A stretch of DNA of 64,000 nt, taken from Somniosus microcephalus (taxonomy: Eukaryota). This document shows positions 1-64,000 of this stretch, piece by piece; within the stretch, counting starts at the first letter, position 1; each line of letters starts with the position of its first letter. The stretch covers positions 54,374,001-54,438,000 of the forward strand of contig CM126222.1 in NCBI GenBank assembly GCA_052327205.1, written 5' to 3'. Under the pieces are notes generated by a model that saw only the letters and a program-made list of their open reading frames with translations, was not told the origin of the DNA and made no database searches. The position numbers and the translations under genes are program-made.

Positions 1-123
1 CTCACGTTGGCTACTGTTTATCAGAGTGTCATTCGAGGGAATATCTTACACTGCAGAATGAAAAGAGAATCTAGTTATTTTTGTGACGTTGTGCTTTGGT
101 CTATTAAAGTGTATTTTAATACT

Positions 124-840
124 GGCCCAGATTTTCCGATCGCAGGCCTCCCGCGGGCGGAGGGCTGCGATCTGGGAAAATCCGCGCCCTGACCGGAGGG
201 CTCCCGGGAGGCGCAGAGTTCCGGTGCTGGGCCTCTCCAAACTGCCGGTGCGCAGGGCCCACGTATCCCAGAGGCGCAGGTAGTTCGCAGCGCACGTGGG
301 CCATGGGGAGCCAATCACAGAAGGGAATCTCCCTTCATACATTTGACAGGAAGACCTGTCAAATATATGAATGGAGATCACCCCCAAAAACATACTAAAA
401 CTTCAAATAAATTTTTTTTTTTAAATCACATTTTTAAAATGACTTGAAGTTACATAAATTAACTATTTTAAACAAAATTAAAATTTTTGAAAAAAATAAT
501 TTAAGTTTTTAACGAGGCTAAAAATAAACTTTAAAGTATTTTTAATTTAATTGATAAATCAGTGGGAATTTTTTTAAAAACTTTTTTCAACTGTTATCCT
601 GGTAAAAGCAGGCCTTACGCCTGCTTTTACCAGGTGCAAGAATTGTAAGTGTTTTCTATGGGCGGAGGGTCTCCAAAAAGCGGAACTCTCCACCCGCAGA
701 GGCCCTGCTCCAGATCTTGACAGATCGGAAATGCCGGTTTCCGGCGTATGTGCAGTGCATGCCTGAAACCGGCATTTCCGATGTCCCTACGGGTAAGTAC
801 ACGGCACGTACACACCCGTAGGGATCGGAATTTCTGCCCC
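124..840. mobile_element. Non-autonomous DNA transposon (MITE), PIF/Harbinger-like
   Basis: Imperfect TIRs GGCCCAGATTTTCCGATC (124-141) and GATCGGAATTTCTGCCCC (823-840). ACT flanks both sides (121-123, 841-843). GC-rich ends, AT-rich centre, no transposase ORF. Superfamily inferred from GG-starting TIR plus 3-bp TSD. Confidence 0.7.
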
Positions 841-3489
841 ACTGTCTTTATATCTGTCATTGTATAAAATGAACCTATGCGTGAAAGTGTGCAATACAAT
901 AAAATATCTTTATTTATGGGGAAAAGAAATACCAGAAACCCAGCAAACTAGCATAATTCTAGTTTTTAAAAAAAAATCAGGTCCTGCAAAGTATGTCCTT
1001 GACTTCTCCTGAAGAGGGAATGGAAGTTTGGATATTGGCTTGTCCCTAATTTTTAACAGACTTCAAGCATTAGAGTGAAGGTTATTTCAAGGGGCTACAT
1101 TACAGAAGAAGAAAAATATTAATGTTATAGGAAAACCGAGCTTTAATATAGGTACTGCAATTGACATCTCATCAGAGAACAGTTCCAATATGAATACTAC
1201 ACTACAAATTTTATTTTATTATTACCATTACAAAAACCAGAATGTGCATGAAGCAGTCACTGGACCTCTGGATTTTGAATTCCTTTCGTGTAACACTACC
1301 TGTATTCCAATATCAGAAAGTTGTTATTTTGTACCTGATAGTTTAACAAATGTCTTTTACAAGCCATTTCCCATGCTTCTGCCGGTAATCTGAGTAATGG
1401 CTTTCTCCATGACTGTAACCACTGTTGTCCTGTTATTGGCTGGCAGAAGGCAAGATTCAAGGAGGCGCACCAGATAATGTAACTTTTTCCTCCTTTCTTC
1501 TCTACTTTCTGGCCGTTTGACCAAAATAAAAAAACAGATAAAGCTCACCTGATTGAGATGGGAGGATTTAAGTACCAGGCAGCCCCTTCTGGTCAACAGC
1601 TCAGTTAAAATACTGGCCATTCCTAGCTGTTTATTAGTAATAATATATAAATAGAGTCCGCACAAACCCGTGGTTTACAAAACCTCCACTGTTGTGGCCT
1701 GTAACTCCATCGCATGTGAGACTCGTGTGTTAGAAGATAGAGTGCCACTCGGTCAAATATTTTTCACAATTCACTGCTTATTGATGTGCATCACATCTGC
1801 ATAACTCATTTTTATGTCATATGTTTCTCTGTATTTTTAAGGGTACCAGTAAGCAGGAATTGGAAGGCTAAAAGGAATTCTCAGAAACTCGTGAATGAAT
1901 CAGTATTTGTGGCATGAAATTCTAAACCCAAGAAAACCTGAATTCAATTTTGTAATTGAACGCATATACTGGAGTGATGTGAAGAATCCAATGTTCATGT
2001 TTTAAAAAAAACCTGATCTATCCTTTGTGGTGTACATTTGAAGAATATTATATATATTTAATATGACAGCTTTCCTTTCCAGGCTCCCAGTGCAGCCTGT
2101 AGAATTCCTACCACCCCTCGCCCCACCCACCGCCACCCAAAACTGGGGTATCATAAAGAGGGATATTGTGTGATATATTTTCAGGACGAATTAACAGAAT
2201 GTCTCCAGATTGGCAATGGCTTGTGTTGAGATTTGTACTTCTTTCTTTTCTTTCTTTCTGCACACAGCTACATTTTTCTTCCACACACAATGTTAGAACA
2301 GGCCCATCATATCCAGTTATCTTCACACAGTTTGGTGAAAGATGTGACTTAATTCCGTATATGCCACATTGTTTGGAAGTAAAATTTTGCTCCAGCTTCA
2401 CAATTTCTCTTACTAGGTTTAACTCTCACCTTATCCTGGCAAGGGTCAAACCTTAATATATTTGCTGCAAGTTAATGAATCTAGCCTAGAATTTACAGTT
2501 GGCAGATGTTAGCGCAGAAACACCGAACCTGTTTGTAACACATTCCTCTGTCCACTATGTTAATGAGGGCATTAACCTATTTATCTTAAATGGTTTAACA
2601 CCACTGCTGAAATAACAGATAGAAGAGTGTCATCCGAGTGTTCACTTGCTAATGCTTGGCAACAGTCATCTCTAAAAGAAATGGCATTTTACAAAGATTG
2701 TGACAACATTTACTCTCGGTCATAAAATAAGTACAATTAATACCACAGCAGCCTGAGCCCCACAGTGTGCAAAATGGTTTGGTGAAGGCAGGTACATTAA
2801 AGGCTGGGGTGGAGCTTCAGGAGACGTGATCATATTGACTTCTAATGGGGAGGGAATGTAGACAAGTCTCCATCTATCCTGAGAAATAGTGACGATGGAG
2901 TTAACTTCTTTTTCCTACACAGTTAGTGTTTCTAAATTATCTGCTGCTGAGCCCACAGGGCTGTTTTAGACATTTCTTAAGCAAGTGGCTTTGTATGGAG
3001 ATCAGACACTACTCATTTGGGAAGGATTCAGTATATGCGAGTCTCACATCTAATGGGTGAGACTTGAAATATGGGTCTGTAGAGGGATTGTAAACAAACT
3101 CGAGGTATATAGCTTCCTGTGTTTTGTAAAGCTATACATTCTTTTACTGAAATGTCATTGGTTTATAATGACAGTTAAGTCGAAAAATGTTTCCTGAATT
3201 TTACGCACGGAGGGAAATATAATCACCTGGTAAGTAGTTTTCATGTTAACTATCCTGCCCAGCGTGAGTGCAGAGTGTCTGCGAGACCTACACACCGCGG
3301 AGAGGGATGGGAGCAGCCACTGATTCAATGGATCGATCAGCAACCATAAAAAAAGGATTTTAAAAATTACTTTCAACTTGAAAATCTGAAGTGAAAGGCA
3401 TCTCAGAAAATGAGCATAAACAGAACCAATTCTTCTAGCTCTACATCCAAATTCAGTTCTCGTAATGGGATTGGACTCTGCTTTCTGGG

Positions 3490-3572
3490 ATAGGCCACTC
3501 AGCAGGGCAGCACTGCCCTTTCACGCCTGCGAGATGGGTTTGAATTCAGTTCCCGACAGAAGAGATAAAGGT
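3490..3572 (+). mobile_element. Degraded tRNA-derived SINE head, interrupted by the MITE at 3576
   Basis: GCCCTTTCACGCCTGCGAGATGGGTTTGAATTCAG resembles a decayed tRNA-like head with a B box. Confidence 0.3.
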
Positions 3573-3575
3573 TTG

Positions 3576-4264
3576 GGGGGGGGGGAAATTCAGTATCACC
3601 CCGTTTGGGGCGCCATTATCGGCCGTGCGCAAAGTTTATCGCCTGGCGCTAATTTCGCTTCCGACAGCAAACTTGGCTTTTATCGCCCCTGGAGGTGATT
3701 GGAGCGCTAAATCAGGCGCTTCACACCTGTCTTAAGACGCAAAGGCCGAGGAGTGAGGCGCTACCTCAGAGCGCTGGCGAAGCAAGGAAGGGCAAATCAA
3801 AATAAACCTGCAAAGTGCTGCTCAGTACCCAAAACTCCTTCACACGGCGTTGAATCTCTCCAGAAGTCTCTCTCTCTCTCTCTCTCTCTCTCAGAATGCG
3901 TGGTGCAAAAATGTCACCAGCAAAAAAAGGGCAGGAAGCGGTCGCCTTTAAATAGCGCTCCCCCAGTCCCTTTCTGACAGCAAAACTCTCCCCTCAACCT
4001 GTCGTTGCTAGCGGCAGGCGGTAAGGCAGGGGGCGCCACTCAATATCCGGTCCGGGGCGCTAACGGGTCGTTGCACACTCGACTGACGTCACAATCTGCT
4101 GGCGCAGGAGATCGTGGCGGTAGTGTTTAGCGCCGCCGCAAAATGTCTAGTTAATTTCGCGAGCGGCGCAAACATCGCCGCGCCCGGGCTCTAGTTGCTT
4201 TGCGCCCCAATTGGCGCCCTCTGAAGGCGCTAACGGGAGGCGCAAACAACTGAATTTTTCCCCC
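3576..4264. mobile_element. GC-rich Harbinger-like MITE (same family as 34903-36097)
   Basis: TIRs (G)nAAATTCAGT and ACTGAATTTTTCCCCC. TTG flanks both sides (3573-3575, 4265-4267). Many subterminal GGCGCWAA-like motifs. Colinear with and highly similar to 34903-36097. Confidence 0.8.
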
Positions 4265-5312
4265 TTGATGTTTAGGTCAATACGGGTTTCCCCCCCCCCC
4301 CCCCCCGCCAAGAACACAACAAAAAGTTAACTTTATTGTTTCAAAAGAAGTCTAAAGATATGGCAGCAAGACGGTTAACAGGGATGACCTATTTCAGAGG
4401 CTCTGCTTTCCAACTTTTTAACGCTGAGTCACCTGCTGCTTCCAAGTCCTGTCAGGAGCTGGCGCAGGGTGGAAAGGGCTGGTCTTCACATTTTAGCCTG
4501 AAGACAGCAGAGCCAGGTGTGGAGACTGCTGTGTCTGTAGGTGTAGGAATGTAAACCACATCCAGCAGAATCATCTCATTGCTATTCAGCAGGCACAAGG
4601 CCTGATGTGGGCGGTAGCTGGCAACAGGTCTACAAAACTCAGATCACTTCCTTACTTCTATACTGAATTAATCTCAGACTCTTAAAGCCGCATGAGTCGG
4701 TAGGAAGTTATTATTAACATTTGCTGCAAATGGTGTGTGCCACATTAACACTTTAAAGACCAAAATGGCACTTTTGGGCTAAGATAAAAATAGAAAGATG
4801 TGAATACATCTTATCTCAGTTTATTAAGACAACGTTGCGAATTGGTGCATTCTCTGGTTCAGCGCCCGCGTTTATCTTAAATCTGCTTTACAATATTCAG
4901 TACTAGAAATTTGGCAACACTTATTTTCTCTGGTATAACATTTTCTAATTCAATATTTTCAAAAGTTACCCTGCATTCAAAGAGTTAAAGCAGACCTGAC
5001 TCTTGGCAAGCCAGGTGAATTGTTGGGCGAATGTTTGACAAGGCAGCGAATGGGGGAGGGGAAAGCAGCTGTGTTTCATTTTCATTGCAATGTTATCACA
5101 GGCAGGCGACACAATGACATGTTTGTGATGCAGGGACGCATGTGGCCTGCAGAGACCCGGGAGTCTGGGAATTTAAAAATGGGAGAAACCAATAGCGTTT
5201 TGGACAAAATAGAGGTTACAGTATCATGAATTTTTCAAAGTCATTCACTATATACTGCAGCTGTGATGTTGCTTGTTGCAGCCTGCGTGGAGTTTGTGTT
5301 CAGACTGCATCC

Positions 5313-7880
5313 AGCCTGTATTCAGTCTGCACCAAGCTTGTATTCAGTCTGCACCAAGCCTGTATTCAGTCTGCACCAAGCCTGTATTCAGTCTGCACCA
5401 AGCCTGTATTCAGAATGCACCAAGCCTGTATTCAGTCTGCACCAAGCCTGTATTCAGAATGCACCAAGCCTGTATTCAGTCTGCACCAAGCTTGTATTCA
5501 GTCTGCACCAAGCCTGTGTTCAGTCTGCACCAAGCTTGTATTCAGTCTCCACCAAGCCTATATTCAGTCTGCACCAAGCCTGTATTCAGTCTGCACCAAG
5601 CCTGTATTCAGTCTGCACCAAGCCTGTATTCAGTCTGCACCAAGCTTGTATTCAGTCTGCACCAAGCCTGTATTCAGCCTGCACCTAGCCTGTATTCAGT
5701 CTGCACCAAGCCTGTATTCAGTCTGCACCAAGCCTGTATTCAGTCTGCACCAAGCCTGTATTCAGCCTGCACCAAGCCTGTATTCAGTCTGCACCAAGCC
5801 TGTATTCAGTCTGCACCGAGCCTGTATTCAGCCTGCACCAAGCCTGTATTCAGTCTACACCGAGCCTGTATTCAGCCTGCACCAAGCTTGTATTCAGTCT
5901 GCACCAAGCCTGTATTCAGCCTGCACCAAGCCTGTATTCAGTCTGCACCAAGCCTGTATTCAGTCTGCACCAAGCTTGTATTCAGTCTGCACCAAGCCTG
6001 TGTTCAGTCTGCACCAAGCCTGTGTTCAGTCTGCACCAAGCCTGTGTTCAGTCTGCACCAAGCCTGTATTCAGTCTGCACCAAGCCTGTATTCAGTGCAC
6101 CAAGCTTGTATTCAGTCTGCACCAAGCCTGTATTCAGAATGCACCAAGCCTGTATTCAGTCTGCACCAAGCCTGTATTCAGTCTGCACCAAGCCTGCATT
6201 CAGTCTGCACCAAGCCTGTATTCAGTCTGCACCAAGCCTGTATTCAGTCTGCACCAAGCCTGTGTTCAGTCTGCACCAAGCCTGTATTCAGCCTGCACCA
6301 AGCCTGTATTCAGTCTGCACCAAGCCTGTATTCAGCCTGCACCAAGCTTGTATTCAGTCTGCACCAAGCCTGTATTCAGCCTGCACCAAGCTTGTATTCA
6401 GTCTGCACCAAGCTTGTATTCAGCCTGCACCGAGCCTGTATTCAGTCTGCACCAAGCCTGTATTCAGTCTGCACCAAGCCTGTATTCAGTCTGCACCAAG
6501 CCTGTATTCAGTCTGCACCAAGCCTGTATTCAGTCTGCACCAAGCCTGTATTCAGTCTGCACCAAGCCTGTATTCAGTCTGCACCAAGCCTGTATTCAGT
6601 CTGCACCAAGCCTGTATTCAGTCTGCACCAAGCCTGTATTCAGTCTGCACCAAGCCTGTATTCAGCCTGCACCAAGCCTGTATTCAGTCTGCACCAAGCC
6701 TGTATTCAGTCTGCACCAAGCCTGTATTCAGTCTGCACCAAGCCTGTATTCAGCCTGCACCAAGCTTGTATTCAGTCTGCACCAAGCCTGTATTCAGTCT
6801 GCACCGAGCCTGTATTCAGTCTGCACCGAGCCTGTATTCAGAATGCACCAAGCCTGTATTCAGCCTGCACCAAGCCTGTATTCAGTCTGCACCGAGCCTG
6901 TATTCAGAATGCACCAAGCCTGTATTCAGTCTGCACCGAGCCTATATTCAGTCTGCACCAAGCCTGTATTCAGCCTGCACCGAGCCTGTATTCAGTCTGC
7001 ACTGAGCCTGTATTCAGAATGCACCAAGCCTGTATTCAGAATGCACCAAGCCTGTATTCAGTCTGCACCAAGCCTGTATTCAGTCTGCACCGAGCCTATA
7101 TTCAGTCTGCACCGAGCCTGTATTCAGCCTGCACCAAGCCTGTATTCAGCCTGCACCAAGCCTGTATTCAGTCTGCACCAAGCCTGTATTCAGTCTGCAC
7201 CAAGCCTGTATTCAGCCTGCACCAAGCCTGTATTCAGTCTGCACCAAGCCTGTATTCAGCCTGCACCGAGCCTGTATTCAGCCTGCACCGAGCCTGTATT
7301 CAGCCTGCACCAAGCCTGTATTCAGTCTGCACCGAGCCTGTATTCAGTCTGCACCGAGCCTGTATTCAGTCTGCACCGAGCCTGTATTCAGTCTGCACCG
7401 AGCCTGTATTCAGTCTGCACCGAGCCTGTATTCAGTCTGCACCAAGCCTGTATTCAGTCTGCACCAAGCCTGTATTCAGAATGCACCAAGCCTGTATTCA
7501 GCCTGCACCAAGCCTGTGTTCAGTCTGCACCAAGCCTGTATTCAGTCTGCACCAAGCCTGTATTCAGCCTGCACCAAGCCTGTATTCAGTCTGCACCAAG
7601 CCTGTATTCAGTCTGCACCAAGCCTGTATTCAGTCTGCACCAAGCCTGTATTCAGTCTGCACCAAGCCTGTATTCAGTCTGCACCGAGCCTGTATTCAGT
7701 CTGCACCGAGCCTGTATTCAGTCTGCACCGAGCCTGTATTCAGTCTGCACCGAGCCTGTATTCAGTCTGCACCGAGCCTGTATTCAGTCTGCACCGAGCC
7801 TGTATTCAGTCTGCACCGAGCCTGTATTCAGTCTGCACCGAGCCTGTATTCAGTCTGCACCGAGCCTGTATTCAGTCTGC
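5313..7880. repeat. 22-bp minisatellite, about 117 copies, unit AGCCTGTATTCAGTCTGCACCA
   Basis: Directly visible tandem array. The 22-aa periodicity of the ORFs equals three 22-nt units. A degenerate extra unit precedes it at ~5290-5312. Confidence 0.98.
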
Positions 7881-9571
7881 AGGGCTGTGAAACAGATGCT
7901 ATCATCTTGGACCACCAGTGACTGTTGTGGAAAAGATGATAAATTGCATAAATTGCATATCACAGAAACACTGACAATATTCATCTTGAGATGCTACTGA
8001 TCTTATCAGAAGCAAGCTTAATTGCTAAAATACGCAGCAGAAAATGGGCAATATACTGATATACTGGAGTACTGTGAAATATAAATCCATTGTGATTATG
8101 CCATATTTGTGTCTCTTATCGTGACCATTGTAAACTGGAGTGATTTTGACAGTAACAATGGCTGGATTAGACAGATCACGAGAAAACTAATTTACTTGAA
8201 CAAAGAAGGTTCAAGTTACTAAAAGATTGCAGAACTGATTGTATTTGTAAAAACACAAAAAGTGTTATTTCACAGAACTTCAAAATAATGATTGTGCTAG
8301 CACCCATAATACTTGAGGTCAGTCAAATGTGATCAAATTCACTCAGATTTTTGAACTTTTGTTAACGGCACATTTTCTTTGTGATAACACACAGCTTCAG
8401 ATACTCCTGCAGGCCAACAGTATCTTAAATGTGAGGGGATTCATTTTAAAATGTCATGTTAATAATTAAAGTTTTGTGGAAATGCATTTAATTGACTTAA
8501 TTTGTGGTCCTTACCACTTTAATAACAACTTGTAGCTCTGGCATCTTAGTACAAATGGTGTGCTGCAGTACAGTAATTATAGACAAGGGCTGTATAATAT
8601 ATATAAAATGAATACAGAAGAAGGAGGTTTCTGAATAGGAAAGATACACGTGTGACCCTGAAGCCTTTAAGTATTAATGAATATTATGATGCTGCTTCAA
8701 GGGGCGAAGGTGGTTGAAACAGGTGTTCAGGATGAATTTTTTCATTGGTTTCTAACTCTTCAGGGATCTGCTCTGAGTAAAAAGGGTCCATGTTCTTAAT
8801 TTAACATTGCACACAAATCAATAACAAGCCATTTATTTGCTAATTTATTTTCTTTCTTTATGTGCAATGTATCTGGGAAATTGCCCGGCATGACTAAAAG
8901 TTAACCAATTTGTCTTCTATAGAAGTCTAACTTCAAAATTTGTCTCGCTTCCATTTCAATCTGATATTAAACTTCGTAATCTTCGCAGTTTGAATAGCGT
9001 CGACGACAAACAGTTAACAGGTACAGCTGACTGGATGGGGAGTAGTGTTGGCAAAGCTTCTTTTGGATTGAGGAATTTAGAAATGGTGGGCAGGGAAAGC
9101 ACAGAATAGTACAAATTCTAAATTCCAGAATCTCAAAAGAACTCTGTTAACGAGTTCTGATATGGACCATACTGTCTATCGACCGTCTTGAGCTATAGTA
9201 AACATTAATTATAGTCAAATAATGAAGCTGTTACTAATAAATAAGGAAATAAGTTTGAGTGTAAATTATGAATTTGTGGATTAATTTTTAGTACTAATTC
9301 TATAATTTGAACCCAGAAGCCGTTTGAATTCTGGATGAGGACAATTTTTTCCTGCCAGTTTCTCCCCATCTCTTGCTGAGCTATAATGACACCGATACTG
9401 ACCATCCTCATTTACCTCGCTCAACGGGCTATTCTACATGTGGTAATCTGGGCTATTTGACTGTGGTGGGTGTCATGTAGTGCCCACACATGCGCATGTT
9501 CCAGCACAGGATGCTTCTACTCTGTAGGCCAGACATGTTAATGGTCAACTGTGGCATGCAGTTTACTTACT

Positions 9572-9798
9572 GAAATAACAACAGAAAACGCTGGAAAAAC
9601 TCAGCAGGCCAGGCAACATCCGTGGAGAGAAAATAGAGTCAATGTTTCAGGTCGAAGACCCTTCGTCAGGACTTCGACCTGAAACGTTGACTCTGTTTTT
9701 CTCTCCACGGATGTTGCCCTGGCCTGCTGAGTTTTTCCAGCATTTTCTGTTGGTATTTCGGATTTCCAGCATCTGCGGTATTTTGCTATCATATTAAG
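9572..9798. mobile_element. Palindromic Penelope-like element (PLE) terminal-repeat relic
   Basis: Arms 9572-~9658 and ~9673-9759 are reverse complements, followed by a short tail. Possible degenerate TSD AGTTTACTTACTG / AGTTTATTCACTG (9560-9572, 9799-9811). Related copy at 33672-33887. Confidence 0.7.
9637..9673 (-). ncRNA. Minimal type I hammerhead ribozyme motif (probably decayed)
   Basis: Minus strand reads AGUC-CUGACGA-A-GGGUC-UUC-GACCU-GAAA-CAUU-GACU: CUGANGA and GAAA cores, 5-bp stem II, 4-bp stem I. The opposite arm keeps GAAACGUUGAC, suggesting CAUU is a CpG-decayed CGUU. Confidence 0.6.
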
Positions 9799-10910
9799 AG
9801 TTTATTCACTGCCTTTGCTGAGATCAGCTAAGTTATGTGGACAGTTCTAATCAAATCCTCTTGTGGGCGGGTGTCTTGATACGGCTAACTGTAGGAGTTC
9901 ATAATGCATTGTTATAATCATTTAACCTATTTGGTGACAATAAAAAGGATGTGATTTAAAAAAGGTAAAGGAGAATAAGAAAAGGTGACAGCACTTTAAG
10001 GGCGACCAGCATAGGCCATTCTGGGGAAAGTCTCATAAGATTATTGCCAGACTTCACATGAAATGTATTTTGTTTGGACTAAAACACGTAACTTTTGGGA
10101 GTGGGGGCTCTGCACCCTGAAGATTCTGCTTCGGTCCTATGTTTTAATTTTTACATTTGCCGTTGCCTCTGGTGACTGATGGAATGAGCAGCTCATGCAG
10201 CGATGCTCTGTATTGCTGGAGGCTCAAGCAACCACCATTGGTGCCCCCTAAGGTCGAGGCTACTGCTGGCTATAGCGCTGTACCATCAATGCAGCATGAG
10301 CCTCCACAAAAGCTTTGCTGCGTAACGTAACTTTCCGCTGCTGATGCACAGGAAAGGAAGCCAGGACTGCAAACCTAAACATAGATTAATCCCGAGGTGG
10401 AGACGCTTTGTTCTAGGACTTTATCTGCCCTGCTGGAGTCCCTTATCTCCGATTTGATATTCTCGAGGTTTCCTCCCGCGCTTTTATGCTGTGGTGTTCT
10501 GCAGTTCAGTGCAGAGCTGAAAGTCGATGCTATCAGATCAGTGGAGAGCCTTTAGCAGCACACGTAAACCTTTAAAATTATTATCGTCTGCTCAGGAACA
10601 AGAAGTGGTCCGACCGCTTTCCAGAATCAGTCCTTTTAGTGATAAGAAATGTTAATGTCTCCCTCAAAACAAAGCAGGCTTATAATGAGGGGATGGTCCC
10701 AGTAGTTAGTTTAGAATGTGGCCTGTTTGTTACTTAAATGCCTATGTTATCTGCATATGTATATCTAAATAAAGAAGTTCATCTGCATAACAACCTGCTT
10801 ATTGCTTTATGTTGGTGGTGGAGGATTTCACTACAGCCCTGAAAACCTACTGCAGTTCCAGGGCTGCCCCGGAGGGCTGGATGGGTAAATTTACCATGCT
10901 TCACTCAGCC

Positions 10911-11422
10911 GCCGCCGCCGCCTTCTTCTTAGGCAGTCCCTTGGAACTGAGGATGACTTGCTTCCACATTAAAAATGAGCTCGCAGGTGACTGATGAGTC
11001 CAATGTGGGACCTATAGTCTCTGTCACAGGTGGGGCAGACGGTGGTTGAAGGGGCGGGTGGGTGGGGTGCTTGGGTTGACGTGCGTTTCTTGCGCTGCCT
11101 GCGCTTGGCTTGCGCTTGCTCCCGGCGAAGAGACTCGAGGTGTTCGGCGCCTTCCCGAATGCTTCTCCTCCACTTTGTGCGGTCTTGGGCCAGGGATTCC
11201 CAGGTGTTGGTGGGGATGTTACACTTTTTCAAGGAGGCTTTGAGGGTGTCCTTGAAGCGTTTCCTCTGCCCACCTGGGGCTCTCTTGCCGTGCTGGAGCT
11301 CCGAGTAGAGCACTTGCTTTGGGAGTCTCCACGCTCAATCAGCTCCGATGGACGGGTCACATTGTCCGCATGCCCAATACGAGACTCCCAAAACAAGCGC
11401 TCTACTCGGAGCTCCGGCACGG
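10911..11422 (-). mobile_element. RTE-clade LINE 3' fragment with inverted 5' segment
   Basis: Minus strand encodes LYSELQHGKRAPGGQRKRFKDTLK...WESLAQDRTKWR...CPTCDRDYRSHIGLISHLRAH, an RTE-type C-terminus, followed by an (AAG)n/(GGC)n tail. Plus strand 11329-11422 encodes the upstream LRWTGHIVRMPNTRLPKQALYSEL. 9-bp TSD CACTCAGCC (10902-10910, 11423-11431). Confidence 0.85.
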
Positions 11423-11431
11423 CACTCAGCC

Positions 11432-11605
11432 TTACAGGCCAGGAGGGCAGCAGGTTAAGTCCATGGTCTGCACTGAGTCAGCCGGGGGCTGCAGAAGGGG
11501 GTCGTAGAATCGGGCTGGGGGAGGGAAAATGATCCGAGTGATTTATACTAGGAAGTACATGTATCTGGTCTTTGGGTGAGGATGGGATCAGAGCCCATCT
11601 TGTTG
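11432..11605 (+). mobile_element. Old SINE-like interspersed repeat, split by the RTE insertion
   Basis: Diverged similarity to 14130-14260, 17355-17660 and (minus strand) 18915-19375. Confidence 0.4.
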
Positions 11606-12692
11606 GTGGTGGGGGGGGGCGGGGGCGCGGAGTGAGTTACCTGTTCTTCTAATGCACTGCACCACTACTCCTGAATTTACTTATTGTGAATGGATATCAG
11701 AGTTTCTTGGTGATTTGCTGAGTTCTTTTGGAATATTAAAGGACCCAGTGCACCTGAACTCGCAGTTGCTTGAAACTTGCCAAAGCAGCTGGCAACATGT
11801 CAAGTTCTGTCACTGCAGGTTGATTAGAGAGTGTTCTGGCTGTTTAAATGGGCATGCAGGCATTCATTCGTGAATCTCACACATCAAACACCATCTCTTC
11901 TTCATATATGCTCCCAACAGGTATTTAAACTATTTTTCACATTTTTCTTATTTCGTACATGTTGCAAGCACACCCGTTTCAGAGAGGCTGTTTGTGACGC
12001 TGGACAACAACCAACACTTCTGGGTGAATAAAATTTACCGGAGTTTATACAATTTGGTTACGTTGTTATAAAACTTGTTGAACAGAATCATTTTAAGAGG
12101 TAACATGAGGGGTACTTGCAGGTAACTTCACAATAACTAAATCCAGGGGTAGTGAACACTCCTGGAGTGAACACCATCTTTTGACCATTGGGATCTAGCT
12201 TCACATCAAGCCCAAACAGATTTAGTAAAGGTTTCCCGTCTCGTTGGTGCAGTGTGTTATAAGAACAGTGCCCTTTGCCTCTGCTTGACCTGTGTTAAAA
12301 TCCAGCCCAGAGAGGGAGGGTTAAATAGATCCTTTTGCTGATGGCTATTAACCCCATGAACATCAAAGAGGTGAAATTTCCCCTTTTGATTATTTTAGCG
12401 AGAAAGTTGCCACAATTTCCCATTTTGTACTCATGCTGGCATTTACTAAAACTATTGAGGGGAGGGATCTCACCCCCACATGTCATGTACTGCCTTGATC
12501 ATACTTTACAGTTTAGACATGACTTGCTGTAAATTATTGATGCTGAATATTATAACGGCATCAGAAAAATGTACATATGAAAACTTGTAATGTTTTTGCC
12601 ACAAAAATATTTCTCCTGGTCTTAAGGTTAAAACGTTGGTGAAATGTGTTTGGGCCGCTTCAACCCTGTTCAGTGGTACAAACTACAGAGGT

Positions 12693-12740
12693 GGAACAGG
12701 CTCGAGGGGCTGAATGGCCTACTCCTGTTCCCATGTTCCT
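12693..12740 (+). mobile_element. CR1 3' tail fragment
   Basis: GGAACAGGCTCGAGGGGCTGAATGGCCTACTCCTGTTCC matches the 3' end of the CR1 copy at 47410-47460. Confidence 0.7.
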
Positions 12741-14129
12741 CAAAAACCTCCCTCAAAATTTATGGCGAGCACAAAAACTAAATATTTCAGATGTTTAAAA
12801 AAATTCCACCAAATCGAGTATTGCCTTTAAAAAAGGATTAAAGCTCACCTGTCTTTTCTTGGCAACGTTATGTGTCATATGCAAGGCAGACATCATCCTT
12901 GCATTGCTGACAGCCGGGGTCAGCTTTCTTGGATGGAAATGAGCTCTGAATAGTGAGCAATCATTTCTCGGCAGAAACCTGACAAAACAGATAGCAGATA
13001 ATTGCTGTTTCTTTATCGTCCAAGTTCAAAGGTGTAGTTTGTGCAATTAAGTGAGTACAAATGTACAAAATTCACAGGATTTGACACCTGCACTGCTGGG
13101 GAAAATAAGTAGCATTAAGAAGAGATGTACCTCAAGGCTGCATTATGGGAAAGGTTTCTCAGTAACTCCCAGTTTAGTACTCAATAGTTTTCAAATCTGT
13201 ATCTGAATTTTGTGAATGGATTTTCTCCACTCCAAAAATAATGACAATATTTTTAAATTGAATCAGACATTGTCATCTGAAATTAAACTTATCTTTAAAA
13301 AGAGAGAGAAAGCTGTTTTGTCTATTTTGCTAACCCCTCCCAGGGGAGTTTTGTATTTTTCTCCCATTGGGAACAATGGGAGGATTGACTGTGCTCCGTA
13401 ACATGTAGTTCGTTGTGTAGCATTTGCTCAACTTCTTCTCCTCCTTTTGTTTACACTGTGAGTTGAGACATATTCTTTGTTTATTTATAGAAAAGGCCTT
13501 CAGTCCACAATGAAGGATGAGTGAGCTGTATGCATTTGATTTTGGGGAAGGGGAAGCCCTTTGCTTCTGTATTTCCAAACCGCAGAACTATACTCAGTAA
13601 AATAATATTGATCTTCGGTAAATCTTTTACGGGATCTATCATGAAGTAAGGCAGGCACAGTACTGCTTTGAGATAACGGCAGAAGGATAAAACATGCTTC
13701 TCAAAGGTGCTTTCCACTTGCAGCACTAATCACTGTGTGCATGTTGTGTTGCGGTGGAGTTATCATTTATTCAGTAGGGTTAGGGTTAAAGAAGGAAGTC
13801 AAAATGGCACAGTTCGGTTGTCCACTCTGTGTAGTTATATTGCGGCTCAGATTTCCTTTTGAGAGCTGCAGTATTCTCTACCTACAGTGATGTTCAGGTC
13901 TCCTGTCCTAATGACTTTGATTGCTGATTCCCCATAAACTGCATTGCTGAGCATGAGGTAGGGAATAAAGGGACCCACCAACAGCCTGTAAAATCAAGAA
14001 ACGCGACAGTAGGGGTGTTCCGCTGTCTTTCTTTTTAACCTTCCTATAATTGACTGTTGAAAGTGAAGCAAATTGTTATTGCTTTAAAAGTAACTAAATT
14101 GTAAGTGGGTAATAGCACGTCCTCTTGTG

Positions 14130-14260
14130 ATACTGAACCGTACAGACCAAAAGGTCCCAGATTTGACCCGCGCTTAGTTGATGTCAGTCAGAGCAGCAGT
14201 TTGGGCATTACAATCGACCTCCTGCTCGTTTGATAGGGATGATGAAAAACGGCCGGGTTT
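14130..14260 (+). mobile_element. Old SINE-like repeat fragment
   Basis: ACAGACCAAAAGGTCCCAGATTTGACCC...TACAATCGACCTC resembles the other diverged copies. Confidence 0.4.
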
Positions 14261-14309
14261 CCTACTTCTGATTGATATCCACTGACTCCTGTTGGAAAGT
14301 GTGCAAGTG

Positions 14310-14445
14310 TGGATGTACTGGAATCCTGGTGGTCTATCTGTGGCATGTACCTGATACCTGGTGGTCCAGTTATGGAGTGCATCAGATACTTGGTGTACCT
14401 GACACACAGTGGTCCAGTAGTTGGGTGTGTCTAATACCTGGTGGC
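14310..14445. repeat. Degenerate short tandem repeat
   Basis: About four diverged units around GTACCTGATACCTGGTGGTCCAGT. Confidence 0.45.
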
Positions 14446-17354
14446 ATAACAATAGGATTGTGTCTACTGATGGAGGAGCTGCAGGTCTTGTCTTTGTTGA
14501 CTGATTGATTTATGATGGGTGGAGAGAGTTTGTGCACGATACTTGGCCAGCCAGAGATGAGTAGGTGCAGGTATTTTTTCATAATATAAAGTGTGAATTT
14601 TTGAAGATGAAGGGATTGTATTTATATTTCCTGACACATCGGGAAGGTTGTTTTCTAGCCTTTGGTAATTGGTCTTGTGTTCACAAATACTCAATTTACA
14701 GGGTCGAACCTTGCCGAGAACCAGAACTTATCATAGTTTTCGTACTTTCTGTATCTCTAATAGCATTAGGTTTTCAATTATAAAAGTACAATTATTGATA
14801 TTTGTTTGCATAAAATTGGAAGCAGCCAGAATTAAAACAGGAAGATACGGGCTCTGATTTTGACTGACGTCAGCTGATGGCATTGATTATGGGAAGCTGA
14901 GTTGCTCCGGCTTCCTGCTTTCCTTTTGATAGCCAGCAGTTGGGGATGTTGTGTGTTTTCTGTGTGAAGAGGAACTGGCTTGGGAAAATCACAAGTCAAG
15001 ATAAGATAAAGAGAAGTGACAAAAATAGCAAGAATGCATGTTCCTAATGATGTTCTCTATACGTTAGGAGATCAGTGCACTATGTGGATGATTTTAATAT
15101 CTGAGCTTGTACTCCTTCAATTTAACTAAATTAATTTGGAGCTTGTCTAATCAGAATAACCACAACCAGAATTGGTGTATATTGAATATGACAAAAATAA
15201 ATTTTATGTTAAATAGCAAAATAGTCGAAATCATTGACCTTTACTCGTGCACGGTAGGATGGTCACTCACTGCCATGTACTATGAAATGCCAATGATGTT
15301 TACCATTTCACTGTTCAACATAAAAGTCTCTTTCATTACAACATAGTCATTACTATTCAACTGCACTGCCCAGTGCACCTCAGCACCAGTAGGCACAGTT
15401 TAAAGGTTGTGGATGGTTTTTGGTGCAGCATCTGCTCAGACCTTGGATCTGAGTTGCAGATATTTCCACCGTAAATGAGTCTGTCGCAGCGCTAAATTAA
15501 ACACACTGAAAATGCGGACTTTATTTCCCCCCCCCCCCCAGGTTAAATTGTGGTCTTGCAGCAGTGATGGAGAATGTATGTGGAGTAATGAGGAGTAATA
15601 AAAAACAAAATCAGGCGTAATTCAAAATCGGGGAGTCATAAAAACAAATTGGTGATGAATGTATTTGTGCAACCTCAAAGCTAAATGTATTACTGTGGCT
15701 GCACGGTGTAATGAATGGAAACAGTAGCTGAGAACAGAATGTGGGCCTTTGGGAATGATGGCAAGTCTTCCTTTGTAATTACTTCATGAAAAAATGTCAA
15801 ATTGGTTAATATTTAGTTATCACATCATTGACATTTTTAAAATATCAAATTACTTTTTATAAGATGTATTTTCAACTCACCATCTATACTGTACAATGCT
15901 GACTGAATACACTAAATAGGGTGTTTGATTCAGTAGCAGTTGAACATGTGCATTGCAATTATAATTATACTTTATATAGATATATATATAGCAATAGGGC
16001 AACAGTAAATGGACTTTCACAGACACAGACAGTATAAGGCAGATAAAATATATAGATAAGCATCTGCATCGTTTCCTTCTGCATTCGAGTTTACTGCTTC
16101 GGAGAAAGTTCAGAACAATTAAGAATGTACTTTCAGTATATAGAATGTAATTGCACTTGGCACCAAAACACACAACCTAAGGGGAGTAAAGTTTCCTATT
16201 ATCTATAAATGTCACGTTCATATGGATTAAGGTAATATGTGTCTGGATTTTGTAATTATCAGAGACAGGTTCTAAAATACTGTCTTTGGAAACATTACAT
16301 AAAGTGTGCTGTGTGGTGGAGGGGTGTCACAGAGATGATGTTTTACACGGTTTCCTTATTAGCCATAAATAATGTTATACCAGTGACGGGGGTATATTGG
16401 AGAGTGTTAGTAAAGGACCACTGTGCTACCGTTTTTCAGAGAAATTGGACTGAGGTTATTACTTCAGGGGCTGCCTCCTCTTGTCTCACCACCTGCATCT
16501 AATTTCTCAAGCTTGAGCTACTAGGTAGGGATTGCTATTTTAAAGATCCCATTGGGACACCGTTTCCATGGATTTCTTTTTGTACTTTCTCACAGAAGGT
16601 CCATAGTGAAATCTCTTAACTCGTCAGACGCAAGGCCGTGGTAGCTAATATAACTAATTTAATCATTGGCTTGAGCATCTGACATCAAAATATCTAACAC
16701 TAAGCCATCTGATAGGGACCCTGCCAATCAGTCTGGCAAGGCAAGCTGCAATTCATTTGAGCAGAAGCCCGAGAGGCAGACCAAGATGATGGCGAGATGA
16801 GGTAGATCCAGATAGTCGGATTGCCGAGGCAATTAAATGGATTAATGCATCCATGGACATGGATGGCTAGTGACAGTTATAAGCATTGTAACCTCCAGCT
16901 CCAAGGGGCTTCGACACAAATGAGAGGCAATAAAGGTCGTGAACTCAGGACGGACAAAAACAGGTTGGACAAAGAAATATCACCAAGCAAAGCCAGTGTC
17001 ACAAAATAAAGAGACAGCTTTGAGAACTGGTTGTATAGACAGAGCAGAACAGCACCCTCACACAAGGAAGCGAGTACAGTGCAGCAAATGGAAGAAATTT
17101 GAGCAATCACGGAGGGAACTGTGCGAGGAGGAACACTCCCAACAGGAGAATAATTAGGAGGGATCACAAGAGATTTTTCTTTTGAAAAATTAATCAAGTT
17201 GCTTGCTGAATATTACAGTAGACTTTTGTCAAATTTAATTTGGTTTGAACCGTTCTTCCAGCCATATTGAACAGAAGTGCAGCTCCCAGGTAACAGCAGA
17301 GAGATTGGACAATGCCACAGTGCAGGCTGCTCCAGTGGTTCCACCGATCTAGTA

Positions 17355-17660
17355 CGGAGCTGTACAGTTCAGGAGGGTCTTGGGTTCACTCCCAGGTCTG
17401 CACGGAGTTGGCTACTTTCATCTAAGGGGTGGTGGTGGGGTTAAAGTTGGCCTCAGTGCCTCCAAACAAAAAAAATCAGTCCTAGTTGCTTGCACCTGGT
17501 AAACTACAGTGAGCCCTGCTGTAGGGTGTACATGGGTGAAAGTTGGGCAAGAACAGGAGTGAGTGGGCTGTGATGCTTCCACAGTTGAATAGCCGGGCAA
17601 CACTTATTGTCCAAGCTTCCATACAAGAATGGCCACATAGGTGATAGCTGCTTGTACCTG
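17355..17660 (+). mobile_element. Old SINE-like interspersed repeat
   Basis: GGGTTCACTCCC B-box-like head, then TTGGCCTCAGTGCC...GGCTGTGATGC...AATAGCC blocks shared with the other copies. Confidence 0.45.
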
Positions 17661-18311
17661 TGGAGCCATACAGAGGTCACCATGTTTAGCAAAGGAAAGG
17701 ACAACATTTAAAAATAAAAGACAGAATTTCAGTGACCTTGCTAATGATAACCATGATGCTACATTCAGGCCTGTTATCAGTCTCAAAGAGGTAACTGTAC
17801 AATGGTTGACAAGTACTAGGAAATGTCAGAACTGCTGGCATCAGGAAATTTCAGGGTCTCACTTTACTCTCTGTGGTGACTCAGTCTTAGGGACGAGTGC
17901 CAAACTGAACTGCAAATCCAAAATGGCCTGTCTAGCCATTTCAGTTTTATTCCAAGACACTTGAGTTTGGCTCAGTTCAGATCATGCTTGGGTCTAGTGT
18001 GGCCTGGCCCTTTAAAATTCCCTTCTGGACATGCACAGGGGGGCGGGGCGGGGCAGGGCTAGAGGATCAAAGGTGGGAAGGTGGGTTTTATTTTTATGAA
18101 TGAATTAAAGAATTTATATTCTTGATGGTCTTGCTGTTTGATGGGAGGATTTATGTTACATGCTTGTGTAAAAAGCTTTGCATGCAGCTCTTTGTTATTG
18201 AACTTTGCAACTAGCTGATTCTTAGGGTAGTTCATCCTGACCCACAATGAGCCTGTGTATCTACATCTGTGACAGACTGAGCCTGCAATTTGAATAACTC
18301 TCTTACACAAG

Positions 18312-18690
18312 AACATTAGAAATAGGAGTAGGCCATACGCACCGCCCCCCGGCCCCCCCCCCACTTCCCTCGCCATCTCCCGCGCCTGCTCTCCCATTCA
18401 GTAAGATCATGGCTGAACTTTTACCTCAACTCCACCTTCCTGCTCGATCCTCATATTCCCTTAGTGCCCAAAAATCTATCGATCTTTGTCTTGAATATAC
18501 TCAATGACTGAGCATTCATAGCCCTCTGGGGTAGAGAATTCCAAAGGTTCACAACTCTTAGTGAGGAAATTCCTCCTCATCTCAGTCCTAAATGGCTGAC
18601 CCCAAGTTCTAGACTCTCCAGCCAGGGGAAACAGCCTGCCAGCATCTACCCTGTCAATCCCTCAAAGAACTTTATACGTTTCAACGAGAT
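18312..18690 (-). mobile_element. CR1 LINE 3' fragment
   Basis: Reverse complement matches the CR1 ORF2 end and 3' UTR (GATCATGGCTGA, GTAGAGAATTCCAAAGGTTCAC). Similar to 47060-47470. Confidence 0.8.
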
Positions 18691-18914
18691 GAACATCCAT
18701 GATGTCAAGCAAATTGTTAGAACACTGCAATAATTATTGCCTGTTATTAAATCTGAGGCCACTCTGGTACAAGGAACTATTTTTTAAAAAGTACAACAAT
18801 AGCCTTGAAATTCATTAGGTGTCATGTGAAGATTTTAAGACCATCATACATAGATAGTTAGCGCGCTGCGCTCTGTATTCCTTTGTCCATTTTCCTCCCC
18901 TGTTCTGAATGCGG

Positions 18915-19375
18915 TCACTCGGGCTGACGTATGGTTGCACAGGTGCTGGTCATCCCCTGGTACATTGTCATTCTTTACGTGTGAGCTTAGACAGTGAATG
19001 CTGGCAGGCTATTCGACCATGGGGAGGATTATGGGTCATGGATAGAAATCATGAGCAAGAACCCTGGCAGCAATGTCCCCCCTCATTTTTTTTGGGCTGC
19101 GCGTCCCATTCAAAAATTTCCACGCATGCGCAGTTTTTCTATTTAATAACTGGTGACCCGGCTGCGCAGGAGCTCCAGAGCGCTGCCACACAGCTTAAAG
19201 GGAACATTGCCTGGCAGTGCCGATTTTACCCTGCTTAGCTTGGGTACTGAGGCCAATTCTGGCATCGCAGCCTAGGGAGGGAAGAATTGGTCTCCGCTAA
19301 CTCTGAATTCGAACCTGGAACCTTCTGATCTAACCATGCCGTAGTCATGCATTGCCTTTACCAATTAAGCCAATG
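18915..19375 (-). mobile_element. Old SINE-like repeat hosting a hAT-like MITE
   Basis: Reverse complement of the family at 17355-17660 (GTACTGAGGCCAA, GGCTATTCGACC), interrupted at 19071-19209. Confidence 0.45.
19071..19209. mobile_element. hAT-like MITE, 139 bp
   Basis: TIRs CAATGTCCCC and GGGAACATTG. Perfect 8-bp TSD CCTGGCAG (19063-19070, 19210-19217). Related copy at 41221-41376. Confidence 0.85.
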
Positions 19376-20191
19376 GAAAAGCCCACTCTTTACGGTTAAG
19401 TCCTATCCACATCATGTTTAGGCTCATAGTGATGTCATACGCCCCTCACTATAGCCTGGCTCCTGTTCACTTCCCCCATATTTCCATGGCTTGCTGTCAC
19501 CTCAGACTGCAAACTGCAGATGTGTGTTACTACTGTACCAGCAAACAGTAAAGCATCTGTACAGCTGGCTCAATGTGCCTGTGTCTTCAGCATCTGCATT
19601 CTGTGGAAAACTGTAATGGGTGTACGAACTGGCAGTGTTGGATTCCTTCATGCCCTGTTCCCGCTGACCCTCTCCCTCATTAACAATCACTCATAGTCTT
19701 GCAGTGAAATGATAATTGCTTAAATTGTTCAGTAAAAGCATTTGGTGTGTCCTGCATGTGTTAGCGCCTACTCTGCATCATTGGATAGAGCAGATACTGT
19801 CTGACAAATGCTACATAAAAAGAGGTTCTGCTGGGGGCCCGAAGGCATGCTTCCCACGAACATTCCTAAAATATTGCATGGTTGTAAAAACTGGCTGATG
19901 TATTTTAGAGTACCAGTTTAGCCTGAGGCCATGTGAAGAATGGACGCCTGAATCCAGCAGAACACGTTCTTCCCCTGTGTATCCATGCTGAAACAATGCC
20001 AGCAAAAGTAGGACATATGATACCAGCTACACTTCATTTTATCCATTAACCATGCAGTGTCTGCAGTAGTGTCTGGTGGCATGACCTTTTTTTTAATTCT
20101 TAAAGCGGATTTATTTTTCTTCCTGTTTTCACCCTGTTTTTCTCTCCATTGTAAACTGTCTGTCACAACACATCCTCCTCCAAAAGGCAGA

Positions 20192-20990
20192 GAGAAGGAA
20201 CTTGCATTTACATAGCGCCTTTTCACATCTTGACAACTTCCCAAACTGCTTTTCAACCAGTGAATTAGGTTTGAAGTGCAGTCACTGTTGTGACGCAGGC
20301 AAAGATGGCAGCCAATTTGTGCACAGCAAGGTCCCACAAACAGCAAAGAGATGAATTGGCCAGTTAATCTGTTTTTGGTGTTGCTAGTTGAGAGAGGAAT
20401 ATCAGCCAGGTAACCAAGAAAACTGTTGACTCACTGGGAGCACTTTTGCCTCTGAGTTGCAAAGTTATGGGTTCACGCCCCACGTGAGCACATAATCTTG
20501 GCTAAGACTTCCGTGTGATACTGAGAGAATGCTACATTGCCAGAAGTGCTGTTTTTCAGATAAGATGTTAAACTGAGGTAAAAGATATCACGGCACTAGA
20601 AGAGCAGGAGATTTTTCCTGGTCTCCCAGCCAACATTTATCCCACAACCAACAAAACCGATTAACTGGTCATATGTCTCATTGCTGTTTGTGGGACTTTA
20701 CAAATGAGTTTCTGTGCTTGTCTCCATAACAACAATGAGTAAAACTTCAAAAGTCATTCATTGGCTGTGCGGTGCTTTGGGGATATCTTTCCTGGCTCCT
20801 CTTCAAATGGTGCCAGGGAGTCTTTTCACCTAAACAGGCCTTGACTTAATATCTTATCCAAAAGTTGGCACCTCTAACACTCCTTTAATACTTGACTGAA
20901 GTGTCAGCATGGTTTATATGCTCAAGTCTTGGAGTAGGCCTTGAAACCACACACTTCTGATGATGAGGCAAGAATGTTCCCAACTGAGCC
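20192..20990. mobile_element. Nested DeuSINE (SacSINE1-like) pair: minus copy (20192-~20422 and ~20790-20990) interrupted by a plus copy (~20425-20788)
   Basis: Both pieces match 40119-40546. The L2-like tail is reversed at 20192-20300, and the minus body resumes after the plus copy. Confidence 0.7.
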
Positions 20991-21319
20991 AAACGGAGAT
21001 TTGGGCTGGATAGACCTGGATGCAGATTTTTCAGGCCCACAAATAATATAGGTCAATAGATACAACTCATTTTGAACCATTTGATCCAGAATAAAAATGA
21101 TGTCAATGTACAGATGCCTGTAGGCTATATCCAGCATTTTTTGATTTTAGATTTTCACCATTTGCAGATTTTTGTTTAGTATTATTTAGATCATGTAAAT
21201 GTGGGCTGGGGTCCTTTCTCGCATTCAGATCTACAGTACACTTATTTATCTGGCTTTCAAGGGAGCTCTTTAAACACGTGTAGTGGCCAAAAATGGAGCA
21301 AGCCAGCGATCCCAATAGT

Positions 21320-21795
21320 TATGGCCAGGTAACCTCTGCCGCTAACCACATCAGAGTATGTGGCATTGGGGGAGGTCACCCAATTTAAGTTCCGTCAGTG
21401 GGCGCCCGAGATGCACCCGGGCCCACCAGACTTGCCAAGGGGGCTGGTCTAAACAGTTTTAAAAACTTTGTATCGGGCAGGGGAAGGCTAGCTGCTACCC
21501 AACGTGGGCCTCACAACTGCACTCCTGAGGCCAGTATGTTAATTCCTTCTGGGCATATTAGCAATCAATCCCTTGACTGCCATTTTCTAGGCCGGGGCTG
21601 TGAGAACTCCCAGACTTGGGAGGTCCCTGTTCCCTGCTCTGCCCCCACCCTACTTCAATGGTCTTATTTAGGGTGGGTGGAGGCTCTGTCCCAAACATGG
21701 GTCAAAGGAAACTCCCGGGCGATGTCGGTACTCAGTGCATCCGGACCCGGTCTAGTTTGTGGCCCTTCTGGGAGTGGGTCTAGAATTTCGGCCCC
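21320..21795. mobile_element. Degraded GC-rich MITE-like remnant
   Basis: Right end GAATTTCGGCCCC matches the Harbinger-like TIR. No left TIR found, so the left boundary is approximate. Confidence 0.3.
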
Positions 21796-22540
21796 CTAGT
21801 TTGAATCGAATTTTGCTAATTTACATGTTGGTGGTTCTGCGTTTTCCACTAAATCCCACCATGATGGTCGTCTGGTGCATCGTCTCTGCTGAATATACAA
21901 TGTGTATGTGTTGTGCTCATCAAAGGGAGGGATGTCCGTGTGGGGGAGGGAATTAAATAAATTTCTATTTTTGCCACTCCGGGTCAGTATCAAACTCTCC
22001 CAGTTCCGATTTAGCCCAGACAGATGCAAAACAAAGCTCCTTTTTCTCTGCCCCGTGTTGCCTTAACCCCAACCACAGAAACATCGTTCTTCCAATCCCA
22101 GCCATCTTTACAGTCTCTCTCTGAATGAGAATGCAAATTTGTGCCAAGTTGTGGGCGGTTTTGTGCTGTGGGCCACACTAAGATCTGGGTTGAAAGTGCC
22201 CAAACTCACTTCAAGTAGGACCCTTGAGAGTTGGCTTTCATCCCAGAACTGTGCAATTTTAAATACAAATACAGACTCCGATCAAATAGTAAAGCAGAAG
22301 TATGATTTGGGGTTTACCGAACCTAAAAGGAACAGTGGTTATATCATTTAATGCCGTAGTTAATAGTTATAGGTGGCAGCAACCCATCTCACCTCCGTTT
22401 ACTTGCGTTTAATGTCTCACGCTTGCCTCGGGCTGTTTGCATCTGATTAACTCATTAATAGCAGCAATATAAACATTTGATAAAGATTGCTCACGGTAGA
22501 AAGTTTGTAGGGGGGGAAAAAAATGTTTGATTGAACGATG

Positions 22541-22583
22541 GAACTAATCTCGCCGCTGTTTTTCTTTTCTTTGGACGCATCAG
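22541..22583 (+). promoter_or_regulatory. Branch point, polypyrimidine tract and 3' splice site of the BAHCC1 exon
   Basis: ACTAAT at 22543-22548, a T/C-rich tract, then CAG at 22581-22583. Confidence 0.8.
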
Positions 22584-22754
22584 GCAACGCACTGATGGGA
22601 AACTCATCAGCCACATTCATGGGAAGTTTCCTAGCCAGCAGCTTGGGGTCAGCACCTGCTCATCCTGCGGGACCTACGTCTTCCCCCTCCGAGCCCGCCT
22701 TCCGAAGTCCCCACTCGGCGACATCACAGATCTGGTTTTCCCACTCCCACGAAG
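22584..22754 (+). CDS. BAHCC1: Internal coding exon (probably second coding exon) of BAH domain and coiled-coil containing 1
   Basis: Flanked by cag| and G|gtaagg. 171 bp, symmetric phase 1. Translation (G)[56 protein letters not shown] matches my recollection of the human BAHCC1 N-terminus ([21 protein letters not shown]...[10 protein letters not shown]) better than its paralogue TNRC18. Confidence 0.93.
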
Positions 22755-23996
22755 GTAAGGAACACGGTCGAGGAGCATCCCAAGCGGCTCGACAAATCTT
22801 TGCGTAAAGTCTAAATCTAAAGAAAGCTTCCCACTTTCAGCTGGAGCGATACTGTGTGCACCACTGTGTCGAAGTCTGGGTGGTAAAGACAGCTGGTGGC
22901 CCTGGGCCGAATAATATTACTCTCAGTGGGATTCCCCACACACATTCACAACAGAGGCTGGAAACAGAGAGAACTTGGAAGATTTATTCTTAGCATGACT
23001 GTGGTGTGGAGTCCTTTGAACTGTGAGCTTGTGTGTGCAGAGCCTTCCTCAGTGGTGCTTGGTACAGTAATGTCACTTCCAAGGAGACAAGGAATGAATA
23101 AGCAGCTAATATGGTGTGAATGGCAGCAAAATCTTGTTTGGTTCAGAAACTTAACTATAAATATTTTTCAAATGAGAATTTTTTTTTTTACAAGTCAGTG
23201 ACAATCCTGGTAATGGAAAAAGCGGCACTTCATTCTGTCACTGATTCAGGTATCATTTCCGTTAAAAAAAACTCTAGTCTAGAATGCATTTGTTCCTCTT
23301 AATGACCAAAAATTAATACATTTGCAGGACATTCTCTGTTCAATGTTTTAATCCAGTCTCTGCTATATATATATAATATATAATTATTTAAACATATAAT
23401 AATTGGGTGAACCTATAGAGCAATGATAAGAATGGGAATTTCTTTCCTAAAATGCGCCTCATTACACAATTTAATTCGAAAATGTACGTAAAGCTCGTAA
23501 TGTGGTTCCACACCATCGAAACTCTTTCTGTATCCCTATTTTGGTCAAAATTCAAATCTATAGTGATGTGAGCATATTTGGGTGAAATAAGTGCATCACT
23601 CATCAACATTCGTATAGTTGCTGAGCATTTGAAAACCCACCACTTGCTCTGGAGGCCACCATCTGACTGCAGATACCATCACCTGATCAACAGACCTACA
23701 GTTGGTAGCCTATATCATGCTTTCATTAATATGTGTATATTTGAAATGAATTCCTCTTCTGCATCATGCCTTTAAATAGCTTGTGTTGACATTGTATTGG
23801 TGTACCTGACTGAGGCAGATTTACAGTGACATGCAGCATATGTAAATCTATTGATAACTATTCATTTCATAGTACGCGGGTACACTCATGTCATTTACCT
23901 AGTTTGGTAAAGAAAACTAATCTTCGATGCCTGAGATCACAGTAAGATGTTTTGTATTGTAGAATCATAGAAATTCCAAAGCAGAACAAGTTCTTT

Positions 23997-24385
23997 GCAA
24001 GAGGAGGCTGAGGGGAGATTTAATTGAGGTGCATAAAATTATGAGGGCCTAGTTAGGAAGGACCTATTTCCCTTAGCAAAGAGTTCAATAACCAGGGGGC
24101 ATAGATTTAAAGTAATTGATAGAAGGATTAGAGGGGAGTTGAGGAGAACTTTTTTCACCCAGAGACTGGTGGGGGTCTGGAACTCACTGCCTGAAAGGGT
24201 GGCAGAGGCAGAAACGTTCATCACATTTAAAAAGTACTTGGATATGCACTTGAAGTGCCGTAACCTACAAGGCTACGGACCAAGAGCTGGAAAGTGGGAT
24301 TAGGCTGGATAACTCTTTTTCAGCCGGCACAGACACGATGGGCCGAATGGCCTCCTTCTGTGCCGTAAACGTCTATGATTCTATA
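23997..24385 (+). mobile_element. CR1 LINE 3' fragment
   Basis: Colinear with 28080-28467 (AGGCTGAGGGGAGATTTAATTGAGG...GCTGGAAAGTGGGATTAG). Ends in a CTATGATTCTAT tail. Confidence 0.9.
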
Positions 24386-24520
24386 TGAAGGTAATTTGGC
24401 ATGTCTGGTGCTAACTGTTCAACTGCAGTGATCTTCTCTTAATTCTATTTCCCTACCTTTTACCCATAGCCTTCTTTCTTTTTGAATATTTACTCAATTC
24501 CTGTTTAAAATTGTGATGTA

Positions 24521-24853
24521 CAGGAAACTTTGTGATATCCAGCACCGACGGGACCGAGCTGTTGCCGTCCCATTAAAACTGCCGGACAAACCAGCGCTAA
24601 TGTTGAAACATACGGAGATTTTGAGCTCCGTATCTGGCAACAAACCCTGTTGCTTAGCAACAGCTTCTAAACAGTCAGCCGTACCTTGCAAGCGTCTCTG
24701 TAGCTTAGCAACAGTTTCAGCGAGACCTTGCAGAGCCTGACTGGTGGAAAAAAAGCAACGAAAAGAAAAAAAACCTAACGAAATGGCTCCTGATTTTTGC
24801 CGGTGGCTCGAGCATTCCAGACAGTTAACCTCCGGATAAACCAAAGTTTCCTG
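24521..24853. mobile_element. Tc1/mariner (pogo/Tigger-like) MITE
   Basis: TA|CAGGAAACTTTG ... CAAAGTTTCCTG|TA. Related copies at 35386-35700 and 63093-63428. Confidence 0.85.
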
Positions 24854-24959
24854 TAGTCTCTGTTTCAATAGGCACTTGTGGCAAATCGTTTCACTTCTAA
24901 AATCTCTCAGTGTAAAAACACTTCTTTTAATTTTGCCCCTGTTCCTCTAGTGATAATTG

Positions 24960-26360
24960 CAGAATTACATAGAAATTCCAATGTGGAAGCAGGCCGTTCT
25001 GCCCAACCAGTCCATGTTGTGTATCATCCAGTTCTGAGTCCAAGCTCTGTTAGTGATTCAGCAACCAATGGAACCAATCTTTCACTATTTACTCTCTCAA
25101 AACCTTTCATAATTTTGAAAACTTTTAATTGATCTGTCCTTAACCTTCTCTGTTCTTGTGAAATTTTTCCTAATTTTTCTTTATAACTAATCTCTTATTT
25201 CCTGGTATCAGTCTATTGAATCTTTGCTGTACCTTTTCATGGTTCTAATATTCTTCTTATAATCACATGCCCAGAATTGTCTGCAATACTCCAACTTGAC
25301 CAATGTCTTTTACAAATTTAACATCACTTGGAGTGTGATGGAATGCTCCCCAGTTGCCTGGATGAGTGCAGCTCCCACAACACTTAAGAAGCTCGACACC
25401 ATCCAGGACAAAGCAGCCCGCTTGATTGGCACCCCATTCACCACCTTAAACATTCACTCCCTCCACCACCGGCGTATCGTGGCTGCAGTGTGTACCATCT
25501 ACAAGATGCACTGCAGCAACTCTCCAAGGCTTCTTCGGCAACACCTCCCGAACCTGCGACCTCTACCACCTACAAGGACAAGGGCAGTAGGCGCATGGGA
25601 ACACCACCACCTCCAAGTCACACATCATCCTGACTTGGAAGTATATCGCCGTTCCTTCATCGTCGCTGGGTCAAAATCCTGGAACTCCCTCCTAACAGCA
25701 CTGTGGGAGTACCTTCACCACACAGACTGCAGTGGTTCAAGAAGGCGGCTCACCACCACCTTCTCGAGGGCAATTAGGGATGGGCAATATTTGCTGGCCT
25801 TGCCAGCGACGCCCACATCCCAGGAACAGATTAAAAAATATATATTCAATGCCCCTATGTATAAAAGCCAGAATACTTTCTTATCCTTTTACGGCCTTTT
25901 CTGTCGGCACTCTCAGCTTTCAAGATATACATTTCTGCTTCCTTAGAACTCTTTGCTCTCCCATTCTGTTAAAGAATCTTATGATTTAGGGTATAGTTAC
26001 TGCTTCATGTTTCTCTGCATTGATCTTGTTCACTTCTGCTACAAAGGATTACGCTGACAAACTGCTGGATACATTGAACTGCATTCGCCACCTGTCTGCC
26101 CACTCCACTAACCTGCCCATAACCTCCTGCAATTCTTCCTTATGGTTTGGCCATGGCCCCTAATTTGGTATTGTCAAGAAACTTCAATATAATTCCTCTT
26201 GTGCCTAATTCCAAACCATTTATATAAATGGAAAACAAGAGACATCCAAGTACAGATCCCCCGGGGCACTCAACACCCACATTCCATCAATCTGAAAAAC
26301 ATCCATTTACTCCTACTCTTTGCTTTCTGTCCCCTTGCCAATTCTCTAACCATGCAGTTA
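24960..26360 (-). mobile_element. Old degraded CR1 fragment interrupted by a younger LINE
   Basis: Reverse complement resembles CR1 ORF2 and its 3' end on both sides of 25331-25838 (CCCAGAATTGTCTGCAATACTCCAAC; TATATTCAATGCCCCT). Confidence 0.55.
25331..25838 (+). mobile_element. CR1/L2-group LINE 3' fragment
   Basis: Encodes SVMECSPVAWMSAAPTTLKKLDTIQDKAARLI...LHHRRIVAAVCTIYKMH, a post-RT region. A-rich end. Near-identical to 57205-57652. Confidence 0.85.
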
Positions 26361-26608
26361 CTTTCCTCCCTTTCACACACTCTTTGGTATTGCAGTAGAG
26401 AGATACCATCTTAAAGATGGATCGAATGTCGTAACTGATATCCTATCAGAGGTTTCCTATAAGTTCTATGTTAGCCAGCTGCCTCATGAGGATAAATGGA
26501 GAAATAGCAGCATGTGAGAAAAAATATCTGTATAAAATCTTATCTCACTTAATACTATTTTTGAATTGTACTTTAGCCTAATTCTTGATGGAATCAATTC
26601 CGCATATT

Positions 26609-27392
26609 GGCCCCGATATTAACGGGGAGCTGGGGCGAGTGCTGGGGAGGCTGAAATTAGCCAAAGAAACCGGCAAGACCCGGGGTGTGGAGGCCCTGCT
26701 GATCTTAACGCCAGTACCTCATTCATATAGTGTAGGTTCGTCTCCCATCCAGCCAAATGGACAGCCTGGCCGGCAGTGGGAAGGAACACTGGCAGGAGGC
26801 CAGGGATGGTCCAAAGATGTGCGGGTTAGGTTGATTGGCCATGATAAAAAAAAAAATTGGCCCTTAGTGTTAGGGGGGATTAATGCGTGGGGTTACGGGG
26901 TTACAGGGATAGGGCTTGGGTGGGATGGCTGTCGGTGTAGGGACCGGGTGTTAGGGTTTGGATGATCAGCCATGATCTCGTTGAATGGCGGAGCAGGCTC
27001 GAAGGGCCGAATGGCCTACTCCTGCTCCTATCTTCTATGTTTCTATGTCCCCGGCACTGGAAAGGCAGCATCAGATACAGGCCATGATCGGAGGGCGGGG
27101 CGGGGTGGTATCGGGTGTAGCGGGAGGGAGGCTGGTTGTCGGGAGGAGGGGAGGCTCCCCATCACTTACTGCCAAACTTAAGTTGCTGCTTCATTGATGT
27201 CATCAGGCCGCGACTTTGGTATGTTAATTAGGCCCCCGCCTGCCTTTTGTGGAATCCTCGTCCATTGTCTGATTTCTTCACATTAAAATATAAAGGGGTG
27301 AGAATGAGATCGGGTTGCCCAACCCTGATACTTTAACCCCCTGACCCTCTCCCGCCCATCGGTGGGAGTGGGTAGGGGTTAAACTCAAGGCC
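26609..27392. mobile_element. Harbinger-like MITE with a nested SINE
   Basis: TIRs GGCCCCGATATTAAC and GTTAAACTCAAGGCC. TSD ATT (26606-26608, 27393-27395). Confidence 0.7.
26809..27048 (+). mobile_element. 5'-truncated HE1/V-SINE-like body joined to a CR1 3' tail
   Basis: 26809-26940 matches the SINE at ~29410-29520. 26957-27048 matches the CR1 3' UTR at ~47382-47470. Confidence 0.75.
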
Positions 27393-27421
27393 ATTGATTC
27401 ATTCACCAGAGTGCTCGAACC

Positions 27422-28467
27422 AGATGGTGGAAGGTTGTTTTTGTGACTGGAAGCCTGTGTCTAGTGGGGTACCACAGGGATTGGTGCTGGGTCCCTTGCT
27501 GTTTGTGGTCTACATTAATGATTTGGATGTGAATGTAAAAGGTCTGATCAGTAAGTTCGCAGATGACACGAAAATTGGTGGGGTGGCAAATAGCGAGGTG
27601 GGAAGCCTCAGGCTACAGGACGATATAGATGGGTTGGTCAGATGGGCGGAACAGTGGCAAATGGAATTTAACCCTGAAAAGTGTGAGGTGATGCATTTTG
27701 GACGGACTAACAAGGCAAGGGAATACACAATGAATGGTAAGACCCTAGGAAAGACAGAGGATCAGAGGGACCTTGGTGTGCATGTACATAAATCCCTGAA
27801 GGCAGCAGAACAGGTGGATAAGGTGGTTAAAAGGGCATATGGGATACTTGCCTTCATTAGCCGAGGCATAGAATATAAGAGCAGGGAGGTTATGATGGAG
27901 CTGTACAAAATGCTGGTAAGGCCACAGCTGGAGTACTGTGTGCAGTTCTGGTCGCCACACTATAGGAAGGATGTGATTGCTTTGGAGAGGGTGCAGAGGA
28001 GATTTACCAGGATGTTACCTGGGCTGGAGCGCTTCAGCTATGAAGAAAGACTGGACAGGCTGGGGTTGTTTTCCTTGGAGCAGAGAAGGCTGAGGGGGGA
28101 CCTGATTGAGGTATACAAAATTATGAGGGGCATAGATAGGGTGGATAGAAAGGAACTTTTCCCCTTAGTAGAGGGGTCAATAACAAGGGGGCATAGATTC
28201 AAGGTAAGGGGCAGGAGATTTAGAGGGGATTTGAGGAAAAACTTTTTCACCCAGAGGGTGGTTGGAATCTGGAACTCACTGCCTGAAAGGGTGGTAGAGG
28301 CAGGAACCCTCACAACATTCAAGAAGCATTTGGATGAGCACTTGAAATGCCATAGCATACAAGGCTACGGGCCAAGTGCTGGAAAATGGGATTAGATTAG
28401 ACAGGGCTTGATGGCTGGTGCGGACGCGATGGGCTGAAGGGCCTCTTTCTGTGCTGTATAACTCTAT
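27422..28467 (+). mobile_element. 5'-truncated CR1 LINE: reverse transcriptase C-terminal half (open frame to 28395) plus 3' UTR
   Basis: RT motifs GVPQGLVLGPLLF..YINDL and KFADDTK, plus CR1 motifs QMEFNPEKCEVMHFG, LVRPQLEYCVQFWSP and RRLRGDLIEVYK. No endonuclease or RT N-terminus, so it is non-autonomous. Confidence 0.95.
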
Positions 28468-29154
28468 GGGCTAGAAATTCACTTTGGCCCTGCCAGCTGG
28501 CTAGCGCCCAAAAGTTAGCGCTGCGCGCGGAGCCAGTTGCGCCCGTCAGAAATTCAGTTTTTGCGCCCAAGTCGGAACCGGGCGCTATTCCAGGGTGTGC
28601 CCGCCCCCGCTTGGGGCGCTGAAACTGAATTTCAGCGCTGTAGGTGCCGCAGCGCCACCCGCTGCGGAGCGGCAGGCTGCGGTACTGCAGGCCTCCTTCT
28701 TCTCTTAAGGGGGAGGTGCCTGCAACTCGGAGATCGCCGCTCGCTAGTGCCGGCAAATGAGCCCGGCACCACGGAGAAGTGCCGGGCTCCCGGAAAGCAG
28801 CCGGCAATGCCGCGGGGGGGGGGTGGAGGAGGCCGGGGAAGGAGGTGCGGGCAGGCGGCCGCCGAAAAAGCGGCCGGCCGCACCTCCGCCTTAACTAGCG
28901 CCACTAAGGCTGCAGCACGGCCCGGTCTTCACAACGTTGTTTGCGGCCGCTGCGGAAGAGGCGGCCGCAACTAAATATGGGGGTCGGGCCGGTAGCGGGG
29001 CGGAACCGGGGCACTGCGCACACCGATGACGTCATCGGTGCCGGCGCAGCGCTACTGGCTACCGCAGCGCTGAATATCAGCGCAAACTCCTCTACTGGCG
29101 CAGAAGCCCTCTTTGGGCGGTAACTAGGCGCAAAGCCCTCTGAATTTCTGGCCC
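28468..29154. mobile_element. GC-rich Harbinger-like MITE inserted in the CR1 tail
   Basis: TIRs GGGCTAGAAATTCA and TGAATTTCTGGCCC (13/14). TSD TAT (28465-28467, 29155-29157). Removing it restores the ACTCTATGACTCTAT tail. Confidence 0.88.
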
Positions 29155-29257
29155 TATGACTCTATACCTATCCAGGGTTGCCAAAACAGCTGAAAACTAT
29201 CCCCAGAACACTGGAAATTCCTGATATTTCTAAGTGGGGGAAAAGGACAGGATATTA

Positions 29258-29578
29258 GGGCAGCACGGTGGCATAGTGGTTAGCACTGTTGCCTCACAGC
29301 GCCAGGGACCCGGGTTCGAATCCAGCCTCGGGCGACTGTCTGTGTGGAGTTTGCACATTCTCCCCGTGTTTGCATGGGTTTCCTCCGGGTGCTCCGGTTT
29401 CCTCCCACAGTCCAAAGATGTGCGAGTTAGGTTGATTGGCTATGATAAATTGACCCTTAGTGTTAGGGGGATTAAATACGTGGGGTTACGGGGATCGGGT
29501 GGGATATGTGTCGGTGCAGGCTCGATGGGCCGAAATGGCCTCTATCTGCACTGTGGGGTTTCTGTGATTCTGTGATTT
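29258..29578 (+). mobile_element. Full-length tRNA-derived V-SINE (HE1-like)
   Basis: A box TGGCATAGTGG (29269-29279), B box GGTTCGAATCC (29313-29323), V-domain GTGTGGAGTTTGCACATTCTCCCCGTG...GGTGCTCCGGTTTCCTCCCAC, and a CR1-like tail with (TTCTGTGA)n. Confidence 0.9.
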
Positions 29579-30613
29579 TTGTAAGCCTCAGTCGCTGGGC
29601 TTAAACATATCGCCGGTCAAAGCAACAGAAGATACTCTTCACTATCACCAGTTTATTGTGACATTTTTGTTATTGCGTCTTAAGCATGACTAATATAATT
29701 TGAAACTTTATTAGTAAATACTGCAGGCTAGCCCGGGATATATTAGAATTGAATATCAGTGCACAGAAAGAATGACTACCAGCATCAGTTTCACAAACCA
29801 AACTCTACATTCCTTCAGCAGTAAATGATAGAAAAGTACAAATTGACATTGAACAGGGTGGAAAGGACACTTGTTAAGGCTCTTATTGAATAAGGATTTA
29901 TTTCAGATAAGGATGGGACTGCACGAATACACTGTACATACTTTAGGGGGAGCAACTGTTCTAGAACCAGATTCTTGTATATGTAGCCAGCAGGGATCCC
30001 TCTGGGATGACAGATCAGTGACAACATTGAAATTTAATTTCAGGTGAGTCAAAAGCACATTTCTCATGATGCAGGGTAATTTTGTGCTGATACAAAATCC
30101 TGTTTAATATGAAGCGTTGCAGCTTCTCTTCCCACTCATGTAAGCCCGGTAATGACTGTGAGCGATGTTATCATCTGAACACTTAACACACTTGTATCAA
30201 GTTCCTCTTCTATTTTAATGGAAGCGTTAATTCATTTAAAATATATCGTTCACGCCGCCAGTAAAAAAGCAGAGAGAGGAATTTGATACAAACACATTAA
30301 GCTTTTGTAATTTCCAGGCAACAATGTTTACATTTTATAAAAATTAATTCACAATCTCTAATTGATCGAAATCAAACAATGAACAAGAAGCCAATCTTTT
30401 TAAAACAGAAACAACCAATCAACCTCATTGTTCTCATTGAGATAAAGGTCTGTTAACAAACATACCTCTCACAATTTCCCCACGATTAAGCCTTGACTTA
30501 CAGGTATTTTTTATCCTTCCTAAGATTGATGAGCCTAGCTGCCTTAAATTCTGGGAATGTATTTCCACTCCATTGGTACAACCAAAATGATCTTCTAAAT
30601 ACAGTGCTTGTTT

Positions 30614-30976
30614 TGTGTGTGCGTGTATGTGTACGTGCATGTGTGTGTGTGTGTACGTGCGTGTGTGTACGTGCGTGTGTGTACGTGCGTGTGTGTACGT
30701 GCGTGTGTGTGTGTGTGTGCGTGTGTGTACGTGCGTGTGTGTACGTGCGTGTGTGTACGTGCGTGTGTGTACGTGCGTGTGTGTGTGTGTGTGTACGTGC
30801 GTGTGTGTACGTGCGTGTGTGTACGTGCGTGTGTGTACGTGCGTGTGTACGTGCGTGTGTGTACGTGTGTGTACGTGTGCGTGTGTGTGCGTGCGTGTGT
30901 GTGTGCGTGCGTGTGTACGTGCGTGTGTACATGTGTGTGTACGTGTGTGCGCGTGCGTGTGCGCGTGTGTGTGCGC

Positions 30977-31007
<31 letters not shown>

Positions 31008-31022
31008 CGTGTGTGTGTGTGT
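30614..31022. repeat. Compound (GT)n / (GTGTGTGTACGTGC)n microsatellite
   Basis: Directly visible, with continuous purine-pyrimidine alternation. Confidence 0.97.
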
Positions 31023-32854
31023 TATTCCCAGTGGTTTTTGCTGGGGATTCTGATAAACGTATGACAAAACCCCCATGCTTTGCCAGTGCCACAAGTGTAC
31101 CATGTGACATTTCTGGTCAAACTGATGAGAACGTCTCACTTCCTGTGAAACCAACTGACTTTCCAAAACATTACCCATTTAACAGATTTAAAGAAGCATG
31201 TCTCCCTGTGAATGATACAGGTTATATCCTGAACCTACAGGACCCCTTTTGTCCCAACAGTTTAAAGGGGACCTTGATCGTATCTACGGGATTGTGCATT
31301 TTAATAGTTTACTAACAAACACAATTCTTTGCAAAACGTTCTTAACCAGATGCTGCTGTGTTGTGGAAATATCAGGGTGGTAATGTTGTGCCTGGGTGGG
31401 AAACCATTGTTGTTTCTTACTGTGGAGAATTCATTTCTGACATGTTAAACTCTTGAGAAGTATTTGCAATTTTGAGGAGAAATGCGTCCATTTACTTTTA
31501 TTTTATGAGCCAAGGATTCTGTGGAAAGTTGTATGGCAAAATTACAGCCCACATGCAGCCATGCCATCACTCTGGTGTATTACTAGGAATAGCGAGGCAG
31601 CAGTGTCACACGGGCCAGACACAGGCAGAGGATTCGTGTGAGTAAACAAAAGAAATCTGCTGTCTTTCAAAAGAGGCTTCAGTTCCCCCTTTAAGGTTAG
31701 CGTCAGAAGCATACTCAGCCAAGTAGTGATCTCTGCGCACTCGGGCTGATTTACAAGTGAAACCATAAATCTTTACGTTTATAAAGTTTGCTGGAGAATC
31801 TCTCATTCATTTGGAGAAGTGCATTCTCTTGGCTCTCTCCTGTACTTGAAAAACTATTTTATAAATCATTACTGTGCTCCTGGAAAGTAAATGTGCAGAT
31901 GAAAAGGTTCATTAACAAGACATTTCAGATTGAATTTTAGATTAGCAGTGCAATAAAGAGACCCCACCCAATACACACAGTAAGTGGATTCTTGGAGTGG
32001 TTTACAGTACGTAAATGCAGAGTGCTTTGCGAGTGCGTGATCTATGAAGGATTCCACAATGCATTCTCATGTTGCAAAAGGTCACTACTAATTACCTTGG
32101 TGTGACATGGTGATTTGTAAAACATTGCTGCTATAACAAGCTTCACATAATAAATTAAAATAACACAGTAGTTAATAAATTAATGTATTTCTAATAAAAG
32201 TTTTCTCATAGTTTTGAAATCACTCAAATGAAATACTGCATCATAAGGTTAAGACTCCTTTAGAGGTTGCCGTTTGTTATTATTTTGTTTTCGGAGTGCT
32301 GCGTGAGGGTCATTTAAAGGGGTGATGTTGCCATACTGGGGAATTTCGAGCAGGCCCAGATCCCAGAAGAGCCAGGCACAGTGTTCCCTGAGAACTTCCT
32401 GTCATGTTGGCTGTGACGGCTCATACCGCACCAGATGCTGTATCTGCTGCAATACAAGCGTTTACAATGTGGCATTAATATTTGTTCAAAACACTGTGAC
32501 ATGAATCAGTCATTCATGAAAGAAAGACCTATGAAATAATACTGAGTGGCCTGCGGGTGGCGCTGTCCAGGGAGAGTATAAATGCACGGGCCCAGCTTGC
32601 GCAGGACATTCTTAACAGGAACTAGTGAAGGACACAACTGGACCTCCATGTTGTAAAACAGTTGATTAAAGCTTTGTTTAACGCTTAGACCAAGTGCCTA
32701 GTAGTTTTCTTACGTCACACTGTACTCTCTGCACGTCCTTTCTTCACAAAGGCACTGAGAGAAAAGGTGATCAGATAAAGGTAAATGCTGTGCCGCTTGA
32801 GAATGAAAGGGAAGGACAAAAGAGGAACCAAAAGAGAGCTTGTTAATTATGATT

Positions 32855-32903
32855 GTTAATTGTAAAAGGGAAGTGTTAATTGTAAAAGGGAAGTGTTAAT
32901 TGT
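32855..32903. repeat. Short 20-bp tandem duplication
   Basis: GTTAATTGTAAAAGGGAAGT occurs twice, plus a partial copy. Confidence 0.8.
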
Positions 32904-33671
32904 ATGGTGCTGTCTACAGTGATGCATAAAAACCGGTAGATCCGGCCAAGGGCAGTACCTATACAGTGTGAAGGACTGAAATAACTCATCTCCGTTGTTC
33001 CATTCTAAAGAACTATTACCAAGTATCGCTGTAGGCTTTTACATATAATGCTTGAAAATCAACCCCTTCAATATGCGTGGCAACCAAATCATGTAGTAAA
33101 GATTCTGATACAATAATTTTTCATGTTTGTCACTTACCCATTTTAATTTAAGAGCCTGAGAAAGTGTGGGATAAGGACAAGAAATTTAGCCCATGGTGCC
33201 TGCTCTCTCTGCAGATCATGGGCAATCTGTCCATGGATTCGGACACGGGTTCTGCTCCTGTTTAATCTCCATATGGAAAGTCCTGCAAAATGTTCCCTGA
33301 CTCTGACAAATGATCAAGCAAAACTCCAGTATATCTGCCCACAGCTCAACTATTCATCTCTGGCTGCCTGCTCTCCACAGGCAACACCCTCTCCTCAACA
33401 CCAGAAACATCGGAACCATTGCGCCCCACGGAGTGTTTGATAATCTCGGTCTACACATACCCCTATAACCCTCATTTCCAACCAGATAATGATCCAGCTA
33501 TTTTTTGAAGGAGTTAATTAAGACATCATTAACTGCCTTTTGCTGAGAGTCTGTTCCAGATCTTCATTACTCATTGGGGGGGGGAAAAATCTAATGTACA
33601 GTCTTGACTACACTCTAGTTTTGTGTTTACTATGGAAGCTAAATCATCTGCTCACATCTATATCCCCTGTA

Positions 33672-33887
33672 ATAAAAACAGAAAATGCTGGAGATACTCA
33701 GCAGGTCAGGCAGCATCTGTGGAGAGAGAAACAGAGTTAACGTTTCCGGTCGAACGTTCTAATGAAAGTTCATCGACCTGAAACGTTAACTCTGTTTCTC
33801 TCTTCACAGATGCTGCCTGACCTGCTGAGTATCTCCAGCATTTTCTGTTTTTATTTCAGATTTCCAGCATCTACAGTATTTTCTTTT
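33672..33887. mobile_element. Palindromic Penelope-like element terminal-repeat relic
   Basis: Near-perfect inverted arms ~33671-33753 and ~33773-33855, plus a tail. 15-bp TSD TCTATATCCCCTGTA / TCTATATCACCTGTA (33657-33671, 33888-33902). Confidence 0.78.
33756..33790 (+). ncRNA. Minimal hammerhead ribozyme motif with mutated core
   Basis: GUU-CUAAUGA-A-AGUUC-AUC-GACCU-GAAA-CGUU-AAC. The CUGANGA core has a G-to-A change and stem II has one mismatch. Confidence 0.5.
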
Positions 33888-34902
33888 TCTATATCACCTG
33901 TACCTCTTAACTTTATAAAGACTGGGATCATGTTTCCCTCAGTGGCCTTTCCCCCAGTGAAGAGAATTTATCTTGTGCAAGTATCCCTATGTAATTTAAA
34001 GCTCTAAGTCCCAGTCACTCTAGTCTGAACTTTGCCTAACGAGCCAATGTGCTTTTTAATATACAGCACCTAAGACTGCACACATATTCCACATGTGTCG
34101 TCTCCACTGATTGATTGAAACAAGGTCAGAATAATGTCTTTGGACCTACAGAGATTCACCCTAATATTTGATCAGCTTCAACTTGACTGGAAAATTTCAG
34201 TGAATGATCGATAGACACACCCAAATCCTTTTTGTGTTCTACATTTGCATGTGGGCATTACTGTTTCAATATGCATTGCTGTGCATTTATATTTATAGTA
34301 ACATGCAGATGCCATTTCTCCACTCATCGACTTAATTGTTCCAGATTGCCTTGAATGCAGCCCCTGTCCCCAATACTTGTCACCTGTCTATGTTGCTTGG
34401 CTTCATCAGCAGATATACTGTTATTATAAGAAGCACTCTTCTTTAAACTATTCATCAACAGTAGGAGCAGCAGAGAATTCAGACAGACCCCTGTGGAGCC
34501 CCACTCGTCACTGCTGTTCCCCACCCCCCACCAGCTCCGTGCTTTCCATTTAGCATTACCTTCCTGCCCCCCCGCCACCTTTGCCAAACTGGTTTTCAAT
34601 TCAGCAAGCTAATTAACCATTAATTCCATGAGCCTTAAGAGACATACGTGAGACATTTTATCAAATGTCTTCTGAAAATCCAAGTAAATTATGTCCTTTG
34701 GCTATTCCTAATCCAATAGTTTAATTGTATCTTCAAAAAAAATTCAAAACTGTGATTAAAAACTACAAATTCTGTAGTGCAGGATGTGACGCAATGTTAC
34801 ACTGTTATTATCACTGATAGTTTCATTGTGCTCTTCACTATATATTAATATGTACAGTGTCTTGCAAGATACTTTTCTGCGAAGTGTTATACTAGACACC
34901 TG

Positions 34903-36097
34903 GGGGGAGAAATTCAGTATCGCCCCGTTTGGGGCATGATTATCGGCCGGGCGCAAAGTTTAGCGCCTGGCACTAATTATCGCCTCCAACTGCAAACTTG
35001 GCTTTTATCGCCCCTGGAGGTGATTGGGGCGCTAAATCAGGCGCTACACACACCTGTCTTAAGGCGCAAAGGCCGAGGAGCGAGGCGCTACCTCAGAGTG
35101 CTGGCGAAGCTCATGTGATGTCAGTCAGCAATGGAACACAGACACACTGGCGCTGGCCAGTTCTTAAAGGGGAGGGTCGATCTTGCTCTCCATCCACACC
35201 CTGCTCATTGCAGCCTTGAATCTTGGCCTGGAGAGACCTGTTGGAAAGAACAATGGAGAGACCCAGGGAAAGAGCTCAGCGGGCAGCCCCCATTGTCTCT
35301 TCTAAATCGATGCAAGGAAGATCAAATCAGAAAGAACCTGTAAAGTACTGCTCAGTCCCAAAGCTCCTCAACACAGCTTTGAATACAGGAAACTTCGCGA
35401 TATCCGGCACCGACGGGACCGGCGTGATGCCGATCTATGAAAACTTCCGGACAGACCAGCGCTAATGTTGAAGGATACGAAGGTTTTCATCTCCGTATCT
35501 GACAACAAACAACAAACACCTTGGAGGTGTCTCTGTAGCTTAGCAACAGCTTCAGAGCGGCTTTCCAGAGACTGACTGTTTAAAAAAAAATGCTAGGAGA
35601 AGAAAAAAAAAGAAAAAAAACCTAACAAAACGGCTGCTGATTTCTGCCGTTAGATCGAGGTTTCCGGACATACAACCTCCGGATAAACCAAAGTTTCCTG
35701 TATCTCCTGCAGTTTCTCTCTCACTCAGAATGCGTGGTGCAAAAATTTCGCCGACAAAAAAAGGCAGGAAGCGGTCGCCTTTAAATAGCGCTCCCCCAGT
35801 CCCTTCCTGACTGCAAAATGCTCCCCTCAACCTGTCATTGCTAGCGGCAGGAGGTAAGACAGGGGGCGCCACTCAATATCCGGTCCAGGGCGCTACCGGG
35901 GCGTTGTGCACTCGACTGACGTCACGATCTGCGGGTGCAGGAGATCGTGGCGGTAGTGTTTAGCGCCGCCGCAAAATGTCTAGTCAATTTCGTGAGCAGC
36001 GCAAACATCGCCGCACATGGGCACTAGTTGCTTTGCGCCCCATTAGCGCCCTCTTAAGGCGCTAACGGGAGGCACAAACCTACTGAATTTTTCTCCC
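34903..36097. mobile_element. GC-rich Harbinger-like MITE with a nested Tc1/mariner MITE
   Basis: TIRs GGGGGAGAAATTCAGTA and TACTGAATTTTTCTCCC. Colinear with 3576-4264. Flanks CTG/TTA are not a clean TSD. Confidence 0.82.
35386..35700. mobile_element. Tc1/mariner-like MITE
   Basis: TA|CAGGAAACTT ... AAGTTTCCTG|TA. Absent from the paralogous host copy at ~3850. Confidence 0.9.
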
Positions 36098-36280
36098 TTA
36101 ATATATTGGTAACAAAGCACTAAAGGAAACATCTCACTTAAGCCAAAATCCTTTAATGCTTTGATATAGACTTCTTGTGCAATACACTTAATTCACAATC
36201 TCAATTTGCTTCCATTAGTGTCACCAACAGTGACAGATCTGTAACCACCATTTTGCACTAACATGGGGAGGTCATCTACA

Positions 36281-36760
36281 GTTCGGCTGCCCGTGTCCTA
36301 ACTCGCACCAAGTCCCGTTCACCCATCACCTCTGTGCTCGCTCACCTACATTGGCTCCCAGTTAAGCAACGCCTCAATTTTAAAATTCTCATCCTTGTTT
36401 TCACATCCATCCTTGGCCCGCCTCTCCCTATCTCTGTAATCTTCTCCAGGCCCACAACACTCCAAGATATCTGTACTCCTCCAATTCTGGCCTCTTGAGC
36501 ACCCCCGATTTTAATCGCTCCACCATTGGCGGCCATGCCTTCAGCTGCCTTAACTCTGGAATTCCCTCCCTAAACCTCTCCTCCTCTCTACCGCTCTTTC
36601 CTCCTTTAAGATGTTCCTTAAAACCTATCCCTTTGACCATCATTTGCCCTAATATCTCCTTTTGTGGTTCGGTGTCAAATTTTGTTTTATAATGCTCCTG
36701 TGAAGCGCCTTGGGATGTTTTACTACGTTAAAGGCGCTATATAAATACAAGTTGTTATTG
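36281..36760 (+). mobile_element. L2 LINE 3' fragment
   Basis: Encodes AARVLTRTKSRSPITSVLAHLHWLPVKQRLNFKIL, the L2 post-RT LHWLPV motif. Tail AAAGGCGCTATATAAATACAAGTTGTT. Confidence 0.88.
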
Positions 36761-37958
36761 GTAGGAAGCAGGGCGCAATCTCATGCATGAGACAGTGGTA
36801 ATCTCTCACCACCATGAATTAAATTTAGCTAAAGGCTAGTTTTTAAATGTAAATCAGTTTTTTAAATACTCTGGTAGATGTTTATTAACCCATTTGACCA
36901 AAGACAGGAGTGTTGGGAAGCCTGCAGTTAGGACTGAATTAATACTCAGAAGATTCGAGTGAAGAAAGCCTTTGCTCATTTCATCGCATCCTTTCACAAT
37001 AATAACCGTAGCTTATTAGTTTCTTTAAATTCCTCTGGGTTACATGTTAGGTAAATATACATGATCTCTATGAATATAAAGATCAAATTGTTTGCTGTAT
37101 CCATTGTATTTCAGTGCCTCAGAGAAATCTGATTTCAGGAGTCACCTCCACCATGCCCCAACTAACTTGCATCTGATTAGCTCAGCTCACGACCTTTGAT
37201 CTTTGGTAACCAGGGTTAGCAAAGTTCTTTTGTTCACAAGTTCCCTTTTCCCTTCATTTTTGCTTCACATTCTTTCTTTTGTTTTCTCTTATTTGCTTTA
37301 TACCAGTTTTCTTTTACTGTTGTTTCCCTTATTCATCCTTTTATTTTATCCCTTGCATGTTATTTTTAATCTCTTTCCTAATCATCTTTTTTCTTTCATC
37401 TATTGTTCATACTTTGTGCTGCAACCTTTGTCAGCCTCTACCGTTCACTTTAAAATGAGCGCTGCCTCTGACAGATGTTCCTTTGATTTGTTGTGCTGTT
37501 TACTTAATCGTCAGGAAAAGAACAGTTTATGTACTTAAGCCCTGCCCACAGCATTCAAATGTAATTCTAAAGGCACCACACCTTCCAACATCCCTTTTCA
37601 TTGATGCAGTCCCAGAATGAATAGCTGCTTGATTTTTCGGAGTTTTTAAAATGTAGTTATGTTTAATCCATGGCTGGGAGAGATTACCATTGTTGTTAAC
37701 CCCTCTTCACAGAATCACAAGATAAATACAGATGAGATGGCATGCCTGCTTGGCCCACTTTAGCTAATCCATCTAGAAAAACCGACAATTCCCCTCAGCA
37801 CGGTCTCTTAAATGATTCCAAGATTTCTTATCCTCTCTGTCCTATCTAGAACCATTGTAAATGTTGATCACTCTTTGTGTGGAAAAACAACTTTTTAACA
37901 CCAGTCTGATATTCGCCTTTCACCAGGTTGAACCTATGCCCCCTTGTCCTATTGTCTC

Positions 37959-38320
37959 AGAATCACAGAATCACAGAAACCCCACAGTGCAGATAGAGGC
38001 CATTTCGGCCCATCGAGCCTGCACCGACACATATCCCACCCGATCCCCGTAACCCCTACACCTACACCAACACATATCCCACCCTATCCCCGTAACCCCA
38101 CGTATTTAATCCCCCTAACACTAAGGGTCAATTTTTTATCATAGCCAATCAACCTAACCCACACATCTTTGACTGTGGGAGGAAACCGGAGCACCTGGAG
38201 AAAACCCACGCAAACACGGGGAGAATGTGCAAACTCCACACAGACAGTCACCCGAGGCCGGATTCGCACCCGGGTCTCTGGCGCTGTGAGGCAACAGTGC
38301 TAACCACTATGCCACCGTGC
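37959..38320 (-). mobile_element. V-SINE (HE1-like), near-identical to 29258-29578, with an internal ~40-bp duplication
   Basis: Reverse complement of 29258-29578. Possible CTCAG TSD. Sits within an older degraded CR1-like stretch. Confidence 0.9.
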
Positions 38321-39260
38321 TCAGTTTAACTTGAAGTAGTTACATGCACATATACAGAAAACCCTATACCTTCATATGTGTATATGTATATATATATAGA
38401 AATGTTTACCCTATGAATTGACCTTGGAGTTTCTGATCGGCCGATTTTGTACAGTTTGATGTGAGGTGAAAAAGTGACATTGTTTAAAGTAATCTTTTGC
38501 TGCAGAACAGTGCAGTAAGAATCTAAGAGCTTTGCCCAGACTGTTTTCTTAATAAGTTAATCATCCCCACCAGCCATTCATTTACAGAATAAATGAAACT
38601 ATTTGAAAGGAAACATTGTGGTTTGATTATTCTGTTCCCTTTAATTAGGAATTTATTTAAATTGTAAGCAGTTCTAACATGTAAACATCTCGCTGCAATG
38701 AAGACATCAGACTATTACATTTCAAAGCTGTAACACTCAACTGTTTTAAAGTTCTGTTGTCATTGGATTATTCAATATAGCATTTTATCTTTTTAAATAG
38801 TGTTCTTTTTTAACAAATAGAACGATGAATATAAAACTGTTATGAACAGCACAGGCCACTGTACTTTTTAAATAACTACCTGTGACACATAAGGGTGGAA
38901 ATGACTGGGAGTGATGTTATCGTATGAATACTTAATACCATCACCAAATGCGCCTCTGCTATTTTAATGGAGATATTAAGCCATTTAAAATAAAAGGTAA
39001 CACCTGCATTAAAATAAAAAATATGGGCAAGAGCATTTTTGCAATAACATTTCTCGTGGTCATTTCGATGTTGTAGGGTTACATTGATAGATATAAACTT
39101 CGGTAGATTTCATGTCAGATTCAAAAGAAATATCATTGAACCACTTTAATGTGTTTGAAGTACATTCCTGAACACACACGGTTGTTGCACATACAGCCTC
39201 AAGTTGGCACAAACAACAAAAGGAATCGACACTTAATAGGTCTTGTCTTCTGGAGACCTG

Positions 39261-40022
39261 GGTGGAGAAATTCCCCGGGAGGGCCGTTTGGGGCGCTAAG
39301 TGAAAAATGTTTGGAAAGTTAGTGCCAGGCGCTGACCTTCTCAAACATTCGTTAAATTCGCCACATTTTGCTCCAAGAGGGACGTGGAGCGCTAAATCAA
39401 GGGCTCAACTTGCCTCCTGGAGCGCAAGAGGTGGGGACTGTCCCGATCCGGGGCGATGTGCTCAGGAGCGTCGCAAGTGGCCAAACGTGGCTCTGCCGCA
39501 TTGCAGGGGCTCTTCCCTCAATTAAAGGGAAGGGCCCCACGCTGCAAGCTCTGCAGGTTTCATTGTAGATTTCTGGGCCAGCAGGGAGCGGGAGTGCCGC
39601 GTGATCAGCCTGACACTCGAGCAGAGTGCCGGGCTGAGCAATCGCAGCAAGGACGCCGCGACCGGTGGCCGAAAATAATTTTTTTTTAAATCGGCATTTT
39701 TTTTTTTTGGCTGGCCGCCCATCGCGCCTTCATGTTGCGCCCCATGAGCGGCCGGTCTCGCTGTTCGCGACCCCTGCAGCAGTCGGTAACATCGCCCAGC
39801 GCTGCCGCGGGGCGTGAGTGCGAATTTTTCTCCCGGGGAGCTGTGCCTGGAGATGACGTCATGATCTCCGGGCACAGAAGATCGGGGCAATACCCGGTAG
39901 CACCGCCGCTAACCTCCCGTGGGATTTCACGGTTACCGCCTCGGAGGGGGGGAGGGTGAAAAGCCATTTGCGCCCCGTTAGTGCCTCCCACCGGAGGCGC
40001 AAACGAGGGGAATTTCACCCCC
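39261..40022. mobile_element. GC-rich Harbinger-like MITE
   Basis: TIRs GGTGGAGAAATTCCCC and GGGGAATTTCACCCCC (14/16). Subterminal GGCGCWAA motifs. CTG at both ends if a 1-nt offset is allowed. Confidence 0.78.
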
Positions 40023-40118
40023 TGCACTAGCACAAGTGGTGCAGTATTTAGTGCTTCTTTTCTTGCGATTTTGCACTATTTTCAGGTCTCTGAGATGAGT
40101 GCAAACCTTTAGCAATGA

Positions 40119-40546
40119 TGTCAGCCATGGCTCACTGGTAGCACTCCTGCTTCTGAGTCAGATGGTTGTGAGTTCATAGTCCCGCTCCAGAGATTTGAGC
40201 ACAAAATCTAGGCTGACACTCCAGTGCGGCACTGTTGGGGATGCCGGCTTTCGGACGAGATGCCAAAGCGAAGCCCTGTCTGCCCTCTCAGCTGGACGTA
40301 ATAGAACACATGGCGCTATTTTAAGAACAGCAGGGGAGCTCACTCTGTGGCCTGGCTAATACTTAACCCTTAACCAACATCACTAAAAAAAAGATTATCT
40401 AGGACCTTGCTGTGTGCAAATTGGCTTCCGCGTTTCAGTCATTACAACAGTGACTACACTTCAAAAGTACTCCATTGGCTGTGAAGCGCTTTGGGACGTC
40501 CTGAGGTCATGAAAGGCGCTATAGAAATGCAAGCCTTTCTTTCCTT
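40119..40546 (+). mobile_element. DeuSINE (SacSINE1-like): tRNA-like head, Deu domain, L2-type tail
   Basis: Head TGGCTCACTGGTAGCACT...GAGTTCA, core GGCCTGGCTAATACTTAACCCT, tail GAAAGGCGCTATAGAAATGCAAG shared with the L2 copies. Confidence 0.78.
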
Positions 40547-41220
40547 TCAGATAAAGGGGAGCTGCCAATAGAAGTGGGACCCACTGATTTTTAAAATTCT
40601 GTGCTGCCACAATTAGACAATTTTGTCCTGTTTCATTTCTGGAAGAGTAGCTCTAGAGTCAGTGAAGCATAAGCCAATTTAAAAGCTGAAAAAGAGTAAC
40701 CAGAAACCTTTTGAAACACATTTAAATTTAATTTTTCACTGTAAATCTGTTTTTTGAAATGCTCTAGATGATGTTTATTAACCCACTTGGGAGTGAGGGA
40801 TAACTCAGAAATGCCATTTGAAATTTGCTTGGCAGTCTGTCGGGAAAGACCAGAATTCCCTGTTTGTACATTTTTCAGCAGTCACAATGACACATTTGTT
40901 TCAGGTCAGCATATCATGTAGAATTTAAACATCATTTTTATGTCAAGGCTGACAGGCCAAGCAGAAATTTACAATTCTGCAAAGGTAGCACAACCCACTG
41001 AAAATAGCAGTTTTACACATTTATGTTTTTTTTAAAAATCTGTTTATTGTTATAATAATTGCTGTTTCAAGGAAAACATAAATTATGTTTGTGCCACAGT
41101 AAGTTGACAAAGATCCATATTTTAGAATTAAGGAGTGAAGTTCCTTAATATTTCCCATATTGGGGTTTATCTGATTACTGGTTCATAGGCTAGATTTCCC
41201 ACACACTTGCAGCCTGAGGT

Positions 41221-41376
41221 CAGTGTTCCCTGTAATTTGTTTTTTGGTGCGTGGGCCCTTTAACTGGCTGCGTGGCTGATTCAGTTTTTTCCACATGCGC
41301 AGTTCTTCACATCGAAAAGCCCGTGAATGGCCGGCACAGGATCTCCAGACGGCCCCGCAGCCTAGCGGGAACATTG
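41221..41376. mobile_element. hAT-like MITE, 156 bp
   Basis: TIRs CAGTGTTCCC and GGGAACATTG. 8-bp TSD CCTGAGGT / CCTGAGAT. Confidence 0.82.
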
Positions 41377-44300
41377 CCTGAGATGTGTTCTAATTTCACA
41401 CCTTGAAATATTTGGGATTCCTTTTGTCAAGTTGACAGAAGTGATGAACAGAAAAGTGGTATCCTCCACAGAAAGTGTAGAAAATGTATTTTTCATCGTC
41501 GTATATACATTACAATCAGGAACCTATATTTGCTTCAAAAGGAATGAAAATCAAGTGAGGGAGCAATAAAGCTGTTTATGAATAACAAATACCAAGGTAT
41601 AGAAGATTACAGCACAGAAGAAGGCCATTTAGCCATCTAACAGTGAGGAGTGTTCCGTCCCCACTACAAAACCAGACAGTCAGCTAGACAGAGAAAGAAA
41701 ATGTCATGAAATTTGAAAATCACCCTAATAAAAGAGTAGAAATAAACCACTAGAAATAATGGGCTCAGTTTTAGAAGGAACCTGCTCCCATTATCTTAAG
41801 CCTATGTAAACACTATCCTATATTCAGCTTGTGTGTAATAGGAATTGCCGATCACGTTGGAGAACTGTACCACAGCGAACTGCAGGCACCTGCTTGCTGC
41901 CGTCCTTTGATGCCCGCTCCTTTCCTTCCACAATGCATTTTTCAGCCACTACAATAGGAAATATGATCAGACAGCAGTAATCAGCTTTTTATATTCCTAT
42001 AGAATGTAAAACAAAACCGTCCAAAACAACACAAAACACAGCGAGATGCACAAAAGGAACTGACCCCCATACCCAACCAACAGCTAAACAATGTTCTAAA
42101 CTTCACCTATAATTACCAGAGCTTCAGATCCAGGCAGTACAGTGTAGAACAGTATAATCAGTGCACTCAACTTCCCCGATTCTGCCTTCCAGATTAACTC
42201 TTTTTCCGGATGTCTTTTTGGAAACTCTCCAACCGGACTGTATATATAAAAAATGGAGCCATCAGAAAGCACAGTATGGATACCTGTAGGGACAATTACC
42301 CAATCTCAAAAATGATCTGATAGACATTGGGTAAATGATGTCCCTATAGCCAATGAAAAGAAGAGCGAGTTGGCTTCCTTTGTGGTGTGGCAGGTGATCC
42401 GGTTTCTAAAAGTCGAGCAATTGATAGCAACGAAATGTTTCTTCCTTTTTGGAAGCCGTATTTCATTTCCCAATGGGTTGGATCAGTTTGGGCAGGTTTA
42501 GATGACAGCATGTTTGTCCTTCGCTCCTCCTGCACCAGTCTATGATTTGATTTAAAAGGGGGGGCTAAAGAGCAGTAACATCAGCAGGGAAATAATTTTT
42601 TATTATTAATGATATTGCGTTAAAGTCACCCTCATGTTGAGAAACTAAAACATCTGGCAAATATTCTGCTCCACAAAATTGTGCAATTTTAACCCACTTG
42701 CAGTAAAATAAAAGCCAATTGAAAAGATCAAAGGCTAATATATCAAAGTAAATTCCCCAATCCTTAAGGCTATAGCCTAATTTTGCACACCCTTAGCCAC
42801 AGACATTTAAGAAGAATAAACAGTGCCACATCTAAAAATCAAACTACAGATCAGAAGAATTATAAGGCATGTGACTATAGACATACAAACAAATGGCTTG
42901 CCTTTCTGCACATGTCTGTCTGTCAAGGTAATATAACATTCCCGCTGAATAGTTTCTAATTTAGAGAAAAGAAAATGAACTAAAGGGTGAGGTAGGTACA
43001 GTCAGGCATATGCCAAGTGCAGTTAGTGCATAAAGCCTACAAACCTGTTTTGGCTAATAAGTCTCCTTACGCATGTATGTGGGGATTGTACGTGTGACCT
43101 TTTAGGGTGGATGAGTGGCTGACACATCAGATGACTTGTCTTAATTGGAGAAGTCAAAAATTAACAGTTTGCTTATCCCCACCAGATTTACTAACTAAAA
43201 CATTCTGGGTTGTACTAGACTGATGAATATTAGGAGCAGTTTATCACTGGTATTTTTCCTATTGTAAGATCTTAGGGCATCTCAAGTCTTAGACTGTGTC
43301 CTTTTTCTTTATTTCTATATACAAAACTCAGTGAATCTTAATCACCTCTGTTCCCCACTGAAGCATGTCATCATTAACACTGGGGCGCTGACTGCCCCAT
43401 TCAAGATGATTACTCTCCACTGCTCCGACAGACTGGGATTCAATGAGGACTCCACTAATACAGTTTAGGCAGCCGCATGCCTCATACGAGCAGGCCCCGG
43501 CATGTAGGAGCCAGCTGGCAAATTGTCAAACTGGATTTGGGCTCGATGCCAGTGCTCAATGCACCGTGCCAACATTGCCTGTCTTTCTGTCTATCATTGA
43601 ACTGATTTCAGGAGGTGGCGTTTCTGAGGATTTAAGGGCATTGTGTTGATCCCTTAACACTTTGATGACCAATATCAAAATAGCCAATAGGATATAAGAA
43701 AATAAATCCATGAAATGTAGGATAGAAATAAATCTATTGCTCCTGCATGGCAAATAACTAAAGTCTTTTGAATTTTTAGCTTGATTGGGTCTACGTAAGC
43801 AAGTTGTAAAGCTAATAGTTTCTTTCCTGTATCTTAAATAGGCTGTAAAAGTATACTTTATCACAAATAGAAAAGAATATTTACTGTATCTTATCCAAGT
43901 CTAAATCTGTAAGATTTTATAATGGGCTAGGAAACATGGTAGCAAAGATAGTAGCACACCTGTCTCCCAACCAGTTGGTGGTTGGTTTTGAGTCTCAGGG
44001 CCACTCGTCACTTAGTCAACCTGCCATTACTGGGAGGGATTCTTCTGGTTTACAGCTGAGCTTGGAGATTGAACACTTTGCCAAACCAGGACTACTTCTC
44101 AGTGAAGTAGAACTGACTTAACCAACGGCACTGCAAAATTACCTTCTGTCAACTGATTGACAGCAGTTGTGAAGTACACAGTGCAACACAAGTATCGAGT
44201 GTAGGGAATGTGTCTCTGCTGATAATGGGATAGTGGGCAGTTTGGATTTACTTGTGATGTTTGATGTCGTCACTTTGATCTTTCACCCACATCTTTCATA

Positions 44301-44663
44301 CTGGAGCTATTACTATTAGTGCTGAAGTAGTATGACTACATTATATTTTCAGCAGCATCTTTACTTTTGAACATGCAGTTAAGTCACTCTAGCGGGAGAA
44401 ATCAAATCTAGTAACCTGGCTGCAAATTATTGTAAAGTGACGATAGTGCCTTAGATTTGGAAGAATACAAAAGTCCTTGGTCCTGAGCCCTACATAAATC
44501 TGACAGCACCACCCACAGTGTAGATATTAGTAGACCAATGGACCACCAATGGATAGGGTTAATAATATTAAGTATGTTCAATAAACTGAGAATTGTATTG
44601 TTTCAGTAAAAGATAACAATTAAATCAAGATGTGGTGTACTAATAAAATGCATTCTGTACATA

Positions 44664-45154
44664 GTGTCCTAACTCGCACCAAGTCCCATTCACCAATCAC
44701 CCTTGTGCTCGCTGACCTACATTGGCTCCTGGTTAAACAATGCCTGGATTTTAAAATGCTCATCCTTGTTTTCAAATCCCTCCATGGCCTCACCCCTCCC
44801 TATCTCTGTAATCTCCTTCAGCCCCACAACCCCCCTCCCCCGAGATATCTGTGCTCCTCTAATTCTGCCCACTTGAGCATCCCTGATTATAATCGCTCAA
44901 CCATTGGTAGCTGTGCCTTCTGTTGCCTCGGCCCTAAGCTCTGGAATTCCCTGCCTAAACCTCTCTACCTCTCTTTCCTCCTTTTAAGACGCTCATTAAA
45001 ACCTACCTCTTTGACCAAGCTTTTGGTCACCTGTCATAATTTCTTCTTATATGGCTCGGTGTCAATTTTTTTGTCTTCTAATACTCCTGTGAAGCACCAT
45101 GGGACGTTTTACTACGTTAAAGGTGCTATATAAATACAAGTTGTTGTTGTTGTT
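44664..45154 (+). mobile_element. L2 LINE 3' fragment
   Basis: Encodes VLTRTKSHSPITLVLADLHWLLVKQCLDFKMLILVFKSLHGL. (GTT)n tail. Paralogous to 36281-36760. Confidence 0.88.
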
Positions 45155-47059
45155 GAAGTGCATGTTCTCAGTCATAAGTGATGGGTCAGGACCATAGTCC
45201 AGCGGACCAAGACCTTCTTATTCAGTTGGTCATGGATCAGTGACAAGAAAGTGAGGCATTTTGAACCTACTTTAATTTCCCGCATTTTGATATCAAGGAA
45301 ACAGAGCATGATTCTTCGTCGAGAGATCAGTTATTGTTTATACTGAGCATTCTTGTCTCCTGCAGACCTAAAAGGGGTTAACCATGTCACCGGTGCAAAG
45401 ATATTTCAGACCAGTGGAAAATTCTGAGTGTTATTATAACATTAGCACCCTAGTGACTGAATGTCATTGTGAACTTGTGTCTAGCGCTGGAGCAGTCCTG
45501 CAGAGTAAACCGTGGATTGAATCTAATAAACTGTGCATTGTAACTCGGGCTTTGAGGTTTTTCTATTGCACTTATATCAATCTTTACAAAATCACAACGG
45601 ATGTTCAGTCAGGGCAGCATTCAAAAGATTCAACTTGAAGAAATATTTCGCTGCACAAATTTAATTTAGCTTTGTTAAAAGCACTTTTTAAATTTTTTAT
45701 ATATAATTGGATCATTTTTTGCACTGGATGTATTTATCTAGCATTCAAAGGACAGTAAACAAACTGGTTGCTGCTCCTGCTTTAAAGAAAAAAAACCCTG
45801 CTAGTTTGTCCAATTTGGCAGCGTGGAAAGGAGATAGGGAAGTGATGCTGTTTTGTGGGAATGCACTGGGGCTGTGCATTCGCCAGTTTATACCTGACCG
45901 CAGAATGCTTTTCACCGGGTGCAAAAATGAATCAGCGTATTGAAGGAACTGAACAGCCGCCAAAGCGCAAACAGAGCAATGTTGAACAAGTAAATATTTA
46001 GCGACATGAACAGTTAGATAACTCCCTTGTAGTAATTTCTTCTCTGAATCTCTAATACATACAAACCCCGCCCCCTGCTTTGCTGATTGTGAAGGAATTG
46101 ATAAATATTGTTCTGCTAGCTTTTCAAGATTATTAGATCTAATATATGAAATGGTGGCAATCGAAGGAATGTCGTGTTACATCTCAAAGTGTGGTGTTAG
46201 GTTTCACAATGAAACTTCTTTAGACATTTTAGAAAATTGTATAATATTAAAAATGACTGAAAACAAACACATTTTTCTTAAGCTGAGCATTATCTGCACA
46301 CATTCCTCAAGTGTCTGAGGAATATGCTTTCTTATTGACTGGCAATAGTACTAAGTTATCATCGTGGCCTGTTTCATTGTACACATTTGATACTTTATTG
46401 CATTTTTCCACTAAACCTTCATCCGAGTTAGTGATACTATAATTTGTACCATTCTATGTCCTTTTGTTCTGCAACTTGAATGGCTATGTACCTGTTTCTA
46501 AAGGGACCATTCCACCTTGATTAATTAAAAAAATATATTTTTAATAATGAAAATGGTAATTATTGGGCTCTTGTTCCTCTGGGATGGATCTCTTTCCAAG
46601 AAAGAAACTTTGTCTGATCGCATTGCTATCAAAGTCTGGTTTTATTAAAGTTGTTGTACAATTCTTTGCACGACTTCCTCACCAAGATCTTCATCCTTCT
46701 CCTTCCTGAGCTGCTTTGCCAAGCAACTCCTTATCCTCTGTGATTTTAAGCTACTGCCAAAATTCCCCTTCTCCCTGTCCTTTTGAATTCTCTGTCCTCC
46801 TGACCTCACTGAATGTCAGCCCTTCACAAAAAAACCTCTTGCATCCAAAGCTCACCCCTCCACCGCATCAGTGCAGGGGGAAGAGGAGTGAAAGGGAATT
46901 GGTGTTATCGGTCTCTTCCAGCTACACCCGCCAGTTTGCATGGTCATAGGATGGCATTAACAGCAGCTTTTGACCGCGTTCTTAGCCTGACCTCTGCTGC
47001 CTCCCAGGTAAAGGTGATTTTTGGTCACAAAAGGGGCTTTTAATGGTATGAGATCCCCT

Positions 47060-47470
47060 CTGGAGTTTAGAAGAATGAGAGGGGATCTCATTGAAACTTA
47101 CAAAATTCTAACAGGACTAGACAGACTAGATGCAGGAAGGATGTTCCCGATGACCGGGGAGTCCAGAACCAGGGGCCATAGTCTAAGGATAAGGGGTAAG
47201 CCATTTAGGACAGAGATGAGGAGGGATTTCTTCACCCTGAGAGTGGTGAACCTGTGGAATTCTCTACCACAGAAGGCAGTTGAGGCTAAAATATTAAATA
47301 TATTCAAGAATGAGTTAGATATATTTCTTAAGGCTAAAGGATTCAAGGGATATGGGGAGAAAGCAGGGACAGGGTACTGAATTTGGATGATCAGCCATGA
47401 TCTCATTGAATGGCGGAGCAGGCTCGAGGGGCTGAATGGCCTACTCCTGCTCCTATCTGCTATGTTTCTA
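47060..47470 (+). mobile_element. CR1 LINE 3' fragment
   Basis: Encodes LEFRRMRGDLIETYKIL...RTRGHSLRI...FFTLRVVNLWNSLP, followed by the 3' UTR GATCAGCCATGATC...GAATGGCCTACTCCTGCTCC. Confidence 0.92.
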
Positions 47471-48507
47471 TATGTAAGACTGGCAAAAAGCGAGGTCAGA
47501 AAGTCATGAAACAATAATGTGTGATGTATGTTTGCCAGAGCACTTTGGTTCTGAAGGAGTTAAAATCTTTGACATGATTTCAATAGAAAATTCAGTCTTG
47601 AAAAGGTTAATTGTATTTTCTTTCTATTTCTCCATCTTGTCTAAAATACGTTCATTGTGAGGAGACAATGGGGACGGAGGGTTCGATTTCAGATATAATT
47701 TTTCCATCAGAATGCCCCTGGCTCTTGGTGAAAGGGATTTTTTTGTTGGGGTTGGCACTTCACTTGGCAGACATTACTGCAGTTATAGTAAATGACAACC
47801 TCCTTTAGTTTTATAAATATTAAGCTGAATGTTCTCTTGCTGTACTACTTACTATCGTTTCTGTGAATCAGAAACCCAGTTTAAACAGAGACCCAGCTTA
47901 AACAGAGACTACAGTTTAGATGTGGTTCAAATTAATAGTTGATTGCGATTAGGGAGCAGCGTGTAACAGGTCAGAGTTAGTACATTGAGGGCATTCAAAT
48001 TAAAATGTGCCCTAGAGCAATGCTAGGCTTCCCTTTAAAGCCACAGAGCACCTTGTAATTAGCATTCAAGATTACAGTAAATCTTGTGAAAGCAATGTTA
48101 GAAAAAGTCCACATTACAAGTGGCTAATTAAATTACAGCTGATTAGAAGATTGTTTAATCGAAATTTGACAGTTTCTAAACATGCAGTAAACAAAAAAAA
48201 CGGTGTGGTTTACAAACATTGATGCACTGGTCCAATCAGCGAATGGAGGCTCAGTGGGTCATTGCAATCGGAAGGTACCTTTATATTTGTAAACTCCTAT
48301 ATATTTGTTCCTTCCACACTGTGCGTCACTCTCTCTCAGTGAGCAGTTTTCATGTGGTGCTGCAAGGCTTTGACTACACTGCTATGTAACCCTGCCACTA
48401 GGAGGTGCACACCAATGTTTGAAGTTGATTTCTCCTCCTTCCTCATGGGGAAGTGCCTGGCATTTGTTCCACGCCTTGCATTGATGGCACAGTTAAGGCT
48501 GGCAACT

Positions 48508-48643
48508 TTGGAACAGAGCCCATTCAGCCCCTCGAGCCTGTTCTGCCATTCAGTTCGATCAAGGCTCATCTGTATCTTAACTCCATTTACCCGCCTTGGC
48601 TCATTAACCCTCGATACCCTTACCGCACAAAAATCTATCGATC
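48508..48643 (-). mobile_element. CR1 3' UTR fragment
   Basis: CCATTCAGCCCCTCGAGCCTGTTCTGCCATTCAGTTCGATC is the reverse complement of the CR1 tail. Confidence 0.75.
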
Positions 48644-49499
48644 AAACGTTGACTGTGGGAAAATTATTAGCGACATAGATCTGAATTCTATTACTCCAGC
48701 ATGTTGTCATGACAACCTGATAGTAACTGGGATCATTCATACAAGATTCCTCAATTTGAAGATCTCCAAATTAGGTGTAACTATTCTGTTTTGCAAGATT
48801 CTTTGAATGCCTACTTTTCAAACATGGTATTAATTTGTTCAGTCTTCCTGGTAGGAGTTTCAGTGACTTTTCAGCAAATTTGGACCAAATTCCTGTAAAC
48901 CCTGGATCTGAATCAATTCTTAAATTCAATCCACCAAGTATAGAGGATCTTTTAAATGGGAACAATACAATACAATACCTATAACACTCACAGTAATGGC
49001 AATGTGGACAAGTGTAGGACCTGGAACTTGCTTAAAAATTGGATTTGCTTGGTCCTATTCTTCCAATTTAAACAGGGGTTCCCAGAAATCTGTTTTTTTC
49101 TATATGACATTTCCACATACCTACTTGGGAACTAAAAGGACAGAAGCCGCAGCAAAAATAGCTACAGTGATGGCTGAATTCAGAATGGCGCCAGAAATTC
49201 TTCTGCATGTACCACTTGGCAAAGCACACAGGAAATACAGTTAAGGTTGGGGAGAAACGAAATTGAAAACAGAGGGCTCTGGGTCAGGCAGTTCTGGATT
49301 GGTGGCTGACGCAGGATTTGTGGTTAGCAACGGAGGACAACTCTGGATCTGTGGTGGTTGAGGGAACAAACTGTGATCAAACAACAGGATTACATTTGCT
49401 AATTTCTCAGCATATGGAGGAAGGAAGCAAAAACTGCAGAGAAAAGGGGCATGCAAAAGAAGAGAGATCAAGCGAGCATTAGAAAGATCCCAGCTTAGA

Positions 49500-49690
49500 T
49501 ACACTAAGATGTTACAAGGGGATTAGGTGGTTTTAGTTATAAAGAGAGACTTGAGAGCTTTTTTTCCCACTGGAGCTGAGGTTAAGGGGTGTCGCAATAG
49601 AGGACTTGAAGATTATGAAGGGTTACAATAGGGCAAATAATAAGTTATTTCCTCTGATCGGCAAGATGGCAAACTTAAGATGATCAATAG
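49500..49690 (+). mobile_element. Old CR1 fragment
   Basis: Decayed match to the ACCAGGATG...TATGAAGAAAGACT...AGGCTGAGGGG region of 28005-28180. Confidence 0.5.
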
Positions 49691-49939
49691 GATCACTTGT
49701 TCCTCCTGATTGGGAGTATGAGATTCAGGAGTTTCAGATGCGCTTTGCACTTCGATCAACCTTTTGACCCTTGTGCCTAAAAGCCCTTCTTTTTACCTTG
49801 AAGGTTTTCCTCCAACCCAGTGCTTGCTGTTGGAGGCACTTAACAATGTTAAATCATGTGGCGGCAGTACCATTGAAGGTGGGGAAGCCTCCAGACGGTA
49901 TGCCTCTGATGCCAGTATCTCCCCTTCTGTGCCTGAAAT

Positions 49940-50263
49940 CCATTGGACGGGGGGGTGGGGGCACACTGCTGTTCCACATCATGGTGCCCGCACGATCACG
50001 CTCGCTGCACTGCTGCGTGATCCCAAGTGCCACAGGCCAGCTGGAGAGGTTGGTGGTGTGGACGTATTTTGTTGGGAGAAGGAATGGTGGAAATGGAATG
50101 GCGGCGCGCACAGACGCAGCGGCTTTGCTTCTCCCAGGACGGTGCTATTTACGTTAATGTTAATGTTATTTGTACTGGACTCATGGGAGCTTGCAAGATC
50201 ACATTTCGTTGTTCATGTACTTGTGCATTGTACAATGACAATAAAGTTGAATTATTATTATTA
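49940..50263 (+). mobile_element. Non-LTR retroelement 3' end, Rex1/Babar-like (tentative)
   Basis: GC-rich block ending in CATTTCGTTGTTC...TACAATGACAATAAAGTTGA with an (ATT)n tail. Left boundary uncertain. Confidence 0.45.
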
Positions 50264-51731
50264 TGTCTTTTCTGGTCGGATCTTGTTTTGTTTGCTCACT
50301 TCTTCTTCTATGCATTGCCAGAAGAGCCGATTTCCAGGTGAGTGGGAGTTTATTGTGTGATATAAACGATGCGGCGACTCGGGAAGTGGCTCCAGTGTGT
50401 CAAACGACTCCTCTTGGGAGCGACCTCTGTCCCGTTGGAGGCTAAGACACATTGGAGCATTCATTATAACCAGGAATACAATAAACTGTTCTACCACTGG
50501 GATGTAGAATTGAATGCTGGTCCTCTTGCCCTGAGTGTGGGAGCAGGCAACATTTTTGGTTTGCTTGAGTGAGTTCCAATGCTGGGACTCCTGTAAAATC
50601 CTAACATGAATGTGCAGCACGTTTCTTTTCTGACTGTTGTACTAGTCCTCTGAATAATTCCAAATGAAAGACACAATCCCTGTTTACAGTGTAGTTGCAA
50701 ATTTACCTTTGTTCTAAATGTACAGCTGTTTCACATTACTTGTGCAAATGTAAAGGGTGCAGCGCCCTTTCCTCTGGTCCTGGTTGTGTAAAGGCAGCCA
50801 TAGAGCAGCAAGATTTCATTCAAAGTGACACGAGCAATCTGGTTCAGATCCCTGGTCAGTGAGCACAAGCGCTGACCACAGCACATGTAGAGCTGATAAT
50901 CTAGTATTGTCGTAAACACCAGCTGGGTCAGGAGAGATGAATGTGAAAGCAAAGAGCTTGTGGTCAGTTCAGGTCCATGTAATGTGAACTGAATGAGATC
51001 TCTCAGGGCAAAAGGGGCTTTAAGGTACATGTATGACCAAAAGAAGGTATTTGGAAATATCCACTGTTCTGTCATGGCTTAACCAGATCCTCTTTTAAAA
51101 CTCTTTTCCTACTTTGGAAGGACCCTGAAATCAAAGAAGGATTTTAAGTTTAGATTTTTAGTCCAAACCATGAGAGGCAAAAGGCATTGACAAGGCTGGG
51201 AGAGAATTTTTCCTATCAATAGAATCATTAATCTTACTGTTTCAAATTTGGCTTTGCTGACGGCCTCTAGGGCTGCCCTTTACCAGTCCTGACTTCATTC
51301 ACTGCACCAATATATTAAAAGTATTAATCAGCTTGTTACACTGTATATCACTCACGTGGCCTTTAGCTATATGGATTAAAAAGTTGTTTTTCTGTGACTT
51401 GTCAGGTAATATTACAACTGGGTCTCCTTTCGTCCTCAAGTAGCTGTTTGAATAAAATATTGAAAATTCCCTAATTCTGAATTTAGGTGGAGACCTATGA
51501 ATTTGACAGACCCGAGTGTAAGATTGTTTACATATCAAATATTCGGTGATCATACAGCAAATAAGTATGCTTATTTCCCTTATGCAATACAAATTTTAAA
51601 AAATTGCCAATGATCATTCAAGATGTGGGTGCTGTAAACACTGACAGTGGTGTGTTTGTCCTGGCATATGCAGAGTTTGTTTTCTGCTTTGTTTTGAAAG
51701 CAGTATCAACATTAATAGCATCTGCATTTTG

Positions 51732-51965
51732 GAACCATAGAACCGTAGAAATTTACAGTACAGCAAAAGGATATTCGCCCCATTTATTCCGTGCAGGTTC
51801 TTTGCTCGAGCAACTCGAGATTGAGCCCTGCTGCCTCTCCATAGTCCTGCATCTTTTCTGCTTCAAATGTTTATCTGCTCTTCCCTTAAGAGATGCAATG
51901 GTCTCTGCCTCAATCACTCCCCATGGCAAAGAATTCCATGCTCTAACAATTCTTTGTGTAAAGAT
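51732..51965 (-). mobile_element. Old CR1 3' fragment
   Basis: CATAGAACCGTAGAA tail (reversed) and GGCAAAGAATTCCATGCTCTAACAATTCTTTGTGTAAAG. Confidence 0.55.
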
Positions 51966-54900
51966 GTGAAAGTTGTTCGTCCAATTTCAAATTAGTTTGG
52001 TAAGAAGTTGCAATATGTTTCCTGAGTCAGGCTTTCCTGTTGACCGGTTCTTTGTAGAAGTGTCAAATAGCTTGTCTTTTTTCCCCCCAGCAACCAGATA
52101 CATGGTGCTGGCATCCATGGAATGATTATACTTCCACTGTCTGCTCCCTCCCCTTTCTGCCTGCTGATTCTATTTCCCGTACTAAAAACTAATTAGGATT
52201 AAAAATGGAACTGGTAAAGTGCTCGTGTTCAAGCCCAGAAGAAAATGTTAACATCATTTTCATTTTTCATGTTTAGTACAACCAGCTGGTGTAGCAGGGG
52301 GTAATGATACTGAAGAGAGCTAATGGATAAGAGATTGGTAGGAGCAAAGTTGCATGTTCAGCTGCCAGCTCTTACTACCAGTTGCCCAATACGGCTGAAC
52401 TGGCATGTGGCTGAGACCTACACGTTATGTGGCGCTCACTGATGTTCATAGCAATGCTAAACAGGTAGCAACAAATAGAGCTGAAATTTTCAGGCAAACT
52501 CAAGTTCCCTTTGCCCCACTAAACAATGCCCTTGTTTGTGACTGGTTCAGAACTTGTCAACGGTGTGGATTCAAAAAGCTAGGCTCAGTTTGCATTGGTC
52601 TTTGCAAACTGGAGCAGTTTCCAGTGCTAATACAGTCTGGTCTGCAAAGGACAGAAAAGTGGGTCAGAGCTTTCCCAGCACGCGCCGTCCATGTCCAATT
52701 CAGTCAGGCTGCGGTTTAAGAGCAGTTTGTGGGGACACCCAGCTGCAGTGAAACCACAGTAAAACTGAGCTGGTTTCTTTATTCCGTTCTGCACCCCTGT
52801 TAGTGGCTGTTATAATCAACACAATTTGAACTCTACGATGGCTAAAATCTTAAGAGAATGCCTTTGTGGAAAAATTAAACTTTTTGTTCAAAAATACCAT
52901 GTTTGAAGCAGCTTCTTAATAGGGGGCAGCTGAATTGTTCTGGGATGAGAGCTCCTTATTTGTGCGAGGTTGTTTTTCTTTAAAAGTATAGTGGACAAAT
53001 GGTGTGCTGGCTGCACTGTCAGGAACAGCCTTTGCTTTGCACTGTCAGCCCAATGCCTTTGCAAGGGGCTGGAAAAATGTAACATTTCTCTGAAGAAACA
53101 ACTAATTTTGAACGGGCCCAATGTTTGCTTGACCCCCCACCTCACCAAGGTGCCCACGAGCAAATCTCTCCGCACAGGGACTTCTAGCATACGGCGGTGT
53201 TTTAAATCTTACAATGTTAAACGCTTGTACAAAGTCAAAACACTCAAACGTGTTTCTTTCTCCGCCACTTAAAAAAGCACAATCACTAACTAAGGCTATG
53301 CTAGAGGGAGTTTGGTTTGCCTGACTGGAAATTCAACAAAGAAAATTGGAAAAGCAGAGATGACTTTTTTTTTCCTGAGAGCATTTACTGAAGGGAATAC
53401 TGAACTATTTTGCCAACCAAAGCCTCTAACTGAAGGGCACTGCCTGGAGAGAACATGTTGCTCACTACTCCCAGACTTGACGTGAGTCAGAGTTCCTGAG
53501 TGGTTTGCTAGTTCCATTCGAAATAAACTACAGGCATAAGTTAAACAAAGAAGTACACGTGTACATTTGAAGGGTTCAGCCTGACTTGGAATGGGCTCGA
53601 AATTGATTGGGGCAGATGGACATCATCCAGATGTGAGCCTAGATGAGCACCAGCCCCACCCTGAAGCTACCTCCAATGCCACGTGTGATGGAGCAGAGGC
53701 AGGAGGTCAAGGCTGCCCTGAGAAAATTGGCGTAGAATAAAGGTCAATTTATTGGGAGGTTTCTCTTGGAGCTGCATGGGTAATGTTGCTGAAAACATGT
53801 TCATTAAAGTCATAAAAGAGGAGTGCAGCAGTGAAATTCAGCGTATGAAATAATAATGCATTAGGTAAGCGAATTTGTTCCTCAGTTCTCACGAACTAGT
53901 TCTTAATTTCAAACTGGCTAGCGGTTGCCTTTGTGGAGCAAAATACTATTTTGCGGGGAAAAGTTACTTTTTTTCGACAGCCAAAATCTACGCCTAGTCA
54001 ATTAAGTCTTGAATTCTTGTTACTTGGGAACAACTGTGTTTTATCAGGTTTTTCCTCTAGAGTGGCAAATAACAAGTTCAGAGGTAATGTAGCCCACATA
54101 ACTGGCAATGAAACGAGAGTTTCATTGAAAAATATATAGAGTTTCTGAGTTGGCAATGAGTGAATTCTAACAACAGACCTGTGCCAATTACGTCTAGGTT
54201 GCTAATAGAGACCCAGTACCAGTGTGTGTGTGTAATCCCAGCTCTGGTCAAGATTCAATAAAGACAACATGTAACTAATTGCTTCTAAATGTATCATATT
54301 TTTACAGACTAGTCTCCAAATATTATGATAATTCTACCTCAAGCCCAAACACCGGATCAACCCTAGGGCTGACTGCTGAAGAGACAGGCCCTAGTGCTCT
54401 GCTCAACACCAAAATGGACACACTGCTGCCTCAACTGCATGTGAAGCTCACACACGCCTTGCCTACCCCAGTGAACCGCCAGCTCGCTTGATGAGGAATG
54501 ACCCTGACTCTGACCCCTGAGCACTCAGAGCCTAATGCATAAAGCTGTATAACTATATACAACCCTCATTATATTAAGTAATTGCAGCTGGACTGGGTAT
54601 CAAACCATGTGCTTAGAAAACATGTAAAAAGTATATGCAAAGTTTCCTACTGGTGGCCCCAAATGAGTGTAGGACTGCAGTTATACTGCCACTTTTATGT
54701 TGATGTGAGGCTCAGTAGTCCGATCCTAATCCAAAACCAAATGATGTAGGATCTCACTCATATGCTGTTTCACACCACTGAGTTTGCATTGGGTGCAGTA
54801 TAATTCTAGCCCAGTGCAAAGCCACATTTAAATGTACCCAGATAACCCTAACTTACTTTTAGTTATCTTTTAATATGAAGAGAAAATGAATGCTCCTTAT

Positions 54901-54973
54901 CTTCTCTCTCTCTTTTCTGCCCCAACCTTCTCCCCACCATCATCCCACCGCCCCTACCTTCCCCTTCTCCACT

Positions 54974-55192
54974 CCTGGCCTGGCCAATATTTATCCCTCA
55001 ATCAACATAATAAAAACAAATTATCTGGTCATGATCACATTGCTGTTTGTGGGAGCTTGCTGTGCGCAAATTAGTTGCTGCGTTTCCCACATTACAATAG
55101 TGACTACACTCCAAAAGTACTTCATTAGCTGTAAAGCGCTTTGGGACGTCCGGTGGTCGTGAAAGGTGCTATATAAATGCAAATCTTTCTCT
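54974..55192 (+). mobile_element. DeuSINE 3' half
   Basis: CCTGGCCAATATTTATCCCTCAA...CATTGCTGTTTGTGGGAGCTTGCTGTGCGCAAATT...GAAAGGTGCTATATAAATGCAA. Confidence 0.8.
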
Positions 55193-57204
55193 TTTCTTTC
55201 TCTTATGTTCTACCTTCCTCCCCACCTTGCGTTCTCTCAACATTAAACAATGAGCTAACCGGGGAGTGCAACACAGAGGTGGCGGGAGTGTAACACAGAG
55301 GTTGCTTGAGTGCAACAGACAGTGATGTGCACTTTGCAGTCTATTCCTGAGTGCACGTCACACTTGTCAAACACTGCTTTACGACCATGGGCTGCAGTAC
55401 AACCGCAACCTGAAAAAACAGACAACTGGTACAAATGAGTTAACAGTATTTCTAAACAAAACATGTTTGTAATACACCCTCAGTTGTAACATTTTATTTG
55501 TTCAATTGTTTTAGCGGGTGTGCAATCCTTTAAGGAACGTTAGCATGGTTGTTAGAATTGTTCCGGACCGCTGCAAGCAGTTGAGGTGGTTAAGTAATAA
55601 TTCACTCCAGTGTGTTTTTCTTTTTAAATAATGAAGGGTTTTTGTATTTTAATGTGCATTTAGTTGTAGAGGTACACATTTTGCAATTATTTATTTCCCC
55701 CTGAAAACAATCTGTAGAAGTTCTGATCTGACAATTCTTGACTAGCTAGCTTAACTGTTGTCAGGATCAACATTTTGGTTTGAAGACATTTTTAAACTAG
55801 ATTATTTTTCCTCTACAGTTACATTGTAAAAAAAAAGTTATCAATCAGAAAATCTGTTGCAAACTTCTTGGGATTCCTTCTTATCCTCTCCCCACAAAAA
55901 TAGAGAGACTCGGAAAGCATTTGAAACCAGTTGCCAGTATGTTCCTGCTCCAGTGTTTTCATGAGTTTGTAATCACTTGCCCAGATGCTAAAAATGATCA
56001 TCACTCCCACAGAGAGAAAAGATGTCTTTGGTATCTAGGGAATGGGAATTTTTTTTCTTCTAACATTTCTGCTTATTCCTGCTACTTGAACAATTTCATC
56101 ATTTTATGGGGAAATGGAATTGCAGTCCTTCCTGAATTTTTTTCTGGAACTTAATGATGAGAACACTTTATTTTAAAAGGGGATTTCTTCAGTGTCTGGG
56201 GAAAAGGTGAATTTCTCTCACATGTTCTGGTCAGCGCTGGCAATTTCATCAACTTTAGTCATTTATGAGTCAAAGATTCTGAACAGAACTCTCCAGCAAT
56301 TTTATTTTCCAGAACAAAAGAACACTGAAGCAATTATGGACTAGCACAGTATTATTATCTTGCTTAAGAGGAGGCAAAATGAAGGACAAGACTAAAGGGC
56401 AAGTCTCCCGTGCTTGTTCTGCTTCAAATTTGGCACGAAGCAGTCCATATAAAGCTATCTATTTTTTTTTTAAATGGTTGCATAAATGGTGTACTTTATA
56501 ATTCTGCTGACTTATTTTAGATGAATCTTTCCTTGGGTTCATGCATGATTTTTAAATAGCTCAATTATGGACACGTTTAACTAGTTATGATATGACACGA
56601 ATTGGAGACAAATGTGTAAATTCTTTTATTTTAAAACTTGTCCAGTTAAGTTATTCTCCACTGCTGGTGTAGACGCATATAATTTCATCCAGAATTTTCT
56701 CCCTCCTCTGAAGATCCAACTTATGCTGGGGGTTCAGTTCCTTCAGCACCAGCAATCCTCCGGTAGCTCACCCACGTGGCCATCCATTACGTACAATTCA
56801 GGTGATGAGCAACCTCACTGGCCGCTGGCACAGTGGAAAATCCCAGGTGTGTTGGGTGCCATTTTCTGATATGCAAAGGCAATGAGCAAGATTCTTCATC
56901 TTCATTGCATACTCATAAAATGTCCCCCTCAAGTGCAGGCAGGCTGTTCAGCAGTTGGGAGCCTCAGAACCAGGTGCAATCGTGTCCTCGCCCAATCTTC
57001 ACCATAGGCACCTTCTAGCTGATTCACTATCCGGATCAGCCCAGGAGGTGCTCCGTATGAAGCAGGCATCAAACCCAGGACCTTTTCAATCCAGATGGCT
57101 CCATGCCACACTGGACGGTGCATTTACCGTCAAACCATTGGGGTATCTATCTCTATACTAGTACAACATTGTTCCTTTAAAGATACTTAGTTTTGAAAAA
57201 TTAT

Positions 57205-57652
57205 TCAAGACAAAGCAGCCCGCTTGATTGGCACCCCATCCACCACCTTAAACATTCACTCCCTCCACCACCGGCGTACCGTGGCTGCAGTGTGTACCAT
57301 CTACAAGATGCACTGCAGCAACTCGCCAAGGCTTCTTCAGCAGCACCTCCCAAACCTGCGACCTCTTCCACCTAGAAGGACAAGGGCAGCAAGTGCATGG
57401 GAACACCACCACCTCCAAGTTCCCCTCCAAGTCACACACCATCCTGACTTAGAAGTTTATCACCGGTCCTTCAGCGTCGCTGGGGCAAAATCCTGGAACT
57501 CCCTACCTAACAGCACTGTGGGAGTACCTTCGCCACACGGACTGTGGCTCACCACCACCTTCTCAAGAGCAACTAGGGATGGGCAATAAACGCTGGCCTT
57601 GCCAGCTACGCCCAGATCCCATAAGCGAATAAATTAAAAAAAAAAAAAAAAA
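57205..57652 (+). mobile_element. CR1/L2-group LINE 3' fragment with poly(A), followed by (TA)n
   Basis: Near-identical to 25400-25838. A-run at 57636-57652, (TA)n at 57657-57686. Confidence 0.88.
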
Positions 57653-57655
57653 TAG

Positions 57656-57690
<35 letters not shown>

Positions 57691-60622
57691 AGCCATGATA
57701 CATTATAGTTATACAGTGGATTGAATTGAGTTAATCATACTGTCAAGGACGTTACACAGCTCTGCACAAACTGAGGCACCACAGCTGTCCATAAGCAAGG
57801 GTTGCGGAGGCTGAGATGTGAGGAGAGCCTGAGGAGCCATTTTATTGCAGCTATGAATGGTGTTCTACAGGCCGAAGATTTCTGTGTGATTCCAATGTAT
57901 GCCCCTATTTGCAGAGCTGTTACTGAAGTTCTGTATTCTGTAATTGTCTACATAGAACAAATCTTTGGCAATATATTCTGCAAATATCCATCTGCAAACA
58001 AATTCTATTTTAATAGATCAGCAAATGCTTTGTGAAGAGTGGCCTGTAGTGGAGTTGCTTTAGGTACCAAATGGAAGGAGATTTGTTGAAAAAACGTCAA
58101 ATGATTTGGCTCCTGTTTGACTTTCCGTGTGTGGGTTTCTCATACTCCAAATGCATTAAATACAGATCTTCCACCAGTGTAGATGCTGCTGTGCTCCAAG
58201 TACTGAAATTTTGGTGGTGAATTGTCCTGGCTACAGCCAGCATGCCTGTCTGCTGCCCTCCCACTTAGCATCTATTCTTAATATGAATCAGCCTTTTCTT
58301 CTGACCATATTAGAATTGAGGGGAAAAAGTGGGAATTAAAAAAAAACTACACAATCCAATCTACAATGTCGATGCATTACCTGTTGTCACATGCACAGTC
58401 CATTTGCTTTTTAGCATTTTTCTCTCCACTCTTTTTCCCCTCTTGATTGTAACATGGCCAATAAAAAAAAAAAGTTAATTTAAAGTAAGAATGATTAAAT
58501 CTGAACTGAGCACAGTAGTGAGAGGGTAGGAGATGGGTGAGTTCGCAACAGACATTTTTCTCCTGTTAACTGTATGAAAGAGGGATTTTTTAATATAGAG
58601 GTGGTGCCTTCAAATAATCAGGCCCAGGTACTGTCCGGGCTGTCTAGGAGGCTATTGATTTTACTGGAGGTGCATGAGAAGAGGGGTGACCAGGAGAATT
58701 ATTGCCTTGAGTTGTATCAGCATGAGCAGTGGATCCTGTGAGGGTTATTTTTTAAAAGCACATCCGACAGGATATTTCTGGGATGATGAACATTTAAAAA
58801 GAGCAGTTTAATGCTATTTTTGGAATAATTTTTGGTACAGAATGACAAAGCTTTAATTTGTTTCTCGTCTGCTGTGAATCAGCGGTTTGTGGATGCCAAC
58901 TTATATAGTATTAGGGGCCTATACATATAGTATATCTATTATATGATCACTAAGTGGAAAAAGTACGTATATTGCCAACAAGTATGATGAAAACATGATT
59001 CAGTTGTTGTATGGATCTTGTATCACAATCAAATCTCTCATCGCATGAGTTGAAAACAAACTGTTGTAGTGCAGTGAACGGAATAGTTATTTTGTAGTTG
59101 TTGTTTTTGAAATCCGCAACGCAAGATCAAGATAAAAATTGATCAGTCTCAACATCAAAGATACAAAAATTGCTGTTGCAGTTTGGATCTATTGAACAAG
59201 CAGCGTGATCTACGTGTTCTGTTTTTGGACCCAGACATTGCTCACATTGTACTGGGAAGAGCAACGTTATCCTTTCACATTGATCTTACTCAGAATTCTG
59301 GTGCAATGAAATGAGATGTAACCACATTAGCTTGTTAAGAGGTCACATGTAAATCATACAGAAAAATCATAACAGCTTGTTTTTAGCCTCTCGTTCCATT
59401 TTGTACTGTGTTATGGCATGTTCCCTCCATCAGAATTCCTGGGTCCGAGGACTATGCTACAGCAGTGTGCCTGTTAAGAACCATCACTAATCGTAGGATT
59501 AACCTGCTGAACATTGAATTTTTGTCACTTTTCAAAATCCCCGTGTTTTATGTTGTGTTACACCAGTAAAATCATTTTCTGTGCCACTGTACTACCCAGC
59601 TCCACCTTCTATCTGGTTTTCTAATGGTGGATATTATTATGAAATAGAATTGGAGAAATGTGCAGAATATTATTGTTTTATGCACACACGCACATACACG
59701 CATATATATATTATATACTCGCACACATATACACACATACATATACTATACAGGTATTGAAATGCCTCTCCAGTACTCAAAATCCCACTGATAAGTTAAC
59801 TGGAAAAAGTCCTATTTATGGCCTGGATGGGCCCAGAGATGTCTTCACACTTGTGTGTCGTTACTCATCTGTGTTAGAATTATTTTGACCCCTAAGAGTT
59901 AATCTTTGGCTTCCGTAAATCAAAATTCTTGTCTCCTATTCAGGACATGTGCGTTAATCTGCCTGAACTGTAAATGAGTTCCCTTGCACAGCTGCATCGG
60001 TGCTTATTTTGTCACTCCTTGAAAGAGCTTCAGTGTTCCAACGTTGTGAGGGTCACGGCTCCAGGGACAGCTGTTACTATTAAAAATGAATTTTTTTTGA
60101 TACAGACTTGTTCTCTCTCGCACTCTCCCTGTTTGAATACAGAAGTCATTGTTCTCTGGTGTGTTAGTGGCTGGCAGTGAGTGCTGGAGCATGCTCTTGG
60201 CAGGGCACTGCACACTTGTGTATCATACAGTCCCTCTTCACTCTTAAAGCTGTAGTGCTCTCTCGTGGGAAAAAAAAACTTTCAAATGACAAACGCGTTA
60301 ATTATAGGTCATTATTCTCTTTTAGTCACTGTAGAATGATGGTTAAGTCCCTGTATGAGAATGTGACCATTTTGTTACGATTTGCCAGCATGCCTGATAT
60401 GTGACTTTCTGTATGTGTGATCTGGGGGCAGTAGAAGATATTCAACTTGAATGTACAGTTTATTCTGAATTTCTGATAGTTTTTATAGCTTTTGAATTAT
60501 TTAGTGATATTGATGATCTGATGCATTTCCACCTACTCCACTCCCCGCCCCCCCCCCCCCCCCGCCAATTGGACCTGTTGTAATGGAGTCTTAGATGTGC
60601 GTTGCTGAATGCAACTGTGGCC

Positions 60623-60624
<2 letters not shown>

Positions 60625-60661
<37 letters not shown>
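60625..60661. repeat. (CT)n microsatellite
   Basis: Directly visible. Confidence 0.95.
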
Positions 60662-60666
<5 letters not shown>

Positions 60667-63092
60667 TTACATCAATAATGTTGGATTGGACAAACTAGGG
60701 CCAAAGTTGTAGTAAAAATGGATTCAACACAGCAGTAATGAAAAGTGCTGGATGAAGGATTTTATCTCTGATTGATTGAGACTACGTTTGTTTCCCCCTA
60801 AAAGGAAGAAAGGTACATTCCAATCATTAAAGAAAACAAATGAAATCCTACTGTTTTGCCAAGCTTCAATATTGGAAGCGTGAGATGGGTGGAATCGGCG
60901 CTTACATCAATCAGCAGGCCGTCCAAAATCACATTACTCTCCAACAGCCATCCCTGCCACCTGATTTAGATCCTTTAACAATGAGCAGCTCAGCGTTGAA
61001 AGTTTAAACCAACACAGAGAGGGGACTGGGCCGCATTTTCAAATATAAAAAGCTGGGATTGAATAGTAGGCTTTCCAAAGCATAATAAACTCGAGAGAAG
61101 TTTAGTTCTCATCCCTATTGTGCCCGATTACACATCCGTTTACAAATTAACCCACTTGTTCAAATGTCCCAATGTATATTCTCAACCCCGTAAGAATGCT
61201 TTAAACAAATCGGTACAGGTCAGTCTTCCACAAAAAGTTCAGCAGTTATCCCACCCACAAGTATAATCTTCATCACATCTACAACTTGTTTGTAACATAC
61301 CTGCAAATTATGTTTAGAAATGACAGTTAATGGAGCATCAACTACAGTTCTACAGTGGAACTGGTGCCTTGTATGTCTTATGGTGCTTGGAGGTGGAGTT
61401 GTTACACTGTGCATTGAACATAGCAGCACAGATGTTTCATGTCCATCTGTCACAATGGGGGTGACTTTCTGAGGGGGAAAGGTGACTCCATGTGGGAGTT
61501 GGGCATCTGCAGTTGGAATTTACAGACTCTCATTTACTTTAGTGGAACTAGTTAAACTTTTAACAACCCTAATTAAAGGCGACAGCTTTAATACAACAGC
61601 CGCACATTAACCCTTTCAGCATGTGGCTTTATCTGCTGCATGTGAATACCCGATTGGCTTGGAAGCTGCTCGTTTGGAATCATTTTCAACAGTTTCACCC
61701 CCATACAGCACAGACCTGCTGCTGCTGCGTGAGCCACACACCAGATGAGATGGAGCAAGATTGACTCAGATGGGGTTTCACATGTGTAACTATTTAGACA
61801 TAAATATAATTTTTCCCCCCAGAAATGCACATATGTTAAAATCATTTATATATTAAATTTAAAATGTATGGAACACTTTTAACGGATCGATCAGCTGATA
61901 GTAAATTGAATCCAAAGCATGCACAATTTATGACCGCGCATAACCTACTGTCCACTCGATAAAGGCGGGTGGGGGGAATGGATCTGCATCATTTGGGTCA
62001 ATATAACCTGAGGTGTCGATCGAGGATTGTGAATCTTCGGGCCTTAGGTTTGACCTCTATCAATATCTAGTTCTGATCATACCTGTGCTTTCTGAGCAGA
62101 TCTAAATTCTGGCTGTTCTGAAGTTATTACAGATTTTGATTTTGTTTGTTAATTATTGATATCATTTGCTAATTATTGATATCGTTTGCATTTTGTTAAA
62201 ATTATTATTGAATCGTTTAAAGGAAATTATCAAATAGCTTAACTAGAAAGATGAAAACGGTGGTGCAAAGATGTGGATAAATGCTGCACAGTGACAAAAA
62301 GTAGACATATTTTTTCATGATGGATTACTTATTGGAAGCCGTCTTGCTGATTACAGTGCTCACAGGATTAAAATGAAGTGCTGATTCATCAAGTTCTGGA
62401 CAATATGCATTATATTGGCATGCCAAAGATATTAATATGCATCCGTACCTTCTTTGTGCGGAACAAAAGATAGTTTAATATGCTAATGCAGGTTAAATGC
62501 AGAACCATTAATGTCATCTTGTTCGGCAGTGTCCCTGATAGCTGTCTGGATAAGTATAAATGTCCTAAAATTACAGGTCTTGAGCTTCAAAGGGTGCTAG
62601 AGATGACTGGTGATCAGGAAATATCCTTTGTAGCTGCAATCCTGGGAATGGCGGATGTAACTACAGGAGATGCAGTTTTTAATGTCCCTTTGTTCCAAGA
62701 TATTTTCAAAGAAATTTGAGAGTTAGTTTGAGGTCATTAGATGCATGAGGTTAATCAGAGGATGTGTGGTAACAGATAGCCGCGTATGAAGTAATGAAAC
62801 TGCAGCTCAAGGGGCACTTTTATGATGAAGATTAGCACAGGAAAGCATCTGTTGTTTTAGATGTTTCAAGAAGAATAGTAAAGTCTGTACTTACTGTAAA
62901 CATACTGTTATGTTGAGTGCTGTATCTGCTTAATGTTCAACAAACCTGTCTTGTAGATTATAGCTTAAGCCGCATTTTTTATTCTTCTGCCGAGCGAAGT
63001 GCAGAAGATCAGGTGGCAACATCCCGGAAGCTGGAGAACAGTGACAGGGGTTCTCTGTTCAATCCCTGGGTCTCACGGCATGCACCTAGATA

Positions 63093-63428
63093 CAGGAGAC
63101 TCTTTATTATCCGGCACCAACGGGACCGGCGAAGTGCCGGTTTATCAAAGAGTCCGGATTACAGAGAGGTATAGTTTAAAAGGTACGAGAGCTCCGTACA
63201 CAGCAACAAATCCAGGCTTCCCTATTGCTTAGCAACATGTGCAGGAACTCCGGCCACAGACCAAGCATCCCTGTTGCTTAGCAACAAGTGCACGAACCCC
63301 AGTTACACAGCCACAGATCCAGGAACTGCCACTAACATGAAGTAAAACTTACCTGAACCTACTCCTGAATTTTGCCGGTTAACAGAGATTTCCGGTTATT
63401 TATGTGCTGGTTAAAAGAGAATTTCCTG
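63093..63428. mobile_element. Tc1/mariner-like MITE (diverged relative of 24521 and 35386)
   Basis: TA|CAGGAGACTCTTT ... AAAGAGAATTTCCTG|TA. Shares TATCCGGCACCAACGGGACCGGCG and GAGCTCCGTA blocks with the other copies. Confidence 0.8.
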
Positions 63429-64000
63429 TATTGGGCAGGTGAAGGCACACTCTGGTTCATGGGGGGTGAGAGGTCTGGTCATGCTGGTTGTCAGTGATGT
63501 TGTCACCGAGGAAAATATCTCGAGTAAAAATCCAAAAAACATAACTGTAAATGCTGCACCTGTCAGGCAAAGGCATTTTGTCACTCGTCAATCTGCCTGT
63601 TGATTTATGTGAACACTTTACAGTTTGTGTTGTAACATTCCTGCAATTTTAAACTGAAAGTTTTAAAAAGCTTTGGTATGAATGAAGATTGGATTAAATG
63701 CTTCGTATGCTTATTGGTGACTAAGGCAAAATGATCTCTGGATAGCAATAAGACAGTACACGTCCCATCTTGAAAATAACACAAAACTACACATTCACGC
63801 CAGTGAAAGGGTTAATAAGGGACCCATTAGTGCTCAATAAAAAAACATGTTTTTTTAATCTTGGGGAGTAATAGAACAACTGTGAAAGCAAGGCAGATTA
63901 TTGTAAATTTGGAATCAATCCAGATGAAAATGAATCCCAAAAGATGGTGTTCCTACAAATTAACAAGAGCAGGATTTGAGGTGAAGCCTGGGCAAATAAC

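Follow-up and report, generated by a model that had tools for sequence, protein, structure and literature searches.

The long palindrome at 9572–9759 of the 64-kb window (the whole stretch of Somniosus microcephalus DNA that was analysed, 64,000 nucleotides in length) is almost certainly an insertion of a Penelope-like element (PLE). It very probably represents one such insertion with two 5'-truncated, hammerhead-bearing ends lying head to head, likely because both cut strands of the target primed synthesis. It is thus a genuine insertion scar, but an ordinary one and of a type already described, and among tens of thousands of insertions a single decayed copy carries little weight. Its family forms a large natural data set on the origin of inverted, one-tailed PLE insertions, and also informs whether the hammerhead serves the PLE or, a possibility raised in PMC8557442, merely parasitises these elements. 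A one-tail rule among the insertions and the pattern of base pairs at positions 3 and 8 of the ribozyme core are direct tests of those two questions.

Anatomy of the palindrome and its hammerhead motif

The arms were placed by an inverted-repeat comparison of the window sequence (Table 1), and the long palindrome claimed from the sequence alone was recovered as abutting inverted segments of 42, 22 and 31 nt with 95, 100 and 90% complementarity. On either strand the palindrome folds as a single long hairpin (-153/-154 kcal/mol, z about -22 to -23), a stability matched by none of 200 shuffles. Its arms correspond to the junction between the pLTR and the open reading frame (ORF) of the element, and in frame the right arm with its tail resembles the first codons of that ORF. 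The head-to-head junction was read by comparing the window sequence with the parent copies L009, L023 and L036, and both end positions of the left arm recur among other family copies in the positional sample described below. As the right arm starts inside stem II it lacks the CUGA box. It continues unpaired beyond the palindrome into the tail, which agrees in frame with the ORF start of the element and with the bimodal 3' ends of the family, its exact end being uncertain between 9790 and 9796. The whole insertion unit is ~225 bp. The candidate duplication at its edges scored 7 in the automatic search, within the range of the controls, and its right boundary is ambiguous because this sequence also resembles the element's own continuation. 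In the second stub listed in Table 1 the truncation of both arms falls inside the hammerhead region, no CUGA box is intact and the flanking duplication is 14/15 identical.

Table 1. Coordinates, strand and description of the features discussed (. = no single strand)
Feature	Position	Strand	Description
Candidate target-site duplication, left	9560..9572	+	11/13 identical to right copy; degenerate
Left arm	9572..9673	-	5'-truncated PLE copy; starts at hammerhead 5' edge (stem I, AGUC), stops at the short 3' end of the family; genome-wide copies at 92-96% identity
Minimal type I hammerhead	9637..9673	-	Sequence and 37-mer fold; architecture as in PMC4209133
Stem I	9670-9673/9637-9640	-	Part of hammerhead motif
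CUGACGA box	9663-9669	-	
Extra A	9662	-	
Stem II	9657-9661/9649-9653	-	
GAAA box	9645-9648	-	
Loopless stem III, C-A-U-U	9641-9644	-	Predicted cut between 9641 and 9640
G>A change	9643	-	Breaks ACGU palindrome of stem III
Head-to-head junction	9672..9674	.	2-3 nt common to both arms (microhomology)
Right arm	9672..9759	+	Second 5'-truncated PLE copy, start inside stem II, intact GAAACGUUGAC
Tail, right arm only	9760..9796	+	~34 bp, further codons of the element's ORF
Candidate target-site duplication, right	9799..9811	+	Partner of 9560..9572
Second coding exon found, BAHCC1-type host gene	22584..22754	+	Translation and AG/GT ends
Second head-to-head stub, related PLE subfamily	33671..33884	.	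Same architecture, tail on right arm

The minus strand of the motif reads exactly as the sequence-only reading gave it, with its CUGACGA and GAAA boxes, and the 4-bp stem I and 5-bp stem II described there form the minimum-energy fold of the isolated 37-mer (-8.1 kcal/mol). It possesses the CUGANGA and GAAA boxes, helices I and II and the extra base after A9 of a minimal type I hammerhead. Stem I as a by-product of the junction was rejected, AGUC being present in the parent copies. A scan of both strands of the window for CTGA-N-GA...GAAA-NUH gave two matches, this motif and one at 8763 which has no family match. No hammerhead family was among the 14 matches of an Rfam search to E=10, which returned only sub-cut-off, hairpin-shaped families; loopless minimal hammerheads fall outside those models.

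The palindromic 15.2-16.2 positions, which allow a dimeric helix III, are kept in the family (ACGU) and lost in this copy (ACAU). Among the first 100 listed of 154 copies of the same sub-variant, the position corresponding to 9643 is G in 81 and A in 19, and the change here is likely to be CpG decay after insertion. The intact GAAACGUUGAC that the sequence-only reading placed in the other arm is present, but on the plus strand, where it cannot combine with the minus-strand CUGACGA; the two are therefore never both within one RNA. Neither a CUGA nor a UUGA box was found on the plus strand of the palindrome.

Other repeats in the window include a ~2.6 kb tandem repeat at 5270-7900, which is minisatellite-like with several frames open, and LINE-type reverse transcriptase fragments at 27376-28395 and 47018-47380, also common in the sampled loci.

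The parent family and the origin of its head-to-head insertions

A 32-mer from the left arm had 20,820 exact matches in the 6.45-Gb genome (reversed control, 0), and all 40 scored candidates of a genome search with the left arm lay at 91–100% identity. Extending the sequence past the tail leads into an ORF start. Upstream, 3 of the first 30 loci run into a common 3' UTR, two of these reaching reverse transcriptase (RT)/endonuclease (EN) frames, and 7 of the 15 loci extended to 5.2 kb show two same-strand hammerheads 3.05–3.24 kb apart around broken RT/EN frames, with no intact full ORF among the extended loci. Pfam RVT_1 was detected in two of six fragments (E 1.6e-5 and 5.3e-5) and GIY-YIG in two others (E 0.004–0.008), all weak matches under the curated cut-offs. 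When the RT fragment was compared with PDB sequences, no relative emerged. Sister copies contain a DKG motif, and a CX4CxxC linker (CKRRRCNTC) precedes the GIY-YIG motif. A CX2-5CxxC linker between RT and EN is the criterion for Neptune/Nematis elements in PMC8557442, and by this criterion the sequence fits an endonuclease-bearing PLE of Neptune/Nematis type.

The family matches and sister copies bear out the earlier proposal of a PLE minimal type I hammerhead within an inverted-repeat insertion, and the suggested linkage to RT and GIY-YIG ORFs is seen in the long copies, where RT/EN frames lie between two hammerheads. The description of the relic as non-coding is not fully borne out, since in origin the arms take in the opening codons of the ORF.

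A positional sample was taken on contig C1 from 99 of the first 100 listed 32-mer places, not selected on upstream sequence. After dropping L084 (the same place as L083) and L118 and L119 (duplicates of L117), it comprised 90 insertions, namely 70 single copies and 20 head-to-head pairs, 20/90 being a rough rate as pairs are sampled twice as easily and long partners can be missed. L101/L102 later proved to be duplicates and L086/L087 look duplicate too. Counted from the predicted cut, the 3' ends were bimodal, one group at about +60 to +85 and the other, some 34 nt further on, at about +100 to +115; among the single copies 44 ends were short and 26 long. One short and one long (tailed) end were combined in 19 of the 20 pairs. 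Removing the duplicate leaves 18 one-tailed pairs of 19 (P=3.8e-5 against 0.5); without the L140 end at +89 among the long ones, the count is 17 of 19 (P=3.6e-4). Flanking repeats scoring at least 9 accompanied 17/20 pairs and 35/65 single copies (five at locus edges were left out), compared with 14/297 mismatched-flank controls. At L013:1280-1810, short units in an inverted and partial-tandem arrangement, with ~60 bases of ORF start, resemble a small retrozyme-like repeat.

For the origin of these pairs we lean towards a route with two primers. The protein of the element would nick both target strands 9–16 nt apart; one 3' end would begin copying at an inner start site and the other at an outer one, the gap between them forming the tail. 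Each cDNA would stop early, often at the 5' edge of the hammerhead, which is possibly the 5' end of the RNA, and the two cDNAs would then join via a few common bases, such as the 2-3 nt at 9672..9674. Much of this has a precedent in PMC11167929, where the protein of an anole PLE was shown in vitro to cut both strands and to extend them, two internal start sites bound the tail and insertion proceeds without need for hammerhead cleavage; the element in that work belongs to the Poseidon clade, and the family studied here has a Neptune/Nematis-type linker.

The same PLE insertion could also arise if fold-back or self-priming on the first arm, and not a second RNA template, had given rise to the inverted one. 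Fold-back on an antisense template was proposed in PMC3846280 for head-to-head Penelope palindromes, and it would agree with partner arms being mostly of the same subfamily and with the 1–14 bases common to both arms at several junctions. It sits poorly with the arm starts within pairs, which fall at unrelated points of the element, a few to hundreds of bases apart, and with the extension of both strands in vitro (PMC11167929). Alignment was possible for 16 of 19 pairs, in which partner arms differ at 36/160 family-variable positions versus 43/1,078 conserved positions, a difference of 0.225 at variable positions against 0.43 expected for random family members, although the excess over fold-back copying is overstated, CpG sites and badly aligned edge positions being among the variable columns. 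Linked non-CpG subfamily differences, which also count against fold-back, separate the partner arms of L080, L132 and L142; the arms of the palindrome at 9572-9759 differ at one of eight family-variable columns. The sequence differences between partner arms favour, without proving, two templates from one donor, and we consider fold-back unlikely.

5' ends and ribozyme core across the family

The two-primer route places the early stops of the cDNAs often at the hammerhead, and of 110 arms 28 start at -38 to -21 relative to the predicted cut, with four at -70 to -39 and 12 at -20 to +11. The left arm of the palindrome starts on stem I, at -33. A single arm of the 110 starts at the cut site, so RNA cut by the hammerhead was rejected as the usual template. 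The spot where starts pile up reads, in longer copies, as pyrimidines and YAG followed by TY, a sequence that would fit either an initiator (Inr) or a 3' splice site. Both have some precedent, since an Inr-like element was noted in a pLTR (PMC3846280) and the intron end of Drosophila Penelope maps to the 5' end of helix I (PMC4209133). Run-off at the 5' end of the RNA is tentatively favoured as the explanation of the pile-up. Four copies (L131, L140, L112 and L067) start right after the hammerhead-edge AG with a few extra G-rich bases which the flank does not explain; these could derive from an upstream exon's end or be untemplated additions at an RNA 5' end.

These starts also bear on a rival reading, in which the palindrome would spread whole, as a retrozyme- or MITE-like non-autonomous unit in its own right, with the hammerhead processing its RNA. 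Short hammerhead-bearing copies are very abundant, L013 contains a partial tandem of ~200-nt units, a second similar palindrome occurs within the window (33671-33884) and non-LTR retrozymes have been argued to derive from PLE pLTRs (bioRxiv 10.64898/2026.07.22.740005). Against this, arm lengths and junctions vary among the 20 pairs, and because the junctions differ from pair to pair the palindromes must have been rebuilt at each insertion. Given also the near absence of exact cut-site starts, the lack of a tandem array at the palindrome and a hairpin predicted to exclude the ribozyme fold, such a unit is very improbable, and the label "retrozyme-like" given to the relic by the sequence-only reading is not supported.

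Within the 78 arms of the positional sample scored for the core, GAAA..UH was present in 72, GAAACGUH in 59 and CUGANGA in 17, most arms without CUGANGA reading UUGANAA. A consensus lacking CUGANGA had been named beforehand as evidence against a hammerhead; formally this is what we observed, but it does not weigh against the hammerhead reading and strengthens it, because most of the other arms carry a compensatory U3-A8 core. Position 11.1 is C or U across copies, both of which pair with G10.1. Exact genome counts of the 3-8 pair, made for one stem II variant other than the palindrome's own and over copies which are not independent, were 3,614 C-G, 3,410 U-A, 1,228 U-G and 178 C-A. Of the first 100 listed C3-A8 copies 90 have the change at a CpG, as post-insertion decay would predict, and 76 of the first 100 listed U3-G8 copies have one identical core, a pattern to be expected when a subfamily amplifies. 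Thus all three pairing states have spread and the mismatch has not, which suggests selection on the 3-8 pair of the ribozyme. Among hammerhead copies with the common 3' UTR, U3-A8 (46 of 86) clusters by subfamily in a tree that is unrooted and poorly resolved, and hence informative on clustering only and not on the direction of change.

The U3-A8 pair is already known from Schistosoma PLEs (PMC4209133) and from other natural hammerheads, where it was reported to be active (PMC3088659), whereas in pairwise mutagenesis the G:C swap alone rescued the 3-8 pair (PMC9901934). Our literature search found no shark PLE hammerhead and no amplified U3-G8 form, with the qualification that the supplementary data to PMC4209133 and to the retrozyme preprint (bioRxiv 10.64898/2026.07.22.740005), which sampled one chondrichthyan, may cover this family. 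In one subfamily among L154, L160, L161, L052, L053 and L058, hammerhead positions 6-8 are the in-frame AUG of the ORF, and in the subfamily of the palindrome they read ACG. Positions 6-8 are out of frame in subfamilies with a shorter stem II, so the ORF start must lie downstream there. Loss of the AUG may have freed G8 to change.

Activity of minimal hammerheads (min-HHR) is described in PMC4209133 as low and seen in multimers only. The hammerhead of the parent element is likely to be a weak self-cleaving RNA assisted by dimer formation or by protein. Tentatively, and with more doubt than attaches to the insertion route, the stubs may record the cycle of the element as a whole, in the differing start sites of the enzyme's subunits, in run-off at the hammerhead edge and in a core under selection. 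Each of the two subunits of the PLE enzyme would begin at a start site of its own, on its own target strand, giving one tail per insertion, and the ribozyme core would have moved between C3-G8 and U3-A8 through the amplified U3-G8 wobble, while C3-A8 never spread.

Host gene and comparison with known systems

The palindrome sits in the intron preceding the BAHCC1-type exon of Table 1. Further host exons, located by their motifs, lie ~34 kb upstream of the window (L171) and ~6 kb downstream (L178), and a BAH exon lying 128 kb past its end scored 156 bits with BAHCC1 versus 146 bits with TNRC18; from their order and strand we infer that these exons form one plus-strand gene. Close upstream of the BAH exon splice acceptor, L167 contains sequence like the ORF start of the same PLE family. 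The intronic position on the gene's strand supports the earlier suggestion of a hairpin within a BAHCC1-type pre-mRNA. With the host gene on the plus strand, the hammerhead is antisense to this pre-mRNA. In a minus-strand transcript the partner arm would be transcribed first and is predicted to pair with the hammerhead motif; the nine hammerhead stem pairs have a modelled probability of 0.0 within the hairpin, and forcing them would cost 34.5 kcal/mol. Because it is antisense, buried by the hairpin and broken in stem III, this copy is unlikely to cleave, and its hammerhead is with high probability an inert passenger. Co-option by the host as an intronic hairpin or antisense ribozyme regulating the BAHCC1-type gene is scarcely credible even though the plus strand could form a ~88-bp hairpin in the pre-mRNA, a plausible editing substrate, as the insert shows ordinary decay (CpG changes and arm mismatches), is one among thousands of similar inserts and has its ribozyme strand opposite to the gene.

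No RNA data set was listed as containing the stretch. Reads at the palindrome in two RNA-seq runs under the same species label derive from other family copies, the unique flanks having next to no depth and the host exon being barely covered. No read-end pile-up at the palindrome was listed in these runs, and fragmented libraries would not show one. In two runs, whose contigs may derive from the very sample that was assembled, the right junction is spanned with >31 bases on either side and the left junction with fewer.

Our analysis of the palindrome is largely in agreement with published insertion units of EN+ PLEs, which consist of an inverted 5'-truncated copy with a one-sided 30–40 bp tail and a target-site duplication (PMC3846280, PMC8557442). 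The head-to-head inverted copy and one-sided tail are as in Pen2a_Av (PMC3846280) and the scheme of PMC8557442, with a tail of ~34 bp compared with 31 bp in Pen2a_Av (PMC3846280). Units of the Pen2a_Av type also share the first ORF codons inside the pLTR (PMC3846280) and a flanking duplication, which is roughly 9–16 bp in the sister copies of the palindrome. The palindrome differs from them in that its halves are truncated beyond any ORF body or 3' UTR. With the min-HHR of metazoan PLEs (PMC4209133) the family's motif shares the short helix I, the extra base after A9 and the loopless palindromic stem III, although this copy has lost the stem III palindrome. The family's amplified U3-G8 beside both Watson-Crick forms was not found in the available part of PMC4209133.

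Non-LTR retrozymes (bioRxiv 10.64898/2026.07.22.740005) have the same PLE-derived type I hammerhead and likewise no protein coded at the locus, but they form tandem arrays with a complete hammerhead per unit, whereas the palindrome is an inverted pair with one damaged motif. PAc, a Poseidon element of Anolis carolinensis (PMC11167929), differs in the CX4CxxC linker of our family and in the hammerhead 6-8 codon, which is not an in-frame AUG in the subfamilies counted here. It carries the same hammerhead at the pLTR-ORF junction, and the same two 3' ends inside the ORF start define its tail.
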